Shown here piece by piece: positions 1 through 64,000 of a stretch of DNA of 64,000 nt; position 1 is the first letter of the stretch; every line of letters starts with the position of its first letter. The notes under the pieces were generated by a model that did no database searches, had not been told where the DNA came from, and was given only the letters and a program-made list of their open reading frames with translations. The translations under genes were made by a program, and so were the position numbers. The stretch is from IMG/VR virus record IMGVR_UViG_3300043788_000114, positions 1 through 64,000 of that record; one strand, given 5' to 3'. The stretch comes from a virus.

Positions 1-309
1 CGAGTCGAAACCGACGAGGACCGCGCCAAGAAATCGCTCGGAGAAAGCGACCAGCCAATCAACGAATGGCTCACCGATCTCGGAGACCCAGAAGAAGGCG
101 ACCACACCTTCGACCGAACCAGACAGTACATCCAAGACCACCCGGAAGAATTCAAAATCCCCATTGCCCGTCCCAAGACTACCGCAGAAGAGGGACTCGC
201 AGTTGGAGGTCCTGAACCGGCTAAAGGTGAGCCCGGAGGACCTGCGGAAAGCACCGCCAATAACCCGCCTGCTAAAGAGCGCGTTCGGGGGAAGAAAACT
301 CGTTCTTGA
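1..309 (+). CDS. Partial hypothetical protein (3' end)
   Basis: Frame 1 is open from the window start to TGA at 307-309 (RVETDEDRAKKSLGESDQPINEWL...); overlaps the next ORF. Confidence 0.45.
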   Translation, partial: RVETDEDRAKKSLGESDQPINEWLTDLGDPEEGDHTFDRTRQYIQDHPEEFKIPIARPKTTAEEGLAVGGPEPAKGEPGGPAESTANNPPAKERVRGKKTRS

Positions 310-811
310 TGCGATGCGTTTCGCCACGAGCGATGAAGTAATCGAGCCATTCCTTGAGAAATACGATTCCCTTTCCGAGCAGGACAGAAGGGCGGCTTCC
401 TTCGAAGCAATCGGCCTATCTGCTGGGTTGAATCTTAATCACCTCTACGGATCGGCAAGCATTGCCGTAGCCGCGTACTGCGGAAACAAGAGCCGCCTGA
501 TCGCCGTAACCAATCATCCCAAGGTGATGCAGAAGCGAGTCGAGTATGCACTCATCGCTGGCGGCGAAAAAGATCGCACCGCTTTGGACATTATGGTTGG
601 CTCTCAGCAATCTGCTAAAGGACCGACATTCATCGGAAAAGCGATATTCGGTGGTCCTTCCGCCAAGAAAGCGAAGGGCGATGATGACGACGATTCGGAA
701 GAGGAAACAGCGGCTACGCCGATGGTGGATGACATCGACGGTCTTTTCCCGGCAGCGGACGTAGTGCAGAACAAGTTGGTACCGATCCGGCAGAGATTGC
801 TCGATAAGTAA
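164..811 (+). CDS. Hypothetical protein, possible terminase small subunit; start uncertain
   Basis: 215-aa helical ORF one gene upstream of TerL; frame is open back to the window start. Confidence 0.55.
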   Translation: MPVPRLPQKRDSQLEVLNRLKVSPEDLRKAPPITRLLKSAFGGRKLVLDAMRFATSDEVIEPFLEKYDSLSEQDRRAASFEAIGLSAGLNLNHLYGSASIAVAAYCGNKSRLIAVTNHPKVMQKRVEYALIAGGEKDRTALDIMVGSQQSAKGPTFIGKAIFGGPSAKKAKGDDDDDSEEETAATPMVDDIDGLFPAADVVQNKLVPIRQRLLDK

Positions 812-843
812 GGTGAAAAATGGCGAATTATTGTGGAGGATAC

Positions 844-911
844 AGGGGTGTCGAGCGTTGCCACGCTCAGCTTTCGCCAGTCCATCTCAGGAGGATGGCC
901 ATGACACCCCT
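844..911 (+). promoter_or_regulatory. Structured leader sequestering SD and ATG of the HNH-AP2 gene
   Basis: AGGGGTGTC (844-852) pairs with GACACCCCT (903-911); inner hairpins GAGCGT/ACGCTC and CCATC/GATGG, the latter holding AGGAGG. Confidence 0.65.
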
Positions 912-1809
912 TCAATCGAGATTACCATCGATATTTGGCTGCATATGTCGTGACGAACACTGTCTGATCCCTCGCGGAAAATGCCACTGCGGTTGCGGAA
1001 AAGATACGCCGATAGCGAAAAAGACAAGAAAAGAACGCGGTGATGTTAGGGGATACCCGCATAAATATATTCTTGGCCACACGAGAAATGTTGGACACCG
1101 CCCCTTTCTTCCAGCAGGCATGTGCGTGTGTCGCGATCCAAATTGCACAATACCATTTGGTTTTTGCCACTGCGGATGTGGTCAGAAAACAAATATTGCG
1201 CCAAATTCTGATACGAAATCTTATTGGATTAAGGGTTTGCCAATTCCATTTCTTCTTGGTCACCATCGTAGGGAAATTCCAATTGCTGAAGATGCCGCGC
1301 CATTCAAAATCAACGGCTTCTATTGTAGATTGATTCCACTAACGCAGGGATTGCATGTAATCATTTGGGAGGCAGACTACAAATACTTAATGCACTGGAA
1401 GTGGTTTGCTGTTTGGGATGAGAATGCAAGATCGTTCTATGCTGGACGCCAAATAAGGGAGAAAAAAGGGAAACAATACACGCAATACATGCATCGGCAG
1501 CTTCTTGGTCTTGGAAAAGGCGATAAGCGACTAGGAGATCACGCAAACGGCAACACCCTAGACTGCCGCAGAGACAATCTTCGCTATGCAGGCTACGACG
1601 GCAACGCTCGTAATAGGAAAAAGCAACGCAACAATACGTCTGGTTTTAAGGGAGTTTCGCTAGATAGAGATACGGGGTTATATTCAGCAAATATAAGGGT
1701 CAACGGGGTATTGATTTATCTCGGGAGAAGGGGTTCTGCGCGCTTAGCTCACGAACTATATTGCTTTGCATCCAAATCGCTCCATGGAGAATTTTCTCGT
1801 GTACAGTGA
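901..1809 (+). CDS. HNH homing endonuclease with C-terminal AP2 domain and N-terminal CHCGCG repeats
   Basis: DHANGNTLDCRRDNLR HNH motif; NNTSGFKGVS...YSANIRVNG..IYLG AP2 motif; two CHCGCG repeats; SD AGGAGG before ATG 901. Confidence 0.9.
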   Translation: MTPLQSRLPSIFGCICRDEHCLIPRGKCHCGCGKDTPIAKKTRKERGDVRGYPHKYILGHTRNVGHRPFLPAGMCVCRDPNCTIPFGFCHCGCGQKTNIAPNSDTKSYWIKGLPIPFLLGHHRREIPIAEDAAPFKINGFYCRLIPLTQGLHVIIWEADYKYLMHWKWFAVWDENARSFYAGRQIREKKGKQYTQYMHRQLLGLGKGDKRLGDHANGNTLDCRRDNLRYAGYDGNARNRKKQRNNTSGFKGVSLDRDTGLYSANIRVNGVLIYLGRRGSARLAHELYCFASKSLHGEFSRVQ

Positions 1810-3958
1810 GCGCATCGCATTGCAAAACTTAAACTACTTCGCATCCTCTGAAGGATGGATGCCGGTTTACCACACCTTCGACGAGATCAGGAACTTCACA
1901 GCCTACATCAATAAAATCGTCAAGCCGATGGAGTCCAACTCCAAAAGCACCTACTACGGTCTCGTCGAGCCGATCACTGAAAAGCGCAGACAAGAAATAT
2001 ACCGCTGGATCGAGAACGAGCAAATTCTTTGCGGCCTCGATTATGGATATTGGCGTGACAATTACGCCTACGTCGTGAACGAAGGTGGACAGGTCGTAAA
2101 GTTCAAGAACAGGCGCTCGCAGGATGTGTTCGACTCCGTTGTCGCGATGCTAGAAGAGCAGGAGGCGGGCATACAGATACTCACGCTGAAGGCTCGTCAG
2201 GTGGGCATCACTACGCTGGTCGCTTTGATGTTTATTCACAGGATGCTTTTCGTCCCGAACACGCTCGCCGTCATGGCCTCGGTGCAAAAAGAGAAGTCGG
2301 AAGAGATCGAAGTTAAGCTCAACACGGCTTACGAAATGTGTCCTTTCTGGCTGAAGCCAATGAGAGAGCCGAAGAGGAGCTTTTCGAACGGATCGCGCCT
2401 CAACATCGAATCTGGAATGCAACCGAAGGGAATTGCGCAGGGAAAAACGCCAACGCTAATTCACATTTCCGAGATCGGGCTGATCCCGAATCCGCACAAT
2501 GTGATCGAAGAAGGACTTCTCCCGGCCACGCACTCGAACAAAAACCTGTTCATGGTATTCGAAGGAACCGGCTCCGGCAACGTTGGATGGTTCCCAGACT
2601 TCTGGCGCTCGCAGAAGAGAGACTGGCCGCTCGGGCTCGCCAGAATGTGCCCGGTATTCATTTCGTGGCCGCTCGCAACCGATCTGTACCCTCAAGCAGA
2701 CTGGCTAAGACAGCATCCTGTTCCAGCGGGATTCTACGAAAAGAGGACCGAGGCAACCAAGGCTCACATTTCTCGGTGCGAATCGTATATCCGCAACACT
2801 CCTTACCTTTCGAAAGTCGTCGGATCAAGCTACCGCGTGCCTATCGAGCAACAATGGTTCTGGGAATTTGAGTGGCGTCAAGCAAAGGAAAGACATTCCC
2901 TGTTCCAGCACGCCGCGCGGCTCCCGGCAGACGATTTTGAGGCTCTCACGGGAGAACACGATAGCGTCTTTGATCAAGAAAAAATCATGGAGATCGAGGA
3001 CCACATTTACGAAATCAAAACAGATGGGTCCAAGTCGCGGCGGAAACCGGTGCAGGCTTACGCAATCACTGGTCACTCGATTGACGAGGAGTTCGAGCCG
3101 GAGGATTCGCAGATCGATCCTTATGAAGAGGTGATCCACCTGATCTGGAGATCGCATCGTGGCGAGCGTTACGATTGGGAATTAGTTCCGCTCCGTCCGT
3201 TCGACGAGGAAAATGAGAATGAGACTCTGGACAAACTTCTGGTCTTCGAGCCGCCGAAAAAAGGAGAACTCTACAGTTGCGGTGTGGACACGGCGCACGG
3301 CCTCGGCAAAGAGGATGAAGATCGTTTTTGCGCATCGATGACGCGCGTTTCAAGTGGATCAGGCTCCGACGTTCAATCCTGTGAACTCACTTCAAATCGC
3401 TTCTCCCCAGCGCAGGCCGTTCCGTTCCTTGCCGCAATAGCAACGTGGTACGGACAGGGATCAGGGCACTATCGCGGCGTCAAATTCTCCATCGAACAGG
3501 TTGAAGGCCCCGGCGACACGTGCCAGAACCAATTAAAGATTATGGGTTTTTCATGGCACCACACTCCGGGAAGGCTCGATGGCAAGAAGATCAAAGACGA
3601 AAACCGGCACCGTGAAGGTTGGTACTCTAACAAAACGACCGTGCCGATTCTCATGGACCGTTTCGTTGAGGCTGTGAATGGCGGCTGGTACGTTCCTCAG
3701 TCCAAATGGCTGATCGAGGAATTGAAGACGCTCGAACGTCACACGGTGGACGGTGGCAGGGACAAGATGGTTCACCAGAAAAGTAAACACGACGACAGAG
3801 TGCGTGGCGCTGCGCAGAGCTATTTGAATATGCACACCTACGACGATCTTGCAATGCGCAGTCAAAGGCGCTACGCTGTCCCACATAAGAAAAAGCATGA
3901 CCCCAACGAAGGCGTTTGCATGGCGAACGCTTTCTCTGTGGGCGACTGGAACGAATGA
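1799..3958 (+). CDS. terL: Terminase large subunit
   Basis: Walker A-like LKARQVGITT, Walker B-like LIHISE, coupling motif EGTG, RNase H acidic residues GVDTA and HDDRV; GTG start after GGAG. Confidence 0.9.
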   Translation: MYSERIALQNLNYFASSEGWMPVYHTFDEIRNFTAYINKIVKPMESNSKSTYYGLVEPITEKRRQEIYRWIENEQILCGLDYGYWRDNYAYVVNEGGQVVKFKNRRSQDVFDSVVAMLEEQEAGIQILTLKARQVGITTLVALMFIHRMLFVPNTLAVMASVQKEKSEEIEVKLNTAYEMCPFWLKPMREPKRSFSNGSRLNIESGMQPKGIAQGKTPTLIHISEIGLIPNPHNVIEEGLLPATHSNKNLFMVFEGTGSGNVGWFPDFWRSQKRDWPLGLARMCPVFISWPLATDLYPQADWLRQHPVPAGFYEKRTEATKAHISRCESYIRNTPYLSKVVGSSYRVPIEQQWFWEFEWRQAKERHSLFQHAARLPADDFEALTGEHDSVFDQEKIMEIEDHIYEIKTDGSKSRRKPVQAYAITGHSIDEEFEPEDSQIDPYEEVIHLIWRSHRGERYDWELVPLRPFDEENENETLDKLLVFEPPKKGELYSCGVDTAHGLGKEDEDRFCASMTRVSSGSGSDVQSCELTSNRFSPAQAVPFLAAIATWYGQGSGHYRGVKFSIEQVEGPGDTCQNQLKIMGFSWHHTPGRLDGKKIKDENRHREGWYSNKTTVPILMDRFVEAVNGGWYVPQSKWLIEELKTLERHTVDGGRDKMVHQKSKHDDRVRGAAQSYLNMHTYDDLAMRSQRRYAVPHKKKHDPNEGVCMANAFSVGDWNE

Positions 3959-3970
3959 CCGGGAGGAAGT

Positions 3971-4231
3971 ATGGGATTCAAAGATTGGTTCAAGAAGAAA
4001 GAGAAGCCGCCAGCGGTGACGCTTGTCGCGGAAGCACCTGCCGAATTGGATGAGGTCAGCAGGGTCGCAAACCATTTCGCCAAAGGCGGCGAGATCGTCG
4101 ATCTGACGAACCGCGACCGCAAACCGAATGACGGAATGCCTTCCGATCAGAGCATGATGCACCCGTGGAACGAGGCACACACGGGTACGCGGAGAGGACT
4201 ATCCAATCTGGGGAAGGGGGATCGGCGATGA
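3971..4231 (+). CDS. Hypothetical protein
   Basis: 86-aa ORF with SD GGAGG. Confidence 0.6.
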   Translation: MGFKDWFKKKEKPPAVTLVAEAPAELDEVSRVANHFAKGGEIVDLTNRDRKPNDGMPSDQSMMHPWNEAHTGTRRGLSNLGKGDRR

Positions 4232-4650
4232 GTGAGCGGAAGATCGCAGTACCGGAAGGAATGCTGAAGGCGGCACTGGATGGGCTGGGCATCGAAATTG
4301 TGGAGGCGCGGCGACAGTATGTTGAGAACGCCCTCGAAGCTGCCCTGCGCTGGCTGAGCTTGCATCCGGTGGTGCCGACAAAGGAGCAGACTGTAGTTTT
4401 ACGTGACTTGGACACCAACATATCAGCACAGTATGGACAAACTGCTCCAACATGCGCGTCTGTCTCGGCAGTAGTGACATTCTGGCAGCGCCGCATGTTC
4501 CTCGCGCCGGAGCAGGAAGTGATTCCAGTCGCGCAGACTATAGACCTAATCTGGAAAGCCCCAGAGGGAGACAGCCAAGACAGGAAAGATGCGAGAAACA
4601 CAACAACGACGTTTTTGAAGCCTATCGGAGAGGCCAGAAAGCAGGTGTGA
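4228..4650 (+). CDS. Hypothetical protein
   Basis: ATGA overlap with the previous gene; MSERKIAVPEGMLKAA... Confidence 0.6.
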   Translation: MSERKIAVPEGMLKAALDGLGIEIVEARRQYVENALEAALRWLSLHPVVPTKEQTVVLRDLDTNISAQYGQTAPTCASVSAVVTFWQRRMFLAPEQEVIPVAQTIDLIWKAPEGDSQDRKDARNTTTTFLKPIGEARKQV

Positions 4651-4651
4651 G

Positions 4652-4882
4652 ATGAATATCGGAGACTTCCAAGGGCACTGCTCTACAACTAGCACACCGC
4701 GCTACTAGAATCCGATGTGTCGCTGCCAAACTTACCCAGATAATCTTGGTCCGTGCAGAACGTGGGAGGAAGGCGGCAATGGGAGATGTGTTTACTGCGA
4801 CCATGAACGAGATTGCCACTTCATTCTGACTGGCATGACACATGGCGAGCCGAATGCGGAGGGAAAGGAAATTCCGCTATGA
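4652..4882 (+). pseudogene. Cys-rich small protein interrupted by an in-frame TAG (paralogue of the C-terminus of 51505-51999)
   Basis: MNIGDFQGHCSTTSTPRY*NPMCRCQTYPDNLGPC...GGNGRCVYCDHERDCH; TAG at 4706-4708. Confidence 0.65.
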
Positions 4883-5067
4883 ATGCCTCACAATTTACGC
4901 AAAAACAGATCAACGCGATTTGGAATAAGTTGGATGGGTTCCCTGTCGGTGAATGGAGCGATGTATCTTCATGCGTAACCATCCCGTTCGCAAAGGCCAG
5001 AATTACCGTAAACGGAGAATTGGAACGCTCACTCGAAATATCGATTGAGCCTCTGGTGGTCAACTGA
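4879..5067 (+). CDS. Hypothetical protein
   Basis: ATGA overlap, SD-like AAGGA upstream. Confidence 0.5.
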   Translation: MNASQFTQKQINAIWNKLDGFPVGEWSDVSSCVTIPFAKARITVNGELERSLEISIEPLVVN

Positions 5068-5074
5068 GGTAATT

Positions 5075-5749
5075 ATGAAGTTTATCCGTCTCACTAAGCG
5101 CCATAACGAGCACGAGCGATGCCTCGTTTTATGGACTCCGTGGATGACAGTCGTGTTCGACTTTGGTTCTGTGCAGTGCAGAGGAACCGACGAGTTCGAA
5201 CTGGTGATCAAATATCGCGCGTGGGGTCCTGTTTTCTACTGGGGAAACCGCGACATTGAGAAGTTGGGCGAGCGGAACAAGTTCGACAGTTTCCAGTTCG
5301 CCCGCATTCAGCCGCGTTACGCAGAACTTCGTAAGAAGCGTATCGATGACCGCGACTTCTACGAAATCCGGGAACAACTCGTCCGTCAAGGCAAGCGGAA
5401 AAACCCTGCCAACATGACCTATGCCGAGCGCCATGCGGCGACGATGGATGCGGTGAAAACGATGGAGTTCAGCAACAACTTCGTCCACCTGATGACGACG
5501 CCAGTAGCTAAACTTGCCTTGGAGCGTGGCGAGATTGTGACGGACGACGTGACAGGCGAGGTGTTAACGGAGAAGATTTACGACGAGCACGCAGAAAAAA
5601 GCCTAAAACTACCAGTCCGCAACATGGGGATTTTGGGATTCAAAAAAGCAAAGGACCGAGACGGTTACGAGGCAATATGCGTACCGGGCATGGAGCGTCG
5701 GCAAATGGCGACGAGCGAAGATTTGAAGATGATCGGAGGCGGAGAATGA
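5075..5749 (+). CDS. Hypothetical protein
   Basis: SD GAGGT; 224-aa ORF. Confidence 0.65.
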   Translation: MKFIRLTKRHNEHERCLVLWTPWMTVVFDFGSVQCRGTDEFELVIKYRAWGPVFYWGNRDIEKLGERNKFDSFQFARIQPRYAELRKKRIDDRDFYEIREQLVRQGKRKNPANMTYAERHAATMDAVKTMEFSNNFVHLMTTPVAKLALERGEIVTDDVTGEVLTEKIYDEHAEKSLKLPVRNMGILGFKKAKDRDGYEAICVPGMERRQMATSEDLKMIGGGE

Positions 5750-6456
5750 ATAGGCGATCCCTTTTCAAGTTCTTTGGTATCGGAGTGGCGACGGCTGTGG
5801 TTGCGCCTAATTTCCTAGTTGAAACAAAGATGCGTAAACTCGATAAAGTAGTCAGCAGGAGGACAAATATCCCATCGCCATCGATATGCGGCGATATGTA
5901 CGAGCGGCCCCGCAAAGGATACGATTATAGTATCGGCGTGTACGTCGGAGACGAGATAAGCAGTCTTGATCCTTCCTGTATATCGATAATGCGCAAGGGT
6001 AACGGTAATGAATCAGATGTGCAAGCAGCCGAATTTATATACGGGCAGATGAGCGTGCTCGCATTAGTCGAACAGGTTGCATATTGGGCCAAGTGGTACG
6101 GCGCTAAGTGCAAGGATTCAAGAGGTCCACTAATAGTGATTGAACAGGTACAAGGGTATGGAGACCTTTGTCAAGCACAGTTGAAGATCGCAGGAATGAC
6201 ACGTTTTCATCGTGCCGCAGGGTATATTCCAAACAAGCCGCCAATGGTCAGAGATGGGTGGTATAGCACAAGGATGTCCACCCCACTTATTTTCTACAGA
6301 TTTTTTGAAGCGCTTGAGAATGGCTGGTACCGACCGAATTCAGAGACACTGAAGGACTGTCTGAAGCAGTACCCGCCAGAGGATTCAAGAAGAGGATGCC
6401 TCGCAGCGGCGGCGCAGTCTTACGTAGGCGCTCATGGATTGGAGCGTCGAGCATGA
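5746..6456 (+). CDS. Inactive paralogue of the terminase nuclease domain with Tat-like N-terminus
   Basis: Collinear with the TerL C-terminus (SDVQ, IEQV.G.GD.CQ.QLKI.G, GWYS, GWY.P.S, AAQSY), but GVD is GVY and HDD is absent. Confidence 0.85.
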   Translation: MNRRSLFKFFGIGVATAVVAPNFLVETKMRKLDKVVSRRTNIPSPSICGDMYERPRKGYDYSIGVYVGDEISSLDPSCISIMRKGNGNESDVQAAEFIYGQMSVLALVEQVAYWAKWYGAKCKDSRGPLIVIEQVQGYGDLCQAQLKIAGMTRFHRAAGYIPNKPPMVRDGWYSTRMSTPLIFYRFFEALENGWYRPNSETLKDCLKQYPPEDSRRGCLAAAAQSYVGAHGLERRA

Positions 6457-7151
6457 GCAAATGGATCAATGTCACGAAGGCACTTCCCGACACTGAAACA
6501 CCGCGTATCGTCGGATGGATGGCTGGGCGAGCTGAGCCGTGCTGGTTTTCTGACGGCAAGTGGTACCTCTACGATGGCACGTTCTTTCTCACCGAAAAGA
6601 GCAGAATCCACACCGTAACGCATTGGATGGCCATCGACTGGATGACGTCAATGGAGTGGCCAGCGCACGGACCGGGTATCGTCAACCGATTACGGCACCA
6701 CGTGGGGCGATTGACGCGAGGAGCGTCAAACATGGCACGCGACATGCGACCGGGAGGATGGGGAAGCAAAGCGCAGCTTTCAAAAAAGCCTGTTTTCTAT
6801 CGCGACTCCTCCGGTAAGATCATGAGCGGGATGCCAGAGAATGTTCCGACACCGCGTGGATTGGAAAGGATAGTCTGCGGTTCCGCTATCGAAGCTGAGC
6901 GATACTCCGAAATGCAGCGTCGGCAAGAACGCGTCGAGCATGGTCGCGAATCCGAAAGGCGCGGGGCTATCGAAGCGGAGTTCCAAGCCGAAATTCGCTC
7001 GGAGATGCGGACAAAAATGGCGAATGCGAGGAATCCAATCAACCGCGAATTCATGCGGCGGGCGCTCGAACGGAACGCACAGATAGGCGATCCGACCGCT
7101 TACGAACGCGAGAGCTACCTACACGCAGAAGGATTCGAACAAGGCCATTGA
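6453..7151 (+). CDS. DUF551-like N-terminal domain protein
   Basis: MSKWINVTKALP...VTHWM motif typical of DUF551; charged helical C-terminus. Confidence 0.65.
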   Translation: MSKWINVTKALPDTETPRIVGWMAGRAEPCWFSDGKWYLYDGTFFLTEKSRIHTVTHWMAIDWMTSMEWPAHGPGIVNRLRHHVGRLTRGASNMARDMRPGGWGSKAQLSKKPVFYRDSSGKIMSGMPENVPTPRGLERIVCGSAIEAERYSEMQRRQERVEHGRESERRGAIEAEFQAEIRSEMRTKMANARNPINREFMRRALERNAQIGDPTAYERESYLHAEGFEQGH

Positions 7152-7164
7152 AAGCAGGGAATCC

Positions 7165-7530
7165 GTGGACGCCATCGATCAGTTGCTCTACATGCCTGCA
7201 TCGTTCGTTTGCGACAAGTGCAACTTTCATTTGGAAAAGGCAACTCTCTTCGCGGCCTCCGGGGAGATCGGTATTCCAGTGGAAGGCTATGAGCCGGAAC
7301 CGTGCCCCAACGATGGAGAGCTTCTCCGTCACGTGACATGGAAAGAGGCGTATGAAAACACGATCAAGCACAGCAACGAAATGATGCTGGCTTTGATCGA
7401 ATCGGTGAAACTTCAGAGCCACTACGCGGCGCAACTCAATGCATACGACGAGGGTAGAAGAAGAGAGTTTTCGTGCCCAGCGGAGTGGATTCAAAGGCTG
7501 ATCGACACGGGCGTGATTGAGTCCCGTTAA
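7165..7530 (+). CDS. Hypothetical Zn-ribbon protein
   Basis: CDKC...CPND motif. Confidence 0.55.
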   Translation: MDAIDQLLYMPASFVCDKCNFHLEKATLFAASGEIGIPVEGYEPEPCPNDGELLRHVTWKEAYENTIKHSNEMMLALIESVKLQSHYAAQLNAYDEGRRREFSCPAEWIQRLIDTGVIESR

Positions 7531-7558
7531 TCGGGTAGCAAAATATCTTAAAAATTGC

Positions 7559-7588
7559 TTGACAATGTAGTGCGCAATGCACTACGTT
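7559..7588 (+). promoter_or_regulatory. Sigma70-like promoter with palindromic operator
   Basis: TTGACA 7559-7564, TACGTT 7583-7588; inverted repeat GTAGTGC-N5-GCACTAC 7567-7585; ATG a few nt downstream (possibly leaderless). Confidence 0.65.
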
Positions 7589-7593
7589 TAGCC

Positions 7594-7761
7594 ATGGAAC
7601 GAAGCCCTACAAGTTTCCGCTTATCGACTGTGGCTTTGGAGTTGATTGTCAAACTCTCAAAGGCGCTTGGAGTTTCCCAGACCTCTATCGTGGAGATGGC
7701 GATTCGGGAACTGGCCAAGCGGAACAAGATAAAACTCAGTGGCAAGGAAAGCTCTGTCTAG
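7594..7761 (+). CDS. Ribbon-helix-helix (CopG/Arc-like) regulator
   Basis: TSFRLS beta strand followed by two helices (LSKALGVSQTSIVEMAIRELA). Confidence 0.8.
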   Translation: MERSPTSFRLSTVALELIVKLSKALGVSQTSIVEMAIRELAKRNKIKLSGKESSV

Positions 7762-7835
7762 GCTTGATGGGGAGTGGTGTGCCTGTGCATGACGAGATGC
7801 GGTGCTCCGGGGTTTGGCGTGGTTGGGCGAGGTAC
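7741..7835 (+). repeat. 5-nt periodic GG(Y)NN array, unit 0 (19 pentamers), candidate guide RNA
   Basis: ggcaa ggaaa gctct gtcta ggctt gatgg ggagt ggtgt ... ggttt ggcgt ggttg ggcga ggtac; 17/19 start with G and 17/19 have a pyrimidine at position 3. Confidence 0.85.
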
Positions 7836-7863
7836 TAAAAAATTCAAAAACGAGGTGAATGAT

Positions 7864-8484
7864 ATGGCTTCCAAAGCAACCGCTTTGAGCAATGTGTCTA
7901 ATGATGCGAAATTAGACATCGAGATTCAAACCCCCTTCATGATCGAAGCCTCAATTGAGGGCACAGCACCAATTCTTTTTCACAGATGGAGTTGTGAGGC
8001 TGTTGCAGAAAAAGCTGCCAGCAAAAAGGGCAGCGCGGCGAAGAAGAGCGACAATATCGAGAGCTACATGTACAAGACTGACAAAGGCGAGATTGCGATT
8101 CCTTCCGAGTATTTCCGCCAGTCGATCATCCACGCCGCGAAGTTCAAGCAGGACCCGCGCAGCCCGCGCAAAAGTGCGATGGACCTCTTCAAGGCAGGCG
8201 TTTGCACTATCGGTGAATTGTGTTCGCTAGGCGCGAAGGAACCAGACTATCTTGATCAGCGCCGCGTTGTGATTCAGCGCAACGGGATCACGAGAGTCCG
8301 TCCAGCGATGCTTGCTGGTTGGAAATGTAGTGTCAGCCTGCAAGTTCTTCTGCCAGAATACATCGATCACCAGATGTTGCACGAAACGCTCTCCTACGCA
8401 GGAAGGATCGTTGGTGTTGGGGATTTTCGGCCTTCATTCGGCAGGTTTGCAGTCACCGCCTTCAATGTGATCGCACTGAAGTAA
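7864..8484 (+). CDS. Stand-alone RAMP/Cas7-like protein (Vipr-like)
   Basis: N-terminal strand IEGTAPILFH, IAIPSEYFRQSI resembling Cas7-group IPGSSxKG, C-terminal G-loop AGRIVGVGDFRPSFGRFAV; SD GAGGTG. Confidence 0.75.
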   Translation: MASKATALSNVSNDAKLDIEIQTPFMIEASIEGTAPILFHRWSCEAVAEKAASKKGSAAKKSDNIESYMYKTDKGEIAIPSEYFRQSIIHAAKFKQDPRSPRKSAMDLFKAGVCTIGELCSLGAKEPDYLDQRRVVIQRNGITRVRPAMLAGWKCSVSLQVLLPEYIDHQMLHETLSYAGRIVGVGDFRPSFGRFAVTAFNVIALK

Positions 8485-8835
8485 GTTCTGGCACACCATT
8501 CTCGGGCGAGTTAAGGTCTGATGGGGCGGGGCGAGATTGGGTCGGTCATGGTTTTGCGTGGAGTGGTTGTGTCTGGATTGGTCTGGTCCGGGCCTTCAGG
8601 CCGGTTTGGTTTGCTAGGGATTGGTCAGGATAGTTGAGCACGGGTGATGTGGGTCCGGGCGAGACTAGGACTGGTAATCCACGGACTGGCGCGGATCGGC
8701 AGGGTTGGTCGAGAAATGGTCTGGCAGGGAACGGGCCAAAAGGCCGGTATGGTTTGGTGAGCTACCGCGTGGAAGTGTTGGGACAGGCGTGGCCCGGTCC
8801 GGCTGGCTGAGGTTTGGTAGTGTGAGATGTGGAAA
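8485..8835 (+). ncRNA. Three GG(Y)NN pentamer tracts (21, 26, 18 units) separated by GGGCC-NNNA-GGCC hairpins; candidate guide array
   Basis: In-phase tracts 8485-8589, 8603-8732, 8746-8835; 13-nt separators at 8590-8602 and 8733-8745. Confidence 0.85.
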
Positions 8836-8837
8836 AT

Positions 8838-8869
8838 AGATGGCGGACTCCGGTCCGCCATTTGTTTTT
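8838..8869 (+). terminator. Intrinsic terminator closing the array
   Basis: AGATGGCGGAC-TCCG-GTCCGCCATTT followed by GTTTTT. Confidence 0.8.
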
Positions 8870-8905
8870 GGGTAGACAGTTCAATCCCTTTGCCATAAGA
8901 TTCAC

Positions 8906-11068
8906 TTGAGTTGCACGACGGACTGGTTGGGAGCCAGTTCGAACCGGGAGAGAACGAAGGGTTGGTTGCCGGACTCTACAGAGACGATTCGTTGGCAAGT
9001 CCCAAACTGGGAGTCCTCCGCAAGCGTCAAGGTCGCTTGGGTTGAGGAGCAGATCGCCGAAGGTGAAGGATACCTTTCCGGCCAAGCGTGCTACCGCGAT
9101 CTGAACAAGAATCTACGTGTTTTCGATGGAATCTTCAAAGATAAAACCAAATCCTCACTGCTCACTAATCAGCTAAAATACAACGTTCGTAAATTCTGCG
9201 AAACGTTGGCCGAAGTCCGTGAGATCGCCGGATTTTCGAGTGACGTTCCATCCTACAAAAAGATGGCCGAGATGCTTACAAAGGTGAGCAAGGCCGTCTA
9301 TCTGGAATCCAATTTTCCGTACCAAATTCTCAAGGTTCTCCAATACGCCACGGTGATGGGAATCGGATACTTATGGCCGAAAGTCAGAACATCGGAATAC
9401 GGTTCCGGACCGCGCGAGATGGTGTTCGACGCTCTTGGCCTGCTCGACGTGGTTCCTGTTCAAATTCCTGCGCGGAGCAACGATGTGCAGGACGCTTACG
9501 CCGTCACGATCTACGACTATATGCCCATCGCGGAGGCGAGTGCTCGCTTCCCACTTTTTTATGGCCAACTCCAGACGGTCGGAAGAAACAACTACAAATC
9601 TCTTATCCAAGCTCAGCGTCAGGATTTCAATGCGACGTGGCGCTACGGACAGATCGGCGAAACACAGAGCAGGAGTTTCGGAAACCTGTACACGGAAATC
9701 CGCTACACGTTTATTCGCGACATGCGCGTGAACACGACGGGCTTAGAAATGAAGTGCGGTGATCCGGGAACCACATGGTTCTACAAGGTTCCTTACATCG
9801 GTCAGGAAATATTCGGCGGCATGAGAAACGGCAAGCCATATATGCGCCCCGCCATGGTCGAAGACTGCCGGATTTATCCAAATCTGCGATTGATCATCAC
9901 ATCTTCCGGGCTCGACAAGCCGATGTACGATGGCACATCTTTCGAGTGGGACCCAAAGATTCCGATTATCCAGTACACGGTAGATGATTGGTCTTGGGAA
10001 GCTCTTGGAAGATCGCTTGTTGGCGATGTGGCTTCCATCGAAACTACGATTCGCAAGCACGAGAGGAAAATCGATCAGGTAATCACCGCGCGCCTGAATC
10101 CGCCAATGGGTTACGATCTCGATACTAACGGCGGACAAAAGGTTGAACACTTCGACATTTTCGAAGAAGATGTGCGCCTCGGTCTGGCTGGAGGAGAGCC
10201 AAAAAAGAGTTTCCAGTCGCTCCTGCCTGACGAAGTTGCCGTAGGTCAAGACAATTGGACATTTTTGAAATATCTTGGAGAAAAAGAACTCGCCCAACTT
10301 GGCTTGAACGATGTAGGAAACCTCGCCAACATCAAGATGAATCTCGCCAACGACACGGCGGACAAGATGCTCGAATCTATTGGTCCAATCGCCAAGGGTA
10401 TCGCGATGAGGATCGAGAAAGCTAACAAACGTGTCGGCGAGAGAATGAAGTATCTGATCCCGCAATTCTTCGACGCCAACAGATTGGTCGAGTACGTCGG
10501 TCCGGATAACGTGGCGAAAGAGATGTTCGATTACGACCCGGACACACTCGTTCCGAGCCACTTGCCAGACGAGTTCATTGGTGGAAAGTATCCGGAGACT
10601 CCATCCAGATATGACCGGCTCACACGGGCGAAATTCTTCGTCAAGAAAATCCGCCTCGTCTCCGTTCCAAGCACGCTGTTGAAGATCACGCAGATGCAGG
10701 AGCAACTGAAGTTCCTCAACCTGAAGCGTGGTGGCGCTCCAATTTCGTGGGAGACGGTCTTCGAGAAGTTGGATATTGCTGATCCGAAGCGCGAGATCGA
10801 GAAGAATTTCAAGGAAGAAGTCGAGCTTCAGAAGATGAAGATTCTCGCTCAGATCGAGATCATGAAGATTTTGAAGAGCCTCGGTATTGATCCGTCGCAG
10901 CTTGGCGGAGGCGATGAAGGTGGGGGAGCTAAGCCAAAAGGCGGTGGTGGCGGCGGCGGTGCGCCGCACGCTGGGGGAAGGCCACCAAGTGGGCAGTCCG
11001 GGCCACGTGTGAAGCAAAAGGGCGCAGCCGGTGGTGCTCCTAGAACACTAATTTCGGAGAGCGGATGA
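8906..11068 (+). CDS. Portal protein (P22-like); true start possibly TTG 8966
   Basis: ~700 aa, between TerL and scaffold/MCP; helical C-terminus and Gly-rich tail. Confidence 0.8.
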   Translation: MSCTTDWLGASSNRERTKGWLPDSTETIRWQVPNWESSASVKVAWVEEQIAEGEGYLSGQACYRDLNKNLRVFDGIFKDKTKSSLLTNQLKYNVRKFCETLAEVREIAGFSSDVPSYKKMAEMLTKVSKAVYLESNFPYQILKVLQYATVMGIGYLWPKVRTSEYGSGPREMVFDALGLLDVVPVQIPARSNDVQDAYAVTIYDYMPIAEASARFPLFYGQLQTVGRNNYKSLIQAQRQDFNATWRYGQIGETQSRSFGNLYTEIRYTFIRDMRVNTTGLEMKCGDPGTTWFYKVPYIGQEIFGGMRNGKPYMRPAMVEDCRIYPNLRLIITSSGLDKPMYDGTSFEWDPKIPIIQYTVDDWSWEALGRSLVGDVASIETTIRKHERKIDQVITARLNPPMGYDLDTNGGQKVEHFDIFEEDVRLGLAGGEPKKSFQSLLPDEVAVGQDNWTFLKYLGEKELAQLGLNDVGNLANIKMNLANDTADKMLESIGPIAKGIAMRIEKANKRVGERMKYLIPQFFDANRLVEYVGPDNVAKEMFDYDPDTLVPSHLPDEFIGGKYPETPSRYDRLTRAKFFVKKIRLVSVPSTLLKITQMQEQLKFLNLKRGGAPISWETVFEKLDIADPKREIEKNFKEEVELQKMKILAQIEIMKILKSLGIDPSQLGGGDEGGGAKPKGGGGGGGAPHAGGRPPSGQSGPRVKQKGAAGGAPRTLISESG

Positions 11069-11865
11069 GGAAGGTATACATCTACGTTTTGAAACATCCG
11101 GAGACGTTTGAGATTCGTTACGTCGGGTTGACTCGTGCGCCACAGCGACGGTTGAACAACGAGATCAACTATCCCCATACAAAACACCTAGCGAATTGGA
11201 TGAACAGCCTTAAGATACTAAAGTTGAAACCCCTCATGGAGATCATAGAGGAATCGGTAGAAGGGGCTGCGGACGAAGCAGAACGACGCTGGATTGCAAA
11301 TTTTAGATCAAAAGGATGTCGACTGATCAATTACACAAGCGGCGGTGAAAATGGTTTCACGATGAGTGAAGAATTACGGGCCAAATTCCGCATACTCAAT
11401 AGCAGGAAGCGTCGCCCAATGTCCGATGAGCACAGGGCAAAGATTTCAGACTCCCTTAAAGGGAGAGAGTTGACACCGGGTAATGGAAAGTATTTTTCTG
11501 CGCTTAACATCAAGCGTAAGGGAATCCCCCTAAGAGAAGAGACGAAGGCGAAATTGAGAGAAATTGGTAGAGCGCAACTCAACGGCAAGTGGTTCGAGCG
11601 GTTCATAGAAGGGTGCCGGAATCGCAAACGCCCCTCAAAGTTCACTGACGAACAAAAGTCAGAAATCAAGTTCCTGATCTCAGAAGGGTACTCGCAAAAA
11701 ATTATTGCCGAAACATTTGGGATATGCATTGGCACCGTTTCGGATGCGAAGAGGGGGAAAATCTGGGCAAAAATAATACCAGCCACTTCCGCATCTATCG
11801 TTCCAGAATTTAAGAGTGTGCCACTCGTAAGAAACGAAAAAGGTCAGTACGAAAGAGCGGCATAG
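11065..11865 (+). CDS. GIY-YIG homing endonuclease with NUMOD3-like motifs and C-terminal HTH
   Basis: YIYVL...IRYVGLT...RRL...AERRWI...LIN; MSDEHRAKISDSLKGR. Confidence 0.85.
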   Translation: MRKVYIYVLKHPETFEIRYVGLTRAPQRRLNNEINYPHTKHLANWMNSLKILKLKPLMEIIEESVEGAADEAERRWIANFRSKGCRLINYTSGGENGFTMSEELRAKFRILNSRKRRPMSDEHRAKISDSLKGRELTPGNGKYFSALNIKRKGIPLREETKAKLREIGRAQLNGKWFERFIEGCRNRKRPSKFTDEQKSEIKFLISEGYSQKIIAETFGICIGTVSDAKRGKIWAKIIPATSASIVPEFKSVPLVRNEKGQYERAA

Positions 11866-11876
11866 CGGAGAAGTAT

Positions 11877-12488
11877 ATGGGCATAAAATGTTTTTGGCTT
11901 GAACCGACCGATAGAGAGAAGCGATACCTGCGTCGCTACGCCTCGGGCTCGAAGTGTTCCGGTCCAATGTCCTACCACGATGCCATGGTGTTCCTCGATG
12001 AATCTCGTGAAGTGATGAATGAGGACGGAACGCATTGGGTTGATAGCGGACAGACGGCGGAGGATTTCAATGGCCATCATCTTTGGCCGACGCGCTGCGC
12101 CTGCGGATACGAATTTCAGGAAGAAGATGCTCGGCAGTTGTTTAGTTCTCACATCTACCGGCGCACTGATACTGGCGAGGAGATGACGCTGAGAGATGCC
12201 CCTGATGGGGCGATGTGGGACGCGACATGGTTCCGTGATGCGCCCGGATGGTGCGGCCCGGACGGCAAATCAATTATTTGCAAAGTCCCTAAGAACCCCG
12301 ACTGGAGTATAGACGGGCCAGCGAGCAATTGCACGAAACCGAATGAACCACACCATTGCTGGGTGCGACATGGGATTCCGCCAAATCTGACCGTGGATAA
12401 AAATGGGGATACGTGCTCGGCTGGTGGTGGTTCCGTTCAAACTCGCGACTGGCACGGTTTTTTGCGCAACGGAGAACTCGTGCAGTAA
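11877..12488 (+). CDS. Cys/His-rich hypothetical protein (DUF6527-like C-terminus)
   Basis: PPNLTV...GSV....WHGFLRNGEL ending. Confidence 0.6.
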   Translation: MGIKCFWLEPTDREKRYLRRYASGSKCSGPMSYHDAMVFLDESREVMNEDGTHWVDSGQTAEDFNGHHLWPTRCACGYEFQEEDARQLFSSHIYRRTDTGEEMTLRDAPDGAMWDATWFRDAPGWCGPDGKSIICKVPKNPDWSIDGPASNCTKPNEPHHCWVRHGIPPNLTVDKNGDTCSAGGGSVQTRDWHGFLRNGELVQ

Positions 12489-12511
12489 TCAGAGCTAAAA
12501 GGAGATCAGGG

Positions 12512-12751
12512 ATGCCAATTAGGATCAAGATTCAAAAGCATTATCTCCGGGGGGAATCAACGGTCGATCTACCCGCAGACGTGGCAGAGGTGGATCAGCA
12601 GTTGAGAGCCACGAAGGCCACCGGAAAGATGGTCGTCCTCTATAACGACGGTTACATCCAAGGAATCAACATCGAGCAAAATTGTAAGATGTCGGAAGCT
12701 GAAGCTACCGATACTCGATCCCGCATGGGAGTGCGCGATGTACATTTGTGA
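12512..12751 (+). CDS. Hypothetical protein
   Basis: SD AAGGAG; 79 aa. Confidence 0.6.
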   Translation: MPIRIKIQKHYLRGESTVDLPADVAEVDQQLRATKATGKMVVLYNDGYIQGINIEQNCKMSEAEATDTRSRMGVRDVHL

Positions 12752-12835
12752 GACGTCTAATCTCCCGGAAAAGCGCAACCTATTGACTCAAAAAGCGCAG
12801 AAGTAGATTTTCCTAAAGATTTTTCTTGACAGAAT

Positions 12836-12960
12836 TTTGAATTGGGTCTATTTCTGTTAAGGATTCACAACATTGCGCGTGCCTCCCATACTCCTTTCGG
12901 AATTTTGGGAACAAGTGGCGGCTTTGGAACCGGAGACGGTCTCAAAGCCGTTTTCATTTG
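12836..12960 (+). promoter_or_regulatory. Promoter and two-hairpin leader of the head operon
   Basis: TTGACA-17-TATTTC; ATTCAC..CGTGCC-stem-ACAAGTGGCGGCTT-stem, repeated at 32862-32953. Confidence 0.55.
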
Positions 12961-12991
12961 GACCAAACTTCAACCACAAAGGAGAATCACC

Positions 12992-13102
12992 ATGGCAAGG
13001 AAAAAGCATCACAAGGCAAGCGCCAAGGCACACGTGAAGAAGGCCGGTCACAAGAAGGGCCACCGCAAGAGCCACTCGAAAAAGAGCATGATCAAGGCGT
13101 GA
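12992..13102 (+). CDS. Small Lys/His-rich basic protein
   Basis: MARKKHHKASAKAHVKKAGHKKGHRKSHSKKSMIKA; SD AAGGAG. Confidence 0.75.
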   Translation: MARKKHHKASAKAHVKKAGHKKGHRKSHSKKSMIKA

Positions 13103-13129
13103 CGGTCGTAGCCACACAGGAGAAACGAA

Positions 13130-13435
13130 TTGGCTACTAGCCCAACAATGCCCGATCAGAGTGCTGGTGCCCCACCTTCAGGTGGTGGGGCCAGTACCCC
13201 ACCCACCGGAACGATGCCGACCCAAGGATCGTCACAGGGTCCGCCATCTCAGCAACCAGCAAATGACATACAGAAACTTTTGGGCAACTGGAGCACCGTT
13301 GCTCAGCAGGTCGCCGCTGCCTTTCCGCAGATTGCCTCGCAGATGAACAAGATCGTGCAGGCGATTGGTGAAGCGCAGACCGCGATGGTTACGCCGTCGC
13401 AGCCAACCCCAGCGGCCCAAAATCCGCCGTATTAA
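13130..13435 (+). CDS. Pro/Gln-rich head-associated hypothetical protein
   Basis: SD AGGAG, TTG start; central helical segment. Confidence 0.65.
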   Translation: MATSPTMPDQSAGAPPSGGGASTPPTGTMPTQGSSQGPPSQQPANDIQKLLGNWSTVAQQVAAAFPQIASQMNKIVQAIGEAQTAMVTPSQPTPAAQNPPY

Positions 13436-13458
13436 AACGAAACCGGGAGAACAAAGAC

Positions 13459-14442
13459 ATGACAGTCGCAGAAGTATTACTCAAGTCGGGATGGACACAG
13501 GCTCAGATCGATGCGCTTGACGCGAAAGCCATGAGCGGGCTCAACGAATTTGTGGGCGGCATCGAGAAAACCGCAGCGGAGAAGGAACAAGCTGCGAAGG
13601 CGGCGGCTGAGAAAGCCGAGGCGGATCGCAAGGCGGCAGAAGCATCAGCCGTTCTCGCCAAGGAAGCGGAAGAAAAAGCGGCCCTCTCGAAGCGCAGCGT
13701 GGATGAGTTCTGGCGCGACACTTACAATCCCGGCGTTGCGAAGTGGGAAGAAGAGCGGGCGAAGCTGGCCAAGGAAGCGGCGGACAGGGCAGCAGAGGCG
13801 GCGTTCTACAAGACCCAACGCGAGAGTTACCTAAAGACTTTGAATATCGATCCGGCCAGTGCTCCCGAGTTCAAACCGGCAACGGAACCGGAAAAGAAAG
13901 AACCGCCGACGCCGGGAAGCCCCACATTCAGTCAGGATGACTTCCTCAAGCGCGTCGACAAGGGCGTCTTCACGATTCAGGACATCGGATGGAAATACCA
14001 GCAGCTTTATGGCGCACCGATCCCGGTGTCACCGAGCGATCTGGTGGCTCAAGCTGACGCGCTCAAGCTGAGCCCGATGGAGTATGCCGCGCGCACTTAC
14101 AAGTTTGCCGAGAAGGAAGCCGAGCGCCGCGCCGCCGAAGCCAAGGCACACGATGACAAGATTGCCGCTGACGCCATGGCCGCAAGAGACGCGGCTCACA
14201 AGGCGGAAGTGGAAAAACTCCAAGGCGAGTGGAACGCCGAGAAGCGCAAGCTCGCGGAGCAGACCAGCAACAACCCGGATACGAGAACACCTCCGGGATC
14301 GGCCAAGTTCTCCGATCTGCAAAGGGCAACCAAGGCGGGAGAGCGCAAGGACCCGACGCGGATGTCGCCAGAAGAGCGCAGGCGGTACACGCTCGACAAC
14401 ATTCACAAGACCATCGAAGAGCGCGAAATAGCAGTGGCGTAA
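13459..14442 (+). CDS. Capsid scaffolding protein
   Basis: Ala/Glu/Lys coiled coil upstream of MCP. Confidence 0.7.
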   Translation: MTVAEVLLKSGWTQAQIDALDAKAMSGLNEFVGGIEKTAAEKEQAAKAAAEKAEADRKAAEASAVLAKEAEEKAALSKRSVDEFWRDTYNPGVAKWEEERAKLAKEAADRAAEAAFYKTQRESYLKTLNIDPASAPEFKPATEPEKKEPPTPGSPTFSQDDFLKRVDKGVFTIQDIGWKYQQLYGAPIPVSPSDLVAQADALKLSPMEYAARTYKFAEKEAERRAAEAKAHDDKIAADAMAARDAAHKAEVEKLQGEWNAEKRKLAEQTSNNPDTRTPPGSAKFSDLQRATKAGERKDPTRMSPEERRRYTLDNIHKTIEEREIAVA

Positions 14443-14516
14443 GACGAATTTTAGGCGAAAACTTCTTGGATTTTATCGTTGATTCTATTACGATAAGGCT
14501 CGGAAGGAAACACAAA

Positions 14517-15140
14517 ATGACGGTAGTTCACAGAAACAAGACGGGATTTGACGCAACGCGGAAACCAACAGCCATTGATATTGCGTGGGCTGCTGGAATC
14601 TACGAAGGGGAAGGAAGCTGTGTTGCGTCCGGAGAGAAAGACAGTAAGGGCGACCGTCGTTCGTTCGCCGTTAACGTGCCTCAGAAGGACCCGGAGATTC
14701 TGTACAAGTTGTGCGATCTATTTGGTGGGAGGATCAGCCTTTTCAATGTCAAAAGCAGGACGAGGTTCCCGATCTACCACTGGGTAAATTGTGGTGACAG
14801 GGCGAGAGCGTTTCTTACCGCCATTTACCCATTCCTGACAGCAAAACGCAAGGCGCAGATCAACGCAACTCGCGTTTCAATTTTTCTGGAAGAAGCTCAA
14901 GAATTTCTGGTTTTGCCAGTGGATGATGAGCCGTGCCCTAGGTACCAATCCATTTGTGAATGCGTGCAGAATTTTACAAGCGTTCATCGCGCAGCGGCAG
15001 ATTTGAAGCGCTATGAGTACTTGCGGAACTACTACCAACAGCCGGGCTACAAAGAGAAGAAGCGCATCGAGAAACGTAACTCAAGAAAACTCAAAAAGGA
15101 GCAATCGCTGAAAGTTGTCGAGATACAGAAGACAGCATAA
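14517..15140 (+). CDS. LAGLIDADG-type homing endonuclease, free-standing
   Basis: IAWAAGIYEGEGS motif, QKDPEILYKL..LFGG, IYPFLTAKRKAQ. Confidence 0.8.
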   Translation: MTVVHRNKTGFDATRKPTAIDIAWAAGIYEGEGSCVASGEKDSKGDRRSFAVNVPQKDPEILYKLCDLFGGRISLFNVKSRTRFPIYHWVNCGDRARAFLTAIYPFLTAKRKAQINATRVSIFLEEAQEFLVLPVDDEPCPRYQSICECVQNFTSVHRAAADLKRYEYLRNYYQQPGYKEKKRIEKRNSRKLKKEQSLKVVEIQKTA

Positions 15141-15159
15141 GTGATTGAAAGGAAACGAC

Positions 15160-16437
15160 ATGCCATTTACGCCGACAGACCCCACCTACAATGAGATCGA
15201 CTCCACAAATTTGGAGTCCGTGAGGAAAGAGGTTGTATGGAACAACTTTTTCGTCGGCACTCCATTCCTCGAAGAGTTGCGCCGCGCAGGCGTAGCCGAC
15301 CCATATCTGGGCGGCGCTGGCATGACCGAAGTGTTCCTCTTCGGTCGTCCGCAGGGCGCAGGTGTCAACCCCGGCCAGACGATCACGGTGACCCGTCAGC
15401 AGATCACCGACAAGCTGAAGTTCTACGAGAAGGGCTACGCTTCGTGGTTCCCGATGGACGACTGGGAAATGGACGACGGCTCGGGAACGGGCGGCGTCAT
15501 CAACTCCGGTCCGGCCAAGATTTGCGACATCTACGCGATCTTCATGGAAGCCTTGGTGATGCAGATCAACACCATGCTGGAGATGGACGCGTATCGTCAC
15601 GGCCAGCAGTCCTCATCTACGGTGCAGGACAACCGTTACAAGGTTTCGAACGGCCTTGACGAGGCGTTGAACAACGGCATCGATACATCGCTCTACGGAA
15701 ACCGTTACACCTCGTATGGGCAGCAGTTGCGCAACGGCGCGGTAGGCTCGGCGATCAACGTGACGCCGCTCTATCTCGGCCAGCCTAACTTTGGCACCGC
15801 AGCGGCTCCGGCAACCAGTGGTCCCGGACAGATCAACTTCGGATCGCTGATCCAACTCTGGTCGCAGTGCAAGATTACCGGTGGAGCGCCGAAGTTGGGT
15901 ATCACGAACGTGTTCGGCTTCAAGGCCATCGCGATTGCACTCGACGCTTACCGGCGCGATATTTCAAACGTGAAGCACGACATCACATGGGATGCGCTGG
16001 ACTTCAACGGAACCCAGATTTACTCCGATCCTCTAGCTCCGTCAGCGACCGCCCAGTATTACATTCCTCTCAGTTCAAACGCGGGCGCTTCCGGCAACAC
16101 GTCACTGGTTGACGGCGTGGGCAAGAACACCACCACGGTCGCCTACACGACACCGCAGTTCTTCAATGCGGCTGGCGCGGCGGTCAATTTCTCGCCGACA
16201 AACTCCGGCCTACCGTCAAATGCGGTCATTCAGCCATCGGAGGCGGTTTACTTCCTGACGCCGAACACCTTCAAGCTGAGGACCACTGACAAGGCTGGAT
16301 GGAACTTCGGCGTGCGCAGAACGAGCCAGTGGAACAACGTGAGCGTGGACACCATCTTCATGCGGTTGGCAACGAACCTGTACTGCACCCAGCCCCGCCA
16401 AAATGCTTACGCATACGGGTTCACAGCAATCGGCTAA
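15160..16437 (+). CDS. Major capsid protein (HK97 fold likely)
   Basis: 425 aa after the scaffold; C-terminal NLYCTQPRQNA typical of P22/SU10-like MCPs. Confidence 0.8.
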   Translation: MPFTPTDPTYNEIDSTNLESVRKEVVWNNFFVGTPFLEELRRAGVADPYLGGAGMTEVFLFGRPQGAGVNPGQTITVTRQQITDKLKFYEKGYASWFPMDDWEMDDGSGTGGVINSGPAKICDIYAIFMEALVMQINTMLEMDAYRHGQQSSSTVQDNRYKVSNGLDEALNNGIDTSLYGNRYTSYGQQLRNGAVGSAINVTPLYLGQPNFGTAAAPATSGPGQINFGSLIQLWSQCKITGGAPKLGITNVFGFKAIAIALDAYRRDISNVKHDITWDALDFNGTQIYSDPLAPSATAQYYIPLSSNAGASGNTSLVDGVGKNTTTVAYTTPQFFNAAGAAVNFSPTNSGLPSNAVIQPSEAVYFLTPNTFKLRTTDKAGWNFGVRRTSQWNNVSVDTIFMRLATNLYCTQPRQNAYAYGFTAIG

Positions 16438-16496
16438 TAGCCAGCGCACCGGCTTGATCGACGGAACGGAAACAGAGTAGTTCAAGGAGATTCAAG

Positions 16497-17354
16497 ATGC
16501 CTCTTCAGCAAGCTTTGCCGACATGGCTCGCGATCAACAACATGAATTCGGTGTCGCCGTCAGGCAATCTGGATACCCAGACCGGATTCCCTTACGAGGG
16601 CGGCGGATTGAATCCCGGCAACTACTTCGATCTGACCAACGAGGAAGCGGCCAACGCCTCCGACACAGCCAATGGACTTCTCTTCTCCGGACGGTACCGC
16701 TACGTTCAGGTTGACTCGGGAGCCACGGCGGCGAATGTGAAGACAGGCACGGTCGGCTACATCCGCTCCGGATCGAGCGTTGCCAGTGCAGTCACCACGA
16801 ACGCGGGCACCGGTCTGACGAACGGAAGCTACCAAGTGGCGGCAAATCCGGGCAATGGTGGAACTGGCGCGATCCTCGGCATCAACGTTGTCGGTGGCGT
16901 GATTGTCGGAAATCCGACAGTAGTTGCTGCGGGCTACGGATACGTCTCACCGCCAACCTTCACTCTCACGGCTCTCGGCGGCTCGGGCGCGGCAGTTGTT
17001 GCGCAGTTGGGTGTCAGCCAGAATGTGGTCACGAGCGCCGACATCGCGTTGACACCGGCTGCTGGAAACGCCGGTATCGGTCCGGTTCACCCGGTGGTGT
17101 TCCTCAACTCGATCACGCCCGGAAACTTCGGGTTCGTGCAGGAGAGCGGAACGGCCACAGTTCTCGCGGCCTCGGGCGACACGCAGGCGCAAAGCCAGAA
17201 TGCCCTGCCATCGACCGGTTCGGCTGGAGCAATGGTGGCGTCGTCGGCGTCCTACAGTATTCTCAACTTGGGTATCGTGATCGATCCACTGACCACGCCG
17301 CTCGCCAACACGCCGTTCAAGATTCAGATGACCACGCCAGCGTTCCAAGACTAA
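16497..17354 (+). CDS. Capsid decoration/cement-like protein
   Basis: Follows MCP; YRYVQ..., ITPGNFGFVQ..G pattern; inserted G-rich module. Confidence 0.6.
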   Translation: MPLQQALPTWLAINNMNSVSPSGNLDTQTGFPYEGGGLNPGNYFDLTNEEAANASDTANGLLFSGRYRYVQVDSGATAANVKTGTVGYIRSGSSVASAVTTNAGTGLTNGSYQVAANPGNGGTGAILGINVVGGVIVGNPTVVAAGYGYVSPPTFTLTALGGSGAAVVAQLGVSQNVVTSADIALTPAAGNAGIGPVHPVVFLNSITPGNFGFVQESGTATVLAASGDTQAQSQNALPSTGSAGAMVASSASYSILNLGIVIDPLTTPLANTPFKIQMTTPAFQD

Positions 17355-17372
17355 GGACGGGGAAAGGGACAC

Positions 17373-17696
17373 ATGCTTCTCACACCAATTACGCCGGTAC
17401 ACTACCCAACGCTGGTTGGCGACCGAAAGATCATTGTCGGCAGTGGCAGCGGACCGGCATCGTACAACCAGACGACTGGGGATGTGCTCAGCGTCCAGCA
17501 CTACAACATTGACGCGCCGTTGGGCGGCAGCGAAAGTCTGAGCGGAAACTATGCCGTGGTGCCTCGACCAGTCGGTATCGGCAATGCGCAGGGATGGACT
17601 CTGGACTGGTTCGCACTTCCCGGCTGGACGAGAGTTGCATCAAGCACCAATCTTTCTGCCGAACAAGTGCAGTTGGCAGTGATCGCAGGAACGTAA
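17373..17696 (+). CDS. Small virion (head) protein
   Basis: GPASY..TGD pattern, beta-rich. Confidence 0.6.
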   Translation: MLLTPITPVHYPTLVGDRKIIVGSGSGPASYNQTTGDVLSVQHYNIDAPLGGSESLSGNYAVVPRPVGIGNAQGWTLDWFALPGWTRVASSTNLSAEQVQLAVIAGT

Positions 17697-17741
17697 ACGA
17701 TTTTTCAACAAGTGTCTGATACCTCCCGGTTGCAGACAAAT

Positions 17742-17794
17742 AGACGCCCTCTGTGTGTGTGCCTCCTCCGGGGCAGCTTACGGAGGGCGTTTTG
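17742..17794 (+). terminator. Long hairpin, possible terminator or processing site
   Basis: GACGCCCTCTGT ... ACGGAGGGCGTT TT. Confidence 0.45.
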
Positions 17795-17824
17795 CTAGGA
17801 ACACAATTCGCAAAGGAGAATTTT

Positions 17825-17977
17825 ATGTCAAAGCGTAAGAAGGAAGTTTTGAACCGGCACGATCACAAGGGTCACAAGGTTTCGGCCAACGCGCACGCGA
17901 AAGGCAGTTTGAAGATCAAGTACGCGAAGAAGGCCAGCAAATCAAAGAAGGGATCGCACAAGACATTCATCGGCTGA
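17825..17977 (+). CDS. Small Lys/His-rich basic protein
   Basis: MSKRKKEVLNRHDHKGHK...KKASKSKKGSHKTFIG; SD AAGGAG. Confidence 0.7.
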   Translation: MSKRKKEVLNRHDHKGHKVSANAHAKGSLKIKYAKKASKSKKGSHKTFIG

Positions 17978-17988
17978 GGAGTCACGTG

Positions 17989-18132
17989 ATGACAAAGAGA
18001 GTCTCCAGCCGATGCTACATCGGCGCTGGCACGAAGTCCCATGGAAAGACGGACGTGGTGTATAGCAAGGGCGCGCGCACGCGCAAGAGCGGAAACGGCA
18101 AGACATCGCGCAAACGCGTGGCGGGGAAGTAG
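17989..18132 (+). CDS. Small basic protein (not in ORF track)
   Basis: MTKRVSSRCYIGAGTKSHGK...RKRVAGK; SD GAGGAG. Confidence 0.65.
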   Translation: MTKRVSSRCYIGAGTKSHGKTDVVYSKGARTRKSGNGKTSRKRVAGK

Positions 18133-18141
18133 GAGTGAAGC

Positions 18142-19386
18142 GTGGCGTTCGGCAACATGATCCAAGAGATGCTCGGTGTCCCCGGCATGAACCGGGGCCT
18201 CGCGGCGACGCGGATCAATGAGGCCTTTACCAAGATACAAAATGAGAACGTCTGGTCGTTCCAGTGCCAGACTGGTGGGTGGCTGACGGCAAATCTTCTG
18301 GGTGGGCCAACGACACAGAGTTCATTTCTCAGCCCCGGCACGATCACGGTCAACCCATTCTCGACGACGATCACAGCGGACCCAGTAGCCACGCTGTGGT
18401 GGACGATGCCGGTCCCATATCCTCCCTTCCTGACGCAGCAGCAAATCCGCGTGCCTCTGTACTCCCTCTACTCGATCATCGCGCTCGGGAATAACGGGAC
18501 GGTAGCCTACGCGACGCTATTGACTGCGGGCTCCGGCCAGACACCGGGAACATATACGGTCCCTGTGATAGATAACGGAGGACCCGGAGCAGGAGCAACC
18601 GTTTCGATAACAGTAAACGCGGATGGTACGGTAACACTTCCTCCGATTGTCACGAATCCGGGAAGCGGATATGTGGCACCGGGGATCAACTTCGCAGAGG
18701 GAGGTATTCCTGCGACGTTTTCTGTAACTCTGATTGCGACCGCGACAATTGACAGGCCATGGATGGAGCCACCGCAGGTAAACGCGAACTACGCTATCTA
18801 CCAAGCGTATTATCCGGCGCTCCCCGGATTCAAACGGTGGTTCAACATCAGGGACACGACCAACGATGAACCGATGAACTGGTACGACCTGACACAGATC
18901 GATCTATCGGAGATTGATCCGCAACGCGAGATATTCGATCAGCCCGAGTATGTGGTTCCGTTTGGAATCGACAACAGGCCGGGGAGCGCGACTCTCGGTC
19001 AGCAACTTTACGAACTATGGCCGCACCCTATTACTCAACTTCCGTATACGTTCATGTGCCAGTGTAACTGGCCGAACCTGCAAAATCCGACAGACACCGT
19101 TCCGTATCCGCTCACTGAAGAGTTGGTGAAGCAGAGAACTTATGAGATGGTCGCATTATGGAAGGAATCACAAAAGGGCGACGATCAAGAGAGAGGTTCT
19201 GGTGCAAATTGGCAGTTCTTGACTAAGGCGCACCACGAGGAATACAAGGACGATCTTAGACAGATTCGAATAATGGATCGTCACCTTATAGAGTTGTATT
19301 TCACTAAGGCCCGAATGAGTGTTCCGTTCAATGCAGGCGAGCCGTTCACGAATACCAACGGAACTGCCAATGTGGGTTATTGGTAA
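18142..19386 (+). CDS. Head-tail adaptor-like virion protein with inserted domain
   Basis: RINEAFTKI...WSF N-terminus, YELWPHP, helical C-terminus. Confidence 0.6.
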   Translation: MAFGNMIQEMLGVPGMNRGLAATRINEAFTKIQNENVWSFQCQTGGWLTANLLGGPTTQSSFLSPGTITVNPFSTTITADPVATLWWTMPVPYPPFLTQQQIRVPLYSLYSIIALGNNGTVAYATLLTAGSGQTPGTYTVPVIDNGGPGAGATVSITVNADGTVTLPPIVTNPGSGYVAPGINFAEGGIPATFSVTLIATATIDRPWMEPPQVNANYAIYQAYYPALPGFKRWFNIRDTTNDEPMNWYDLTQIDLSEIDPQREIFDQPEYVVPFGIDNRPGSATLGQQLYELWPHPITQLPYTFMCQCNWPNLQNPTDTVPYPLTEELVKQRTYEMVALWKESQKGDDQERGSGANWQFLTKAHHEEYKDDLRQIRIMDRHLIELYFTKARMSVPFNAGEPFTNTNGTANVGYW

Positions 19387-19398
19387 CAAGGAGGATTC

Positions 19399-19800
19399 AT
19401 GCCAGCATATCCCGGTCCCGGACTAGCAGAACTACTGAGAGTCAATCGTCAGGCGTACATGTGGGAGAACGAGGTTCCTCCCGCTGGATTGTATCCCGGC
19501 TCTCTCAGTGTCGCTTATCTTTTGGAGCGCCTCGACTACGCTTCTTATCCGTGGGGTGCTTCCTTTGAGGCATGGTTCTCCGCAGACCCCGGCGCGTTTG
19601 AGATCGACATTGTAGGGGCCAACATCGATCAGCCTCAGAATTACATTCAACTCGGTACGATTACATCGGCGCAAAGTTATGTCCCCGGATTTTTTGTTGG
19701 ACGATGGGACATGCCTTCCAATATCTGGGTAAAGTACGTTGCATCGTACATAGTATCCCTGACAAACGCAGTGGACGTTAAGCTCATGGTGACACGGTAA
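19399..19800 (+). CDS. Putative virion protein
   Basis: SD GGAGG; beta-sandwich-like. Confidence 0.6.
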   Translation: MPAYPGPGLAELLRVNRQAYMWENEVPPAGLYPGSLSVAYLLERLDYASYPWGASFEAWFSADPGAFEIDIVGANIDQPQNYIQLGTITSAQSYVPGFFVGRWDMPSNIWVKYVASYIVSLTNAVDVKLMVTR

Positions 19801-21281
19801 TGAAGAACATTTTTGCGGTTATGGTCCTCGCTTTCGCTTCATTGGCTTTTGCTCAAGGGAATCCTCCGCCAGTTGCTTCCTACATACTCAGTGGCGGAAA
19901 ATTTGTTCCCGCCCCGACCACTGCTAGTCTCGGAGCGATTTCCTATAATCCTCCACCAGCGGCCCTCTACTGCTTCAATTCATCGACGAAGAAATGGGTT
20001 CCTGCTGACTCTTCGTGCTTCGGCGGAGGAGGCGGCGGTGGGGTAACGTGGCCTACATCCGGGGATGTCGTTGTCAGTAATGGAACGAATTCGCCAAGTG
20101 GACTAGCACCGGTCAACGGCGATTGCGTTGTGGGAGCCGGAGGAGTATGGACAGTAGGAGGATGCGGCTCCGGCATCAGCGGAGGGACATCCGGTCAGGT
20201 TGCGGTGTTTGGTTCTGCTTCGACAATAACAAGTGGGATTCCTGTTGGTAGCACTGGAAATGACATTCTTCAATTGACTGGAGGACTCATTGCAGCATCA
20301 GTAATTCCAACACCGACAGGCTCAAGCCTTGGAGGAGTCGAATCCAGCAGTGGCGCGACGCACACTTTCGCCAACGCAATGCTTTCGAGTGGGACACTTC
20401 AATATGCCCAACCAGCCTTTACTGACATCAGCGGCAATCTTGGGACTGGGCAAGGACCGACCGCGATAACCAATATACTGTATGACAATGCCGGTACTTT
20501 GCAGGCAGCTACCGGTTCGGAGGTCAACACACTCATCCAAGGGCTCACCGGATGTAACACGGCGAGCAACGTATACACTCCGCAGAGCGGGACATGTGTA
20601 GCCCCGTCTGGAGGAACCAGCGTTACCGCAGCGCCGCCCTACGTCGAGATCGGATCGACCTTTTACGACCACGATTTTTATGCGGTAACCAAACCGGTCG
20701 GTTTTTCCAGCGGGTGCACGTTTAGTTCATCCTTCACATGGCTGAATAGCGTTACGCCGACTACCTGTACAAATGGGACAAACGGCAACGTTCTTATTCA
20801 GACTACTTCCGCTATTGTCGCGTGGGCGAGCGAGTCAGGATCGTCGAGTGTGGAGTGTGTGTTTAATGCAACGAGCAATATGGATTCAGGATTCGTGGGC
20901 TCTGGATGCTGGATTTACGACTCAACCAATGGGAAGATTTACGTTTTGGAGCCGGAGGTAGACGGAACTGGAATCGGATCGTACCAGATGTATCTTGCGA
21001 TCTACACCTGCACGTCACCTTGCACATCGGCGAATCCTTCGTTTAGCTCGAACGCTCTTACGGCCCTTCCGGGAGCGTATGGATTTGGATCGAACGCGCA
21101 TCTTAAATTGTCAGTGGCTTCTACGACTCTTACCGCAGCGATATGCCTCGATGGTGGGGCGAGCGCTTGCAGCCCGCTTATCACTGAGTCGGTCGGAACG
21201 ATCACCAAAGGCGGCTACATGATCAATGGCGCGTCGAGTGTAACGCTTACCGATGACATCATGAGCATCCTCGTCCAATGA
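19800..21281 (+). CDS. Fibre/spike-like G/S/T/C-rich protein with Sec signal peptide
   Basis: MKNIFAVMVLAFASLAFA/QG; shares repeats with the next ORF. Confidence 0.75.
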   Translation: MKNIFAVMVLAFASLAFAQGNPPPVASYILSGGKFVPAPTTASLGAISYNPPPAALYCFNSSTKKWVPADSSCFGGGGGGGVTWPTSGDVVVSNGTNSPSGLAPVNGDCVVGAGGVWTVGGCGSGISGGTSGQVAVFGSASTITSGIPVGSTGNDILQLTGGLIAASVIPTPTGSSLGGVESSSGATHTFANAMLSSGTLQYAQPAFTDISGNLGTGQGPTAITNILYDNAGTLQAATGSEVNTLIQGLTGCNTASNVYTPQSGTCVAPSGGTSVTAAPPYVEIGSTFYDHDFYAVTKPVGFSSGCTFSSSFTWLNSVTPTTCTNGTNGNVLIQTTSAIVAWASESGSSSVECVFNATSNMDSGFVGSGCWIYDSTNGKIYVLEPEVDGTGIGSYQMYLAIYTCTSPCTSANPSFSSNALTALPGAYGFGSNAHLKLSVASTTLTAAICLDGGASACSPLITESVGTITKGGYMINGASSVTLTDDIMSILVQ

Positions 21282-24200
21282 AACTACGCCATGCCATCCC
21301 GTTATTTATTATGGTCGTGATCACCGGACGTGTGTCTGCTCAGACATCAGCGTTCAATGGTTTCTGCTACCAAGGAGGAATTCAGTCTCAGACATCAGGA
21401 TTGCCGTCGTCGAATTTTCTGCTAGGCGTCATCCCGAATTGCACCGTAACGGTATACCTGACCGGCACGACCACGAAAGCTACGATCTATGCGGACGCTT
21501 TAAGCACACATCTCTCGAATCCGTTTAAGGCGAAGATCATCGGTTCGACGGGAGCGGGACAGTGGCTCTTCTATGCTCCGAATGGTCAGACATACGACGT
21601 TGTGATGAGCGGCGGCAATTCTCCTCTCACATATCCATCCCCTGTAACACTCACGGGACTTGGCGGCGGATCGGGAGGCGGCGGAAGCGGGCCTCTAATT
21701 CAGACAAACGGCACGAACAACGTTCTCCAAACGCTGCTCAATTTCCAGAACACGGCAACAGTAAATTTCTCAAATCCGAGCGGAGGAATCGAACAGGCTT
21801 TTTGCAACACCACCAGCGGCGTGGGATCGCTCGGATGCTTCTTCATTCCTCTCACTGGTACCGGGGCTCCTTCGGCATCATGCTCGATCTCGAACGCAAG
21901 CCAGAATTACTATGACATTAACCCCGGAGTCACAAGTCCAACAGTATACATTTGCAAACTTGTCGGATCGTCTTATGCGTGGCAAGCAATTGCCACGGGA
22001 AGCATGGTCTATCCGGGCGCTGGAGTTCCGCTGTCAACAGGTTCAGCTTGGGGAACAAGTTACGCGGTACAAGGAACCGATTCCAAGCTGTTATCGTCTG
22101 GAATAGTTTCCGGAATAGCGGGTGCCTTACTTTGCCTCGACGGGGCAGGCGGTGCTTCGACAGGCGGATGCACCGTGCTAGTTCCAGTCTTTCAACATAA
22201 TGGAACTAACCTTGTCAATCAATCCACGATAAACTTTAATGACACTACGCCAGCACCTCCAGCCGGGTTCACAAACGTCACCTTCCAGACAAATTCTGGA
22301 GGCGCGATCTCTGCTTACGTCCCTACGCAGAACGGTTTTCAGATGCAACAAATCCCGCCACAGTCGGGTCAGTATGTGATCGTTTATGCTACCGCGAGCG
22401 CTAATAGCACCATTGGAGTTTCCGATGCCAACTCATCGAATGTATGGGGCATATTAAGCACTGGGCCACTAGGACTTGGGGGTAACGGAGAAGCAAGCAT
22501 CGTATGGAGCGGATTCACGCTTCCAAGTTATGTTAACCCAGCAAATGTCACTTCCGTATGGGCATCAGCAACATCTGAAAGCGGACCAAATCCACCCGGT
22601 TCCGGAACTTGCTTAGGCGGACCAATCGAAACTAGTACCGATTACAGCTTGTCAATCGCTGCGACAGGAACAGGAATCGGAACTTTCAACCTGATCCCCG
22701 GTGGAGGTGGATCGGTAAAAGGAAATGCGCTAGGCACAACTACAGATGAACTTACCGGGATGACAGGGGCAAATGTCCCATCGATCACAGTAAACGGTAC
22801 TTTACAAGCATCGGGGACATGCGTAGGTTCAAACTACGCTAATATCCCCCAAGTTCTTCTATACGTTTACTACACCGGAACAGCACCTCCAGCGGATAAC
22901 AATGTGATGGTGCAGCCGCCACTACAGTTCGCTGACAACACTCTCAGCATCAGTTCTCAAGCGCATTTTCCGGGAACGTCTTTGGTACCGACGACGATAA
23001 ACGCGCTACCTGATGCGGAGACATCTACCGATTGGTTAGTTCCAATCACAAACGGTGTAAGCTCGACAGATTGTACGACTGGCGGCGGATCGCACTACGT
23101 TATTTGCCAAAGCAATGGTTCATCTTGGTCATCGTATAACGTTTCTGGTGCTGTCTCGTCCGTCTCAAATTCAGATAGTAGCCTCACCTTTTCCCCAACG
23201 ACAGGTGCAGTAGTTGGCTCTCTCAATGTTGCCCACTCAAACACTTGGACAGCAACGCAAACGATGAGTGGACTTGTGCTCAGCGGGATCACCGGCTCTA
23301 CGCAATGCCTTCAGGTGAACTCTGGAGGAACGGTTTCAGGAACAGGATCGGCTTGCGGATCGGGAAGCTCAGGAATTAGCGGTGGAGTGTCAGGTCAGGT
23401 GGCGATATTCGGGTCGGCCACGACCATCACCAGCGGCATTGCGCTTGGCACAACCGGCAGCGACATCCCACAACTAAGCGGTGGACTCCTCAACAATTCA
23501 GTGGTCAATTGGGCGGCTCCGGGTGCCATCGGCAGCGGTACGCCGAATACAGGGTCATTCACGACGCTCGCAGCGAGCAGCACAGTCACATTTCCGGGAA
23601 TCGAAGGCGCGGGTACATATTGCGTTCAAGTGAGCGCCACAGGCGTGTTGAGCAACACCGGAGCGGCCTGCGGGTCAGGGAGCGGAGCAGTCAATTCAGT
23701 TTCAAATTCGGACAGCACATTGGTTTTCTCTCCGACAACCGGCGCTGTAGTGGGTTCCCTGAATCTTGCCAACGCGAATGCGTGGACAGCGCTTCAGACT
23801 TTTGGAACTCATATTTCGATTGGCGGAGTCACAGCAACCGGTGCGACGGGAACAGGCAATGTCGTCTTCTCGGCATCGCCGACACTCACTGGAACCTTGA
23901 TTGCCGCCAATATGAATACGAGCGGTACAGTGACAATGACCGGCATCGAGGCAGCAAGCTCAACGTCGTGCTTGCAAATCAGCACGTCGGGTTCGGTCAC
24001 AAACACGGGTACGGCCTGCGGAGCGGGCGGAAGCGGTCTTTCTGGAGTCAACAAGCAGACGAGCAGCTACACAGCAGTATCCGGAGACAACAACAAAGCT
24101 ATTCCATTCGATTGTTCGTCTACTTGTTCCCTCACATTGCCAACGTCGGTTCCAGCCGCTCCATGGACGGTATTCGCGATGGATTGGGGAGTGACAACAA

Positions 24201-26260
24201 TCTCGATTATACCGACAAGTGGGGCGCACCTCTACGCAGTGAGCGGCGCTGATCTAGGTACCGGAACTCTTAATCCGGGAATGGGGTTATCGATCTGGTC
24301 GGATGGAATCAATTACTTCATCAATCAGGGGGGGATTGTCACCGGTAGCAATGTGGTTCCGGAGTACGTTCAGTCACTATACAATAATAATCCGACGCCT
24401 CCTACAACCATCACTTACACAACGGATGTATCTCCGGGAAGTGCTTTGGTATTTGAGGGATACCATTCTTCTAGCAGTGTAACGGCAACAATTACTGACA
24501 ATCAAGGAGACACATTCAATCTATACAATTACCAGCAGGTAAGTGGTGAGTTTGACTTGAGACAATGGGTAGCCTGCAACGCCAAGGGTGGACCAACTAC
24601 CATTACAACTTCGCTCGCATTCTCTGTTCTATTTGCTTATGAATTTTCTAACGTAGCATCATCTTCGTGCGTCGATGGAAATAATTCAGCGCAAGGGAGT
24701 AACGTCGCATCACTTGGAACAGGATCAGTAACAACCACCGATCCATTCGATCTGATATTTGTTTCTGGAGCAGGTAGAGCTATAAATAGGACGTACACTG
24801 AAGCCAACGGGTACACGGATATACTGACTCTTCCATATTTCGCCAGTGCTCTGAATTATCAGGCGTGGTATGGAATTCAGCCATCAACCGGTTCACTTTC
24901 TGATACGGTTACCTACTTCACATCCGCTGATCCGGGAGGATACTACGCAGGAATTCTCGCTCTCAAGCCAGCGGCAAATACGAATGCTATTATCGAAGGC
25001 GATTTGATCGCAGCGCAACCGAATGGTTCACTTGGAGCCTTGCACGCTGGAGTAGATGGATACGTTCTAACGTCGAACGGTCCCGGAACTATTCCGACTT
25101 ACCAAGCGCCGTCCGGAAGTGGAACAGTGGTACCGTCATCTAGATACGACGCCCCATATTATTCAGCCACGGGTTCCGGAAGTACGCTAACGGGGGTTGC
25201 GATCAACGGGTTCCAATACGATTCGACCTCTGGGGTACCTGCCGCTGCCACTGCTTCTCAGGCCGCTACACTGATTCAGGGTCTTTCTGGGTGCTCTACG
25301 TCAGGATTCGTATTTACGCCAGCAGGAAGCGATTGCATAAATGTCAGCGCGATTAGCGGTGGAGTTTCAGGGGAAGTAGCTCTATTCGGGTCTGCGACCA
25401 CAATCACGAGCGGCGTCCAGTTGGGTACAACAGGCAGCGATATTCCGCAACTTAGCGGCGGTCTACTGGCTACATCGATTCTTCCGAAAGCAACTGCGAG
25501 TGCGTTCGGAGCAGTCGAGGGTGATGGATCAACGATCACTCTTGCCTCCGGTGTCATCAGTTGCACCACGGCAACGACATCGCAGGTAGGTTGCGTAAAG
25601 CCAGATGGCACGACCATAGCGATCACTGGAGGAGTGATCAGCGTCATCTCTCCGGGACTTGGCCTGCCAACGAAGTCATATACATCAAGCCAAACCGCGT
25701 CAAGCGCAGACAATAATTACGAAGTGGTAATGAATTGCAACTCCTGCAATTACACCCTGCCTGCGACTCAGCCATCAACGCAGTGGACAATTGGTTTGCA
25801 ATTCCGTGGCACCGGAGACGCACTGGTTCTGGCTTCAGGGGCCAGCTACAACTCGAATACCAATTCTCCGCAGGTGTACGAAGACCAACTTATCTCAATC
25901 ACTGCCAACCAGCAGACGACAACAGACTACATCGGTCCTAATCTTCTGGCGTCCAGCGCGCCGACGTATACGGCAGGAGCGAGCGTTACTTCTTGCGGTC
26001 AGGCCTCTGGATACACCAACACGAATGATCGCGGTGAAGTAACGATTGTCGGTGGATCGGCCACAACCGGAACGATCTGCACGGTAAACTTCTCGTCTAC
26101 ACTCAACTACGCGCCGGGACTTTGCACGGTTAATCAAAATGGTGGAACCACATTATTCAGTATCGGACATGGAACCGCAAGCACTACCAGCTTCACGATT
26201 ACTGCTGGAATATCCGTTATATCGTCGACTGTTAATGTGGACTACAGGTGTTCGCCTTGA
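21278..26260 (+). CDS. Large fibre-like protein (1660 aa) with Sec signal peptide
   Basis: MKLRHAIPLFIMVVITGRVSA/Q; VTVYLTGTTTKATIYAD...NPF N-terminal module; internal repeats. Confidence 0.8.
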   Translation: MKLRHAIPLFIMVVITGRVSAQTSAFNGFCYQGGIQSQTSGLPSSNFLLGVIPNCTVTVYLTGTTTKATIYADALSTHLSNPFKAKIIGSTGAGQWLFYAPNGQTYDVVMSGGNSPLTYPSPVTLTGLGGGSGGGGSGPLIQTNGTNNVLQTLLNFQNTATVNFSNPSGGIEQAFCNTTSGVGSLGCFFIPLTGTGAPSASCSISNASQNYYDINPGVTSPTVYICKLVGSSYAWQAIATGSMVYPGAGVPLSTGSAWGTSYAVQGTDSKLLSSGIVSGIAGALLCLDGAGGASTGGCTVLVPVFQHNGTNLVNQSTINFNDTTPAPPAGFTNVTFQTNSGGAISAYVPTQNGFQMQQIPPQSGQYVIVYATASANSTIGVSDANSSNVWGILSTGPLGLGGNGEASIVWSGFTLPSYVNPANVTSVWASATSESGPNPPGSGTCLGGPIETSTDYSLSIAATGTGIGTFNLIPGGGGSVKGNALGTTTDELTGMTGANVPSITVNGTLQASGTCVGSNYANIPQVLLYVYYTGTAPPADNNVMVQPPLQFADNTLSISSQAHFPGTSLVPTTINALPDAETSTDWLVPITNGVSSTDCTTGGGSHYVICQSNGSSWSSYNVSGAVSSVSNSDSSLTFSPTTGAVVGSLNVAHSNTWTATQTMSGLVLSGITGSTQCLQVNSGGTVSGTGSACGSGSSGISGGVSGQVAIFGSATTITSGIALGTTGSDIPQLSGGLLNNSVVNWAAPGAIGSGTPNTGSFTTLAASSTVTFPGIEGAGTYCVQVSATGVLSNTGAACGSGSGAVNSVSNSDSTLVFSPTTGAVVGSLNLANANAWTALQTFGTHISIGGVTATGATGTGNVVFSASPTLTGTLIAANMNTSGTVTMTGIEAASSTSCLQISTSGSVTNTGTACGAGGSGLSGVNKQTSSYTAVSGDNNKAIPFDCSSTCSLTLPTSVPAAPWTVFAMDWGVTTISIIPTSGAHLYAVSGADLGTGTLNPGMGLSIWSDGINYFINQGGIVTGSNVVPEYVQSLYNNNPTPPTTITYTTDVSPGSALVFEGYHSSSSVTATITDNQGDTFNLYNYQQVSGEFDLRQWVACNAKGGPTTITTSLAFSVLFAYEFSNVASSSCVDGNNSAQGSNVASLGTGSVTTTDPFDLIFVSGAGRAINRTYTEANGYTDILTLPYFASALNYQAWYGIQPSTGSLSDTVTYFTSADPGGYYAGILALKPAANTNAIIEGDLIAAQPNGSLGALHAGVDGYVLTSNGPGTIPTYQAPSGSGTVVPSSRYDAPYYSATGSGSTLTGVAINGFQYDSTSGVPAAATASQAATLIQGLSGCSTSGFVFTPAGSDCINVSAISGGVSGEVALFGSATTITSGVQLGTTGSDIPQLSGGLLATSILPKATASAFGAVEGDGSTITLASGVISCTTATTSQVGCVKPDGTTIAITGGVISVISPGLGLPTKSYTSSQTASSADNNYEVVMNCNSCNYTLPATQPSTQWTIGLQFRGTGDALVLASGASYNSNTNSPQVYEDQLISITANQQTTTDYIGPNLLASSAPTYTAGASVTSCGQASGYTNTNDRGEVTIVGGSATTGTICTVNFSSTLNYAPGLCTVNQNGGTTLFSIGHGTASTTSFTITAGISVISSTVNVDYRCSP

Positions 26261-26270
26261 GGGGGAAGTG

Positions 26271-28397
26271 ATGAAGTTGCGCTTTTTCATACCACTCATT
26301 ATCGCGTTCCAGATAATGGCGCAGTCTCCGTCTGCGTTTCTCGATTCGTCGCGTTACACGACGGCATGGCCGAGCGCGGGATTCTCGGTGCCTTCGTACA
26401 CGGTTCCCTGCGCGACACAGCCGTCGCTGACTGCTGGATCGGGAGCCGCGTCAGCCAACGCTACATCGATCCAGAACGCAATGGCGTCCTGCAATTCGAC
26501 GCACAATGTGGTCAACATTCCTGCCGGAACATGGTACGTGACGGCGCTTAGCACCTACACGCTATCGGCTCCGGGAAAGATGGTGATTCGTGGCGCGAGT
26601 GCTTCGACGAGCGATCTGATCTTCACGGCGGGGACGGGATGCACCGGGGGACTGACTACGGGAATTTGCTTTAAGGACACCCTAGGCCTCTACAACTGCT
26701 CGCAGCAGGTCATCCCATCCGGCAACGCGGCACCGTGTCTTGGCGGAGGATCGGGGAGCGGTGCGAATATGTGCAACTGGACAGCCGGATATTCGCAAGG
26801 CACAACTTCGATCACGCTTAATGGCTGCGGGTCGGCTCCGCCGGTAAACCAGACAATCATCCTCGATCAGGCCAACGACACAAGCGATACGTCCGGCGTC
26901 TACATCTGCGACACGAACATTGCGAACTGCGGGTATGAAAGTTCATCGGGTGGAAACAACAATGGGCGCTTTTTTAGCGGAGCTACGAGGTCTCAGCAGC
27001 AAGTGGCCTATGTGACTGCGGTGAGCGGTTCCGGGTCAGGACCGTACACCGTTACAATCTCTCCGGGTGTCTACTTCACGAACATCAGGTCAGGCCAATC
27101 GCCCGGAGCGTGGTGGCCGGGATTCGTTCAAAATCTTGGCATCGAAAATATCACCCTCGATGGATCGAATCTTTCAGGAGGAGCGACTGTCGGTTTCTAC
27201 GACTGCTACCAGTGTTGGGTGAAAGGCGTCCGCTCTCTGAATGCGGGAAGGAATCACGTCATGCCTTACCAGAGCGGTTTCGATGTGGTCCGTGACAGCT
27301 ATTTTTATCAATCTCAGTCTCATGCCTCGCAGAGTTATGTGGTTGAGGATGAGGAAGCATCTGGGATACTGGTCGAGAACAACATTTTCCAGCAAGTGAC
27401 CAATCCCACGATGTTCGGGCAGTGCTCTGGCTGCGTGACCGACTACAACTTCAGCGTGAACAATCCCTATACCGGGGCGGATTCGTGGATGGCTGGATCG
27501 TACTCCGTCCACAATGCTGGCAATGAGATGAATCTGTTTGAGGGGAACAACTTCAACGGCATCTGGGCCGATGACGCATGGGGATCGAGCGACCAGACGA
27601 CCTATTTCAGAAACATGCTCATCGGCTGGCAGGCGTGCAGTTGGAACACGGGTGGAGGAGTTACTTGCAGCCCAACAGGAGAATCGAATGCGACGTTTCC
27701 TGTGATGATGCGCGCCAATGACCGCGTATTCAATATGGTTGGGAATGTGCTCGGACAGCCGGGGTACCACAATCAATATCAGACCTATGCAACCTCAACG
27801 ACGGCTGGAACCGGGGCAGCGAACGAGAATACGAGTATCTACACGCTCGGATGGGGAGGTACAGGACCGGTCTGTTCGTCGGGATCGGTGACGAACTGCG
27901 ACCCGCTGAGCTTTTCTACCTTGATGCGGTGGGGAAACTGGGATGTGGTTAACGGTGCTACGCAGTGGAACGCAACCGAAGCGAGTCCGGGGGCTGTAAC
28001 TTACGTCAATGCCAACTTCACGTCGAGCTATTTCACAAGCCTTGCCCACACCCTTCCGAGTTCTCTGATTTATTCTTCTGCTCCGTCGTGGTGGGGATCG
28101 GGAAACTGGCCCGCTATCGGCCCTGACGTGACGGCAGGGAACGTGGGAATCTGCGCGAGCGGCACGTATCAGAACTCGCAGGCGTCTAGTGCGGGGCAAT
28201 GCGGTAGCGGGAGCCTGACTACTTCGTATGCATCTCACGTCTCTGCGATTCCGGCTCAACTCTGCTACTTGAATACGATGAATGGACCGCCGGATGGGTC
28301 CGGTTCCGTGCTAACGTTTAATGCAGCCACATGCTATTCGTTTTCATCGACGACACCCGGATCACCGCTAAATCTTTTAGGAACCGTATCGCCATAG
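26271..28397 (+). CDS. Right-handed beta-helix (pectate-lyase-like/depolymerase) protein with signal peptide
   Basis: IQNAM..C...VVNIPAGTW...VIRGA; GIENITLD; ILVENNIF; NLFEGN; N-terminal hydrophobic stretch. Confidence 0.75.
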   Translation: MKLRFFIPLIIAFQIMAQSPSAFLDSSRYTTAWPSAGFSVPSYTVPCATQPSLTAGSGAASANATSIQNAMASCNSTHNVVNIPAGTWYVTALSTYTLSAPGKMVIRGASASTSDLIFTAGTGCTGGLTTGICFKDTLGLYNCSQQVIPSGNAAPCLGGGSGSGANMCNWTAGYSQGTTSITLNGCGSAPPVNQTIILDQANDTSDTSGVYICDTNIANCGYESSSGGNNNGRFFSGATRSQQQVAYVTAVSGSGSGPYTVTISPGVYFTNIRSGQSPGAWWPGFVQNLGIENITLDGSNLSGGATVGFYDCYQCWVKGVRSLNAGRNHVMPYQSGFDVVRDSYFYQSQSHASQSYVVEDEEASGILVENNIFQQVTNPTMFGQCSGCVTDYNFSVNNPYTGADSWMAGSYSVHNAGNEMNLFEGNNFNGIWADDAWGSSDQTTYFRNMLIGWQACSWNTGGGVTCSPTGESNATFPVMMRANDRVFNMVGNVLGQPGYHNQYQTYATSTTAGTGAANENTSIYTLGWGGTGPVCSSGSVTNCDPLSFSTLMRWGNWDVVNGATQWNATEASPGAVTYVNANFTSSYFTSLAHTLPSSLIYSSAPSWWGSGNWPAIGPDVTAGNVGICASGTYQNSQASSAGQCGSGSLTTSYASHVSAIPAQLCYLNTMNGPPDGSGSVLTFNAATCYSFSSTTPGSPLNLLGTVSP

Positions 28398-28409
28398 GAG
28401 GCAACAATC

Positions 28410-28928
28410 ATGAAGTTAAGAAACATCGCTCTCGCTCTCTCGCTGTTCGCGCTTTCGCTGACCGCAGGCTGTCAAGTCCCGCAACCTTCACCGCAGCCAA
28501 CCGTGAGTCTCACTTGCACGCCATCGAAGGACGCAACTTCGAGCTATCTGTACGTGTTTGCCCGTGCATCCTGCACTAGCGCAACATCGTGCCCAGCCAA
28601 CACAGCAGGGAATACGGCCTACTCGGCGATCAACCCATCTGGCAGCGCGACGTGCTCCATTACGGACACAGCCCCGCTAAGTGGATTCGTTACCTATACG
28701 GTCAGTGAGGTGAATGCCGGAGTGACCGGCCAGCCGTCTGGACAGGTCAATAGCGGCGTTCCGCTGAGCGTTCCGTCATACCCCGGAACTCCCGGAAGCC
28801 TGAATGGGACGCAAACTGCTGCTCTCGCGCCGCCACTCAAGCCAGACGGAAAAACATTGCCGCAGATTGCGTCCAATAAGATTGGGACAGCAACCGGACT
28901 AAAGGCAAAGGTAAACCCCGGTTTTTAA
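28410..28928 (+). CDS. Lipoprotein (FN3-like)
   Basis: Lipobox-like LTAGC after hydrophobic signal. Confidence 0.65.
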   Translation: MKLRNIALALSLFALSLTAGCQVPQPSPQPTVSLTCTPSKDATSSYLYVFARASCTSATSCPANTAGNTAYSAINPSGSATCSITDTAPLSGFVTYTVSEVNAGVTGQPSGQVNSGVPLSVPSYPGTPGSLNGTQTAALAPPLKPDGKTLPQIASNKIGTATGLKAKVNPGF

Positions 28929-28975
28929 TCGCAAGATTGTAATGGGCGCGGTAAAACGCTGATCCGATCAGAAAG

Positions 28976-29437
28976 ATGTGGACGGAGGGACAATTGGGAC
29001 TCGAAAGCGAAGCGGCAGCGTTTACGCGTACTGACAAGAAAAATCTGGACAAACTTGTTCAGGATATGTGGATTGGGCAAGATGTAAACAACCCATCAGT
29101 CACGACACGCCTCAAAATTCTTGAGGAGGATCGAGACAAAGTGATTACTGTCCACGTAGCACTTTTCGGCGACGAAGACCACGATGGCTTCATCGTGAAG
29201 TTCGAGCGCGCGTTGGGAATCTTTCGTGGGGGAATGTGGGCGCTGACTATTGTCGGGATCGTATTCATGGCAGTTTTTGGATACGCTTTAACATTGATCG
29301 TTCCGGCAGCAAAGCTAGTCATCGATGACTATTATTCCCATCATCCCGCCGCGCGCCAAAGTATGATTGTGCCGTATACAAATGCGCAGGATGCGGGCGC
29401 ACCACCACAGAACCAACAGTACGAAAACAGAAGGTGA
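28976..29437 (+). CDS. Membrane protein
   Basis: One long hydrophobic segment. Confidence 0.65.
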   Translation: MWTEGQLGLESEAAAFTRTDKKNLDKLVQDMWIGQDVNNPSVTTRLKILEEDRDKVITVHVALFGDEDHDGFIVKFERALGIFRGGMWALTIVGIVFMAVFGYALTLIVPAAKLVIDDYYSHHPAARQSMIVPYTNAQDAGAPPQNQQYENRR

Positions 29438-29441
29438 ATAA

Positions 29442-29636
29442 ATGCCAGACCATCCTAATGGACCCAATCCCAATCCCAGCGGCCCTGATCCAACAGGCTG
29501 CGGCGGAACAGGCCAGCACGCCTGCAATCCGGAACCATCTATCGTCATCGACGGCGTGAAGTATTGGACCGAGGAACAGATGACGGCACAGTCCAAGATG
29601 AACTATGCCAAGGGCCGTGCGGAGGCAACGGCGTAA
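29442..29636 (+). CDS. Hypothetical protein
   Basis: 64-aa ORF in operon. Confidence 0.55.
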   Translation: MPDHPNGPNPNPSGPDPTGCGGTGQHACNPEPSIVIDGVKYWTEEQMTAQSKMNYAKGRAEATA

Positions 29637-29645
29637 CCCCTTCCC

Positions 29646-30017
29646 ATGCCTAAACTCTCCAAGCTCATCTCGCGCATCGTCCGATTGGAGACGCAGCGAG
29701 AGGACCACGAGAAGGTTCACGAGCTAGAAGAGAAGGCCCGCAATGTTGCAGTCGTCGATATGAACCGCCGCCTCGATGACCACAATGATGTGATCGCAAA
29801 ATCGGAAGCTGCGCAAGCCAAGTTTGTAGAAATGGGCTGGTTTGAGCGTATCCACAAAGAACTCATAGACAGCACAAACAACACATTTACCGATGTGGAT
29901 AAACGCCTGACCTCACTTGAAGCCTCTCGCAACAAGATCATCGCCGTGGTGGTTGCATCGATGGTATTCGGCGGATTCATTGAATGGCTGCTGGGAATCT
30001 GGCTAAAAAAGCCGTGA
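29646..30017 (+). CDS. Coiled-coil protein with C-terminal TM helix
   Basis: VDKRLTSLEA followed by a hydrophobic tail. Confidence 0.65.
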   Translation: MPKLSKLISRIVRLETQREDHEKVHELEEKARNVAVVDMNRRLDDHNDVIAKSEAAQAKFVEMGWFERIHKELIDSTNNTFTDVDKRLTSLEASRNKIIAVVVASMVFGGFIEWLLGIWLKKP

Positions 30018-30065
30018 AAGAAATAGCTTGCGTTTGCCGGTAGCAAGCGCGAAACTGGAGGGACT

Positions 30066-30275
30066 ATGAAGAACTGGAAGACGACTGCGGCGGGCATCCT
30101 CAGCGCCCTGCTCGGCATGTCCGGGCCAACAACAGCACTACTGGCCGCTCTCCAAGCGATGAAGACCACACCGGATTACCGGCTCGCAATTTGGGGCGCA
30201 GTCCTCACATTCATTTTCGCAGTGCTGCGCGTGTGGCTCGGCTTGATCCAAAACGATGCACCGCCGAATCCATAA
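30066..30275 (+). CDS. Putative holin
   Basis: MKNWKTTAAGIL start, two TM segments, upstream of endolysin. Confidence 0.6.
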   Translation: MKNWKTTAAGILSALLGMSGPTTALLAALQAMKTTPDYRLAIWGAVLTFIFAVLRVWLGLIQNDAPPNP

Positions 30276-30290
30276 CGGCGAAAGGCTGAA

Positions 30291-31064
30291 ATGGCACACT
30301 TCAAGTTAGGTCGGAAGGCGCTCGTAACCGATTCACGTACTCTGCGTCTCGCGCGCTACTTCTCGCCGACTCTCGCTCCCCCGCCTGCCAGCGTCGATTG
30401 GACCAAGGGTGTCACCCAATTCGGAATGATGCTCAACGGCCCGGACCCAAACAATCCGCCGAGCGCATCAGACGGCCTCGGTGACTGCACGATTGCCGGT
30501 GTGGCCCACGCGATTCAGATTTTCACCGCCAACTCAGGCACCGAAGTCACACTTCCAGACCAGACCATCCTCGACTACTACGAGTGGTGGGACGGCTACG
30601 TCGATGGCGATCCTTCGACCGATAACGGCGGGGTTGAAATCGACGTGCTGAATCACTGGAAGAAGAAGAAGTTCTGGGGGCACAGGCTCACCGCCTACGC
30701 CGATCCGGATGTGTCGAACCTGACGGAAGTCCGGCAGGCAGTGAGTTTGTTTGGTGGCCTCTACATTGGTTTGAGCGTCACTGACCAAGTGATGCAGAAC
30801 GACAACGATCCGACGATCCCGTGGGATGTCACGCCGAGTGATACAATCGACGGCGGTCACTGCGTGTTCGTGACAGGCTATGACGCTCAGTTCATCTACT
30901 TCATTTCATGGGGCCAAATTTACAAGATGACTCTGGCTTATTGGAATGCGTATGTCGATGAAGCGCACGCGTTGCTGAGTCCGGACTTTTTAGGAGCCAA
31001 CGGGCTCGATCCGCAGGGATTCAATCTCAAGCAATTGCAGGCTGACCTCGCAACCATCGTTTAA
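30291..31064 (+). CDS. Papain-like (C1) cysteine peptidase
   Basis: SVDW, GDCTIAG, GGHCVFVTGYD, ISWG. Confidence 0.8.
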   Translation: MAHFKLGRKALVTDSRTLRLARYFSPTLAPPPASVDWTKGVTQFGMMLNGPDPNNPPSASDGLGDCTIAGVAHAIQIFTANSGTEVTLPDQTILDYYEWWDGYVDGDPSTDNGGVEIDVLNHWKKKKFWGHRLTAYADPDVSNLTEVRQAVSLFGGLYIGLSVTDQVMQNDNDPTIPWDVTPSDTIDGGHCVFVTGYDAQFIYFISWGQIYKMTLAYWNAYVDEAHALLSPDFLGANGLDPQGFNLKQLQADLATIV

Positions 31065-31073
31065 GGGAGCACT

Positions 31074-31607
31074 ATGAATCGCAGAATGTTTTTGAAGATG
31101 TCCAGTGGCGCAGCGGTCGCAGTGGTGATCCTGCCAACCACCGGTTGTGCTTTCTCGGTGGTCGATACGCTTGACACGATCATCGAGGCAGTGAAGGGAA
31201 TCCTCGCCTACGTGGGCTCCTCCGAGCCATGGGCTGTGACGCTCCAGAATGCGCTTACCACGTTGGAGCAAGTTGCGGCGACGTGGACGACAGGCAGTGA
31301 TACCGCTATCTTGATCGATGCGCTCAATGCCGTCGAAGCGGTGCTCGCAGTGATTCCTTTGACTGCCGTGTACTCGCCGCTCATCGATCTCGTTGTGGCT
31401 GGCGTGGAGTCGATCATCAGCTACTTCGCCAAGACTGTTCCGGCGATTGCTTTCAAGGTAGCCGCGCGCAGAGCGACCCACAATCCACGCATTGGCCGGG
31501 TCAAGATCATGGCTCCGCACACTTTCCAGACGCCTGTTGGAGCGTTCAAACAGCAGTACAACGACGCGGCCATTGGTTGCGGATGCCCGCAATTGAAGTT
31601 GAAGTAG
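31074..31607 (+). CDS. Tat-signal lipoprotein
   Basis: MNRRMFLK twin-arginine motif, TTGC lipobox-like. Confidence 0.65.
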   Translation: MNRRMFLKMSSGAAVAVVILPTTGCAFSVVDTLDTIIEAVKGILAYVGSSEPWAVTLQNALTTLEQVAATWTTGSDTAILIDALNAVEAVLAVIPLTAVYSPLIDLVVAGVESIISYFAKTVPAIAFKVAARRATHNPRIGRVKIMAPHTFQTPVGAFKQQYNDAAIGCGCPQLKLK

Positions 31608-31620
31608 TTCTAGGTGGTCG

Positions 31621-31923
31621 ATGATCCGCATCGACATGTTCGACGGTGCGCAGCCAAAACGCGGCGATTTGGTGCAGACCAACTGCGGGAATCGCCGCGA
31701 GCGCACGTGGTTCGTCATTCATGCGCGCAGAGTGAAACGGCGAGAAGATTCCGTCCCGCGTTACGAATTACACATCGTCCGCTGGTACGACATCGATCCT
31801 GAGATGCGGGTCAGGCTTTTCCAGAGCGCCGAGCGCCGTGGCGGACAGCGAGTGATCACCTTCAAGCGGTATCCGGCCAAGCGCAAGGCGAGAACCTTCG
31901 AGCAGTACATGGGAGCGCGATAG
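31621..31923 (+). CDS. Hypothetical protein
   Basis: 100-aa ORF, coupled to the lysozyme gene. Confidence 0.55.
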   Translation: MIRIDMFDGAQPKRGDLVQTNCGNRRERTWFVIHARRVKRREDSVPRYELHIVRWYDIDPEMRVRLFQSAERRGGQRVITFKRYPAKRKARTFEQYMGAR

Positions 31924-32348
31924 TGCAGATCAGCCCTAATGGAATCGCCTTCATTGAAGCAAACGAGGGATTTTCTGCGACCGTTTACAACGATACTGCG
32001 GGGAACGCCACCATCGGCTATGGGCATAAACTGGAAGTTGGAGAGTCTTTCCCTAATCCCATTACACAAGAAGAGGCTCAGCAACTTCTCCTTGGCGATC
32101 TGGCGCTTGTGGAACTCACGCTGGCTCAGTTAGTCCCTCCGAGTTGCACGCAAAGTCAGTTCGACGCTTTATGCGATTTCGGCTTCAATTTAGGCTGCGT
32201 GGCCCTCAAGACAATGCTCGGGCATGGATGGGAGTTTGTTCCTCTTCAAATTCCAAGATGGGATTTTGAAAAAGTGAATGGCGTAGAGCAACAGAGTCCA
32301 GCGCTTGAGGCTAGACGGCAGAGGGAAGTTGCTCTGTTTAATTCGTAG
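31923..32348 (+). CDS. Endolysin, GH24 lysozyme
   Basis: EG....YND..G..TIGYGH; QFDALCDFGFNLG; L..RR.RE..LF. Confidence 0.9.
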   Translation: MQISPNGIAFIEANEGFSATVYNDTAGNATIGYGHKLEVGESFPNPITQEEAQQLLLGDLALVELTLAQLVPPSCTQSQFDALCDFGFNLGCVALKTMLGHGWEFVPLQIPRWDFEKVNGVEQQSPALEARRQREVALFNS

Positions 32349-32356
32349 GAAGAGCC

Positions 32357-32635
32357 ATGAGCACCCCAAGACTTCATCTCGGTGGACCAAATGATGGATT
32401 TGCTCGCATCGATCAGGGATTTTGCTCACTCTATCCATGTCCCGGTCGTCTCATGCTATGCGCGATGGAAACTAGAAAAGTCGAATGTCCGCAGTGGATT
32501 GAGATTGAGGCCGCTAAACTTGGACGACCACCAAGCAAGGAATTGATCGAAGTGACTACCTATACCTACAAGTGCATTCATTGTGGTCATGAAGTGATGA
32601 GCACCAAATTTATTGAGGATGCTCTGAAAAACTGA
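32357..32635 (+). CDS. Hypothetical Zn-finger protein
   Basis: YKCIHCGH. Confidence 0.5.
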   Translation: MSTPRLHLGGPNDGFARIDQGFCSLYPCPGRLMLCAMETRKVECPQWIEIEAAKLGRPPSKELIEVTTYTYKCIHCGHEVMSTKFIEDALKN

Positions 32636-32644
32636 GGAATCGCT

Positions 32645-32827
32645 ATGCCACCGGTCGAAACCTATCGCAGCGAAGAGGCGTATCGCAAAGCCAGAGCATA
32701 CACGCACATTCATCACATCCCGACACATGCTACCCGCGTTTGCATTAAAGGAAAAGGGTGTCACACGGTGAAGCACCGCAAAGGGAAGAAGAAGGCGCAG
32801 AAAAAGAGAGTATCGGCAAAGCGCTGA
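32645..32827 (+). CDS. Small basic protein
   Basis: Ends KHRKGKKKAQKKRVSAKR; SD GAGG. Confidence 0.65.
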   Translation: MPPVETYRSEEAYRKARAYTHIHHIPTHATRVCIKGKGCHTVKHRKGKKKAQKKRVSAKR

Positions 32828-32833
32828 TTTTCC

Positions 32834-32953
32834 GTGACAAGCAAGCTATTTTCGGGTATAAATTCACCATCGAGAAACGTGCCTTTCTGATCCGATCTTG
32901 GGGAGGATTCAGAAAACAAGCGGCGGCTTCGGGTCAAACCGGGGCCGCCGCTT
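32834..32953 (+). promoter_or_regulatory. Promoter and two-hairpin leader of the tail operon
   Basis: GTGACA-17-TATAAA; same leader motif as 12863-12960. Confidence 0.55.
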
Positions 32954-32966
32954 GTTGGAGGGAAGT

Positions 32967-33224
32967 ATGCCGAATAAGAAAAAGTCCAAGAAAAAGTGGA
33001 TCGGGCACGCCGTCAAACACAAAGGCAGCTTGACCAAGGCCGCTGAAAAGCACGGCAAGTCCGTTCCTGCTGAGGCGGAGGCGGAATCGAAATCGCCTGA
33101 CAAGAAGATCGCCGCCCGTGGCCGTCTGGCGATGCGCTTCGAGGGGAAGGCCAAGCATGGCAACATCAAAAAGGCGAAGCACCACAAGAAGCATCCTCAC
33201 AAGCGCGTGTCGGGCAAAGCATGA
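32967..33224 (+). CDS. Small Lys/His-rich basic protein
   Basis: KKWIGHAVKHKGSL...ARGRLA; ends KRVSGKA; SD GGAGG. Confidence 0.7.
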   Translation: MPNKKKSKKKWIGHAVKHKGSLTKAAEKHGKSVPAEAEAESKSPDKKIAARGRLAMRFEGKAKHGNIKKAKHHKKHPHKRVSGKA

Positions 33225-33349
33225 ACGAAGTCTCATCGACGAATCTGGAGTCTGTAGGCAGGAAGAAAGTTTCGTGCGCCTGCGCTCCGAAGCGCACCGG
33301 AAAGAAGACGAAGAAGGGGCCGCGCAAGAGGATCGCAGTGAAGAGGTGA
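33221..33349 (+). CDS. 42-aa basic protein carrying the MCP N-terminal motif (not in ORF track)
   Basis: MNEVSSTNLESVGRKKVSCACAPKRTGKKTKKGPRKRIAVKR; ATGA overlap. Confidence 0.7.
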   Translation: MNEVSSTNLESVGRKKVSCACAPKRTGKKTKKGPRKRIAVKR

Positions 33350-33352
33350 GAG

Positions 33353-33634
33353 ATGGCGAAGCGTAAAAAGTCCCGTGGCGCAGACATGGCAGCGCCGATG
33401 CCAACTTCCGGAAGCCGCAGGATGCATGTTGGCATCGACAGTGCAGAAAACGGATTTGTGGTTCGTGTGAGCGGCGATAGTGGCGGGAAAAATCCTACCT
33501 ACCATGAGAAAACGATGGTCGCCACATCCCCAAACCACGCGCTCCGAGTGGCCGCATCGCATCTTCGCGGCGGCGTCAAGAAGGCCCACGGCAAAAAGGG
33601 CGGCAAGAAAAAATTCGCTGCAAAGAAAATGTAA
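33353..33634 (+). CDS. Small basic protein
   Basis: SD GAGGTG; ends HGKKGGKKKFAAKKM. Confidence 0.7.
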   Translation: MAKRKKSRGADMAAPMPTSGSRRMHVGIDSAENGFVVRVSGDSGGKNPTYHEKTMVATSPNHALRVAASHLRGGVKKAHGKKGGKKKFAAKKM

Positions 33635-33642
33635 GATGACAA

Positions 33643-35148
33643 ATGGGAACATATTCTTGGCTTACGTTTCTCACCGCACGCCAGCAGCTTGCTGCGCGGC
33701 AGTACGACCCCAATAACCTCTTCTGGGCCGATGCCGAGAACGGAATTTCTATTCAGCAAGCGTTGAGGATGTTCAACGTTCTCACCTTCACGTGGAAAAC
33801 CAACTTTGCTTTCTCCTCCGCAAATCTGTGGAACTCGCTCGGGCTGATCGCCGACTCGCCCCGCCTCCGGACCATCACCGACACCTACTGCTACACGGAC
33901 ATGGAGTACAAGCTCCTCGAACCGCCAACCGGTGGAGTGTGGACGGGCACCACGCAGTTCTCGATCTCCGACCTCTCTCAGGCTCTCCAGCGGCGTAGGG
34001 ATGAAATGCTTCAGGTGTCGAACTGCAACCAGAGTTTGATGCCCAATATCCCGCTGACGCCGAACACGACAGTGACCAACCTTCCCGACACGGTGATCGA
34101 CGTCGCCCGGACCCGATATTTGCCATTACAGACGAGCACCACCGGAACCGCCTTGCAGGGCGTGAATGTGGTCAACGTTATATCGGTCACCGGGATCGCC
34201 ATCGGTCAACTTGTCGTCGGGAACGGAATACCTTATCCGACCACGGTCGCCGCAGTGGGAAGCGCCTCGATCACACTTTCGCAGTTGACGACCGGGCCAG
34301 TCTCGGGGTCGCTGGGATTCTTCACCGCGAGCACTCTCTACCGGGACGACACCATTGCGCAGGAATTCTACGAAGCACCGCTCTACCAGCAGGACCCCGG
34401 AACGCCGACAACTTTCAGCCTTTCGTCCGAGCCGCCCCTGTCGTGGGCCGTTGACATCCCGCCAGATCAGGCCGGGGTGTACGAATCGGTTGTGCTTCAG
34501 TCAGGAGCGGCCTTTGCGCCGCCCGCAAGCACGCTTATAGGCATCCCGGATGACTTCGCATGGGTTCTGGAGTGGGGAGCCCTTGCTGACCTGCTCGGGC
34601 GCGAATCTGAGGCCACAGACAGGGACCGTGCGGCATATTGCCTGCGCCGGTACCAAGACGGGCTCAACCTGCTCGTAAAGACGCCGTGGATCATGCTCGG
34701 CAAGGTGAATGGAGAGGCTGTCAATATCGATTCTATCGAGGCCACAGATCGCTACGATCCGGAGTGGGATTCAAACCCGAACGGTTTCGGTCCGGTGATC
34801 GTGACAGGAGGGATAGATTTCCTCGCCGCTCCGGTAGGCTCAGGAGTTGGCGTGACTGTACTGGGCAACGCCCCAGTCCCAGTTGCGGATGGCGACTTTG
34901 TGCAGGTGAGCCGCTCTGATTGGGACACCGTGCTTGATCTGGCGCAGTCGTTCAATGTTTTCAAGCAAGGCGGAGCGGAGTGGAAGGCCGCTCTTCAATT
35001 GGAGGCGAGAGCGATTCAGGCGTGCGCTGCTGAGAACACAAGAATCAAGTCGTATGGTTGCTTCTCCGACATCCTCGTCCAGCGTGGTCAGGTACAGGAA
35101 CGTAACCAAGAGCGATACAAAACTGCGAACGAGAAGAAGGCTCAGTAA
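33643..35148 (+). CDS. Head-tail adaptor / tail tubular protein-like
   Basis: 501 aa; IPDDFAWVLEWGALADLL adaptor-like helix. Confidence 0.6.
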   Translation: MGTYSWLTFLTARQQLAARQYDPNNLFWADAENGISIQQALRMFNVLTFTWKTNFAFSSANLWNSLGLIADSPRLRTITDTYCYTDMEYKLLEPPTGGVWTGTTQFSISDLSQALQRRRDEMLQVSNCNQSLMPNIPLTPNTTVTNLPDTVIDVARTRYLPLQTSTTGTALQGVNVVNVISVTGIAIGQLVVGNGIPYPTTVAAVGSASITLSQLTTGPVSGSLGFFTASTLYRDDTIAQEFYEAPLYQQDPGTPTTFSLSSEPPLSWAVDIPPDQAGVYESVVLQSGAAFAPPASTLIGIPDDFAWVLEWGALADLLGRESEATDRDRAAYCLRRYQDGLNLLVKTPWIMLGKVNGEAVNIDSIEATDRYDPEWDSNPNGFGPVIVTGGIDFLAAPVGSGVGVTVLGNAPVPVADGDFVQVSRSDWDTVLDLAQSFNVFKQGGAEWKAALQLEARAIQACAAENTRIKSYGCFSDILVQRGQVQERNQERYKTANEKKAQ

Positions 35149-38100
35149 TGGCACTAAAATTCAGAGCGCTCGACATTACGTCCCCCGTCAATCGCCTAAA
35201 AGCAGGCTTTGTCGCAATGGCCTGTAATGTTCGAGCTTATTTGGATGGCGGTTTTGCTCTCCGCAATTCGCTGACCCCGCCGTTGGTTTTAACCAACGCA
35301 GCATCGAGTCAAGTTAGCGCGGGAACTACCGGGCAAACAGGAGTAGGAGCCGCGTGGAATAACCCCGCGAATATCTTCGACACAGGAAGTGTCAATTTCA
35401 CAAATCTCCTCCTCGGAGGCGGCAACCCAACAGTATCGGAAATTCTCAATGTCACCGATCTAGGATTTGCGATCCCCGGCAGCGCGACGATTACAGGAAT
35501 CCAGTTTCAACTCCAAAGCCTTCCAGCCCTTGGCCATGGCGTCGCTATTACCTTTCAGCCAACACAAAATGGGGCGAACGCTGGAACTCCGACGACTCAA
35601 ACGCTCGGTCCCGCGCCCGGTGGACCGGTAACCATCGGTGGGCCGGGTAATCTCTTTGGATTTGCGTGGACTCCGGCGTTGATCAATGGCGCGACCGGTT
35701 TAGGGCTGAATATATCCGGAGCAGGAGGAGCCGCTCATACCTCAGCGGCTTGTGAGCTAAACTCTCTCGTCGTCACAGTGTTCTACAACACGAACATGAC
35801 GCTCATTCTGCCTGCGCCGCCGCATTCAATTCGCAGATTAAACGACTCGACTCCTAACGGACCATCGTCCGGTTACGCTCTTGTCGTTGGAGCGGGAACG
35901 GACATTTATCTCAACTCGACACAAGTTGCTTCCGGACTCTCCGGCAATCAAATTTCGCTCATTCCTTTCCGCCCGAATGCTTCCGTGCAGCCGTGGATGT
36001 ACTGGGCTGATTCGGCAGCGATGGGCAACGTCACTCTGAATACTAAATACCTCATCAATGGCAAGCCGGTGAACTTCGTTTCAAACGGCATGGGCAAGAC
36101 ACGCTCCGATGGGTTGACGTACAAAATGGGAATCGAGGAACCGCAACTCGCCCCCATTATTTCCACCGCTCCATCCAGCGTATCCGTTGGTGGTTTGTTG
36201 CAGGCAACTGACATTCCATGGACCAACTATCTCGGGCAGAACCCCGGATATAACTACGGAGAGTCGAACGGTCCACCGAATCCGGGAAGTCCAAACCCGA
36301 TAGATGGAACTCCGCCGTTTATTGTCGACGTGGCCAATGCCTCCACAGTGACAGTCACGGCCATCACTGGAACCGCGACGATCAATGGTACGTCGGCAGT
36401 ACCGACGAGTCCCGGACCAACTCCGGGATCGACAAACCCCGGTGGTTACGTGCAAGTTGGAGGAGTAGTTCCGGGAACAGTTTCCGTTGTTGTTGGTGCG
36501 TTCACGGATGGAGATGGCAATGTAGTACCTCTCGGCGTAGCGCCGCTCTACATTACATCGGTCATCGATGTGGGTGGAAACATCGGAGTGGCAATTCCCG
36601 TGCCATTTGGCGCTCAGCAGTTCCAGATTGGCATCAACTCCACGGGAAACACGTTCAATGCAAACTCGGGCTCTTTCCAGATCGAAGTTACGGTGACAAC
36701 GAATGCTCTGCCAACCGTCACATCGATTCTCGGCGACCTGACTTGCGCATATTTTGACGATTCGCCAACCTCCGGTCCAGTAGCTTCGTATATCTGGAAG
36801 AATCCGGATGATCCCGGAGGCTCGGGACCAACGCGCTCTGTCTCTGATGCGGTAGGCACAACGACAGGTGACTCCTTCATCTTCGATGCCACATTCACGG
36901 CTGGAATTCCCGGACTACCGGGAATCGGCTCGCCCACTGTACCGATGCTGTGGACAGACCTCAATCCTGATTCCGTCGCCGTAGGTTCCAATCCGATCTT
37001 TGCCGCACCACTGACGAAAACAAATCCGACGAACACACAGTTCGCCAACTTCAACTTTTGTCTTACAGGGAATATCTACTTCCCGTCTGCCGGTCTATTC
37101 ACGCTCGTCCTCACGAGCCACGATGATGTGATATGGGGAATCGGCGGCGGCGTGTCGCTGGTATCTGCCGTGGCGTCCGGCGTAGGCGAGGGTGGTGGCG
37201 TGGCAATCTCTGGATATGGCCAGACGATCACCGTGGTTGGTGGTTATCCGCTCCTTCCGAGACAAATCTACACGAGCGGATTGGGAGGAAACTACGCACA
37301 GACAACGGTAGTCGTGAGCGTTCCAGCGGCAGGCATTTACCCAATCGAACTCGACTTTGACTACTGGTTTCACTCAGGAAGAATTCTTCTGCTTGAGGGA
37401 TCGGCCACTGCTGGCGGTCCGCCGACGATCATCCCGCCTCTTCCGGCGAGCGTTAGGCAGGAGACGCAATATCGGTACGTGTACAGGTCATCGGCCACAG
37501 GAGCATTGTCGAATCCATCTCCGGAGTCAGCAGCCGAGACGGTGCCTGTCACGGCGAACACTGTCACGTCTTACTGGTCGCCCGATCCGCAGGTAGATGT
37601 TGTTGACTACTACCGCATCGATTCAGTGACATCGGATTTCACTTACGTCGCCACAGGACCTAACGACAATCTTGGACCGGGAGGAACGAATACACCGATC
37701 ACCGATTCCTTGCTGGACACTGAACTAGGATCGCAACTTCTAGAATTCGACAACTTCGAGCCATTCCCATCCATTGATCTTCCACAGAAGGGAATCTGTA
37801 ACGTCTCTGGCGGTGTCATCACATGGGTATCGGGCGGAGCTATCGGCGGAGCGTTTACAGGATTCAATATCCGCTGGCTGGGTGGAACAGTCATCCTCAT
37901 CGGCTCCCCTACGTCTCTTGCATATACACTGATCGCGCGACCAACATCGACGACGACGATCACGATTCCCGATGTTCCGGATGGAACGAATCTGGCTTAC
38001 GAGATTCCCGAACCAATTCTAGCCGCACAACCATTACCTTATGTTGACGGGCCTACGGACAATATCCCGTTTGCAAATGCAGTTGGCGATCCACTAAGAG

Positions 38101-39158
38101 GAGGAACTTTTTATTGGTCGAAGGGAAATAACCTAGACTCCGCTCCGGATACGAATCAGCAAGACATCACCGATCCGTCCGAAACTCTGAATAACTTGGC
38201 GATCACCACAGGCAAGGTGCTCTTGGGATCGATTAAGCGTTTCTGGGCCATCTTGCCCAACTTCTTCAATGCTCTGGCAACAGCTACCGGAACTTCAGGA
38301 TCAACATGGAGCACAAGGCTCACTTCAATCGACCGTGGCCTCTTTATCCCACGCTGCATCTGCGTCTCGGGCGGTGGAGGCGTGTTCTTCCGTGTCGATG
38401 ATGGGATTCATTACTCGCCATCAGGCATCTCGTCAAAGTCGATAACCGATGAAACGCTCTATCCGTTATTCCCGCATGAATCGCCCGGAGCAGGCGCTTC
38501 TTCCCCGCAGCCAATCACACGCAATGGAATCACAATCTATCCTCCAGACGATACGAAGCCGCAGCTACAGAAGATGGCATTCCAGAACGGGTATATGTAT
38601 TTTAAATATTCCGGAACGGACGGCAATCCTCACACGCTGGTATTCGATGAAGCTGCAATGGGATGGATATGGGACATAAAAAATCCGGAAGCGACATGCT
38701 ATGCGGCTAATGAGGGAGAAAGCATTCAAGGTACTCTAGTAGGATGTTTTGACGGATCGGTAAGACTTCTTTCGAGTGCTGGAACTGAGGTAGTGACGGG
38801 CACGGCTCTCACTGCCGCCATCGGCGGCGTGGGATGGAATCACATGTACGAGATCACCATCGAGTACGAATCCAAAGCAGCAGTGACATTGAGCTTCATC
38901 GCCGCCGATGTGAATAATGGAAGCTACGCCCCAAATCCTATTGTGCTTCCAGCAACAGCCGGTGGTCCGACGAAGTTCACCACGAAAGTGACTGCGAATA
39001 AGTGGCAACTACTACAGGCACAATTCCAGTCTGCCGATCCAGCGATGGCCATCTACCTAGAGGGTGTTTTCGGCAACGTAAAGGATTGGGGAACGACGGC
39101 AGGATACAGGCCGGTGAATTTCTTCATCCCTGCGGGAGGGGCCGGAGGTCAGCCATGA
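35148..39158 (+). CDS. Tail nozzle/stabilisation-like protein with inserted beta domains (PA14-like)
   Basis: 1336 aa; GNIYFP.AG.FT.VL.SHDD PA14-like motif; propeller-like C-terminal half. Confidence 0.6.
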   Translation: MALKFRALDITSPVNRLKAGFVAMACNVRAYLDGGFALRNSLTPPLVLTNAASSQVSAGTTGQTGVGAAWNNPANIFDTGSVNFTNLLLGGGNPTVSEILNVTDLGFAIPGSATITGIQFQLQSLPALGHGVAITFQPTQNGANAGTPTTQTLGPAPGGPVTIGGPGNLFGFAWTPALINGATGLGLNISGAGGAAHTSAACELNSLVVTVFYNTNMTLILPAPPHSIRRLNDSTPNGPSSGYALVVGAGTDIYLNSTQVASGLSGNQISLIPFRPNASVQPWMYWADSAAMGNVTLNTKYLINGKPVNFVSNGMGKTRSDGLTYKMGIEEPQLAPIISTAPSSVSVGGLLQATDIPWTNYLGQNPGYNYGESNGPPNPGSPNPIDGTPPFIVDVANASTVTVTAITGTATINGTSAVPTSPGPTPGSTNPGGYVQVGGVVPGTVSVVVGAFTDGDGNVVPLGVAPLYITSVIDVGGNIGVAIPVPFGAQQFQIGINSTGNTFNANSGSFQIEVTVTTNALPTVTSILGDLTCAYFDDSPTSGPVASYIWKNPDDPGGSGPTRSVSDAVGTTTGDSFIFDATFTAGIPGLPGIGSPTVPMLWTDLNPDSVAVGSNPIFAAPLTKTNPTNTQFANFNFCLTGNIYFPSAGLFTLVLTSHDDVIWGIGGGVSLVSAVASGVGEGGGVAISGYGQTITVVGGYPLLPRQIYTSGLGGNYAQTTVVVSVPAAGIYPIELDFDYWFHSGRILLLEGSATAGGPPTIIPPLPASVRQETQYRYVYRSSATGALSNPSPESAAETVPVTANTVTSYWSPDPQVDVVDYYRIDSVTSDFTYVATGPNDNLGPGGTNTPITDSLLDTELGSQLLEFDNFEPFPSIDLPQKGICNVSGGVITWVSGGAIGGAFTGFNIRWLGGTVILIGSPTSLAYTLIARPTSTTTITIPDVPDGTNLAYEIPEPILAAQPLPYVDGPTDNIPFANAVGDPLRGGTFYWSKGNNLDSAPDTNQQDITDPSETLNNLAITTGKVLLGSIKRFWAILPNFFNALATATGTSGSTWSTRLTSIDRGLFIPRCICVSGGGGVFFRVDDGIHYSPSGISSKSITDETLYPLFPHESPGAGASSPQPITRNGITIYPPDDTKPQLQKMAFQNGYMYFKYSGTDGNPHTLVFDEAAMGWIWDIKNPEATCYAANEGESIQGTLVGCFDGSVRLLSSAGTEVVTGTALTAAIGGVGWNHMYEITIEYESKAAVTLSFIAADVNNGSYAPNPIVLPATAGGPTKFTTKVTANKWQLLQAQFQSADPAMAIYLEGVFGNVKDWGTTAGYRPVNFFIPAGGAGGQP

Positions 39159-39318
39159 AATTTGGCAGCATCACATCGCGGCGTTGCAGGAGATGTGGCG
39201 TAGTCGGTACGTCGCAACTTCCTGACACGCCTCTGCACAGGGAGAAGAATAGTCATCGCCTCTGCGTGGGTTGCACCAACTGGCAGAGTAATAATCCGAA
39301 AAAGGGAATCAGGAATAA

Positions 39319-40188
39319 ATGAGCACGAACCCACCTAGTTTCAGGTTACCGATCAATGTGCGCGGCCTCGTGGACGATAAGGTAGCGGAGGCTATCGAGA
39401 ACCATGACGACGCAATCACCGATTTGCAGCAGGCGATCTCTCCTCTTGCCACCCAGATTACCGCTCTCAAGAGCGGAACCTCTTCATCTACCGGAACAGG
39501 GACGACGACTGTGGAGAACGTATCTACCGAGCAGATCACTAATAACTTCGTCAATAATATCGGCTTCGTCAATAACCAGACGGGTGTAACTTCCTACGCC
39601 ACTCAACAATCCGATCTCGGAAAAATAGTCGTGCTTGATGACGCGTCGGCTATCGCGGTGGCTTTGACTTCGGCTCCGGTGATCACCCTGCCGTGGTATG
39701 CCACATTCATCAACCTTGGTGCTGGGACAGCGACACTCACTCCGGTCTCCGGAACGATCAGCTATTCTGGGAATCTTGGAGCAGCATCGCTACCGCTATC
39801 TACAGGCCAATTGGCTATTGTGGGCTTCGATGGCACCAACTTCTGGGCTGCGGTAGCTGCGTTCCCTGTCGTGCCGCCACAGAACACGCCAGCCATTACC
39901 CATCAATTTCTGACTGCGTTTAATGCGATCAGTGGAGTATTCAGTCAGGCCCAACCGGCAATAGCCGATGTCTCAGGTCTCGCGGCTGCACTGGCGCTTT
40001 TGGCTCCGATTGCCAGCCCAACATTCACCGGAACGGTAACCCAGCCGGACGCACCCGTGCTCACGGCGGCGACGACGGCTACGAGCGCCACGGCTGGAGC
40101 GGCAAGCGCGCTACCAGCGACGCCAGCAGGGTATTTGGATATATCGATCAATGGAACGGTTTTCAAGGTGCCGTACTATGCGGTTTAG
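39319..40188 (+). CDS. Tail needle/fibre-like protein
   Basis: N-terminal coiled coil, APIASPTFTG, C-terminal P.GYL.I.INGT..KVPYY. Confidence 0.65.
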   Translation: MSTNPPSFRLPINVRGLVDDKVAEAIENHDDAITDLQQAISPLATQITALKSGTSSSTGTGTTTVENVSTEQITNNFVNNIGFVNNQTGVTSYATQQSDLGKIVVLDDASAIAVALTSAPVITLPWYATFINLGAGTATLTPVSGTISYSGNLGAASLPLSTGQLAIVGFDGTNFWAAVAAFPVVPPQNTPAITHQFLTAFNAISGVFSQAQPAIADVSGLAAALALLAPIASPTFTGTVTQPDAPVLTAATTATSATAGAASALPATPAGYLDISINGTVFKVPYYAV

Positions 40189-40262
40189 TGTTCTTTTTAT
40201 GTGTTTTCACCATAGGGAATCGGTGTAGAATGGCGCTGTGCCGTCCGGGAGCGAGCGCCGAG

Positions 40263-41036
40263 TCAATCAAAGAGAGACGGCTGTTGGTTCCCAGATTCGT
40301 CCGTGCGTTTGTACTTTGCGAGATAGATTCTTGCCATTTTTACCCACTCCTCTATTTCCAAGATTCCGAGGCGAGTATTGCATTTTGTGCATAGCAAACC
40401 ACGACGGCATTTTTCACACCCTCTTCCAGTAGGGCAGCAACGATGATCGTGATCAATCGACATACGCTTTTTGCCACTAAACTCATATGGAATTCCGCAG
40501 AGACCGCACAGACCATTTTGCTCGGCAAATTTTGTCTCATACCACTCCTTCGTGACTCCGTAATACGAGTAATTCCTCCCTTTCGTATACTCCTTTACGT
40601 ACTCCTTGTTGGCGTCTCTCCATTCCTTGTTTTTCTTGCGATTGATCTCTGGAGGGCGCGGTTCCGCACGCCACCTCTCTGCGGCGTCGAAGGCAAAACA
40701 GTCTTTGCAGGTTGGTGCCCTTCCGTCAGCGCACCGCTTGTTCTTGTAAAAACTGTCGAGAGGTTTTTCGATCCGGCATTTCGTGCAAATCTTTGTTGTC
40801 GAGACGCCAGCGAGGATAGCCTTTTTCTCTTCAAGTGATTCGTAGTACGCGATTGTGCAGCGTTTGCACCGCGAGCAATACCCGTCGCGTGCTCGGGTAT
40901 TCTTGGTGAACTTGCTCAAAGGAAGAATCTCTTTACAAACCCTACAAATCTTCTCAGCAAAACGAGCGTCTGGGGTGTTGAATTCCGCTTGTCTTTCAAT
41001 CTCTTGGGGGTATAATGTGGCAGATGAGGGTGCCAT
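40263..41036 (-). CDS. Endonuclease VII-type homing endonuclease
   Basis: KICxxC..F.KN repeats; QNGLCGLC; IDHDH.CC...C.KCRRGLLC..CN. Confidence 0.85.
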   Translation of the reverse strand: MAPSSATLYPQEIERQAEFNTPDARFAEKICRVCKEILPLSKFTKNTRARDGYCSRCKRCTIAYYESLEEKKAILAGVSTTKICTKCRIEKPLDSFYKNKRCADGRAPTCKDCFAFDAAERWRAEPRPPEINRKKNKEWRDANKEYVKEYTKGRNYSYYGVTKEWYETKFAEQNGLCGLCGIPYEFSGKKRMSIDHDHRCCPTGRGCEKCRRGLLCTKCNTRLGILEIEEWVKMARIYLAKYKRTDESGNQQPSLFD

Positions 41037-41096
41037 GTCGCTCCTTTCAGCGATGAGGTGAGAATCGAGCAGCCACGCTCGACACCCTCAATTCTA
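41025..41096 (-). promoter_or_regulatory. -10 box plus structured leader sequestering SD and ATG of the EndoVII gene
   Basis: Minus strand TAGAAT-TGAGGGTGTC...ATGGCACCCTCA; SD lies in the TCGCT/AGCGA hairpin. Confidence 0.65.
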
Positions 41097-41146
41097 TCAC
41101 CGAGTTGCGAGGAATGCGCGTCCGGGAGCGAGCATGGAGAAAAATC

Positions 41147-41761
41147 ATGTCTTTCTTCGGGAGTCTGTTTGGGGGGCAAAATTCCACGCTTGATTCGTTA
41201 ATCCCAACCTTCGGGCAGGTTGGTGGAAATCAAGTTGGGCAAGGCCAAAAAAACCAAAGTACTGCGTCAGACTTCTGGAATTCGATTGTCGGCGGAGATG
41301 CCACGAAGACTATGCAAGCGCTGAGTCCGGAGGTGTCGGCGGAGAAGAAATCCTCTCAACTCGATACAAAAACAGCGACGGAGATGGGCAACCGCTCTGG
41401 CGGCACAAACGCATCCAACGCGGCATCCAAAGACAAAATTCATTCCGACGTCACGAATCTGATCGGGAATTTGACGAACTCATCCGCGAGCAACCTAGCA
41501 AGTCTTGGTACAAGTCAGGTCAGCACCGGCCTGAGTGCGTATGGAATGCAGGAGCAAGCGAGTCAGGAACAGCTAAGCAACTGGAGAGATTCTATCCTCG
41601 GCAAAGGAATCACTAGCGCCGCCGCATTCGCAGAATCATACGGTCTGAACAAAATACCCGGAGCTAAAAACAGTCAAAATAATAATCCCGGAGAATTCTT
41701 CAATTCGACGACATCTGGCTACCAACCCGTTTACGATGATGACGGAAATCAGATCGCCTAA
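41147..41761 (+). CDS. Ejection/pilot-like internal virion protein
   Basis: MSFFGSLFGG start; G/S/N/Q-rich. Confidence 0.6.
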   Translation: MSFFGSLFGGQNSTLDSLIPTFGQVGGNQVGQGQKNQSTASDFWNSIVGGDATKTMQALSPEVSAEKKSSQLDTKTATEMGNRSGGTNASNAASKDKIHSDVTNLIGNLTNSSASNLASLGTSQVSTGLSAYGMQEQASQEQLSNWRDSILGKGITSAAAFAESYGLNKIPGAKNSQNNNPGEFFNSTTSGYQPVYDDDGNQIA

Positions 41762-41783
41762 ATCAGCGATATAGGAGACGCAC

Positions 41784-43328
41784 GTGGCGAGCGGAGAAGC
41801 TTGGCAAGCTGGCTGGAGTCTTGGGAGCGGAAAAGCAGAGCGAGAGATCGCTCACAAGCAAGCTCTGTCTGATGAAGAGCACGAGCAGAAAGTATCATTC
41901 ATTATCAATGAACTCTATAAGAACCAAGCAAAACTCGCTGCACTTAAGGACAAGGACGACAATCCACTTCCGGGATACGACAAGACCCTTAACGATATTC
42001 AGAATAATTTTCGCGATCTCAGAGAACTCCATGATCCCCAAAAATACCCCGGTGCCATTCAGCGCACTGGGTGGATGCTGACCGACGCACTCCATATCAC
42101 CAATCCTCAAGAGCGTATTCGGAAGGAAGGCGCGAAGAGAGCCGCTGGCGCTGCTGCTGACGAGCACTCAGCGTTGTCGTGGGCTGGGGCTGCGCCGATT
42201 GCGCCAGCACAAGAGGCGGCACAGAAATATGAGGCCGGTGTCAACGCCCAGTTATCTACCATCGACAAATCGAACATGTCGGACGAGGACAAGGAGCGGG
42301 CGAGGGCGGCAGTCTTCAAGATTTACCAGAGGCCGAACTACAAATTTCTCGATGTTCCCGGACTTGGAACGCAGATGTTCGACATGAACGATCCTGATTC
42401 GATTCCTGAAGGCGCTGTGCCGCACGTGAAGGAGACGATCACCGACGAAGAACTCTCTGAGTACAAGCAGGCGGTTGCCGGTGGATTTAAGGGAACCATC
42501 CAAGAATTTCGAGCGTCCAAGTCAGGAAAGATGACAGCAGGGCAATTACTGCAAGATTCTTATCTTGCAACTCTCGGTTTTCCTTCTGGCACACCGTGGG
42601 AGACGTTAACAAACCAGCAGCGTTCCGGTTACCAGCTTTACTTGAACGGTCTAAAGCAGCGCACGGCAAATCACCAAGCGACGATCACTGATCGCGATGG
42701 CAATGTACACGTGATTGACCTATCGAGTACATCTGGTCCGGTAGAAATGGCGCGTCCGGCAACTTCTAACCAGCCCCCAGAAGCAACCGGAGGACAGCCC
42801 GCTCCTACAACGCCGCAGGCAGTGAAAAACAAGGCTGCTTCAATCAGACCGCGCGCAACCAAGGCTGACATTGTTCTTAACTTCAAGAAGGCGACGCCAG
42901 ACTATACAAAGGCTAAGAACACCTACAATGATACAGAAAGAATTTCAAAACTTGCCGACAAATGGATTCTTCAGCCCAATTCCGAGGCTGACGCCAATTT
43001 CGTCCTTGCTTTGATCCGCAGCGAAGCAGGGCGCGTTAACCAGCAGGAAATCGGACAGATGTTCAATGCTGGAGGAATCTCAGAGGCTCCGGAAAGATGG
43101 GCAGCGAAAGCTGGTCATGGAGAACTCGCTCCCGATCTCAGAAAGCAGTTGGTTGACTTCGTTCACTTGCAGCGTGACGCAGCCAAGGAAGTAGTGGATG
43201 AGATGGATACGGGTTCCAGTGGAACGGCACCAAAGGGACCACCTACGGGAGCTTTTGGAACAGTGAATCATAACGGCAAGAACTACTACGTTGACGCGCA
43301 AGGGAATAATCTCGGGGTGGCTCCATAA
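41784..43328 (+). CDS. Ejection-type internal virion protein
   Basis: 514 aa, helical; position after tail genes. Confidence 0.55.
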   Translation: MASGEAWQAGWSLGSGKAEREIAHKQALSDEEHEQKVSFIINELYKNQAKLAALKDKDDNPLPGYDKTLNDIQNNFRDLRELHDPQKYPGAIQRTGWMLTDALHITNPQERIRKEGAKRAAGAAADEHSALSWAGAAPIAPAQEAAQKYEAGVNAQLSTIDKSNMSDEDKERARAAVFKIYQRPNYKFLDVPGLGTQMFDMNDPDSIPEGAVPHVKETITDEELSEYKQAVAGGFKGTIQEFRASKSGKMTAGQLLQDSYLATLGFPSGTPWETLTNQQRSGYQLYLNGLKQRTANHQATITDRDGNVHVIDLSSTSGPVEMARPATSNQPPEATGGQPAPTTPQAVKNKAASIRPRATKADIVLNFKKATPDYTKAKNTYNDTERISKLADKWILQPNSEADANFVLALIRSEAGRVNQQEIGQMFNAGGISEAPERWAAKAGHGELAPDLRKQLVDFVHLQRDAAKEVVDEMDTGSSGTAPKGPPTGAFGTVNHNGKNYYVDAQGNNLGVAP

Positions 43329-45991
43329 TGGATGATAGTGTTCCTCAGAAGTTCGATCTGAAAAAAACAAAGGTGACGCCAATCGCCGATGATGCCCCTG
43401 CGAAATTCGATCTAAGCGCGACACCCGTCACCCCTATCGGCGGTGAGGATTTCACCAGAAAGATCAAGGGTAAAGAGAATGAAGGCTTGTATCGGATGCT
43501 TCCGGCATCCATGCAGGACTATACCGACACATCTAAAGAGGTCATGGTTCCGTACAGCAGAGTGAGCGACGCTCTGTCGTCAGGGAGATTTCGTCTACAT
43601 CCAGACGAAGAAGATCGCTTCAAAAAGGACAGCGAGCACGAAAATCAGGGACCAACGCTCATCGAACGAGCGAGCGCCAAGATTCAAAGCCTCCTGCAAC
43701 CATCGACCGGCAAAGTTGGAACGATGCCGATTGGGATTGTCCCCGGAGTTGACGTGAACGAGGCGAAGGCTGCTGGCCGCGTTTTCACCGCTCTCCCCGG
43801 ATTCATAAAAGATTTGGGGACTGCGTACCTGAATGTCGCTGCCGGAAATGAGCACTACACGACGTTGCTGGATCTAGTCGATCCGGGGCAGGTTCCGGTA
43901 CAGCTACAGCAGCAATTCCATGAGGACTTAAAGACTGACCCAACCGGGAAGCTCGCCGCTGACAATCTCGTCGGCACGCTAATGGGTATGGGGCTTATTG
44001 CTAAGGCTCCCGAGGCCGCTAGGTCCGGAGCTAAAAGCGCGGCAGAAGCGGCTGGAATATCTACCGGCAAACCAGTTGAAGCACTCCGCAACGAGGTAAG
44101 GGATACGCTCGGCGTGTGGGGAAACACCCGAAGCGTGATAAAGAAATTCGGCAAGGAATCGGAAGATACGCGGACGGAAAACAGAAATCAGGAGCAACAG
44201 CATTTAGAAAAAACACAGGACGCGCTTCATGCCACGCACGGCGTGGAGCTTCGTCACGAGGCGGAGGTACGTCTTTCGGAGTCGAAAGCGGCAGAGGAAA
44301 ATGCCGCAGCCGCGCAAAGGCACCTTGAGGAAACGCAAGAGGCTCTCCATAAGACTGCCGGTTCGGAAATGGAAGCGGAACGAGAAAATAGGAAAGCCAA
44401 GATTGATACTCTGAAAAAGCAACAAAAGGAAGAAAGAGAGTATCGGGCAACAGTGGAAGAGGTGAGAAAGCATAACGAAGAAGTTCTCCGAGACAGAGAT
44501 AAGCGAGTCCAAGCTCAGCAGAAACTAGATACCGCCTCCGAGGAATTGGACGACAAAATCGCCGATGCACAAAAGAAGGCCAAGGACGCCGATGACGCAG
44601 CATGGGATGCTTGGCGGGCAAAAATCGGCAATGCGCAGGTGAATTTGGACCCTGTAGCTTCGGTGATAAAAGCTCAGGAAGATAAGATGAACCCGCAGCA
44701 AGTGGCGGAGTTTCGCGACATTCTCAAGGAATCGGAGAAATCTGGATCGGGGACAGATGCTCTCAATAAGGCATCGCAGCAGGCATTTGGCGCGAATTAC
44801 GACGGCCTCACACAAAGCCAGAAGGATGTGATCGATCAAGACTTTTCTCAACGAGGCGTCAGCGTAGCACAGGGTGGCTCCGCTGATACGCCGATCTCAC
44901 GCCTCCACGGATGGAAGACGCAACTTGAGGATGCGGTGCGCTCAGATCGAGCAGGGAACATAAAGTATGCTATCGGTCAGGTTCTCGATGCAGTGCGGAA
45001 GTTAGAGGATAGTGTATCGAAGGAGGCTGGCGCTGACGATCTTCTCAAAAAGGCGCGCGCGTTGCACGGTCCCTATGTAGACACGTTCCGTAATCCACAG
45101 ACCACACCGAGCACCGCCGCTAACTATGTGAGATCGAAGGTGACTCCAAATTTCACTAAGGACACGAAACTTGAGGCGTACATCACTAGATTGGGAGGAT
45201 ACGACCCGTCAATTCCCAAAATAGTAAGCCACATCGACAACCTTCAAGATGGTTTGAAGGCTCTACCGAAGGATGCTCCTCTCCGCGAGCAGATTAAACC
45301 GTATCCACCAAAACCACAGCCGGTGCCATCGCCAACTCTCAAAACTCCTGAACGCACGCCGCTCCCGGATCGTCCTGTGCCGGTGGAACCAGCCGCAGTC
45401 AAAGAGCCAGAGAGGACAGCGCCACCGGACAGACCGGCAGAAGTTCCACGGCCAGAAGCTCCAAACCTTCAAGCGGAAAATGCGCAATTCATCGCCGACA
45501 AACTTCGCGCCTATGGAAAGTACGGACAATGGGTGGTGCGTCTTCTCTTCGGCGGTGGAATGGCTGTCTTGATGAAGGGTAAGAGTCCTGAGTTTGGGGG
45601 AGACCTTCTACTCGGATCGATTGGTGTGAACGTGCTCACGCACGCGCTCCGCGCCCCGCGTGTTCTCGACTGGCTGGCGAAGCCGAGCGCGGAAGACATG
45701 AAGATTATCGCTTCGCTCCCCCCAGAGGATGCAGCAAAACTGCGCGAGGCTCTCGGAAATCTGGCGGAGGAGGAGCGCGAGAAGGACCCAAGCGCCGCCA
45801 ATGTGAAGATCGCCCCGATCATGGCGGCATGGCTTGCTGGAGGGAAAGCTGCGCCTCAGCCTCCGAGTTTGCCAGATATGAAGAAGCAGGCAGACACGTT
45901 GAACCCGCCAGCGGCTCCCGGCCCGCAAGGATCAGCGCAGCCCTACACGCACATCTTCGACCCGACTACTGGTAACATCGTGGCAGCGTAG
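43328..45991 (+). CDS. Large coiled-coil internal virion protein
   Basis: 887 aa; KFDL..T.VTPI repeat; hydrophobic segment near the C-terminus. Confidence 0.55.
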   Translation: MDDSVPQKFDLKKTKVTPIADDAPAKFDLSATPVTPIGGEDFTRKIKGKENEGLYRMLPASMQDYTDTSKEVMVPYSRVSDALSSGRFRLHPDEEDRFKKDSEHENQGPTLIERASAKIQSLLQPSTGKVGTMPIGIVPGVDVNEAKAAGRVFTALPGFIKDLGTAYLNVAAGNEHYTTLLDLVDPGQVPVQLQQQFHEDLKTDPTGKLAADNLVGTLMGMGLIAKAPEAARSGAKSAAEAAGISTGKPVEALRNEVRDTLGVWGNTRSVIKKFGKESEDTRTENRNQEQQHLEKTQDALHATHGVELRHEAEVRLSESKAAEENAAAAQRHLEETQEALHKTAGSEMEAERENRKAKIDTLKKQQKEEREYRATVEEVRKHNEEVLRDRDKRVQAQQKLDTASEELDDKIADAQKKAKDADDAAWDAWRAKIGNAQVNLDPVASVIKAQEDKMNPQQVAEFRDILKESEKSGSGTDALNKASQQAFGANYDGLTQSQKDVIDQDFSQRGVSVAQGGSADTPISRLHGWKTQLEDAVRSDRAGNIKYAIGQVLDAVRKLEDSVSKEAGADDLLKKARALHGPYVDTFRNPQTTPSTAANYVRSKVTPNFTKDTKLEAYITRLGGYDPSIPKIVSHIDNLQDGLKALPKDAPLREQIKPYPPKPQPVPSPTLKTPERTPLPDRPVPVEPAAVKEPERTAPPDRPAEVPRPEAPNLQAENAQFIADKLRAYGKYGQWVVRLLFGGGMAVLMKGKSPEFGGDLLLGSIGVNVLTHALRAPRVLDWLAKPSAEDMKIIASLPPEDAAKLREALGNLAEEEREKDPSAANVKIAPIMAAWLAGGKAAPQPPSLPDMKKQADTLNPPAAPGPQGSAQPYTHIFDPTTGNIVAA

Positions 45992-45993
45992 CC

Positions 45994-48777
45994 ATGCCCG
46001 ACCCTCAGCACAAACTCGTCAAGGTAGACGACTCGATCATCAAGTTTCCGGGTGACATGCCCGACGCTGATGTGGCTGCGGTCATCAAGAAATTTACTTC
46101 CTCTCCGGACTACAAAAAGCAGACACACACCAAAAACCAGATGCCATCGGGGATCGCGACGGAGGAGTCTGAGCACAAAAGACTCACCGGCAATGTTCCG
46201 ACCGTCACGCCGGACTGGAACACGGTGCGTCGGGCCGTCTACAAGGCCACAGAGCCCACTCTCCAGAACCCGAATACCAAGCCGGTCGACAACAGCGTAA
46301 AAGCGAACGTGGACGCCGCGTGGAACGCTGGAGCGAACGCAGCGAACGTGGGAGGAAACATCGCCAAGCGCGCGGGGCGCGTGATCTTTGGCGCGGTGGA
46401 CATGGCTCCGCAGATGTTCTCGATCCTGTCGAAGCTGGGATCGCCGGACGACAAGGTTTCACAGCAGGCCGAGACGGACTTGCTCAACTTCCATCCGGGC
46501 GCACAGATCGCGGACCGGCTGAAAGAGGCTGTCCACGACTGGCGGAAGTCGAAGAGCCTTGCGGCAGAGAACGCGTTGGGGGATGTGCTTGGATTCTTCC
46601 TGCTCGACAAAGCAGGAAAGGTTCTGCCGGAAGAGAGGATCAAACAACTCAACGCGGAAGGCGTGGTGCTTCCTCCGGAGGCAAAGCCAAAAGCTCCAGC
46701 ATCGATGCCGGGACAGCCACCGACGATTGAGGGAACATTTGAGCGCGCCACGCCGAAGCAGGTTGTGCCGGTCGAAGCGGCTGCGAAGCAGACCAGAAAC
46801 ACGCCGCCCAATCTGGAGGATGTGAAGGCGGCGGCGGAGAAACTCAAGCTGCCTGAGACGAATCCTCCAGCCGCGCCGCCGTCACTCGCCGACATCAAAG
46901 CCAAGGCAGAAGCGGTAAAGGCATCCAAGCCGGAGATCGCGCCGAAGCCTGCACCGCAGCCAGTAGCGACTCAACCTGTCGCAGCGCCGCCCAAAGTCGA
47001 AACTCCCGCACCGCAACCATCCACTGCTGTTCCTCCAGAACCGCCGAAAGCCGAAGCACCGCCAGCGCCAAAAGAGGAGCCTAAAACTACCAAGTACAAA
47101 TACGGCAACACACAAGCCGACATCCCGCAAGACTCCGACGCAGGTAAAGCTCTCGCGACCGCCCGCACCCAGATCGACAAGAACGACCTGATGCCGTCAA
47201 CTAACACGACAGATGGAAGCGGTCTCGAAGAGAACGCGCACATCACTGTGCGCTATGGAATCGACGGCGAGGACACGGCAGGGATCAAAGCGTATTTGGA
47301 AAAGCAGGCACCGTTTGAGGCCACATTGGGCAAGACGACTGCCTTCCCGCCAAGCGAGCACAGCGACGGTGGAGCGCCTATCGTTGTGAACATCGAATCA
47401 CCAGAACTGCACAGGATGGAGAAGGAGATCGATGAGCACGGCAACTTTGTTGACCGTTCGTTCCCGGAGTACAAGCCACACGTCACCTTGGGATATGTGA
47501 AGCCGGAGGCTGCGCAAAAGTATGTGGGCATGAACGGGATGGAAGGGAAAAAGTTCACCGTCAACTCCGTCTCGATCAGCAACAAAGATGGGTCTATCGA
47601 GGAAGTGCCGCTCAAGGGCACGCAAACACTGGAAAATGCGGACCTCAAGCAGGTGTACAAAGCACCCCCAGCGAGCGACATCCAACTTGCCGATGCGTGG
47701 AGGAGACTGGGAGATGTAAAGAACCAACTGGCTCAACTACCCCGCCCATACGATCCAAAACCGGACGCCACGCCGGAGCAGATCGAAAAGTGGAAAGCGG
47801 ATTACAAATCGTGGGCGGAGAAAGCGGAACCGTGGCTCCAGCAGTACACCCAAGCCACTCAGCAGATTGAGGACTTGAAGAACAGAGGTATCGGAGAAAT
47901 CCGGCTACTGCCGGACAAGTCCAGAATCCTTTACCTGAACCGCGCAGGATTGAACACGCTCTACACCGGCATGGCAGGAGAAGCGCGACCGGGCTACACG
48001 CTGAGCGGCGTGAGTCTTGACCCGCACACCGTGAAGTCGATCATCGGCAACCTGATGATCCTCAAACCACCACTGCACGAGGAATTGACGGACCTGATGC
48101 TTCGTGGGATGGACAAGAAAGGTGTAGTGATCGCCGCGATCCCGCGCAAGGGCGACTCGATCCGTGAAGCGGTCTCCACGTTGCGCGAAGAATTGAATCA
48201 TGGCTGGCAGAACACCGTCGCTGACCAGATGGGGAATCATCTTCCCAAGGAAAAGTTTGCGGAGTTGAACGAGGTGATTCCGGAGGGGATGAAGAGCCAT
48301 CTCAGGATCAACTACCCGGAGATTACCGACGACGGCAGCGAGTTGATGAATCGCAGGCGGGTGCGCGAGGCAAGTGCTAAGATGCTATCCGAGGCTCCGC
48401 AAAAGCTCGGGATCACAGAAGACGAAGCTGCCGCGTATCTGTTCCAGTATTTCACCGCGCTCGAAGAACAGCACGGGGAAAAAGCTCTGGACAAATTGCT
48501 CCACATCACCGTACTCGCAAAGGAGATCAAGGATGACTACTTCCGAGCAATCGACCGAGACACCGGAAAGCAAGCAGGTGGAAGAGGTGTGGGAAGCCTT
48601 CAAGACGAAGGGCCTCGCGGGGCTCCGGGAACTGATGCACAAGCGGGACGAGGAGTACCAGAAGGCGAAGGAGCAGCCGCAAAGCAAGTGAAAGTTAAGG
48701 ACCCGGAAGGTTACATCCACATCTTCCCGGATGAGAAGTCGGCATCGGCCTTTCGTGAGGCTGCGGGGATCAAATGA
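45994..48777 (+). CDS. Polyvalent virion protein with 2H phosphoesterase (Acb1/gp57B-like) domain
   Basis: AHITVRYG and YKPHVTLGYV HxT motifs; degenerate zincin-like REELNH. Confidence 0.75.
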   Translation: MPDPQHKLVKVDDSIIKFPGDMPDADVAAVIKKFTSSPDYKKQTHTKNQMPSGIATEESEHKRLTGNVPTVTPDWNTVRRAVYKATEPTLQNPNTKPVDNSVKANVDAAWNAGANAANVGGNIAKRAGRVIFGAVDMAPQMFSILSKLGSPDDKVSQQAETDLLNFHPGAQIADRLKEAVHDWRKSKSLAAENALGDVLGFFLLDKAGKVLPEERIKQLNAEGVVLPPEAKPKAPASMPGQPPTIEGTFERATPKQVVPVEAAAKQTRNTPPNLEDVKAAAEKLKLPETNPPAAPPSLADIKAKAEAVKASKPEIAPKPAPQPVATQPVAAPPKVETPAPQPSTAVPPEPPKAEAPPAPKEEPKTTKYKYGNTQADIPQDSDAGKALATARTQIDKNDLMPSTNTTDGSGLEENAHITVRYGIDGEDTAGIKAYLEKQAPFEATLGKTTAFPPSEHSDGGAPIVVNIESPELHRMEKEIDEHGNFVDRSFPEYKPHVTLGYVKPEAAQKYVGMNGMEGKKFTVNSVSISNKDGSIEEVPLKGTQTLENADLKQVYKAPPASDIQLADAWRRLGDVKNQLAQLPRPYDPKPDATPEQIEKWKADYKSWAEKAEPWLQQYTQATQQIEDLKNRGIGEIRLLPDKSRILYLNRAGLNTLYTGMAGEARPGYTLSGVSLDPHTVKSIIGNLMILKPPLHEELTDLMLRGMDKKGVVIAAIPRKGDSIREAVSTLREELNHGWQNTVADQMGNHLPKEKFAELNEVIPEGMKSHLRINYPEITDDGSELMNRRRVREASAKMLSEAPQKLGITEDEAAAYLFQYFTALEEQHGEKALDKLLHITVLAKEIKDDYFRAIDRDTGKQAGGRGVGSLQDEGPRGAPGTDAQAGRGVPEGEGAAAKQVKVKDPEGYIHIFPDEKSASAFREAAGIK
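48533..48691 (+). CDS. Possible nested out-of-frame 52-aa protein
   Basis: SD AAGGAG; MTTSEQSTETPESKQVEEVWEAFKTKGLAGLRELMHKRDEEY... Confidence 0.35.
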   Translation: MTTSEQSTETPESKQVEEVWEAFKTKGLAGLRELMHKRDEEYQKAKEQPQSK

Positions 48778-50153
48778 GCACTGCGCCAATCGATTACAAA
48801 GCACTCGCCAAAACTCACGGCGCTATATCCAGCGTTCATGAGAGTGACATGCCAGATTACTCGGAAGTTCCTGAGTTCCTCAAAGAAAACCTCGACATGA
48901 GCAGGGTTCAGCAAGTAGTTACTCCGCCCAAGACAGAAGAAGATAAAAAATGGACGGCACAAGTCAATAAGAGTGATCCTTACAAAATCGAAGTTTTGGC
49001 TGACGATCTTTACGGACCTCCAATCCTAAACCATGAATTGACTCACACATTCCAATTCACACGCAACAAAGATATTGGTAAGGTATCTTCTCCGATTCAA
49101 GGCAATGGATTGTCGATCTACAATTACGGCGGAGTCCAAGGACTTCAAGATGCAAGAACGCATGGAAAGACGATCTCAGATTTTAATTCTGAGCAGCAAG
49201 CGGAAATGGTTAAGGACTACAAGTTTTACCACGATCAATATCTGAAAAAGGCTGCCGAGGGAAAGATCACGGCGGAAGACGAAAAGAAGATGTATGAGCT
49301 TCAGCAGGCATACCATCCTTTCATTCAACAACTGGCGGCAATGCCGGGGGTGAACGAGAAGATCGACAGGAACGCACTGTTGGAACTCGTAGGGCTCCAG
49401 AAGCCAGTGGCGATCAATACCAAGCCTGAGCCGCCCGGACTACCGGCCTACAATACGCCGGGGCTGGGAATGCTGCCAGCCGATCCATTGATGGGAGGCA
49501 AATCACAGCCGACGCCGACTCCGAAAGTGCCAATGGACCCACGTCTAGCCGCTGTCCAGAAGCAGTTCCCGCGTCTTGCTCCGTATCTTTCGAAGGTGAT
49601 GATCCAGCAAGGGAAGAAGACGAATCCAAACGATGATCGCGGCCTAGAATTCTATCCTCCATGGGAGAGTGAGAATCCTAATCCGGGGAAGATTACGCTT
49701 GAGCTATTCGATAGGCTCCAAGGTCCGACGCTTACCACCGCGCTCGGAGGAGACCTGCTGCATTATCTTGGTGGAGTCGATCCTAAAAGCGGCAAGCCTG
49801 TAGACCCCGAGTATTATGCGATGAAGCAGGCAGTTCTCAAGGCGAGAACTCCTCAGCAGCAGGCGATGGACCAGAGGGAATACGCTAATGCAGTGAAGAA
49901 TGAAGGAGAGAAACGTCCTTTCGCGCAATGGCTTCAGCAATCCCGGATCGATGCTTACATTCGTGGATACGTGACTCCGGAATTAGGAGGAAAATATCCT
50001 GACGAGTGGAGAAAGCAGGGGCAGTACAAGTCCCCGGCGATGCTCAAAGCTGTGGAAGCAATCCGCCAATACGTGACGACAGCGCCGCAATATCCGACAC
50101 TTGAGCAAATAAAAGCAAAAGCTGCGCAACTGAGGCCTGTGGGAGTAAAGTAG
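48774..50153 (+). CDS. Zincin-like (HExxH) domain virion protein
   Basis: ILNHELTHTFQ...FNSEQQAEMV. Confidence 0.65.
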   Translation: MSTAPIDYKALAKTHGAISSVHESDMPDYSEVPEFLKENLDMSRVQQVVTPPKTEEDKKWTAQVNKSDPYKIEVLADDLYGPPILNHELTHTFQFTRNKDIGKVSSPIQGNGLSIYNYGGVQGLQDARTHGKTISDFNSEQQAEMVKDYKFYHDQYLKKAAEGKITAEDEKKMYELQQAYHPFIQQLAAMPGVNEKIDRNALLELVGLQKPVAINTKPEPPGLPAYNTPGLGMLPADPLMGGKSQPTPTPKVPMDPRLAAVQKQFPRLAPYLSKVMIQQGKKTNPNDDRGLEFYPPWESENPNPGKITLELFDRLQGPTLTTALGGDLLHYLGGVDPKSGKPVDPEYYAMKQAVLKARTPQQQAMDQREYANAVKNEGEKRPFAQWLQQSRIDAYIRGYVTPELGGKYPDEWRKQGQYKSPAMLKAVEAIRQYVTTAPQYPTLEQIKAKAAQLRPVGVK

Positions 50154-50157
50154 CGCC

Positions 50158-50379
50158 ATGCTGATTCAAATTCTGGACGAGCTTTGGTTGGACATCTGGA
50201 GCGTCACCGCGATCAAGAAGATCGACGAAAAATCCTGCACGCTCTGGGTAACCGGCCAAGGCGCGATGGATGGCCTCGTACTGGACTACCCGGCAGAAGA
50301 AGTCGCGCAGGCAATCAACGACGAGCGAGAAAAAGGCGACGAGGAGCCGGAGCCTGAGGACGAAGAGCCAGAAGAATGA
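50158..50379 (+). CDS. Hypothetical acidic protein
   Basis: 73-aa ORF. Confidence 0.6.
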   Translation: MLIQILDELWLDIWSVTAIKKIDEKSCTLWVTGQGAMDGLVLDYPAEEVAQAINDEREKGDEEPEPEDEEPEE

Positions 50380-51293
50380 CATCCCCTGAACTTTTGACAC
50401 ACTTTGAGCACTGCCGATTAGACGGCTGGTGGAGCAGGAATTGGGAACTTCGGAAACTTCAGCCTAATGAGATGTTGCAAGAAGGTCTGAAAGTTGGCCT
50501 CACCTCCAGCCGGTCCGATTTTGGCCAACATGCCGGTGAGCACTGCTATACCCTCGGTGCCGATCCCGGACTCGAATCCAAAGAATACGATTTACACGCT
50601 CAAACGGTCCACATCGCTGCTCTGGCGGACGTGATTTCTCATGCCGTGCGCCGCGCCACAGAGCCGCCATGGAGCGTAGCGGAGCCGGTTAGGCTAGGAG
50701 ATGGCCCATACTGGCATCCAGCGGCCTTCCTAAGCCCTACTGGCGATTTTCTGAGACGCGTGGTGCTAGTTACCGCATGGAACGACGACCGGCATTACCA
50801 CGAGGCGAGGAGCTTCTTTTCACTCGGCGAAGTGTGCGTCTACGGTCTCCCTCTACAAGAGGCCGTAATCGTTTTGGGGGCCAGCAGAGATGGCAAACGC
50901 CACGGCCCACTCTCAAAAGGAATCCTCCACCCCAGAAGCAAGCAACTGCGCTTCCGAAAAAAGAACGACGTGAAGGTGCCATTCAAGGACTCTTGGGTCC
51001 CGATCTGGAGAGAGGATCGCGACGAAATCAGCACGCATGATTGGCTTCAGGCGATGCACGATGACGGAATTTTGGCCGACCATTGTTTCAGTGTGACCGT
51101 TCCAGTTCCAGAGCGGCAGGCGAGGCAGAAGATCGTCGATCTTATCGGAAGGAAACTCGATACTTTGATGGAAATGAGGGAGCAACCGGAAGGTTGTCTT
51201 TCAGTCTGCGACTGGCCCCCCTGCGCACATCGAGGGCACTGTCATTCCGGGAACCAGCCGAGTGGAAAGTATGGGTTCGTGCAGATCGGTTAA
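50376..51293 (+). CDS. Cas4/AddB-like PD-(D/E)xK-fold protein, catalytic motif unclear
   Basis: N-terminal SP..L..F.HC and C-terminal C..VC...PC.....C pattern. Confidence 0.5.
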   Translation: MTSPELLTHFEHCRLDGWWSRNWELRKLQPNEMLQEGLKVGLTSSRSDFGQHAGEHCYTLGADPGLESKEYDLHAQTVHIAALADVISHAVRRATEPPWSVAEPVRLGDGPYWHPAAFLSPTGDFLRRVVLVTAWNDDRHYHEARSFFSLGEVCVYGLPLQEAVIVLGASRDGKRHGPLSKGILHPRSKQLRFRKKNDVKVPFKDSWVPIWREDRDEISTHDWLQAMHDDGILADHCFSVTVPVPERQARQKIVDLIGRKLDTLMEMREQPEGCLSVCDWPPCAHRGHCHSGNQPSGKYGFVQIG

Positions 51294-51508
51294 GCCAGCG
51301 GCTTGTCTCCCGGCCTGACCATCTTCGTCGCGTCAAGCACCGTTCTAGCGCCGCCATTGCGCCGCGACAGGACATCATCCAACGCGAGGTAAACAATCTT
51401 CCACATGCGCCGCACGGACTCGGATGCCTGCGTTTCCCTGCGTAACTCAAGTCGATACTGATCGCGCAGTTCCTCGACCTCTTTGTCGGTAGCGTCCGTC
51501 AGTTTCAT
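51290..51508 (-). CDS. Hypothetical protein
   Basis: 72 aa, converges on the late operon. Confidence 0.55.
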   Translation of the reverse strand: MKLTDATDKEVEELRDQYRLELRRETQASESVRRMWKIVYLALDDVLSRRNGGARTVLDATKMVRPGDKPLA

Positions 51509-51999
51509 GCTTCAACCTTCGCTGAGCGCTTTCTTATACCCTCAAGCGCTTTGTGGCAGTCCGTCTCATGGTCACAGTAGACGCAGCGACCGTTACCCCC
51601 AGCAACGAATTCCGCGCACGGCCCCAGATTTCCGGGATAAGTTGGACATTTGCACTCCGGATTATAAAATCGCTCCGTAGAGGTTGTTTGGCAAACACCC
51701 TGTGCTTCACCGGGATTTAGGGTGGTTGGATGCTTGGGAATGCACGGCATGTAGAAACTGATAGGATCGTCCATCCTCCCAGCAGCCGTTATAGCTATGG
51801 CGCATTTACATTCCTCGCAGGTCACCATCCAATAACCGCATTCTGGAGCCGGATAAGGAAGCTCCACATAGCATTGCCTCTGGCCAAACGGTAGCTTCGG
51901 CATCGCCTTTCCATGTGGATAATCTGGATCGGGAGCGCATTGCGCCTTTCCGCGTCCCGATGGCTGGAAAACGATCTTATGTTTACTCTCGTCGCTCAT
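51505..51999 (-). CDS. Cys-rich hypothetical protein
   Basis: Multiple CxxC motifs; C-terminal domain paralogous to 4652-4882. Confidence 0.65.
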   Translation of the reverse strand: MSDESKHKIVFQPSGRGKAQCAPDPDYPHGKAMPKLPFGQRQCYVELPYPAPECGYWMVTCEECKCAIAITAAGRMDDPISFYMPCIPKHPTTLNPGEAQGVCQTTSTERFYNPECKCPTYPGNLGPCAEFVAGGNGRCVYCDHETDCHKALEGIRKRSAKVEA

Positions 52000-52379
52000 T
52001 TTTCCTCTCCCGGTATTGGCGTGTTGGGGTAGCGCCGCTTGGCCTCTTCGACGCTCATTTCCTGTGTGAACTCGATTTCGCTCGGGACATCCTGCTGCGG
52101 CAATGGATCGTGAACCTGAAATTCGATCTTTGCCTTTTCTTGGGGCTCGAAGAAATACTTCCCTGCCACATCGGCACAGGATTCCATCGCCTTGTACGCC
52201 TGCTTTGCGTCTTTGGTGTTCATCATGTCGAGATGGATGTGGAGATCGCGAGCGAAGAGCGCGCGGTGCATCGTCAGTAGCGCAACTCTGGCGTAGTCCT
52301 CCGGTGTTGGCGGAGCGCCGCGATGCGCACCGGTCTCGTCCACGTAGCCTCCGGGCAGTAATCGGTAGCGGTAGGTCAT
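51996..52379 (-). CDS. Hypothetical protein
   Basis: ATGA-coupled; SD GGAGG. Confidence 0.6.
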   Translation of the reverse strand: MTYRYRLLPGGYVDETGAHRGAPPTPEDYARVALLTMHRALFARDLHIHLDMMNTKDAKQAYKAMESCADVAGKYFFEPQEKAKIEFQVHDPLPQQDVPSEIEFTQEMSVEEAKRRYPNTPIPGEEK

Positions 52380-52771
52380 AAAGCCTCCTCTCTCCTTCGC
52401 TTCAATTCTTCCCCATAAGGCCCATTCGTTTGAGCGCAGAACCAACGATTCCACAACTCAGCATCATTCTCTTGCTTCCCAATAGCCATTCTTACCGGAG
52501 CCAGCGGACCGCCAAAGTGGATGACTTCAAGGAATATATCCGCTCCGTCTGCGATCATTCGACGCTGCTCGGGAGAAAGTTCCCATCTTGTAATCGCGCT
52601 ATGGCTATTCTCAGCGGGAAGCGTCGTCAATCTGGTTGGTAGCGGAGCCTTCACATTCCCCGGCAGCGTGCGGAGTGGAACGTAGCAGCCCTGTTCCAAG
52701 GCGTAGATTTTCTCAAACTCTTCCAGCCCATCAACAACAGGACCGATGGATGCGCTCAAGTAATCGAACAT
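52376..52771 (-). CDS. Hypothetical protein
   Basis: 131 aa. Confidence 0.6.
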   Translation of the reverse strand: MFDYLSASIGPVVDGLEEFEKIYALEQGCYVPLRTLPGNVKAPLPTRLTTLPAENSHSAITRWELSPEQRRMIADGADIFLEVIHFGGPLAPVRMAIGKQENDAELWNRWFCAQTNGPYGEELKRRREEAL

Positions 52772-53215
52772 CTATCTCGCTCCGATCTGATTTGGTACAG
52801 GGAACGTCCTCATCGCCATCTGCATGTTGTGTTGGTAATAATGCTCCTCCGACGCGCACGTTTCGTTCATTTTGAAGTAGTCCCCATCCTTCGGCTTGAC
52901 GGCCCACGGCGAGAGGAGAAACGTGGTTTCCTTGCAGAGCGGACAGTAGAACGCCATCGGCCAACCCTGCTCCGGAGGAACGATCTTTGTCACGTGGATG
53001 CCACGGCGAAAGATGCGCTCCAGATCACCGAAAGGATCGTCATGGTCAAGCTCTATGAGCGGCCCATTCCATGCGCCCGTACTCCATTCGATAGGAGGCT
53101 GACTGGGAATTCCGTTGAGAATTCCCGTAATGGCATCCTGAGAGGCGAAGAACTCCTCGCGTTCGGCAATCGTCCACTCGCGCTCACTGGGCGGGTTCTG
53201 GTTTGGCTCCGTCAT
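52772..53215 (-). CDS. Hypothetical protein
   Basis: 147 aa, CPLC. Confidence 0.55.
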   Translation of the reverse strand: MTEPNQNPPSEREWTIAEREEFFASQDAITGILNGIPSQPPIEWSTGAWNGPLIELDHDDPFGDLERIFRRGIHVTKIVPPEQGWPMAFYCPLCKETTFLLSPWAVKPKDGDYFKMNETCASEEHYYQHNMQMAMRTFPVPNQIGAR

Positions 53216-53381
53216 CTTCCTCCACTGGTCTGTACTCGGTTACCCGCCTCGGGATGCGCGAATAGGAGTATTTGCCTAATCCCTTCTTTGCTGATTCCTC
53301 GCTTTTGTACAAGCGGTACGGCTGATTCACACGCCACGTGCCGTTACTGAAATCTTCGATGATCCAGATCGGTTGGTTCAT
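53184..53381 (-). CDS. Hypothetical protein
   Basis: 65 aa in tightly packed operon. Confidence 0.5.
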   Translation of the reverse strand: MNQPIWIIEDFSNGTWRVNQPYRLYKSEESAKKGLGKYSYSRIPRRVTEYRPVEEDDGAKPEPAQ

Positions 53382-53578
53382 GTCTTTAACTCACGTTCTT
53401 TGTCGCGCTCTTTTTCGAGTTGACGGTAGAGCTTGACGCACGACGTGCAGTTCCTCGTCACGCAACCGCCGAGATACACGTAGCGATGGCAGAGGCCGCA
53501 AACGATGCCATCTTTCATTCTGGCTCCCACGGCCAATCGGCCAAGGATATTTCGTACCACGGTTTCTGACCGTGCCAC
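53378..53578 (-). CDS. Small Zn-finger protein
   Basis: CGLC...CTSC. Confidence 0.45.
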   Translation of the reverse strand: MARSETVVRNILGRLAVGARMKDGIVCGLCHRYVYLGGCVTRNCTSCVKLYRQLEKERDKERELKT

Positions 53579-53700
53579 AAGAGGACTGGCTCATCGTAGA
53601 CAATCTTGCCTTCTACGCGGCGGCGCTCGCACACTCTTCCGTTTGCGTCACGGTAAAAGGAAATATCGACTTGAATTTTATCGCCGCTCATTGCCATCAT
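53515..53700 (-). CDS. Hypothetical protein
   Basis: 61 aa. Confidence 0.45.
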   Translation of the reverse strand: MMAMSGDKIQVDISFYRDANGRVCERRRVEGKIVYDEPVLLWHGQKPWYEISLADWPWEPE

Positions 53701-53703
53701 CTT

Positions 53704-54033
53704 TCACCGCCGATAGAGTTTCTCTAACTCTTCTGGCGATAGTGATTCGGTCTGTCGATTGCTATGGTCATCTCTTTTCTCGATGAATATCTGGCATATA
53801 CAATACAGCCAAGCATCTGTGGGGTTGTATTCGCTGTGTGGCGCTAATCCAGCATGACATTTACCTTTTCCATCGGTGTGCACGCACCTAAAATGGCCGC
53901 ATACGCATATCCCATGAGTAAGTGGCGGCGCAGGAGATTGAACGATTACCGGAGAAGGTAGGACCGGAGGTTTCGGCGTGAGCGAATATACAAGTCGCGC
54001 GATCAATGCTTTCCAGAGTTCTTTCATCGCCAC
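53704..54033 (-). CDS. Hypothetical Cys/His protein
   Basis: CVCGH...H...C...C.C motif. Confidence 0.55.
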   Translation of the reverse strand: MAMKELWKALIARLVYSLTPKPPVLPSPVIVQSPAPPLTHGICVCGHFRCVHTDGKGKCHAGLAPHSEYNPTDAWLYCICQIFIEKRDDHSNRQTESLSPEELEKLYRR

Positions 54034-54677
54034 TCTCCATCGCCACTAGGACGCCTCGGCTGATCGTCGGTAGGAGTGTAGTCAAGGTCCTGCGCGCCAC
54101 CCATGGCCGTGTTGGGGATGAGCGGTACGGGTGCGGTAACGGTTCCCGGAACCGGAGCCCCGTTGGTGCGAAACAGTGCCGGATCGATACTCGGCGGGAG
54201 CGCGGGATCGGCCCCCGGCTGCATAGGAACAGGAGCCATCACCGGGTAGGTAGACCCATCCGCCAACGGGTAGCTCTGCATGGATGCCGGTTCGATCATC
54301 GGATTTCCGCCAAGCGCCCGGATCACGCTGACCAGCGACGGAATCTCGGCATTCAACGCGGCCACGCGGCCCATGTACTCCGCCCGCTGCTTGATCGCCT
54401 CCGCGAGGCGTTTCTCCGCGTAGGAACTGGCTCCTTTGAAGGCCTTCGGCATCGGTACAGTGCTCTGGCGTCTCCGGGTGAGTGCTGGCCGGGGAGCGGG
54501 CTCAGGAGCAGGTGCGGGCGGATCGACGGGGGGAGCAGGAGCGACTGCGGCTTCCTTGGCTTGTCTGGCTTTGGCCCATCTAGCATCAGAGGCAGCTTTG
54601 GCAATGGCCTTGCGCTGCTCAGGGGAAAGTTTCTCTTTCCGGGCCTTGCCACCCTCCGAACCGTGATTCTCATCCAT
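54024..54677 (-). CDS. Pro-rich protein with GGKAR..LS.EQR..IA..A...RW basic motif
   Basis: N-terminal motif common in phage DNA-binding proteins; central coiled coil. Confidence 0.65.
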   Translation of the reverse strand: MDENHGSEGGKARKEKLSPEQRKAIAKAASDARWAKARQAKEAAVAPAPPVDPPAPAPEPAPRPALTRRRQSTVPMPKAFKGASSYAEKRLAEAIKQRAEYMGRVAALNAEIPSLVSVIRALGGNPMIEPASMQSYPLADGSTYPVMAPVPMQPGADPALPPSIDPALFRTNGAPVPGTVTAPVPLIPNTAMGGAQDLDYTPTDDQPRRPSGDGEWR

Positions 54678-54740
54678 GGGGATTCCTCAAGTGCAAGCAT
54701 CGAATCTAGCACTGCAAGCATGAAAGTGCAAGGATTGATT

Positions 54741-55385
54741 TTAGCGGTTGAAAGGAGTGAGGAACTTTTCGCGCCCAACGTCGCCGCCCCATTTTTGGGA
54801 ATAGTAGTAAAGATATAGCGGGAATGTCACTGAATTCACAAACTTTCGCATTGGATCGCTGTTGATCGTCGCGCTGCCTTCGTGCTTCACGTCTGTCAGG
54901 TTCGTGTCGATACATTCCCATCCTGCCAACCTGACGCGACGATAGTAGTCGTTATCCGTTGCGTACTGCGGCAAATTCACATCCCACTCTCCCACCACAT
55001 CGATCAGATCGGTGTTGAGCGCGCACATGGTGTCGTAGTGTGTGAACAAGACTCCCCATTTGCGGCCATCTGCTGCGGACTTTCGCGCGAAGTCGAGTAG
55101 CCCTTGAGCCACACCGGGTCCAGCTTCGGCATCATTGTGCATCCAAATGCAGATTTTCTGGCCGCATTCTCTGGTGAGCCGCATGATCCAGTTGAAGGTT
55201 TGCGAACAGGACAGCGGAACAGGAGGACGTAAGACATCACCCCACCAATGAGAACCTTTTGGAAGTCCGTTTGGAGAGTTGTCGATGATCGTCAGATTCT
55301 CGTGATATTCGGGAATCGAATCGACGGCTTTAGCTAACAGGTCTTCGCGTACCACGTGCGGAACGAATGCGCTGAAATCGCTCAT
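54741..55385 (-). CDS. GT-A (family 2-like) glycosyltransferase
   Basis: IIDNS, WMHNDA, VGEWD, TDNDYYRR, HEGSAT. Confidence 0.8.
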   Translation of the reverse strand: MSDFSAFVPHVVREDLLAKAVDSIPEYHENLTIIDNSPNGLPKGSHWWGDVLRPPVPLSCSQTFNWIMRLTRECGQKICIWMHNDAEAGPGVAQGLLDFARKSAADGRKWGVLFTHYDTMCALNTDLIDVVGEWDVNLPQYATDNDYYRRVRLAGWECIDTNLTDVKHEGSATINSDPMRKFVNSVTFPLYLYYYSQKWGGDVGREKFLTPFNR

Positions 55386-56817
55386 TTTGAACTCCTGAAA
55401 ATTTGTGGTGACATCCCCATTGAAGCTTCGAATTGAATGGCGGGAACTGGCTCAATCATCTTGATGCCCAGTTTATTTTTGGCTTCGGTTTCAAGCCAGT
55501 CACGTTGCCTTACCAACTCTTCTGGAGAGATAAAGTCGGTCCATACATGGCTAACGTAACTACCCGGAATACCTTTGTAGTAATCGGCTGTCTGGGTAAA
55601 ATCTACGTCATTCATGTACAGCGCATCTTTAGTCTTCGACGCGGTAAATTTCCACACATTATTGCCGACTGGCTCAGCATCGTCCCAATATGGGCTGCCG
55701 GGATATGGGGTGATGATGGTGGCGTCCATTTCATCCGGACGTGTTTCTATCAACCACTCATAGGTGTCCATGATCGTCTCGTGACTTTCCCCGGCGTGGC
55801 CGAGCGACATGAGAGCCTTTACCTTGAGCCCGTGAGAATGAGCAATCTCCATACACCGCGTGTTCTGCTCACGTGTGGCCTTCTTTTCGATGTTAGTAAG
55901 TATCCTCTCAGAACCAGACTCAAATCCAACGAGTATCCAACGGAATCCAGCTTCGTACATTACATTTGCCTGCTCTTCGTTGAACAAGTTAGACTTGATA
56001 AAACCACGCAGCTTCCATTCGACGCCTAATCTTTCGGCCTCGCGCTTCAAACCACGCATTAAGTCAACCATGCTCTTACTGACGTTAAGCTCATCGTCGA
56101 AGAAATTTATAGCCGTGTACCCGTATACAGAGTGAATATGCAGAACTTCCTGAATTATGTTCTCATAATCCCTGTTACGGGTGCGCCGTAGCATTGCAGA
56201 GTTCCTTCCGGCGCAAAAGGAACACATATAGGACACCCTAATTGTCCGACGAGATGTAACGCTGGATAGCCGTCAATCGAGTAATGGTAAGATTCGACAT
56301 CGAGTAGGTGCCGTGCAGGCCATGGTGAATCAGTAAACTTTTTGTTAGTCTGCCACATGGGACTTTTTGGATCGTCCGCATCTATTAGTCCTTTGAAGAA
56401 TGGGCTTATCGCTGAGAATATTGCGTCCTCTCCATCGCCCGCAATAACAACATCGAAATGTTCTAGTATCGCTTTCATTGGCGCATCAGCCCTATGCCTA
56501 CCACGCTTATAAGAAGAATGGATCAGTGTCGGATGCGGACCGCCAAGTATTAACTTCCTTCCGGGCACTTCTCGAAGCGCCTTGGCAATTCGCATAACTG
56601 ATGGAAATTGTGGTGTTGTAGAGGTGATGCCGAATATATCTGCGCCACGATACTGCCGCACAACTTCTTCGAAGTTGGCTACTCCACATAGGTCAAGATG
56701 ATCAACTTGGTAGCCGTCGCGTTCGAGAACCGCAGCAACCTTGAGAATACCGAGAGCGGCGAACACCCGGTCTTCAAGGAGGAACGGAGACGGTGGGGTT
56801 ACGAGACATATTTTCAC
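55382..56817 (-). pseudogene. B12-dependent radical SAM protein split by a 1-nt frameshift at ~56231
   Basis: B12-binding domain (LGILKVAA, LGGPHPT, GDGE) in one frame; the GCP|YMCSFC motif and TIM barrel (FDDE, GFESGS) continue in another. Confidence 0.85.
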
Positions 56818-57386
56818 GGCTTCCTCCAAACAGTCATTCGCTCTGCTTCTGAAAGCAGTTTCCAATTCGCTGACTTCACGAATTGATCAAGACATGCGGC
56901 GACTTCGTGGTAGTCACTGTCGTGGACCGCAAGCACTCCGCTGGGTTTCAGGAATGGAATCCAATTTGCAAAATCGCGGCCTACCTGCGGAGCGTAATGC
57001 CACCCATCGATGTAGAGAAAATCGATAGGAAAATTCCACTGTGACGCCACCAAGTCGGTAGGCATTTTGTGATAGGTGAACGGGACTTCGAGAAAATGAT
57101 TCACGATGAGATTCCAAAACGCATACGTCGCATGTTTCGGTTCCCAGAGGAGAGCGTCAACGAGGTGAATATCGAGGTCGAGGTCTTTTTGAACCTGAAG
57201 GTATACCGATGACGATCTTCCAGTGTAGGTACCCAATTCCACTACACGAGAACCGGTGGGCAACGACAGCACATGGGGAACGAACGTCTTGAGTTCCGCC
57301 GCTGTGGCGGTGCAGAGAGGATGGTCATGCGTGCCGTTCCCCTCGGCAGAGAGCGAGAATTCGTAAACCTCGTCAAATGTCTTCAT
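56814..57386 (-). CDS. Class I SAM-dependent methyltransferase (Methyltransf_24-like)
   Basis: VVELGTYTGRS, DFLYIDGWH, LKPSGVLAVHD. Confidence 0.85.
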   Translation of the reverse strand: MKTFDEVYEFSLSAEGNGTHDHPLCTATAAELKTFVPHVLSLPTGSRVVELGTYTGRSSSVYLQVQKDLDLDIHLVDALLWEPKHATYAFWNLIVNHFLEVPFTYHKMPTDLVASQWNFPIDFLYIDGWHYAPQVGRDFANWIPFLKPSGVLAVHDSDYHEVAACLDQFVKSANWKLLSEAERMTVWRKP

Positions 57387-57402
57387 GGCTTAAACGATAG
57401 CA

Positions 57403-58095
57403 TCATTCAGGTTTTCTCAAGGCGGAAACTTCGCCACTTAGCAGCGCGCGAAATGGGTCTGGATGGCACGGACCAGCGAAATGCGCGAACTGAGGGGATG
57501 TTCCGTAGCGAGAGTTGTATGGCATTCCATCGCGCACGATCAATGATCCGTCTTCCTTGTCGGCGGAAACCACATAGAATAGCGTCGTCAGGGTATCGAG
57601 CGGAACGAGTTCGGGATGACTGGCGGCGAGTTGGCAAAACGCAAGTTGATCCATCACGTCGGCGTTGAATCTCAATCCGGCTTTCAGAGATTCGATCCAA
57701 GCAACGATGTATTCCGGGTAGCCGCACATCATTCCGGGGTTCGGATAGCGCCAAAGACTTGTGGAGCGGTACCATTGCGCAAGCGACTCATCTGGCCAGC
57801 AATTGCGCTCGGCGGAGATTAAGAGCGGAGGCACTCGGGTGTGCATACCGTAGATATTTCCGAAGAACAGCACATCCCATGCATCGGTGAAGACGATCCG
57901 GTCGTAGCCGGAGAATTTCTTGCACATCCTGTGCCAGTAATCCACTCTCCACCTTCCAGTCATGGAGCCGATCCCGTCAGATAACGTAATAGGCTCGATA
58001 TGGAAGTCGATGTGCGCATCGCGCAGTTGCCCTTCATACTCGTCAGTCAGGTATTTTCGCTCGGTGGCATGTGCGACGACAATCACGTCTTTCAT
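57403..58095 (-). CDS. PLOD-like glycosyltransferase domain protein
   Basis: VFTDAWDV, SAERNCWP, YPNPG, DQL, HFAG. Confidence 0.75.
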   Translation of the reverse strand: MKDVIVVAHATERKYLTDEYEGQLRDAHIDFHIEPITLSDGIGSMTGRWRVDYWHRMCKKFSGYDRIVFTDAWDVLFFGNIYGMHTRVPPLLISAERNCWPDESLAQWYRSTSLWRYPNPGMMCGYPEYIVAWIESLKAGLRFNADVMDQLAFCQLAASHPELVPLDTLTTLFYVVSADKEDGSLIVRDGMPYNSRYGTSPQFAHFAGPCHPDPFRALLSGEVSALRKPE

Positions 58096-58101
58096 AAATC
58101 C

Positions 58102-58332
58102 TCAATCTCCGCCAGCTTCCCATCCGGTTACGCAAGAAATACAAATATAAAGGAGCACCAAGCCGTAAGCCGCTCCCCCACCCAGAATGCCTGAGAACAC
58201 ACGCTCAATCATCGTATTCGGAACGTGCAGGTAGTAAGTGAACATCCACCAAAGAAATGGCGCGACCATCAGCGCGATTGCAATCGTCCAACGGCGAGCG
58301 GTGATTGGCGGACCACCGAGTTTGTTTTCCAT
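58102..58332 (-). CDS. Small membrane protein
   Basis: Two hydrophobic segments. Confidence 0.55.
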   Translation of the reverse strand: MENKLGGPPITARRWTIAIALMVAPFLWWMFTYYLHVPNTMIERVFSGILGGGAAYGLVLLYICISCVTGWEAGGD

Positions 58333-58365
58333 ATATGCTCCGATCTGAGCGTTACTTTGTGCCGC

Positions 58366-59583
58366 TCATTTGAATCCCTCTCGGAACCATGCTTCCCAGC
58401 GAGGCCATAGATGTTTCCAGTCGTACCGTGGATCGAGACTCGTTCGCTTGCCGATCCATTCGTTCGCCTTCGTCGCCCAATCTTGAGCATTGTAGACAGG
58501 GCGCTTGGTCGCGAACGATCCTTGATAGTGAAACGCGATAGGATCAACTTGCATTTCCTTCGGAACGAAATCAGCGGCTCCAGCGTAACTCCCCGTCACC
58601 ACGGGAGTCTGACACGCGAGGCTCTCAGCCAACGGCAGTCCGAAACCTTCAGGACCTATGCCTAGCGTCAGATCGCAGGCCGAGAATGCTTCCGCCAGTT
58701 GTTCATCGGCAATCTGCGTCAAACTAATGATCGCCCTGTCGAGAATTCCATAATCGACTAGGAGTGCGGGGAGACTCCAGAATCGCTCGTATGCATCCGT
58801 GTGCAGCCATAGCCTCACTTTTCGGTCTCTGGCAATGATCGCTGCCGTTTCTATACCGAGCGCGAAATTTTTGCGGTCCTGATTCGTCGCGCAAATTCCG
58901 ATCAGGCAGGTGTCATCAGTGATCGGTCCGCTATCCTTCATGATCTGTTGGCCGCTAGTGATCTGGAAAAACATGTGGCGGCAGAGTTGACGATGCCTCT
59001 CGTAGAACGTTTCTCTGTCTACCCCATGCGGGATACTACTTAAATGCCGCTTCGATGATTCCTCGTCTCCGATAGTCCGCCGCAAAACATCTTCGCCAAA
59101 CTCACCATAGCCAAGCAGCGTATCGAACCCGAGCGCGGTTCGCATGAGTGGGAATGACAACTTGTCGTTCGGCCCTGAGCCGTCGATTGGCGCGTAGCCA
59201 AAAAGCTTGAACGGACGTTTGATGAGCCATTGACGCAACGCCGGGTTCTTGAGCAGAGAAGATTCCGAGAGTCTTGGCTGAGCGATCCAATCCAAGCGGG
59301 ATAAATCCCAAATCGTGAATACAATCCCAGACTCATTACCAGCAAAATCGTCCCAGACTTCAGGCAAAGTCGGGATCGCCCATTCCTGCATTCCCTCAAT
59401 GACGTAGTTCGTGAACCCAAAACGCCGTGAGCCGGGTCCACCCCATCCGAGAACGCCAACCCGATAAATATCGCTTAGGTGCTCATGCACCCTTGTCGTG
59501 ATGTCACGGCATATTCTTCCGAGGCCGCTTGATGACGATGGGCTGTCGGAGATGAAGAGGATTGGCGTGGGTTTTTCGGCCAT
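58366..59583 (-). CDS. GT-B (family 4) glycosyltransferase
   Basis: SDSP...SGLGR, IPHGVD, NQDRKN, EGFGLPLAESLAC.TPVV. Confidence 0.85.
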   Translation of the reverse strand: MAEKPTPILFISDSPSSSSGLGRICRDITTRVHEHLSDIYRVGVLGWGGPGSRRFGFTNYVIEGMQEWAIPTLPEVWDDFAGNESGIVFTIWDLSRLDWIAQPRLSESSLLKNPALRQWLIKRPFKLFGYAPIDGSGPNDKLSFPLMRTALGFDTLLGYGEFGEDVLRRTIGDEESSKRHLSSIPHGVDRETFYERHRQLCRHMFFQITSGQQIMKDSGPITDDTCLIGICATNQDRKNFALGIETAAIIARDRKVRLWLHTDAYERFWSLPALLVDYGILDRAIISLTQIADEQLAEAFSACDLTLGIGPEGFGLPLAESLACQTPVVTGSYAGAADFVPKEMQVDPIAFHYQGSFATKRPVYNAQDWATKANEWIGKRTSLDPRYDWKHLWPRWEAWFREGFK

Positions 59584-59647
59584 GCGGTTGACGATAGCGC
59601 CGAAGTGAAAGCGTGTCAAGCGTCACCAGCGGTCAACGCGTGGATAG

Positions 59648-59676
59648 TTGACAAAAACCAAGCAGCGCGATACCGT
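59648..59676 (+). promoter_or_regulatory. Sigma70-like promoter in the divergent region
   Basis: TTGACA-17-TACCGT. Confidence 0.5.
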
Positions 59677-59680
59677 GCAA

Positions 59681-59896
59681 ATGATGAATGACGATCAGAT
59701 CGTCCGGCTCATTCGAGGCAAACAGGGAGAGCAATCGCTCCGCGCCTACGCATCGCAGATAGGTGTTTCAGCAGCTTATCTGTCGGATGTGCTGAACGGG
59801 CACAGAGGGCCGGGGAAGAAAATGCTGAAGTTTTTTGGAATAGAAAAGACGCGCAGGGTGACGGTCACCTACGCGGCGACAAGAAAGAAGAAGTGA
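59681..59896 (+). CDS. XRE-family HTH regulator
   Basis: SLRAYASQIGVSAAYLSDVLNGHRGPG. Confidence 0.8.
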   Translation: MMNDDQIVRLIRGKQGEQSLRAYASQIGVSAAYLSDVLNGHRGPGKKMLKFFGIEKTRRVTVTYAATRKKK

Positions 59897-59902
59897 TAGG
59901 AG

Positions 59903-60055
59903 CTAGATCACGTGCAGCAGGTAGAGAATCAGGAGGATCACCAGAATGGTTCCCAGCCCGATCCCACCACCGGCACCCGCACCCCACTGGGTGTGGCCCC
60001 AGTAGCCGAAGCCGCCGCCGAACAGCAAGATCAACAAGATAATGATGATCAGCAT
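59903..60055 (-). CDS. Small membrane protein (DUF3309-like; not in ORF track)
   Basis: MLIIIILLILLFGGGFGYWG...GGGIGLGTILVILLILYLL. Confidence 0.7.
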   Translation of the reverse strand: MLIIIILLILLFGGGFGYWGHTQWGAGAGGGIGLGTILVILLILYLLHVI

Positions 60056-60231
60056 TAGTGACCCATCCCAAGGTGCAGCGGGAGGATGCCGCTAAACAGC
60101 GCGGATGCTACCCAAAACGCCAACCCAGCGGCAATGAGCCTGCCGAACCATGGGCTGGGCTGAGGCTGGGGATTCCAAATGGCAGCGATAGCGAACAGTA
60201 CAAACGCGAAAACCAAAAGGACGATTGACAT
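60055..60231 (-). CDS. Small two-TM protein (not in ORF track)
   Basis: MSIVLLVFAFVLFAIAAIW...RLIAAGLAFWV; SD GAGGTG; TAATG overlap. Confidence 0.65.
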   Translation of the reverse strand: MSIVLLVFAFVLFAIAAIWNPQPQPSPWFGRLIAAGLAFWVASALFSGILPLHLGMGH

Positions 60232-60455
60232 AGATCACCTCAAGGCAATTGGATGCCGCTTTGCGGCAAATCGTCTGTATAATTCTGCTCAAGTATGGCA
60301 ACACCCTGTTTCCAAAAGCCTGACTCGAATCCACCGGTTTGCGGCGTTCACAACGAACGTCTGGTGCCGGAACAGATTCGCGTGGACGACATGAAGATCG
60401 ATTGCCTGCGCTGCCCGAGAACCGGAAGCGTGGTGAAGGATTCGAAAAAAGAGAG

Positions 60456-60484
60456 TTGACAGGATTTCTGGACCGTGAGAGGAT
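60456..60484 (+). promoter_or_regulatory. Promoter of the tRNA operon
   Basis: TTGACA-17-GAGGAT. Confidence 0.5.
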
Positions 60485-60491
60485 TTGAACC

Positions 60492-60560
60492 GTGAAGACT
60501 TTGTGCCTCAGTTCGCTCTCCTCGTATAGCTCATTACTGAGCGGCAGCGGGGGTTCGTGA
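60492..60560 (+). CDS. Ser/Leu/Cys/Tyr-rich attenuator leader peptide
   Basis: MKTLCLSSLSSYSSLLSGSGGS; GTG start 7 nt after the -10 box. Confidence 0.7.
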   Translation: MKTLCLSSLSSYSSLLSGSGGS

Positions 60561-60590
60561 ACTGAGTCCAGAGTGGAATTCAGTGAAGCG

Positions 60591-60622
60591 GCCTCCGAGA
60601 AATCGGGGGCTTTTTAGTTTTT
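60591..60622 (+). terminator. Attenuator terminator
   Basis: GCCTCCGA-GAAA-TCGGGGGC followed by TTTTTAGTTTTT. Confidence 0.8.
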
Positions 60623-60624
60623 GC

Positions 60625-60709
60625 GCGAGAGTGGCGAAATGGCAGCACGCAGCGGTCTTAAAAACCGTTGGAGAAATCCGTGGGGGTTCAAGTCCCCTCT
60701 CTCGCACCA
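60625..60709 (+). tRNA. tRNA-Leu(TAA)
   Basis: GCGAGAG/CTCTCGC acceptor, CT-TAA-AA loop, CCA. Confidence 0.9.
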
Positions 60710-60710
60710 T

Positions 60711-60785
60711 GAGCCTGTACCCAAGTGCTAAGGGAGCGGTCTGCAAAACCGTGATGCGGTGGTTGGATTCCACTCAGGCTCTCCA
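60711..60785 (+). tRNA. tRNA-Cys(GCA)
   Basis: GAGCCTG/CAGGCTC, CT-GCA-AA, discriminator T, CCA. Confidence 0.85.
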
Positions 60786-60796
60786 AGTTTAAATGT

Positions 60797-60886
60797 GGCC
60801 CCGCTGGCGGATTGGCCCAGCCACTAGTCTTAGGAACTAGCGTCCTTAGCCGGACACTGTGGGTTCGAATCCCACCGGGGCTACCA
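60797..60886 (+). tRNA. tRNA-Leu(TAG)
   Basis: CTAGT-CT-TAG-GA-ACTAG, GTTCGAATC, CCA. Confidence 0.9.
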
Positions 60887-60893
60887 AAGTTTT

Positions 60894-60980
60894 GCCGATG
60901 TGCTGGAATTGGAAGACGGACTGCACTCAAAACGCAGCGCGAGCAATCGCATGGGAGTTCGATCCTCCCCATCGGCACCA
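60894..60980 (+). tRNA. tRNA-Leu(CAA)
   Basis: GCCGATG/CATCGGC, CT-CAA-AA, CCA. Confidence 0.9.
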
Positions 60981-61031
60981 GATTAAGGCCGTATTAGGCG
61001 ACGAACTAAATTTAGTCGTGCGGCTAATTTT

Positions 61032-61119
61032 GGAGAGTCAACCGTTGAGGCTGACGGCGCGGTTTGCTAAACCGATGGTTCCCTTTGGGAATGGGCATCG
61101 TGCGCTCGGCTCTCCGCCA
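61032..61119 (+). tRNA. tRNA-Ser(GCT)
   Basis: GGAGAGT/GCTCTCC, TT-GCT-AA, long variable arm, GCCA; atypical T-loop. Confidence 0.8.
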
Positions 61120-61141
61120 TGTTTGTGCAGTAAACGTGTTT

Positions 61142-61229
61142 GGGGAGTAAACCTGTCGGGCGACAGGGCTCGTCTGGAAAGCGATGCGGACCCATCGGGT
61201 TTGCGTTTCGAGTACGCTGCTCCCCGCCA
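61142..61229 (+). tRNA. tRNA-Ser(GGA)
   Basis: CT-GGA-AA, long variable arm, GCCA. Confidence 0.85.
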
Positions 61230-61230
61230 C

Positions 61231-61318
61231 GGAAGCGTTGGGCATTTGGCAGGCCCACCCCGCTCGAAACGGGACACACCGCAAGGTGTTGGGGATTCGA
61301 CTTCCTCCGCTTCCGCCA
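61231..61318 (+). tRNA. tRNA-Ser(CGA)
   Basis: GGAAGCG/CGCTTCC, CT-CGA-AA, GCCA. Confidence 0.85.
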
Positions 61319-61324
61319 CTGTTT

Positions 61325-61414
61325 GGATACGTTAGGCATGTGCCAAGCCTACCCCGTTTGAAGCGGGACGCTCCTGAAAGGGACTTGGGTGTTGGACTCA
61401 CCCCGTATCCGCCA
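61325..61414 (+). tRNA. tRNA-Ser(TGA)
   Basis: GGATACG/CGTATCC, TT-TGA-AG, GCCA. Confidence 0.8.
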
Positions 61415-61419
61415 GATGT

Positions 61420-61506
61420 GCAGCGTATGACCGGGCGCACGGTCACCGCTCTGTAAAAGCGGCGCTCATTCGAGCATGGGGAGTTGAAGCCTCTCACGCT
61501 GCACCA
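61420..61506 (+). tRNA. tRNA-Tyr(GTA)
   Basis: GCAGCGT/ACGCTGC, CCGCT-CT-GTA-AA-AGCGG, ACCA. Confidence 0.8.
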
Positions 61507-61510
61507 GAGA

Positions 61511-61585
61511 TGTATAATTGGGGTGTCAGGTGCGTGAACACCCGGCTTACGCCAACCGGAAATGAGGTTTCCGATGACACCCCAA
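61511..61585 (+). promoter_or_regulatory. -10 box plus structured leader sequestering SD and ATG of the HNH gene
   Basis: TATAAT 61513-61518; TTGGGGTGTCA pairs with TGACACCCCAA; GAGGT inside the GGAAAT/GTTTCC hairpin. Confidence 0.7.
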
Positions 61586-62404
61586 GAGCAAAGTGTACCA
61601 GCGCCAACGAAGTGGTGCCAGAAGCATCTACACGAAATCTCAATATCTACGAAAAGATGCCAAGAATGCCGGAAGGCGTATTTTCGGAAATACAGAACGC
61701 TTAACAGAGAGCACCTAAATTCTCTTGATCGAGAACGGTATCGAAAAAAACACGAAGGCCAACTTCGAAAGTATAATGGCTCTCCGGGCGGTATCGCCAG
61801 AGCGACCAAATCACGTCGCGAGGCTCTCGATAAGTATTACTCCAATCCAAAGATTTGCAAAAATTGCGGAGGCCCAATAGTCGTCAAGGATGGCGAGAAG
61901 ATTCCGCAAGCAAGGAAGCGAACCTTTTGCACACGGCGGTGCGCTGCCATTTTTAACAATCATTTACGGAAAAAAGAACGAGCGTGCAAGACCTGCGGGG
62001 GAGCAGTACGCAGAACAAGCAAGAGAATGCGTAACTACTGCGACGACTGCTTAAATGTGAAACTCCTTGCGATTACTGGAAAAATATCGAAACGTGCGTT
62101 ATTTACACGGAGAAATGGGTACCAATCGGCACGGTCGCAAATCCGAAGACACGCAGAGACGGTGTTCAATCGCTCCGGAAAGAAGAAGGTCTGTGCCATT
62201 TGCGGGTATAGCCTGTACGTTGAAATCGCTCATTTGCGAGCGGTGGCCGATTTTTCTGAGGACGCGCTCATTGAAGAGATCAACGCGGTAGGTAACTTAA
62301 TAGCCTTTTGCGCCAATCATCATTGGGAATTTGACAACGATAAACTTGTCGAGGATAATGTAACGGCGGAGTGGACTGGAGATGGTTCCAGCTTGGTCTC
62401 ATAA
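61574..62404 (+). CDS. HNH homing endonuclease within the tRNA array
   Basis: CAICGY...EIAH...N...NL...CANHHWEFD; several CxxC modules. Confidence 0.85.
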   Translation: MTPQEQSVPAPTKWCQKHLHEISISTKRCQECRKAYFRKYRTLNREHLNSLDRERYRKKHEGQLRKYNGSPGGIARATKSRREALDKYYSNPKICKNCGGPIVVKDGEKIPQARKRTFCTRRCAAIFNNHLRKKERACKTCGGAVRRTSKRMRNYCDDCLNVKLLAITGKISKRALFTRRNGYQSARSQIRRHAETVFNRSGKKKVCAICGYSLYVEIAHLRAVADFSEDALIEEINAVGNLIAFCANHHWEFDNDKLVEDNVTAEWTGDGSSLVS

Positions 62405-62442
62405 GCCAAATCACGGCGGTTCGATTCCGCTCTCCGCAACCA
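62365..62442 (+). tRNA. tRNA-Met(CAT), initiator-like 1:72 mismatch
   Basis: TTGGT-CT-CAT-AA-GCCAA, GTTCGATTC, ACCA. Confidence 0.85.
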
Positions 62443-62497
62443 TTTCATTGGAGGTTCCCATGACAGATCACTAGCGAAAGGTTGGTGAGAAACTGTC

Positions 62498-62710
62498 ATG
62501 GGAAACGCCCACGCGTGGCGTCACCGGACTGGACGTGGTACTCCCTGTCCTACCGGTTGTCTCTATTGCAAGATGCGTCCCAAGGAAGGCGAACCGGGAG
62601 AGCGGCACAAGAACTACGCCAACAAAAACTCTCGCGGTCGTCGCACTCCACGGGGCAAGCAGAACAACAAGAAGCGCAAGAGTCCAAAGCTCAAACTAGG
62701 AGTCCAATGA
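62498..62710 (+). CDS. Small basic protein
   Basis: 70 aa, CPTGCLYC, Arg/Lys-rich. Confidence 0.45.
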   Translation: MGNAHAWRHRTGRGTPCPTGCLYCKMRPKEGEPGERHKNYANKNSRGRRTPRGKQNNKKRKSPKLKLGVQ

Positions 62711-62759
62711 TCTTCGATCCAGAATTCGGATGGTGGAGGAGTTGGATCAGTATCGATCT

Positions 62760-63232
62760 TGGCGCGTAAGCGCTGAGTGGAGGCCGGGGGCCGCAAGGCA
62801 CTGGGTCCGTTCTCGGACGTAAACCGAGTGGTGGAGGCGGCGGCAACGCCGCCCCTAGTTTTCGAGTACGCATGTAGAAGGTGATGGAGTTTGATTTCGG
62901 ACGTGGGTTCAACTCCCACCGGCTCCACCAAGAAGCACTTGAACGAGAAGCGCCGACTTACGATCATGAACACAACGTCTCTGTTTTCGGCTAACTCAAA
63001 AAAGCGAAGCTCGTTGGCTGTCGCTCAATGGTTCGAGTGTTTCTTTGTGGGGCCGTCACGGTTTCGACGGAATTAGAGGACATCACGCAGTTCATGCCGG
63101 ATGCTGTGGCCCACGAAACGGGACAACAGAAAACTAGGTGCAGAACCATTTGCACTGCCAATGGCTGCTTAAACACCAGTCATTCGAGGGTGGCCGCAAT
63201 ACTCGTCAAAGAACCATGCGGCAACAAATTCT
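62760..63232 (+). ncRNA. ssrA: Circularly permuted two-piece tmRNA; outer ends approximate
   Basis: 3' acceptor piece ends CGGCTCCACCA at 62930; 5' piece starts GGGGCCG at 63049 (G3.U70); tag AEPFALPMAA* at 63140-63172. Confidence 0.9.
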
Positions 63233-63393
63233 ATGCCCGAGAATCGGAGAAAAAAGCAGCGGAGAAGGAAAGTCCTGCGACAAATCGAGCGGCGCAGGCA
63301 GTTCCAGCGAGTCAATGAAATCCTGTTGCGCTCCGCTTTCGGGGTAGAATGGAAAAAGTACCGCCAGCGTGGAATCGCGGTGCCGTAAGTTTC

Positions 63394-63469
63394 GGGGTCG
63401 TAGCTTAATTGGAAAAGCGCTTCCTTGTCACGGAAGAAGTCGAGGGTTCAACTCCCTTCGATCCCGCCA
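63394..63469 (+). tRNA. tRNA-Asp(GTC)
   Basis: CTTCC-TT-GTC-AC-GGAAG, GCCA. Confidence 0.9.
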
Positions 63470-63483
63470 AGTTTGGAGATGAC

Positions 63484-63648
63484 ATGTCCAAGAGATGGAG
63501 AAAGCGCCAAGCGAGGATGGCAGCGACAGCCGCCGCGCAGCCTGCTGTTACGGAGCAACCTGCGGCGCAACAGACAGCACCTCCGCCCGCTGCCCAGCCT
63601 GAACGCGTACAGAAGATTCCTACGTGGCCATGGCGTGCGGTAGGGTAG
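63484..63648 (+). CDS. Small hypothetical protein
   Basis: SD GGAG; MSKRWRKRQARM... Confidence 0.5.
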   Translation: MSKRWRKRQARMAATAAAQPAVTEQPAAQQTAPPPAAQPERVQKIPTWPWRAVG

Positions 63649-63660
63649 AGAAAAGTTTTC

Positions 63661-63735
63661 GTCCCTGTCTGCTAGAGGCGAGGCATCCGCGTTCTCATCG
63701 CGGCAACATCGGTTCGAATCCGATCAGGGACGCCA
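63661..63735 (+). tRNA. tRNA-Glu(CTC)
   Basis: GTCCCTG/CAGGGAC, TT-CTC-AT, GCCA. Confidence 0.9.
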
Positions 63736-63739
63736 AGTT

Positions 63740-63834
63740 GCGCGGCGGCGAGACAGCCGTCAGTATTTGCGTCGAGTACATCTGAGCTACCCGCTATGGA
63801 GGTAGACGCAAGTCGATCATCTGACTAGCCGCGC
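63740..63834 (+). ncRNA. Unidentified structured RNA
   Basis: Nested stems GCGCGGC/GCCGCGC, GTCAG/CTGAC, TTGCGTC/GACGCAA, CTACC/GGTAG. Confidence 0.45.
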
Positions 63835-63843
63835 TTCGTTTAT

Positions 63844-63917
63844 GGGGTCGTCTTCTAACGGTAGGAAAGCTGATTTTCGCTCAGCTAATGCCGGTTCAAC
63901 TCCGGTCGGCCCTTCCA
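63844..63917 (+). tRNA. tRNA-Glu(TTC)
   Basis: GCTGA-TT-TTC-GC-TCAGC, GTTCAACTC, CCA. Confidence 0.8.
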
Positions 63918-64000
63918 ATTTTCATCCCGGAGGAACCCATGCACAGCGTCTATGTGGAATACGATGGCGGCATCAACGCCGCGACCGATGAGGCAATCTA

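Follow-up and report, generated by a model that had tools for sequence, protein, structure and literature searches.

A stand-alone terminase-type nuclease fold without the canonical catalytic set, carried behind a twin-arginine-type leader by a large soil phage

Of all enzymes of tailed phages, the terminase is the best conserved; to our knowledge, its nuclease domain is known only within the packaging motor. The stretch of 64,000 nucleotides analysed here (the window) belongs to a large soil phage and raises the question of what a second, separate copy of that domain, preceded by an export-type leader, could be doing 1.8 kb downstream of an intact gene for the large terminase (TerL). The gene, whose product is called P0001, and its immediate surroundings are as follows:

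5746..6456, + strand: leader-tagged vestigial terminase nuclease gene (P0001, 236 amino acids plus stop), defined by its ORF, translation, homologues and dN/dS
5735..5745, + strand: Shine-Dalgarno-like GGAGG/GGAGA 5' of the P0001 gene (GGAGG at 5735-5739), read from the sequence
5045..5749, + strand: upstream ORF of 234 amino acids, of no family, translationally coupled to the P0001 gene and found in some related loci too
6453..7151, + strand: downstream ORF of 232 amino acids with a DUF551-like N-terminus and a conserved C-terminal part, whose ATG overlaps the P0001 stop

The stop codon of the upstream ORF and the ATG at 5746 overlap within the sequence ATGA, and this ATG is taken as the start because all homologues begin there with the same MNRR, which also led to the rejection of an upstream ATG at 5677; GGAG-rich stretches precede the same start in related loci as well. 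The gene is thus translationally coupled on both sides, inside the head-gene (terL-portal) operon, and an ORF of the 6453..7151 type comes after the leader gene in all 21 of the 23 related loci that have such a gene. Regarding that downstream product, its C-terminal part resembles by eye gp2 of the phage Tunturi_1, and an atlas search gave no usable match for it. A complex prediction of P0001 (alignment A1) with this product (alignment A6) gave no answer, with scores of 0.00 and 0.00, which is evidence neither way. The KRN[VAG] ending of many family members was considered as a second shared motif and discarded, since that stretch overlaps the Shine-Dalgarno sequence and the ATG that belong to the gene downstream.

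The comparison with the phage's own terminase concerns three further features:

1766..3958, + strand: TerL, large terminase of 730 amino acids, of the parental type, with GVD, IEQ and HDD intact (PHROG terminase families, E about 1e-13; motifs)
3242..3835, + strand: part of TerL that aligns with P0001 (TerL residues 493-690) by BLASTP; a second comparison spans 3242-3730
5896..6453, + strand: terminase-type RNase H-like nuclease fold without the catalytic set, residues 51-236 of P0001 (model, structure matches, 35% identity to TerL)

Residues 51-230 of P0001 align with residues 493-690 of TerL at 35% identity (BLASTP, E 3e-29), far above chance, and every motif pair that a preliminary description of this DNA had listed as collinear with the TerL C-terminus is present in this alignment. 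The same description had noted that the protein has no ATPase domain, rightly, as its 236 amino acids cover only TerL 493-690, with neither the N-terminal packaging ATPase nor the 40-residue C-terminal tail. A split terminase was also considered and rejected, because TerL is complete and all its motifs are present. Structure prediction and superposition, suggested beforehand as a check, gave a model with a pLDDT of 83 (blocks mostly 87-98 over residues 51-230, 78 at 211-220), which superposes on T4 gp17 (3cpe) with a Z of 20.6 and an rmsd of 2.6 over 174 aligned residues. Among solved terminase nucleases the Z ranges from 20.6 to 13.9, with 18.7 for the G20c TerL nuclease (5m1p), compared to about 10.8 for RuvC, and the top Foldseek matches are all terminase nucleases, with a probability of 1.00. 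P0001 had no match in Pfam (E <= 1) or in the PHROGs (E <= 0.01). The family PF17289 occurs in 20-34% of the members of its atlas neighbours, which serves as a lead only.

The metal-binding set of these nucleases comprises three carboxylates, namely the Asp of beta1, the Glu/Asp after beta4 and the Asp of HDD, and P0001 keeps only the second of them, Glu133. The two codons concerned are:

5941..5943, + strand: Tyr66, at the position of the first catalytic Asp (TerL alignment, RB49 gp17 profile alignment, family columns)
6142..6144, + strand: Glu133 of IEQ, the second acidic residue, retained (alignment; family column)

The replacement of the first Asp by Tyr and the loss of HDD, both noted earlier from the letters, are borne out: Tyr66 stands opposite the Asp of the TerL GVD, and the HDD region is missing, with gaps of 16 and 3 residues relative to TerL and no DD. 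In a profile alignment with the RB49 gp17 nuclease, the GVD Asp of TerL falls on LDCSEG and its HDD on the HDD motif. The beta-hairpin that precedes the last helix of terminases coincides with the 16-residue gap, and the hairpin is missing, since the model has no strands after residue 170 and is all-helical past residue 178. In G20c TerL the three equivalent carboxylates are indispensable and mutants lose activity, according to PMC5389553.

The loss of canonical catalytic residues extends beyond this phage, being family-wide for xDD: none of the 33 leader-bearing proteins covering the region has it (a single one carries Asp at the final position), whereas it is present in 39 of 42 full TerLs, which also hold the beta1 Asp in 41 of 42 and the Glu in 42 of 42. 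The first catalytic position is not uniformly dead across the family, as the 38 leader-bearing proteins have Asp (7), Glu (13) or another residue (18) at the beta1 position. Meanwhile, the Glu133 column holds Glu in 32 of the 34 members covering it, and the GD after IEQ is kept too. The domain of P0001 has a pI of 8.5, and the family median is 8.3 (n=35) versus 5.6 for TerL nuclease domains (n=41), an indirect hint that the domain may have acquired a new function or retained DNA binding.

Relatives were sought among the 1.84 billion representatives of one library and the 5.8 billion proteins of a second database, which together gave at least 41 of 210-250 amino acids, with 23 full-length homologues at 40-56% identity. 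As for neutral decay, a possibility raised at the outset, the nuclease-type ORF is intact and of constant length in all 11 loci having one, out of 23 related loci, every pair with computable dS gives an omega of 0.12-0.27 (pN 0.22-0.41 vs pS 0.59-0.86), and about 38 columns are invariant in the alignment of this cargo type. P0001 is not a decaying duplicate, given its many relatives and these dN/dS values, and sequence comparison makes it nearly certain that it is a real, selected, non-catalytic paralogue of TerL. An HNH gene and a GIY-YIG gene lie on either side of terL and the portal gene, some relatives have an interrupted terL, and in compact related loci the paralogue lies directly after terL, all of which would accord with a non-functional remnant of a partial terL duplication, perhaps made by the flanking homing endonucleases; however, this reading is contradicted by the selection data, besides the size of the family and the confident model, and is scarcely credible.

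A second lineage (P0052, P0096 and P0104) looks separately derived, as P0052 is 46% identical to the terminase P0077 and 32% to P0001, with GVD changed to GVH and HDD to QDN. The combination of a leader with a dead nuclease seems to have evolved two or more times, starting from distinct TerL lineages. The number of origins depends on the method, because FastTree places all leader proteins in one clade (support 0.83) and in the IQ-TREE -fast tree they form two clades, with 35 and 3 members (SH-aLRT 93.6 and 95.8). Another relative, P0074, has the same dead domain behind a 150-residue N-terminus, without the leader. Scans of viral and metagenome sequences for divergent subfamilies (alignment A4) added only the loci L026, L028 and L029. 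A scan of bacterial genome contigs with alignment A1 gave 59 pattern matches and no relative, hence no prophage copy and no clue to the host. Among cultured phages, only the Tunturiibacter phages Tunturi_1 and Tunturi_2 matched, via TerL (28%) and portal (29%), and the leader gene is absent from both. The sequencing-run search listed no RNA run, and small shares were found in three soil metagenome DNA runs.

The N-terminal part of the protein consists of two segments:

5746..5823, + strand: twin-arginine-type leader, residues 1-26 (MNRRSLFKFFGIGVATAVVAPNFLVE), recognised by RR, hydrophobic residues at +2 and +3, an uncharged stretch and conservation
5824..5895, + strand: variable, low-confidence linker, residues 27-50, with low pLDDT, low identity and many gaps

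The twin-arginine rule calls for RR and hydrophobic residues near the N-terminus, followed by at least 13 uncharged residues, and P0001 begins with NRRSLFK, which places Leu at +2 and Phe at +3 of the RR, ahead of a run of 17 uncharged residues. The earlier suggestion of a twin-arginine or membrane-type leader is supported by this fit, although P0001 has no match to TIGR01409 or to Pfam TAT_signal; TIGR01409 matches 10 of the 16 proteins tested at E <= 10, five of them above the curated cut-off, and P0001 is not among them. Within the 41 relatives, RR is found in 39, with IR instead in P0007 and P0029, a hydrophobic residue at +2 in all and at least 13 uncharged residues in 37. An AxA-like signal-peptidase site, by a loose rule (small residues at -1 and -3), is present in 36 of the 41, often as ...LA at about residue 25, and none was found in P0001. 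Judged from these patterns, targeting of P0001 to the Tat pathway is rather probable.

The leader has the highest mean pairwise identity of any part of the protein (0.80, compared to 53% for the domain and 0.24 for the linker, whose pLDDT is below 50 for residues 22-46), and it is kept at the protein level while synonymous sites vary freely. Plain signal peptides are not usually better conserved than the mature domain behind them, which suggests an extra, specific partner here. A comparable leader occurs elsewhere in the window:

31074..31607, + strand: second twin-arginine leader (MNRRxFxK), followed by a lipobox-like TTGC, in the lysis cassette (TIGR01409 17.0 bits, cut-off 16.7)
30066-30275: holin-like ORF, neighbour of 31074..31607
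31923-32348: lysozyme, neighbour of 31074..31607

The phage thus encodes envelope-targeted proteins of this type, as indicated by this second leader and its lipobox. The same pattern bears on the idea that the N-terminal peptide is instead a capsid- or portal-targeting signal, by which P0001 would be loaded into proheads and ejected into the next host. The gene does lie among head genes, near the portal gene, and many leaders end in L-x-E/D, which recalls the T4 prohead protease cleavage motif; even so, virion cargo is highly improbable, since the Tat pattern that the peptide fits is also found before the lipobox of the lysis cassette, L-x-E is not a conserved ending, and no prohead protease was recognised in the 64,000-nucleotide window.

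In related phages, the slot between terL and the portal gene carries the same leader fused to other cargo. Nuclease-type cargo occupies it in 11 of the 23 related loci, other cargo in 10, and two have no leader gene, so that the dead nuclease is dispensable for this phage group. The slot holds one leader gene in each of 21 related loci, with two in L014. The leader is carried by 53 of the 54 proteins found with two other cargo types, the mean leader identity is 0.85 among other-cargo proteins and 0.70 between cargo classes, and the cargo ranges from 69 to about 250 amino acids. Portal residues of about 425-480 follow it in 13 of these 54 proteins and portal residues 612-652 in two; TerL/portal mosaics occur as well (e.g., P0120 and P0121), and a cargo type of 143 amino acids has no similarity to any protein of this phage. 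The corresponding feature of the window is:

8906..11068, + strand: portal protein, of which residues of about 425-480 and 612-652 recur behind the leader in other phages (weak P22_portal match)

The portal model is poor (mean pLDDT 41.9), residues 432-480 are not placeable, and the portal profile found no relative among solved structures; from the order of predicted helices alone, the segment is tentatively located in the clip/stem.

The near-invariance of the leader across unrelated cargoes of such different sizes, always in the same slot, could mean that the leader is the working part, a small Gly/Ala-rich Tat-like or SAR-like membrane segment acting in lysis timing, Tat engagement or membrane perturbation, with the cargo as exchangeable ballast or tuning. 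However, the nuclease-type cargo is under purifying selection with its 38 or so invariant columns, the second lineage seemingly re-derived the combination of leader and dead nuclease, and a holin-like gene is already present in the phage's separate lysis cassette, which leaves this reading clearly unlikely.

The origin of the cargoes points in other directions. As TerL and the portal are the two proteins that Avs1-4 sense, by direct binding according to PMC13581612, fold-retaining look-alikes without catalytic residues might serve as a decoy or sponge, an idea that the preliminary description had raised for terminase sensors, occupying Avs-type STAND NTPases or other host sensors without activating them. 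This is very unlikely for several reasons: an export-type leader would remove the domain from the cytoplasm, where Avs proteins act; portal pieces of 40-50 amino acids are too small for the mimicry required; the slot holds unrelated cargo in 10 of the 23 related loci; and a faithful mimic should presumably activate a sensor rather than silence it. P0001 also lacks the ATPase domain, which is the predicted contact of KpAvs2 on TerL in PMC11564622. The literature search, extending to excerpts of the papers, found no phage decoy of Avs based on the large terminase.

The repeated derivation of the cargo from the packaging vertex (TerL nuclease, the two portal segments and mosaics) also agrees with a mimic of that vertex on the cytoplasmic face, where the leader would anchor P0001 at the inner membrane or at another protein and the domain or portal piece would engage portal, terminase or DNA. 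Such a protein could act on the phage itself, by tethering or timing its head assembly and packaging, or on co-infecting relatives or satellites, by poisoning their packaging machines. The translational coupling within the terL-portal operon, a leader conserved beyond the needs of a generic signal and the nearness of P0052 to one TerL lineage (46%), its catalytic positions mutated nonetheless, are consistent with this. Under the positive-inside rule, however, MNRR and Lys8 before the hydrophobic stretch predict an N-in, C-out orientation, which would put the domain outside the cytoplasm. The C-terminal tail of TerL, the portal-binding part in other phages, is the part that P0001 lacks; in addition, the 143-residue cargo is unlike any protein of this phage, and a self-encoded dominant negative must spare the phage's own motor. 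Taken together, this alternative is rather unlikely.

The preferred reading, that P0001 goes to the envelope by the Tat route and uses its vestigial nuclease domain for binding, not for cutting, is put forward tentatively, at a little under an even chance. P0001 would fold in the cytoplasm first, and its leader would then bring it to the host Tat translocon. It would probably remain attached to the inner membrane, its domain facing the periplasm, because no signal-peptidase site was seen, and most of its relatives, which have an AxA-like site, may be released. At the envelope the domain would act as a binding module and not as an enzyme, and its likeliest use would be a late-infection function, either hindering the DNA entry or the ejected parts of superinfecting relatives or timing lysis. 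Superinfection exclusion or lysis control as the role of P0001 is possible but doubtful.

Some observations were counted against this envelope reading. The natural partners of the TerL and portal pieces (DNA, portal and terminase) are cytoplasmic, a poor fit to a periplasmic role, and the gene lies in the head-gene operon, not among early or lysis genes. The missing TIGR01409 match and AxA-like site in P0001, the IR of P0007 and P0029 and the leaderless P0074 were counted likewise, as were the unusually high conservation of the leader and the loci whose slot has other cargo or none.

A broader principle of self-mimicry may be envisaged, although it is decidedly improbable, in which the near-invariant Tat-type leader displays look-alikes of the packaging vertex (dead TerL nuclease, two portal segments and mosaics) at or beyond the inner membrane, capturing or misleading whatever recognises TerL, the portal or their DNA. 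Candidate targets would be DNA or other components from superinfecting relatives, or else a host sensor of these conserved proteins, drawn by the leader to the membrane or to the Tat translocon.

Regarding its significance, P0001 appears to belong to an undescribed family of stand-alone proteins in which a Tat-type leader and a variable linker precede a terminase-type nuclease fold without the canonical two-metal set. The literature search found no description of a separate, catalytically dead terminase nuclease copy with an export-type leader, and P0001, as a selected copy of this kind, would represent a new kind of exaptation. The portal pieces behind the same leader in sister phages point to a wider, unexplained use of structural-protein mimics. 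Were P0001 exported, the phage would be using the Tat pathway for an accessory protein, which is rare, and a new way of excluding superinfection or controlling lysis could come to light in soil phages; a cytoplasmic P0001 would instead be a natural packaging inhibitor or an immune decoy.

Among known systems, T4 Imm, Sp and the RI antiholin, together with P22 SieA, are phage envelope proteins that act against superinfection or time lysis. P0001 may be likened to them as a membrane- or periplasm-targeted accessory protein that varies between related phages, an analogy of presumed role only, as there is no relation in sequence or fold and those genes lie outside head operons. With Tat substrates, including Tat lipoproteins, P0001 shares RR-x-hydrophobic and a weakly hydrophobic, Gly/Ala-rich stretch with a basic residue behind it, but its leader is more conserved than the mature part and its export is predicted; the literature search found no Tat substrate with a terminase nuclease fold. 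The nuclease domains of large terminases (T4/RB49 gp17, G20c and P74-26 TerL, P22 gp2) share with it the fold, the Glu of IEQ and the following GD, whereas P0001 stands alone without an ATPase, has its first Asp replaced, lacks the HDD, the beta-hairpin and the C-terminal tail, is basic and carries a Tat-type leader. The C-terminal domain of phi29 gp16 is a vestigial nuclease that kept DNA binding, according to PMC7672431. Both are terminase nuclease folds without catalytic residues, and by this analogy P0001 might bind DNA too; however, the gp16 domain is a portion of the packaging ATPase that works in the motor, whereas P0001 is encoded by a separate gene beside an intact TerL and bears an export-type leader.

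P0001, the 236-aa product of the gene at 5746-6456, is a terminase nuclease domain by descent and fold, and is encoded in the head region of the phage, where the following genes have been recognized:

820-1809, +, HNH endonuclease, before terL
1766-3958, +, TerL (PHROG terminase families, E about 1e-13)
5746-6456, +, P0001, 236 aa
8906-11068, +, portal (weak P22-type match)
11065-11865, +, GIY-YIG endonuclease, after the portal gene
15145-16437, major head protein

Residues 51-230 of P0001 align with residues 493-690 of the phage's own TerL at 35% identity (BLASTP, E 3e-29), an alignment that contains all the motif pairs listed in the preliminary description. The AlphaFold2 model, built from a 43-row alignment, has a mean pLDDT of 83, with blocks mostly of 87-98 over 51-230 (78 at 211-220) and low confidence for residues 1-50, and all its top Foldseek matches are terminase nuclease domains. 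Superposition by VIA-align gave Z 20.6 with T4 gp17 (3cpe; rmsd 2.6, 174 aligned), 20.6 with RB49 gp17, 18.7 with G20c TerL, 13.9 with P22 gp2 and about 10.8 with RuvC, so both alignment and predicted structure confirm the copy of the TerL nuclease first read from the sequence.

Regarding the active site, a profile of related TerL C-termini matched the Asp of GVD to LDCSEG and HDD to HDD of the RB49 gp17 nuclease. As described in the available part of PMC5389553, the equivalent carboxylates of G20c TerL (D294, D347 and D429) are indispensable, and a β-hairpin is a terminase-specific element contacting DNA. In P0001, the first position is Tyr66, the second is kept as Glu133, and both HDD and the β-hairpin are missing. 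When 114 proteins were aligned to one HMM, with full TerLs taken as those of at least 450 aa, the first position (β1) was Asp in 41 of 42 full TerLs, compared to Asp in 7, Glu in 13 and other residues in 18 of 38 leader-bearing proteins; the second was Glu in 42/42 and in 32 of the 34 leader-bearing proteins covering the column; and the third (xDD) was found in 39/42 but in 0 of the 33 covering the region, a single leader-bearing protein having Asp in the last xDD column. These counts indicate that the loss of the canonical site is a family trait, not an accident of P0001. The loss of catalytic residues first read from the sequence holds for P0001, with its Tyr and lost HDD; in the family, the first position is relaxed and not uniformly dead. 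By the features that define the active enzyme, P0001 falls outside this class, its catalytic triad being incomplete and both the hairpin and a fused ATPase missing; what is shown is a nuclease domain of terminase type that is folded and under selection but lacks the canonical catalytic set. Two TerL-like proteins, P0041 of 523 aa and P0061 of 390 aa, keep part of the ATPase region and have Arg or Lys for the first catalytic Asp, P0041 also having SDA for HDD. In P0074 (331 aa), the same dead nuclease domain, of a divergent subfamily, is preceded by 150 leaderless N-terminal residues, which points to another kind of fusion or to an error of gene calling.

A word-indexed search gave 23 homologues of P0001 (154-249 aa, 40-56% identity, mostly full length), all unnamed, and when 1.84 billion representatives were searched exhaustively, 96 proteins came up at E <= 0.001, some of them short and leader-bearing, others long TerLs in which the C-terminus was the matching part. 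Codon alignments of 10 genes gave pN of 0.22-0.41 against pS of 0.59-0.86, with omega of 0.12-0.27 in every case where dS was computable; neutral decay, which the preliminary description had named as contrary to its reading, was not found by this dN/dS check. Judged from these alignments, the gene is a selected one and not a remnant, and the chance of its being junk is close to negligible. The domain has also turned basic, its median pI being 8.3 in leader-bearing proteins (n=35) against 5.6 in TerL nuclease domains (n=41). FastTree groups all leader-bearing proteins into a single clade (support 0.83) that excludes the cognate TerL; however, IQ-TREE -fast separates a main clade of 35 (SH-aLRT 93.6) from a trio, P0052, P0096 and P0104, placed beside the TerL P0077 (SH-aLRT 95.8). 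Since P0052 is closer to P0077 (46% identity) than to P0001 (32%) and has site changes of its own (GVD to GVH, HDD to QDN), the design of leader and dead nuclease may have arisen twice, a point on which the two trees disagree.

The N-terminus of P0001 is MNRRSLFKFFGIGVATAVVAPNFLVE. Following the rules of the twin-arginine literature, RR was counted in 39 of 41 family leaders, a hydrophobic residue at +2 in all 41, at least 13 uncharged residues in 37 and, by a loose rule, an AxA-like site in 36, P0001 having no such site by that rule. Of 16 proteins compared with TIGR01409, 10 gave a match (E <= 10) and five passed the cut-off; P0001 itself gave none. The proposed twin-arginine or membrane leader is borne out by the RR pattern but not by a profile match of P0001. 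No part is better conserved than the leader: in a 22-row family, its mean pairwise identity was 0.80, compared to 0.53 in the domain and 0.24 in the linker. Synonymous sites vary freely, which places the selection on the peptide. The leader is of twin-arginine type and under strong protein-level constraint, and its conservation exceeds the needs of a generic signal. That the leader is the working part and its cargo, the fused domain, only ballast is decidedly unlikely.

Genome-wide, one other credible leader (MNRRMFLK...) was found, in a 177-aa protein encoded at 31074-31607 (+) beside these genes of the lysis cassette:

30066-30275, holin-like ORF
30291-31064, papain-like/peptidase-like ORF
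31923-32348, lysozyme

This leader is followed by a lipobox-like TTGC and the protein scores 17.0 against TIGR01409 (cut-off 16.7); a lipoprotein exported by Tat and a spanin-like component are possible identities. Its leader and lipobox within a lysis cassette imply that the phage encodes envelope proteins with this leader type, and it is mainly because of this protein that the P0001 leader is read as an export signal.

The source record (138,516 bp, rated complete by CheckV, the window being its first 64 kb) belongs to a divergent tailed phage, whose only cultured relatives are the Acidobacteriota podoviruses Tunturi_1 and Tunturi_2 (portal identity 29%; described in PMC11924767, consulted in its available part). 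The HNH and GIY-YIG genes are homing-endonuclease genes, the latter also present in L002, L003, L005 and L006 (related contigs). In some relatives terL is broken into two or three pieces (L021:5191-9246, L010:1-2745, L005:3-3379), the TerL P0063, of 1098 aa, contains an insert resembling an intein, and one stop codon in the portal frame of L010:4356-6494, inside the tblastn range, could reflect a broken gene, an insertion or an error in sequencing. In the 927-aa product of 45994-48777 (+), residues 412-510 form a domain of 2',5' RNA ligase type, which also comes close to the anti-CBASS Acb1 family PF23474 (26.6 bits, cut-off 27); this domain may be a cyclic-nucleotide phosphodiesterase module inside a large protein.

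The terL-portal slot is fixed and translationally coupled. The P0001 start codon, preceded by GGAGG, shares ATGA with the upstream stop, and its own stop codon overlaps the downstream ATG; the common C-terminal KRN[VAG] ending of leader-gene proteins arises because the DNA encoding it also contains the ribosome site and start codon for the next gene. The order in 23 related IMG/VR loci is terL, optional inserts, leader gene, 6453-7151 homologue and portal gene, with nuclease-type cargo in 11 loci (six distinct), other cargo behind the same leader in 10 (eight distinct; L012-L017 and L020-L023) and no leader gene in two distant ones. Wherever there is a leader gene, the next one encodes the 6453-7151 (+) product, whose N-terminus is DUF551-like and which may be a conserved, unnamed head-module protein; by eye, its conserved C-terminal part resembles Tunturi_1 gp2 (see also L027:2206-2727). 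As gp2 lies between TerL and portal with no leader gene, the latter is taken as an accessory insertion. P0001 as virion cargo is a far-fetched reading.

The cargo is exchangeable and often TerL- or portal-derived. Other-cargo genes (for example, L013:13285-13554, L014:4176-4879 and L015:12003-12434) share the near-invariant leader MNRRSFFKFLGIGAATAAVAPK, and one type (L013, L022 and L014b) corresponds to portal residues 432-480 (E 8e-13, 2e-6) and matches this segment of the portal genes in most related loci. Searching with two of the other cargo types gave 54 proteins (database proteins P0116-P0169), 53 with the leader; 13 match portal residues about 425-480, two match 612-652 (P0127 at 51% identity, E 2e-12), and in some, P0120 and P0121 among them, TerL-like segments are combined with portal-like ones in a mosaic. 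A 143-aa cargo type had no match in the rest of the window phage. The cargoes' origin and the operon position favour the main rival, in which a mimic able to bind portal or terminase would be held by the leader on the cytoplasmic side of the membrane and serve assembly or act on competitors; against this unlikely reading stand the topology, predicted to be N-in, and the absence of the C-terminal tail of TerL. TerL and portal are also what Avs1-4 sense (PMC13581612, available part), a coincidence that favours an Avs decoy, as proposed in the preliminary description; the export-type leader, the missing ATPase domain (PMC11564622, available part) and the shortness of the portal pieces count against this decoy, which is improbable to a still greater degree.

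In the preferred reading, the leader would carry folded P0001 to the Tat translocon, which is the rather probable part, and the protein, having no peptidase site, would remain in the membrane with the domain facing the periplasm. The domain would bind and not cut, with a role in the envelope late in infection; the phi29 vestigial nuclease retains DNA binding (PMC7672431, available part). Excluding superinfecting relatives or controlling lysis, as examples of this role, are doubtful, and the whole package is tentative, falling a little short of an even chance.

Compared to known systems, literature searches, within the texts available, returned neither a protein derived from terminase that carries a Tat or signal leader nor an inactive paralogue encoded on its own. 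The nearest functional precedent is the phi29 vestigial nuclease; however, this is one part of the motor, while P0001 is a separate gene. The cassette logic could prove more novel.

Follow-up and report, generated by a model that had tools for sequence, protein, structure and literature searches.

Downstream of a small protein gene in a phage genome lies an array of five-nucleotide repeats which is interrupted at two places by a short hairpin, and the question raised by this locus is whether the hairpins are chance palindromes, signals for cleavage of the transcript, or structures that mark where one guide RNA ends and the next begins. The stretch of DNA analysed (the window) is 64,000 nucleotides long and comprises positions 1-64,000 of the 138.5-kb virus record IMGVR_UViG_3300043788_000114. 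The locus is flanked by the terminase region on one side and by the portal gene on the other; elsewhere the window also encodes homing endonucleases and a tRNA/tmRNA cluster.

The systems to which such an array must be compared, RNA-guided gene silencers that resemble CRISPR, were first described, under the name VIPR (Viral Interference Programmable Repeat), in preprints of 2026 (10.64898/2026.04.26.720920, 10.64898/2026.04.26.720927). According to the passages of the VIPR papers that are drawn on here, Vipr protomers polymerise on a guide RNA (vrRNA) of 9-16 GGYNN repeats, in which GGY is buried and NN pairs with DNA, with one base of the target skipped per unit (10.64898/2026.04.26.720920, 10.64898/2026.04.26.720927; 2026.10.15.759431; 2026.10.21.760802). 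The passages on the type II system of SUSP1 place one vrRNA upstream of the genes and three downstream (10.64898/2026.04.26.720920), and describe the vrRNA as a repeat tract whose 3' tail is invariant and structured and caps the Vipr filament (10.64898/2026.04.26.720927). Staggered, ribozyme-interspersed and single-vrRNA architectures are described beside type II (10.64898/2026.04.26.720920).

Identity and layout of the locus

The 206-aa protein encoded upstream of the array matches PDB entry 36pp_D, “SUSP1 Vipr protein”, with an E-value of 1.2e-4 when it is used as a single sequence, and a family profile built from 22 homologues matches the same entry over residues 28-200 with an E-value of 3.3e-10. 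Residues H40, R146, D187, F188 and R189 align to H17, R138, D177, W178 and R179 of SUSP1 Vipr, which are the residues that contact GG in the cryo-EM structure as reported in the passages of that paper (10.64898/2026.04.26.720927), and these five positions are invariant in the family alignment of the 22 homologues. The AlphaFold model of the protein (pLDDT 80.4) has type VII Cas7 and Csm3 as its best solved folds in a Foldseek search (E 1.8e-07). The protein also matches phrog_4652 (E 1.6e-17), and a Pfam search assigned no family to it. On sequence and predicted structure, then, the protein is a Vipr, predicted to bind GGYNN repeats; it belongs to a large and distant branch of the family, with 6828 proteins at E-values of at most 0.001. 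Because homology with SUSP1 Vipr, the GG-contact residues and the Cas7-like fold coincide in one protein, the locus is a VIPR system, and the segment 7559-8869 is a phage VIPR operon consisting of a promoter, a ribbon-helix-helix (RHH) accessory gene, vipr, and an array closed by a terminator (Table 1). Every testable defining feature of VIPR is found at the locus: the protein, the pentamers, a structured element, targets read with a one-nucleotide skip, and an accessory gene.

Table 1. Features of the locus and its surroundings, and guide-target matches between the window and related loci (positions without a locus prefix are those of the window).
Feature	Position	Strand	Basis or description
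Large terminase subunit	1766-3955		
Promoter-like TTGACA and perfect palindrome	7559-7585	+	TTGACA at 7559-7564, then GTAGTGC-GCAAT-GCACTAC at 7567-7585; read from sequence
Small RHH DNA-binding protein, 55 aa, candidate vap	7594-7761	+	phrog_3887 transcriptional regulator, E 7.7e-07
Guide-like tract U, between vap and vipr	7761-7835	+	15 in-phase pentamers (9 GG); no hairpin at 3' end
vipr, 206-aa RAMP (Cas7-like)	7864-8484	+	SUSP1 Vipr match, fold, phrog_4652
Guide tract A	8505-8590	+	17 in-phase pentamers (11 GG); ends in constant unit GGTCC and one G
Hairpin a, GGCC-TTCA-GGCC	8591-8602	+	covariance model R1, 42.7 bits
Guide tract B	8603-8733	+	26 pentamers in one phase (17 GG); starts GGTTT GGTTT, ends GGAAC and one G
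Hairpin b, GGCC-AAAA-GGCC	8734-8745	+	covariance model R1, 42.3 bits
Guide tract C	8746-8835	+	18 pentamers (12 GG)
Intrinsic terminator	8840-8869	+	9-bp stem at 8840-8861, then TTGTTTTT; -21.4 kcal/mol, z -5.5
Portal gene	8906-11065		
Target of guide L100:573-662	50277-50330		34/36 informative bases
Target of guide L097:835-944	50277-50330		37/44 informative bases
Target of guide L094:1766-1890 (hairpin to terminator)	50853-50927		38/50 informative bases
Target of guide L097:1937-2071 (between two hairpins)	in L013		38/54, concentrated in units 2-23 of 27
Target of last guide of L008	in L010		10 consecutive exact units
Target of L013 guide	in L094		41/58

The promoter-like element and the palindrome next to it are likely to be the promoter of the operon together with an operator for the RHH protein. 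The same combination is found upstream of the homologous gene in three related loci (L090, L091 and L100); the consensus promoter scan did not call the site. Against Pfam RHH_1 the RHH protein scores an E-value of 0.006, which is short of the curated cut-off, and homologues of its coding sequence lie upstream of vipr in L008, L090, L091 and L100, so that on present sequence evidence it is a candidate Vipr-accessory protein (vap). The consensus scan detected no promoter-like site within 8486-8835, and tracts A, B and C are therefore probably carried on one transcript. A search of sequencing runs for the locus gave one DNA run, with a word share of 0.04, and no RNA run. Homologous terminators also close the array in L008, L010, L013 and L094; the terminator in the window would end the array and double as the 3' hairpin of guide C.

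The pentamer array and its two hairpins

The array is a genuine periodic structure. The autocorrelation of G within it is 0.34 at a lag of 5, 0.30 at a lag of 10 and 0.30 at a lag of 15, and in a scan of the entire 64-kb window the 5-nt periodicity peaks at 8481-8771. Units in phase have G at the first position in 87% of cases, G at the second in 67% and Y at the third in 81%, followed by two positions of near-uniform composition; in the window, only 40 of the 61 units in tracts A-C begin with GG.

The sequences which the preliminary description had given for 8589-8613 and 8732-8756 are there on direct reading, and so are the GGCC/GGCC tetraloop stems it proposed: GGCC at 8591-8594 pairs with 8599-8602 around the loop TTCA, and GGCC at 8734-8737 pairs with 8742-8745 around the loop AAAA. 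The equal phase shift of 13 nt that it reported at the two sites is made up of one G and the 12-nt hairpin, and the in-phase units on either side are GGTCC (8585-8589) and GGTTT (from 8603) at hairpin a and GGAAC (8728-8732) and GGTAT (from 8746) at hairpin b. The near-identity of the first pentamers after each hairpin is likewise borne out (GGTTT GGTTT and GGTAT GGTTT), and C-G precedes the stem in both cases. The tracts delimited in this way are 85, 130 and 90 nt long (17, 26 and 18 units), in agreement with the earlier estimate of separate guides of roughly 90-130 nt.

The simplest explanation to be considered is that the hairpins are not elements of a guide RNA at all, and are chance palindromes (GGCC/CCGG sites), attenuators or sites of DNA recombination. 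Their individual folding energies are weak, as this explanation would have it: hairpin a has a z-score of -0.08, 87 of 200 shuffled sequences fold as well, and the minimum free energy structure lies in another register, while hairpin b has a z-score of -2.05, is equalled by 5 of 200 shuffles, and reaches a local minimum of -10 kcal/mol when an extra C-G closing pair is included. The frequency of the motif points the other way, since CGGGCCNNNNGGCCGGT occurs exactly twice in the 64 kb, at the two hairpin sites, against a chance expectation of 0.13, and none of 100 shuffles contains it two or more times. In addition, the stems are followed by GGYNN and not by a run of T, as would be required of an intrinsic terminator. 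The hairpins being weak by folding energy, the case that they are not due to chance rests on comparison with relatives and not on thermodynamics.

The two hairpin modules (8574-8613 and 8717-8756) form a 40-nt direct repeat of 73% identity. A decayed third hairpin at about 8797-8815, suggested by repeat D1 and by a three-row alignment, was rejected: its arms are unpaired, and the region lies within the target match of guide C.

Conservation and covariation of the hairpin in related loci

The relatives sampled comprise 80 of the 353 matching viral loci and 21 metagenomic loci. Besides the window, 16 of the 80 viral loci carry a hairpin of the class GGNNC, g, GG-loop-CC stem, GGYNN, and all instances lie on the vipr strand, in the array downstream of vipr. 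Among the close metagenomic relatives (74-88% Vipr identity) for which sequence downstream of vipr is available, 11 of 11 carry one or two hairpins; this count treats L098 as a repeat of L009 and leaves out L100, which is cut inside vipr, and L102-L110, at 45-61% identity. A covariance model built from 29 instances (R1) scores hairpins at 33-47 bits and everything else at no more than 26 bits. A search of 82 sources with R1 found nothing beyond the training set, with 30 matches of at least 33 bits including duplicates in L058.

While the hairpin is conserved, the guides around it are replaced. In blastn comparisons among arrays whose Vipr proteins are 83-90% identical, essentially only the hairpin and its flanks, one shared piece of guide, and the terminator can be aligned, and the longest run of identity shared by two related arrays, 22 nt in L008 and L009, consists of the hairpin and its flanks. 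This identity is the second observation that could be claimed for a DNA-level element, since it could serve as microhomology for the exchange of guide cassettes.

The stems themselves vary in a manner that argues for pairing in RNA. The 34 distinct hairpins have 11 stem sequences (GGCC in 19, GGACTC in 4, GGTCA in 2, GGTC in 2, and seven others once each), with stems of 4-6 bp; a stem of 7 bp occurs in L037. Their loops are mostly stable tetraloops: GAAA accounts for 18, GCAA for 4, GTAA, TTCG, TTTT and TTA for 2 each, and four others occur once; the loops TTCA and AAAA of the window differ from this GNRA/UUCG majority. In an alignment of 29 rows (A2, in which L063 is kept though misaligned by one column), 24 cells are changed on both sides of the stem, as against 8.2 in shuffles, with 0 of 500 shuffles as high, and pairing is destroyed when the partner column is slid, although these figures are inflated by the fact that the A2 sequences were picked for pairing. 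A fairer test is provided by the 150 distinct CGGG...CCGG candidates, which were not selected for pairing: 41 of them have at least two further Watson-Crick pairs, compared with 7.9 expected. Compensatory changes spread over 11 stem sequences argue for pairing in RNA and against a fixed DNA site, and every instance is on the transcribed strand; that the hairpins are chance palindromes, attenuators or recombination sites is accordingly barely credible. The preliminary description had named the absence of the hairpins from homologous arrays as an outcome that would count against it, and what is found is a hairpin that is conserved and covarying.

In every one of the 29 rows of A2 the stem is flanked by the same bases, C and G on its 5' side and G and G on its 3' side. 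The last unit before the hairpin is GGTTC, GGAAC, GGTCC or GGTAC in 34 of 34 hairpins, and of the two units on either side 100% and 94% begin with GG, compared with 35-68% further off. Since the length of the insertion varies with the stem (4-7 bp) and the loop (3-6 nt), the register of the pentamers is not kept across the hairpin.

On a quick Vipr tree the hairpin is found in 4 of 4 rows of the clade of the window, in 13 of 14 rows of a second clade (about 60% identity) and in one further locus, a distribution that requires 4 changes as compared with 16.2 in shuffles. The nearest sisters lacking a hairpin (L011/L012, L013 and L014) have a single tract that runs directly into the terminator, and in the pair L008 and L009 the 3' part of one guide precedes the terminator in the former and a GAAA (GNRA) hairpin in the latter. 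The 64 of 80 viral loci that lack the hairpin include some long arrays. Taken with tract U and the single-tract relatives, these loci indicate that Vipr proteins in general do not require the hairpin. Tracts between hairpins reach 26 units in the window and about 40-50 in relatives; the longer ones may yield several mature guides each, or their ends may be set in another way.

Guide targets and the independence of adjacent tracts

The DNA of the window and its relatives was scanned with 355 pentamer tracts called in that DNA, using spaced seeds and the published one-nucleotide-skip code. The scan gave 360 seed matches, mostly at the number expected by chance, and several of these extend far past the seed (Table 1). 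The match of the L094 guide is in frame with the ORF at 50376-51293, has the skipped base at the wobble position, and covers units 1-23 of 25; at the target 50277-50330, the skipped base does not fall at the wobble position of the small + strand ORF there. Units without a second G, about a third of the total, still pair with targets.

Among the guides of the window itself, guide C is the only one with a candidate target. Its units 3-13 match L111:16899-16952 at 20 of 22 informative bases, in frame and with the wobble base skipped, and none of 60 order-shuffled guides reaches 20 (maximum 19). The site falls in the part of the portal gene that encodes the N terminus in L111 (also labelled G001), the closest related phage of the window, and with moderate confidence this gene may be regarded as a candidate target on the strength of the match. 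The portal region of the window cannot be aligned with the L111 target site. Guides U, A and B and the solo tract S2 show no excess over shuffled nulls in 582 kb of relatives' DNA, and no self-target in the 138.5-kb genome exceeds the shuffled null. Exact 9-unit target patterns of guides B and C have no match each in IMG/VR, and the pattern of guide B, with up to 3 mismatches allowed, is absent from 5 of 5 relatives' records.

The matches end at the hairpins. When the eight units on the far side of a hairpin are placed on the adjacent target sequence, they score 1-8 of 16, where chance is 4; shifts of -2 to +2 were applied for the window (B to C) and for both sides of the L097 guide, and for L094 the score is 6 of 16 at shift 0, the only shift used. 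The neighbouring tract thus gives no continuation of the match, and the proposal in the preliminary description that the hairpins define separate guides is supported. In 5 of 5 guide-target pairs no match is made by the last 3-5 units ahead of a hairpin or terminator, and in 4 of 4 the unit that opens a tract behind a hairpin falls short of a full match. Because the units adjacent to the hairpin are strictly GG and yet unmatched, and because no match carries across, the hairpin, with a few constant units, makes up a handle that takes no part in targeting and stands between guides independent of each other.

The hairpin as a probable guide boundary

The hairpin and its constant flanking units are probably a boundary handle of the vrRNA, playing in minimal form the part of the 3' pseudoknot tail by which the filament is capped in SUSP1. 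The operon would be read from its promoter through the RHH gene and vipr into three co-transcribed vrRNAs and the terminator. By homology with SUSP1, one Vipr protomer would occupy each pentamer, hiding GGY and presenting NN, and the NN pairs would read the DNA target while passing over one of its bases per unit. The constant handle, with GGWWC-G on its 5' side, the hairpin, and GGYNN on its 3' side, would end one guide and start the next. Since the filament's cleft admits a single strand and not a short, stable stem-loop, such a structure would be expected to halt filament growth and cap the 3' end, and after the precursor has been cut it would probably shield that end from 3'-5' trimming. 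The terminator hairpin would perform the same task for the last guide. The finding that one guide fragment is followed by the terminator in L008 and by the GAAA hairpin in L009 fits interchangeable 3' end structures, and the sister loci with a single tract have a terminator only.

A different function for the same element would be that of a cleavage signal pure and simple, recognized by a host endoribonuclease or by a Vipr acting like Cas6, with no capping and no later role in the ribonucleoprotein. The tracts seem to be co-transcribed behind vipr, so that the first guide at least must be freed from the mRNA, and the invariance of the stem-flanking bases in 29 of 29 A2 rows is what would be expected of a recognition site. 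The operon, however, contains no second RAMP or nuclease gene, and RNase III would need a far longer duplex than a stem of 4 bp. The exchange of hairpin for terminator between L008 and L009 also fits an end structure better than a sequence-specific cut site. Hammerhead ribozymes between the vrRNAs of other VIPR types provide a precedent for separation by cleavage (10.64898/2026.04.26.720920), but the passages of the VIPR papers cited here report no cleavage activity of Vipr (10.64898/2026.04.26.720920, 10.64898/2026.04.26.720927). A role confined to cleavage is therefore unlikely.

It may also be supposed that the array is never processed, and that the hairpins are insulating hinges in one long RNA which carries several independent Vipr filaments, with the register reset between them. 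The strict GG units on both sides of a hairpin could nucleate two filaments, the register across the hairpin is unconserved, and flanking tracts address unrelated targets. Such a tethered RNA would nevertheless need several distant DNA targets at once, and small-RNA sequencing of SUSP1, whose layout is comparable, gave four discrete transcripts of about 100 nt according to the passage that describes it (10.64898/2026.04.26.720920). An unprocessed array is, on these grounds, very unlikely.

A further reading extends the boundary handle to the level of DNA. The hairpin and its GG units would be a portable boundary of guide cassettes, acting in RNA as a cleavage point for Vipr or a host RNase, and in DNA as 20-odd bases of microhomology through which guides could be swapped, duplicated or lost. 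This composite function is, as a whole, unlikely.

Comparison with known systems

The locus resembles the type II VIPR system of SUSP1 in most respects. Both are carried by a phage and have a small RAMP with the same GG-contact residues, GGYNN tracts on both sides of vipr, an accessory gene for a small DNA-binding protein, and a series of guides behind the genes; tracts A-C are each followed by a constant structured element, here of a different structure, and targets are read with a one-base skip that often falls at the codon wobble position in competing phages. The separator is where the two part. The SUSP1 tail is about 40 nt long and consists of a hairpin and a pseudoknot, whereas the separator here is a stem-loop of 12-18 nt with the next tract starting immediately. 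Since just 12 nt separate the constant G from the tract that follows, there is neither room nor a partner for a pseudoknot, and the element is not a tail of the SUSP1 type; no sequence likeness to the tails of the SUSP1-like phage HY02 was detected. The Vipr protein is also distant from that of SUSP1 (36.5% identity over 74 residues), the accessory gene is upstream of vipr and not downstream, tracts A-C run to 17-26 units, and those of relatives to about 50, as against 9-16, and about a third of the units lack the second G.

With the ribozyme-interspersed and staggered VIPR arrays the present array shares the property of separating the vrRNAs of one array, which it achieves in another way, its separator being too small for a ribozyme and its tracts free of overlap. 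An Rfam scan of the window at gathering thresholds gave 9 matches, all of them tRNA/tmRNA at 60.6-63.9 kb, and none in 7500-8900, hammerhead included. Intrinsic terminators have in common with the hairpins a GC-rich stem with a stable tetraloop, and the true terminator takes the place of a hairpin after the last guide; the hairpins, unlike terminators, have 4-bp stems and no T-run, and guides B and C can be transcribed only if the polymerase reads through them.

The preliminary description had likened the hairpins to CRISPR repeats, and as an analogy of layout the comparison holds: as in class 1 CRISPR systems, where a Cas6-bound 3' stem-loop ends the Cas7 filament, a constant palindromic element alternates with variable guides in one transcript, would mark the end of a RAMP filament, and is retained by relatives whose guides have been replaced. 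The array is not, however, a CRISPR array. The element is 12-18 nt long with a variable stem and no identical direct repeat, the guide is a pentamer repeat that is read discontinuously, and guide lengths vary widely. Tandem Repeats Finder detected no array of identical 23-50-nt direct repeats separated by contiguous spacers of like length, the sole array-scale repeat being the 40-nt module of 73% identity, and no cas1/cas2, Cas6 or Cas5 was found in the locus and no cas family among 18 neighbouring proteins.

The hairpin-divided array is thus a variant of the published VIPR design and not a new kind of system, and its novelty is modest. In the passages of the VIPR papers considered here, the sole mention of a hairpin is in the legend to the SUSP1 tail (10.64898/2026.04.26.720920), and hairpins are mentioned neither in those of the structure paper (10.64898/2026.04.26.720927) nor in those of the competition paper; the supplements, in which the seven types are defined, may show the form. 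The preliminary description, made from the sequence alone, had in effect recovered the repeat-plus-tail logic of vrRNAs.

Implications

Experimental work on VIPR has, as far as the cited passages of the 2026 papers go, dealt mainly with the SUSP1 and P. fulva systems. In the branch of Vipr described here, the boundary of a guide consists of no more than a tetraloop hairpin with a few constant units, which makes it a simple and mutable handle on what ends a Vipr filament, how transcripts with several guides are divided, and which units are read. That units without the canonical GG pair with targets matters for the calling or design of vrRNAs. If the hairpin were in addition a portable boundary of guide cassettes, then VIPR arrays punctuated in this way would offer the nearest living model for how a viral pentamer guide gave way to the palindromic repeat-spacer organisation of CRISPR arrays. 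The target matches indicate that related phages in the environment direct their guides against one another's genes, so that the warfare between phages which was proposed for SUSP1 is now seen in a different lineage.

Organization of the array and of its probable promoter

The array downstream of vipr contains, in addition to the two hairpins that separate its guide tracts, a stretch at 8797-8815 (GGCCC GGTCC GGCTG GCTGA) which aligns with the modules formed by those hairpins and their adjoining units, and which has flanks in common with them. This stretch is unable to pair. It may represent a third hairpin that has decayed, even though its location is within the target match of the third guide, C. 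A 12-nt inverted repeat (7772-7783 / 8490-8501, 92% complementary) is also found on either side of vipr, linking the upstream tract with the start of the downstream array, and may be due to chance.

Guides can be bounded by alternative means, as illustrated by L089, the locus of the isolated Phage DSL-LC04 (OR003939.1), in which Vipr (56% identical) carries the annotation of an HTH regulator. Here the pentamers are arrayed upstream of vipr, within positions 1160-1500 of the locus, and, in place of small hairpins, a long-range stem of approximately 16 bp closes off one of the tracts.

The TTGACA and palindrome upstream of the RHH gene, a candidate accessory gene (see the table), are probably the autoregulated promoter/operator of the VIPR operon. 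The same layout is also present in three related loci (L090, L091 and L100), with a palindrome that differs in sequence.

Features of the phage genome outside the array
Feature	Coordinates	Location
TTGACA, then perfect 7+5+7 palindrome	window 7559-7585	immediately upstream of RHH gene
Solo GGYNN tract 1	G000:C1 (same phage genome) 70095-70174	outside window, distant from vipr
Solo GGYNN tract 2	G000:C1 137130-137199	outside window, distant from vipr
Ten tRNA genes and permuted tmRNA (cluster)	window 60625-63917	phage-borne
HNH endonuclease gene	window 820-1806	immediately precedes large terminase gene
GIY-YIG/NUMOD3 homing endonuclease gene	window 11065-11862	immediately after portal gene

Both solo tracts are vrRNA-like. 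The first has an 18/20 match, over a segment of the tract, to the related genome G005 (L123:15434), compared to a null maximum of 16. Directly after the second comes a small hairpin whose loop is CGAAAA. Among the other genes carried by the phage, the permuted tmRNA encodes the tag AEPFALPMAA, and one of the tRNA genes has an odd anticodon loop.

Guides of related phages and their candidate targets

When pairing is evaluated under the 1-nt-skip code, guides from three related phages match two sites in the window. Those at L100:573-662 and L097:835-944 match the region of 50259-50330 at 34/36 and 37/44 informative bases respectively, within the region of a small acidic ORF (~50159-50379), and the guide at L094:1766-1890 matches 50853-50927 at 38 of 50, in ORF 50376-51293, where the match is in frame and the skipped base falls at the wobble position. 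No Pfam or PHROG family was found for either of these genes. Judging from these alignments, it looks as though the VIPR systems of related phages target the present phage.

The guide at L096:1841-1955, from one related phage, matches, over its opening 9-10 units, the vipr coding sequence of other phages (L009, L091-L094, L098, L100 and L101), a pattern similar to that of the vrRNAs targeting vipr that have been reported in phages of the SUSP1 family. Because a 9-unit exact seed has a chance expectation of ~0.1 in this guide-target search, the match is only suggestive of a vipr-targeting guide.

Non-canonical units

The canonical GG is absent from about one third of the in-phase units, both in the array (8505-8835), where tracts A-C contain 21 such units out of 61, and in the arrays of related phages. 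Position 1 is usually still G in these units, of which GTTAA, GATTG and TCCAC are examples. Since they still match the target at positions 4-5 in the guide-target alignments, they appear to be working units, and callers that strictly require GG would break such arrays into fragments.

What the first reader, a model, noticed from the sequence alone, without database searches (positions are those of the whole stretch)
60456..61506. Leader-peptide attenuator that senses the tRNAs it controls
Seen: promoter, then a probably leaderless 22-codon ORF whose codons 4-17 are only Leu, Cys, Ser or Tyr (TTG TGC CTC AGT TCG CTC TCC TCG TAT AGC TCA TTA CTG AGC), then a terminator, then nine tRNAs: Leu x3, Cys, Ser x4, Tyr. 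Each of the nine has a cognate codon in the leader; only CTC lacks a dedicated tRNA here. CGGGGGT at 60548-60554 in the leader's 3' end can pair with the terminator 5' arm GCCTCCG (60591-60597) as an antiterminator. Established: this is trp/his-type attenuation geometry, and host defences cleave tRNAs. Inference: ribosome stalling on depleted tRNAs switches on replacement tRNAs. I do not know of this being described for phage tRNA arrays.
Basis: partly seen in the sequence, partly recalled or inferred. Interest (0 to 1): 0.85.

Follow-up and report, generated by a model that had tools for sequence, protein, structure and literature searches.

The report
Codon-matched attenuator gating phage tRNA genes
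A soil phage puts a block of nine tRNA genes behind a tiny test gene spelled in the codons those tRNAs read, followed by a switchable transcription stop, so it probably makes these tRNAs only when ribosomes read those codons slowly.

Summary
Window 60456-61506 has a promoter-like site, a 22-codon ORF (60492-60560), an intrinsic terminator (60590-60611 plus T run) and nine tRNA genes: Leu x3, Cys, Ser x4, Tyr. All 9 tRNAs have a cognate codon in the leader. The window is the first 64 kb of a 138.5-kb phage genome. In a six-frame scan of it, this locus alone reaches the leader's score for that anticodon set, and its 14-codon Leu/Cys/Ser/Tyr run is the longest.

The design recurs. Two further cassettes in this genome (68.6 kb and 75.0 kb) match their own tRNA operons, and all three occur in related uncultured phages. 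Over 16 leaders in 6 genomes, 164 of 167 own-operon tRNAs have a leader codon, against 98 of 364 for other operons. Codon order differs between relatives.

Folding gives a trp-type 1:2 / 2:3 / 3:4 switch.

Best reading: ribosome-mediated attenuation in which decoding speed of cognate codons gates tRNA transcription (confidence 0.75). Nothing is shown experimentally, and no RNA data were found.

Eight literature searches found no published account. This scan has noted the same design before, on other DNA and on the other two cassettes of this genome. It is a new variant of a known kind.

The parts
60456..60484 (+). Promoter-like site: -35 TTGACA (60456-60461), 17-nt spacer with TG at 60476-60477, -10 GAGGAT (60479-60484)
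   Evidence: Read. Best -35/-10 match scores 6+3 of 12 and lies 7 nt from the start codon. Not listed by the tool's own scan. The -35 and the spacing are conserved in relatives.
60492..60560 (+). Leader ORF, 22 codons, GTG start 7 nt after the -10 (probably leaderless), TGA stop
   Evidence: ORF list. ATG replaces GTG in relative G001. 14 of 21 codons are cognate and 9 of 9 tRNAs are covered.
60501..60542 (+). Sensor run: 14 consecutive Leu/Cys/Ser/Tyr codons
   Evidence: Longest such run in six frames of the genome; the next are 10 and 9.
60498..60525 (+). Region 1: coding-region strand that pairs with region 2 in ribosome-free RNA
   Evidence: Minimum-energy fold of the free leader.
60547..60574 (+). 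Region 2: G-rich strand around the stop codon. It pairs with region 1, or through CGGGGGT (60548-60554) with the terminator 5' arm
60561..60583 (+). Middle hairpin that caps the antiterminator stem
   Evidence: Present in the masked folds. Identical in G001 except for one loop base.
60548..60597 (+). Antiterminator: a 50-nt stem-loop (2:3 pairing plus the middle hairpin)
   Evidence: Minimum-energy structure with the ribosome mask at codon 8 or 12. The segment alone folds at -26.1 kcal/mol.
60590..60622 (+). Intrinsic terminator: arms 60590-60598 and 60603-60611, loop GAAA, then a T-rich tail
   Evidence: Tool scan. The hairpin alone folds at -15.6 kcal/mol.
60625..60709 (+). tRNA-Leu (taa)
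   Evidence: ARAGORN; Rfam tRNA 55.1 bits.
60711..60785 (+). tRNA-Cys (gca)
   Evidence: ARAGORN; Rfam tRNA 54.5 bits.
60797..60886 (+). tRNA-Leu (tag)
   Evidence: ARAGORN; Rfam tRNA 29.3 bits.
60894..60980 (+). tRNA-Leu (caa)
   Evidence: ARAGORN; Rfam tRNA 41.2 bits.
61032..61119 (+). tRNA-Ser (gct)
   Evidence: ARAGORN at relaxed threshold only. CCA end. Homologue found by default settings in G001.
61142..61229 (+). tRNA-Ser (gga)
   Evidence: ARAGORN at relaxed threshold only. CCA end. Homologue found by default settings in G001.
61231..61318 (+). tRNA-Ser (cga)
   Evidence: ARAGORN default.
61325..61414 (+). tRNA-Ser (tga)
   Evidence: ARAGORN at relaxed threshold only. CCA end. Homologue found by default settings in G001.
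61420..61506 (+). tRNA-Tyr (gta)
   Evidence: ARAGORN default.

Best explanation
This is a ribosome-mediated (leader-peptide) transcription attenuator that controls a phage tRNA operon, and the leader codons are those read by that operon's own tRNAs.

Proposed mechanism, inferred step by step:
1. Transcription starts about 7 nt after the -10, so the RNA begins at or next to the GTG, and a ribosome translates the 22-codon leader.
2. If charged Leu, Cys, Ser and Tyr tRNAs are plentiful, the ribosome reaches the TGA stop and covers region 2 (60547-60574). The terminator (60590-60611) then forms and transcription stops before the tRNA genes.
3. If any of these codons is decoded slowly, the ribosome sits on region 1 (60498-60525). 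Region 2 is free to pair with the terminator's 5' arm as a 50-nt antiterminator (60548-60597), and RNA polymerase reads into the nine tRNA genes.
4. The new tRNAs speed up decoding of the leader and shut the operon down again, which makes a negative feedback loop on tRNA supply.
5. With no ribosome at all, 1:2 and 3:4 both form and transcription terminates.

Shown here: the sequence parts, the codon-to-anticodon match and its specificity, its conservation in relatives, and the predicted alternative folds. Inferred: the transcription start, translation of the leader, read-through control, and what depletes the tRNAs in nature.
For: (1) Codon match in the window. All 9 of 9 tRNAs have a cognate leader codon and 14 of 21 leader codons are cognate. 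This is the only locus in six frames of the 138.5-kb genome to reach that score.

(2) Internal replication. Two more cassettes in this genome have the same layout, at 68594-68680 and 74982-75068, and match their own operons at 12 of 12 tRNAs each. Each is the top window genome-wide for its own anticodon set; for the 68.6-kb cassette the top combined score is tied with one other window.

(3) Specificity. Over 16 leaders in 6 genomes, 164 of 167 own-operon tRNAs are covered against 98 of 364 tRNAs of other operons. Cognate codons are 237 of 374 for the own operon against 103 of 1004 for others.

(4) Relatives keep the codon set but not the order. Ten distinct leaders precede the Leu/Cys/Ser/Tyr operon, and all are rich in those four residues. 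Four extra genomes give coverage of 11/11, 11/11, 7/7 and 5/5.

(5) Signs of translation. GTG is replaced by ATG. A 3-nt in-frame insertion keeps the stop codon. In 18 of 24 leaders the start codon lies 6-10 nt after the best -10. Three leaders that lack such a promoter carry an AAGG Shine-Dalgarno-like motif instead.

(6) Structure. Free RNA folds as 1:2 plus terminator. With a ribosome mask on codons 3-15, the terminator's 5' arm is sequestered upstream with probability 0.84-0.88, against 0.28-0.41 for codons 17 to stop and 0.29 for free RNA. The mean at cognate codons exceeds the value at the stop in 14 of 14 leaders.

(7) One compensatory change. In the sister cassette, a G-to-A change in region 2 matches a C-to-T change in the terminator arm.

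(8) The leader-to-terminator stretch is nearly invariant between G000 and G001, while the flanks and the first tRNA diverge. The alignment as a whole has 87% mean column identity.

(9) The fourth operon (Met, tmRNA, Asp, Glu) has its promoter directly at the tRNA 5' end and no leader. This fixes the likely start point at 6-7 nt after the -10.
Against: - There are no experimental data. No RNA run holds this DNA.
- The -10 matches only 3 of 6 positions and the tool's scan missed the promoter.
- A leaderless GUG start is inefficient in many bacteria, and the host is unknown.
- Most tRNAs are represented by one to three scattered codons, not the tandem runs of classical attenuators, so sensitivity to loss of a single tRNA is uncertain.
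- At equilibrium with region 4 present, the terminator wins at every ribosome position in the focal leader (probability 0.84 or more). Antitermination would therefore have to be kinetic.
- The 2:3 complementarity is weak against shuffles when taken singly. For the focal leader, 68 of 500 shuffles reach the observed energy. Across 14 leaders, 6 have 20 or fewer of 500, 5 have 61-84, and 3 have 231-421.
- Codon and tRNA do not always change together between genomes. CTC persists in G000, G004, G006 and G007, where no Leu-gag was found. G006 keeps TGC with no Cys tRNA seen. G003 keeps CTA without Leu-tag. AGG is missing from four leaders whose operons have Arg-cct.
- The operon tRNA lists were partly curated by me.
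- The terminator-like hairpin of the 68.6-kb cassette has a poor T tract and was not listed by the scan.
Confidence: 0.75

Rival explanations
1. The leader is translated and works as an attenuator, but it reports general translation capacity (ribosome availability, global slowing, amino-acid starvation) rather than the supply of the particular tRNAs downstream.
For: Each tRNA has only one to three scattered codons. A stall for want of amino acid looks the same to the switch as a stall for want of tRNA. The published case of a stress-induced tRNA array, the Anabaena trn operon, responds to general translational stress (PMC8421152, passages; PMC10272220, abstract).
Against: A general gauge has no need for operon-specific codon sets. 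Yet the three leader families each cover their own operon (164 of 167 tRNAs) and largely avoid the others (98 of 364), and relatives keep the set while reordering it.
Confidence: 0.12
2. The region is an untranslated structured leader or processing signal for the tRNA precursor, possibly with a constitutive partial terminator. On this view the codon match is a by-product of composition or of RNA-structure constraints.
For: The leader-to-terminator stretch is almost invariant at the nucleotide level between G000 and G001, as a structured RNA would be. Translation has not been shown.
Against: The locus is unique genome-wide for its own anticodon set in three cassettes. Relatives carry the same codon set in a different nucleotide order. 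Start codons are conserved and interchange between ATG and GTG, an indel is in frame, and an AAGG motif appears where the promoter is not adjacent. No Rfam family matches, T-box included: the best hit is 20.5 bits against a gathering score of 52. The leader has no meaningful similarity to the tRNA genes.
Confidence: 0.06
3. The short ORF encodes a functional small peptide, for example a hydrophobic or Ser-rich peptide, and the terminator merely ends its transcript.
For: The ORF is conserved in relatives, and parts of the peptide recur, such as L-C/S-L-S-S-...-Y.
Against: Three unrelated peptide families each mirror the neighbouring tRNA set. Residue order is shuffled between relatives. The promoter sits upstream of the terminator with tRNA genes 13 nt after the T run and no other promoter before them.
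Confidence: 0.03
4. Chance: an ordinary spurious ORF between a promoter and a terminator.
For: Non-coding frames of GC-moderate DNA are often rich in Ser and Leu. Coverage of 9 of 9 alone occurs in 88 of 156,233 windows.
Against: Under the joint criterion, 1 of 156,233 windows qualifies and it is this locus. The same holds for two other cassettes and for relatives.
Confidence: 0.01

Closest known systems
Multivalent leader-peptide attenuators of enterobacterial amino-acid operons (thr leader with Thr and Ile codons; ilvGMEDA leader with Ile, Leu and Val codons). Recalled from established knowledge; no call.
   Same: A short translated leader enriched in several kinds of regulatory codon, an intrinsic terminator, and mutually exclusive 1:2 / 2:3 / 3:4 pairings. 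A stalled ribosome favours read-through.
   Different: The regulated genes here are tRNA genes, not biosynthetic enzymes, so the product is the sensed molecule itself. There are up to 12 different tRNAs with roughly one to three codons each rather than tandem runs. The leader is probably leaderless. The element is phage-borne and occurs three times per genome, one cassette per tRNA operon.
trp, his, leu, pheA and pheST attenuators of E. coli. Recalled. pheL is also seen in a search listing (PMC3082878).
   Same: The geometry of stop codon next to region 2, and termination when the leader is untranslated. pheST shows that attenuation can govern a component of the translation apparatus.
   Different: Those sense one amino acid through a run of identical codons. 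None is known to me to control tRNA genes.
T-box riboswitches. Recalled.
   Same: They sense the tRNA state and choose between terminator and antiterminator.
   Different: A T-box binds one uncharged tRNA directly without translation and has a conserved T-box motif. No T-box match was found here, and the sensor here is an ORF with many codons.
Leaderless polycysteine short ORFs acting as cysteine-responsive attenuators in mycobacteria (bioRxiv 10.1101/834739; search listing and start of abstract only)
   Same: A short ORF that starts at the 5' end of the transcript with AUG or GUG and works as a codon-specific attenuator of downstream genes.
   Different: Single amino acid, cellular genes, and the targets are not tRNAs.
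Stress-induced tRNA array (trn operon) of Anabaena sp. PCC 7120, repressed by TrcR (PMC8421152, passages found by term search; PMC10272220, abstract and outline)
   Same: An extra tRNA array that is normally silent and is switched on when translation is impaired.
   Different: [quoted passage not shown] The words 'attenuat', 'leader' and 'terminator' occur 0 times in PMC8421152. It is not codon-specific and not phage-borne.

Membership tests
Ribosome-mediated (leader-peptide) transcription attenuator | Short ORF between the promoter and the regulated genes | tested here: met
   22-codon ORF at 60492-60560, 7 nt after the -10 and 64 nt before the first tRNA.
Ribosome-mediated (leader-peptide) transcription attenuator | Leader enriched in the codons whose decoding is sensed | tested here: met
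   14 of 21 codons cognate and 9 of 9 tRNAs covered. Unique genome-wide. Specific to its own operon: 164 of 167 against 98 of 364.
Ribosome-mediated (leader-peptide) transcription attenuator | Intrinsic terminator between the leader ORF and the regulated genes | tested here: met
   9-bp stem with 6 G-C pairs, a GAAA loop and a T run at 60590-60622. The 75.0-kb cassette meets it too. The hairpin of the 68.6-kb cassette has a poor T tract and was not listed.
Ribosome-mediated (leader-peptide) transcription attenuator | Mutually exclusive 1:2, 2:3 and 3:4 pairings, with region 1 in the sensor codons and the stop codon next to region 2 | tested here: met
   Predicted folds only. One compensatory change in the sister cassette. 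The 2:3 duplex is weak against shuffles when taken singly.
Ribosome-mediated (leader-peptide) transcription attenuator | Leader is translated and read-through rises when the cognate charged tRNA is scarce | not testable with these tools
   No RNA run was listed. Only indirect signs of translation are available.
T-box riboswitch | Match to the T-box covariance model (specifier loop and T-box motif) | tested here: not met
   No T-box hit at E<=10 in 60440-60630 or in the 18-kb tRNA region.
Phage tRNA array | Several tRNA genes in tandem in a phage genome | tested here: met
   The 138.5-kb single-contig genome has a terminase large subunit match and a weaker major head protein match. About 40 tRNAs and a permuted tmRNA lie at 60.6-76.5 kb.

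The most novel reading that the evidence does not exclude
Phages carry a codon-barcoded sensor of the tRNA pool. Each tRNA operon is headed by a leader holding about one codon per tRNA of that operon. Loss of any one of them, for example through host anticodon nucleases, phage-induced host shut-off or codon demand, stalls the ribosome and switches on the replacement set, and the new tRNAs close the loop. If the earlier notes of this scan hold (same layout in giant and crAss-like phages), this would be a general and so far undescribed rule of how phages regulate their tRNA genes. It would also be the first attenuator whose output is the sensed molecule.
Probability: 0.5. Interest if true: 0.9.

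Novelty: new variant of a known kind. Interest (0 to 1): 0.85.

Why it matters
Phage tRNA genes are usually discussed as codon-usage helpers or as spares against host tRNA-cleaving defences. How their expression is controlled is largely unknown.

A leader that samples exactly the codons served by the downstream tRNAs would give the phage a demand-driven supply of tRNAs. It would extend classical attenuation from amino-acid biosynthesis to the tRNAs themselves, as a direct feedback loop.

It also makes a long-standing question testable: when and why does a phage need its own tRNAs? Each cassette is a compact reporter of about 170 nt that can be fused to a reporter gene. It can then be challenged with starvation, a tRNase, or defined tRNA pools in vitro.

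The three cassettes per genome split the code between them, which predicts separately inducible tRNA modules.

Tried and rejected
Expression data. The search for sequencing runs listed 15 DNA runs and no RNA holder. I did not lay reads. This says nothing about expression.

Known RNA families. Nothing reached a gathering score in 60440-60630 (best 20.5 bits against 52), and there was no T-box hit.

Leader derived from tRNA genes. blastn-short of the leader against the arrays gave only matches of 9-15 nt. I rejected this idea.

Close cultured relatives. DNA search of GenBank phages hit only single tRNAs. The best terminase match is 27% identity, to Tunturiibacter phages. No cultured system for this clade was found.

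Wider search for the first leader family. A 26-nt pattern found only the two contigs already known. A 16-nt pattern gave 5 stretches: 2 were already-known genomes and 3 were unrelated chance matches.

Equilibrium folding with the whole terminator present. It favours the terminator at nearly all ribosome positions in most leaders. I therefore did not use it as support and modelled the moment before region 4 is made instead. That model is partly trivial, since masking region 2 must reduce its pairing, and I ran no shuffled control for it.

Duplex-against-shuffle test of 2:3 pairing. It is weak singly, and 3 of 14 leaders show no excess.

Codon and tRNA co-loss across genomes. It is not consistent: CTC, TGC, CTA and AGG are exceptions.

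A leader for the Met-tmRNA-Asp-Glu operon. None exists; the promoter abuts the tRNA. The top windows for that anticodon set lie elsewhere in acidic protein stretches.

Caveats on sampling. The four extra leaders of the third family were fetched by exact match to an 18-nt block, so conservation of that block among them is by construction. The tRNA lists of the eight extra loci are ARAGORN calls at a relaxed threshold and are not curated.

Literature. Eight searches found no account of leader-peptide attenuation of tRNA genes. 'tRNA array' together with 'leader peptide' gave 0 papers. Subscription journals and supplementary files were not searched and could hold such an account.
Full report
WHAT IS THERE. 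The window is the first 64 kb of a single-contig genome of 138,516 bp with 54% G+C. It is a phage: it has a terminase large subunit match and a weaker match to a major head protein family. It has no close cultured relative. The best GenBank terminase match is 27% identity, to Tunturiibacter phages.

The parts, read, are as follows.
- TTGACA at 60456-60461, a 17-nt spacer, then GAGGAT at 60479-60484.
- Seven bases later, an ORF from GTG at 60492 to TGA at 60560, 22 codons.
- A hairpin at 60561-60583.
- An intrinsic terminator at 60590-60611 followed by a T run.
- Thirteen bases later, the first of nine tRNA genes.

Default ARAGORN finds six of the nine. The other three, Ser-gct, Ser-gga and Ser-tga, appear at a relaxed threshold, end in CCA and abut their neighbours. 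Default settings find their homologues in a relative. Rfam's tRNA model sees only four of the nine, so the Ser and Tyr genes are atypical. The tool's promoter scan did not list the promoter, because its -10 matches only 3 of 6 positions.

IS THE CODON MATCH REAL? Under standard wobble rules every one of the nine tRNAs has a cognate codon in the leader, and 14 of 21 leader codons are cognate. I scanned all 156,233 stop-free 21-codon windows in six frames of the genome.
- Coverage of 9 of 9 alone occurs in 88 windows.
- Coverage of 9 together with 14 or more cognate codons occurs in one window, and it is this locus.
- The run of 14 Leu/Cys/Ser/Tyr codons is the longest in the genome; the next are 10 and 9.

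REPLICATION WITHIN THE GENOME. Reading the other tRNA clusters, I found the same layout at 74.9-75.1 kb. It has a promoter, GTG 7 nt after the -10, a 28-codon ORF, a G-rich stretch before the stop, and a terminator. It is followed by Trp, Met, Ile-tat, Lys x2, Arg x3, Val, Thr, Ile and Gly tRNAs. All 12 of 12 have a leader codon.

A scan with the anticodon set of the Asn/Gln/Gly/Thr/His/Ala/Phe/Pro/Arg operon put its top window at 68591, tied in combined score with one other window. There a third cassette lies, with its leader at 68594-680. It also covers 12 of 12 tRNAs. An HNH-like ORF sits between it and the tRNAs.

The fourth operon (Met, permuted tmRNA, Asp, Glu x2) has its promoter 6 nt before the tRNA and no leader. 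This supports a transcription start about 7 nt after the -10, and hence leaderless leaders.

RELATIVES. A neighbouring glycosyltransferase and the terminase led to related uncultured phage contigs. I examined five of them in full across the tRNA region. All have the same four operons. Leader families 1, 3 and 5 are present in 6 of 6, 5 of 5 and 5 of 5 genomes that hold the region.

Over these 16 leaders:
- Own-operon tRNAs with a leader codon: 164 of 167.
- tRNAs of other operons with a leader codon: 98 of 364.
- Cognate codons: 237 of 374 for the own operon, 103 of 1004 for others.

In family 1 the peptides differ in order but stay rich in Leu, Cys, Ser and Tyr. Eight more loci gave coverage of 7/8, 6/6, 10/10 and 10/11 for family 5, and 11/11, 11/11, 7/7 and 5/5 for family 1. 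The family-5 set was fetched by an exact 18-nt match, so that block's conservation among them is by construction.

SIGNS OF TRANSLATION.
- The closest relative has ATG where the window has GTG, a synonymous change in codon 3, and an otherwise almost invariant leader-to-terminator stretch, while the flanks diverge.
- In family 5 an insertion is 3 nt long and the stop codon is kept.
- In 18 of 24 leaders the best -35/-10 match puts the start codon 6-10 nt after the -10.
- Three family-5 leaders that lack such a promoter have an AAGG motif 4-16 nt before the ATG.

STRUCTURE. The free leader RNA folds with the sensor codons (region 1, 60498-60525) paired to a G-rich strand around the stop (region 2, 60547-60574), and with the terminator formed.

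With a 27-nt ribosome mask centred on codon 8 or codon 12, and the RNA cut before the terminator's 3' arm, the minimum-energy structure is a 50-nt stem-loop at 60548-60597. The segment alone folds at -26.1 kcal/mol, against -15.6 for the terminator hairpin.

The probability that the terminator's 5' arm is held upstream is:
- 0.84-0.88 for stalls at codons 3-15;
- 0.28-0.41 for codons 17 to stop;
- 0.29 without a ribosome.

The mean at cognate codons exceeds the value at the stop in 14 of 14 leaders. This is a model without a shuffled control.

With the whole terminator present the equilibrium favours termination almost everywhere. Any antitermination must therefore be kinetic, as in the classical systems.

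The 2:3 duplex is not much stronger than in shuffles when taken singly. For the focal leader, 68 of 500 shuffles reach the observed energy, and over 14 leaders the range is 1 to 421 of 500.

One compensatory pair of changes links region 2 and the terminator arm between G000 and G001 in family 5.

WHAT IT IS NOT. No Rfam family matches, T-box included. The leader is not derived from tRNA sequence. A functional small peptide or a chance ORF cannot explain three unrelated leaders that each mirror their own operon.

MECHANISM AND LIMITS. The best reading is trp-type attenuation with the tRNA operon as target. Slow decoding of any cognate codon keeps the ribosome on region 1, the antiterminator forms, and tRNAs are made. 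Fast decoding brings the ribosome to the stop codon, region 2 is covered, and the terminator forms.

The switch cannot distinguish missing tRNA from missing amino acid. The link to host tRNA-cleaving defences is an inference with no test here.

Evidence against the reading:
- the weak -10 and the GUG start;
- few codons per tRNA;
- imperfect co-variation of codons and tRNAs between genomes (CTC, TGC, CTA and AGG);
- my partial curation of the tRNA lists;
- no expression data.

KNOWN OR NEW. Eight full-text searches found no account of leader-peptide attenuation of tRNA genes. The nearest items are:
- the Anabaena trn operon, controlled by promoter repeats and the TrcR repressor (PMC8421152, passages; PMC10272220, abstract);
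- leaderless polycysteine ORF attenuators in mycobacteria (bioRxiv 10.1101/834739, listing only).

This scan's own earlier notes describe the same design in other phage genomes and in the other two cassettes of this genome. I found those cassettes independently (for the 75.0-kb one, for the 68.6-kb one) before reading the notes about this genome.

I class it as a new variant of a known kind: the mechanism is classical, while the target and the one-codon-per-tRNA design are not.

Noticed in passing
genome 74982-75068 (L001 14982-15068), outside the window: A second cassette: promoter, GTG 7 nt after the -10, a 28-codon leader, a terminator, then Trp, Met, Ile-tat, Lys x2, Arg x3, Val, Thr, Ile and Gly tRNAs. 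All 12 of 12 tRNAs have a leader codon.
   Followed up: yes
genome 68558-68750 (L001 8558-8750), outside the window: A third cassette before the Asn/Gln/Gly/Thr/His/Ala/Phe/Pro/Arg operon. Its closing hairpin has a poor T tract. An HNH-like ORF (68809-69420) lies between it and tRNA-Asn.
   Followed up: yes
genome 75564-75807 (L001 15564-15807): Three Arg tRNA-like genes (anticodons tct, cct, ccg) lack a normal D arm and have a short helix that encloses the anticodon arm. ARAGORN and Rfam miss them. Relative G001 has ordinary cloverleaf versions at the same place, and the leader carries AGA, AGG and CGG.
   Followed up: partly
window 62787-63263: A phage-encoded circularly permuted (two-piece) tmRNA: Rfam tmRNA_permuted, 75.2 bits; ARAGORN tag AEPFALPMAA.
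   Followed up: no
window 62331-62442: The strongest promoter match in the region (11 of 12) ends 6 nt before a tRNA with anticodon CAT, inside the 3' end of an HNH endonuclease ORF (61562-62404). This operon has no leader. Bases 1 and 72 of this tRNA look mismatched, as in initiator tRNAs.
   Followed up: partly
window 60625-61506: The operon gathers all the long-variable-arm (class II) tRNA types, Leu, Ser and Tyr, plus Cys. The three regulated operons split the genetic code between them.
   Followed up: partly
genome 71731-71791 (L001 11731-11791): A Y RNA-like (YrlA) match of 46.5 bits, below the gathering score of 69, in a stretch of tRNA-like fragments after tRNA-Arg-acg.
   Followed up: no
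window 60477-60491 and genome 71382-71396: The -10 to start-site stretch of the leader promoter is an exact 15-nt reverse complement of the T-arm region of tRNA-Pro-cgg. This may be chance or a trace of the promoter's origin.
   Followed up: no
window 63485-63649: A 54-codon ORF with a GGAG ribosome-binding site lies between tRNA-Asp and tRNA-Glu and is rich in Ala, Gln, Pro and Thr. Similar small ORFs with binding sites lie between other tRNAs (69559, 69898).
   Followed up: no
L001 15115-15135, and the same place in G001, G007, L086, L090, L094: A TTGACA-like motif recurs between the terminator of the 75.0-kb cassette and tRNA-Trp, too close to the tRNA for an ordinary -35 position.
   Followed up: no
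genome 61562-62404, 68809-69420, 70168-70716: HNH-type endonuclease ORFs are interspersed among the tRNA operons. Their positions differ between relatives, which suggests mobile insertions.
   Followed up: no
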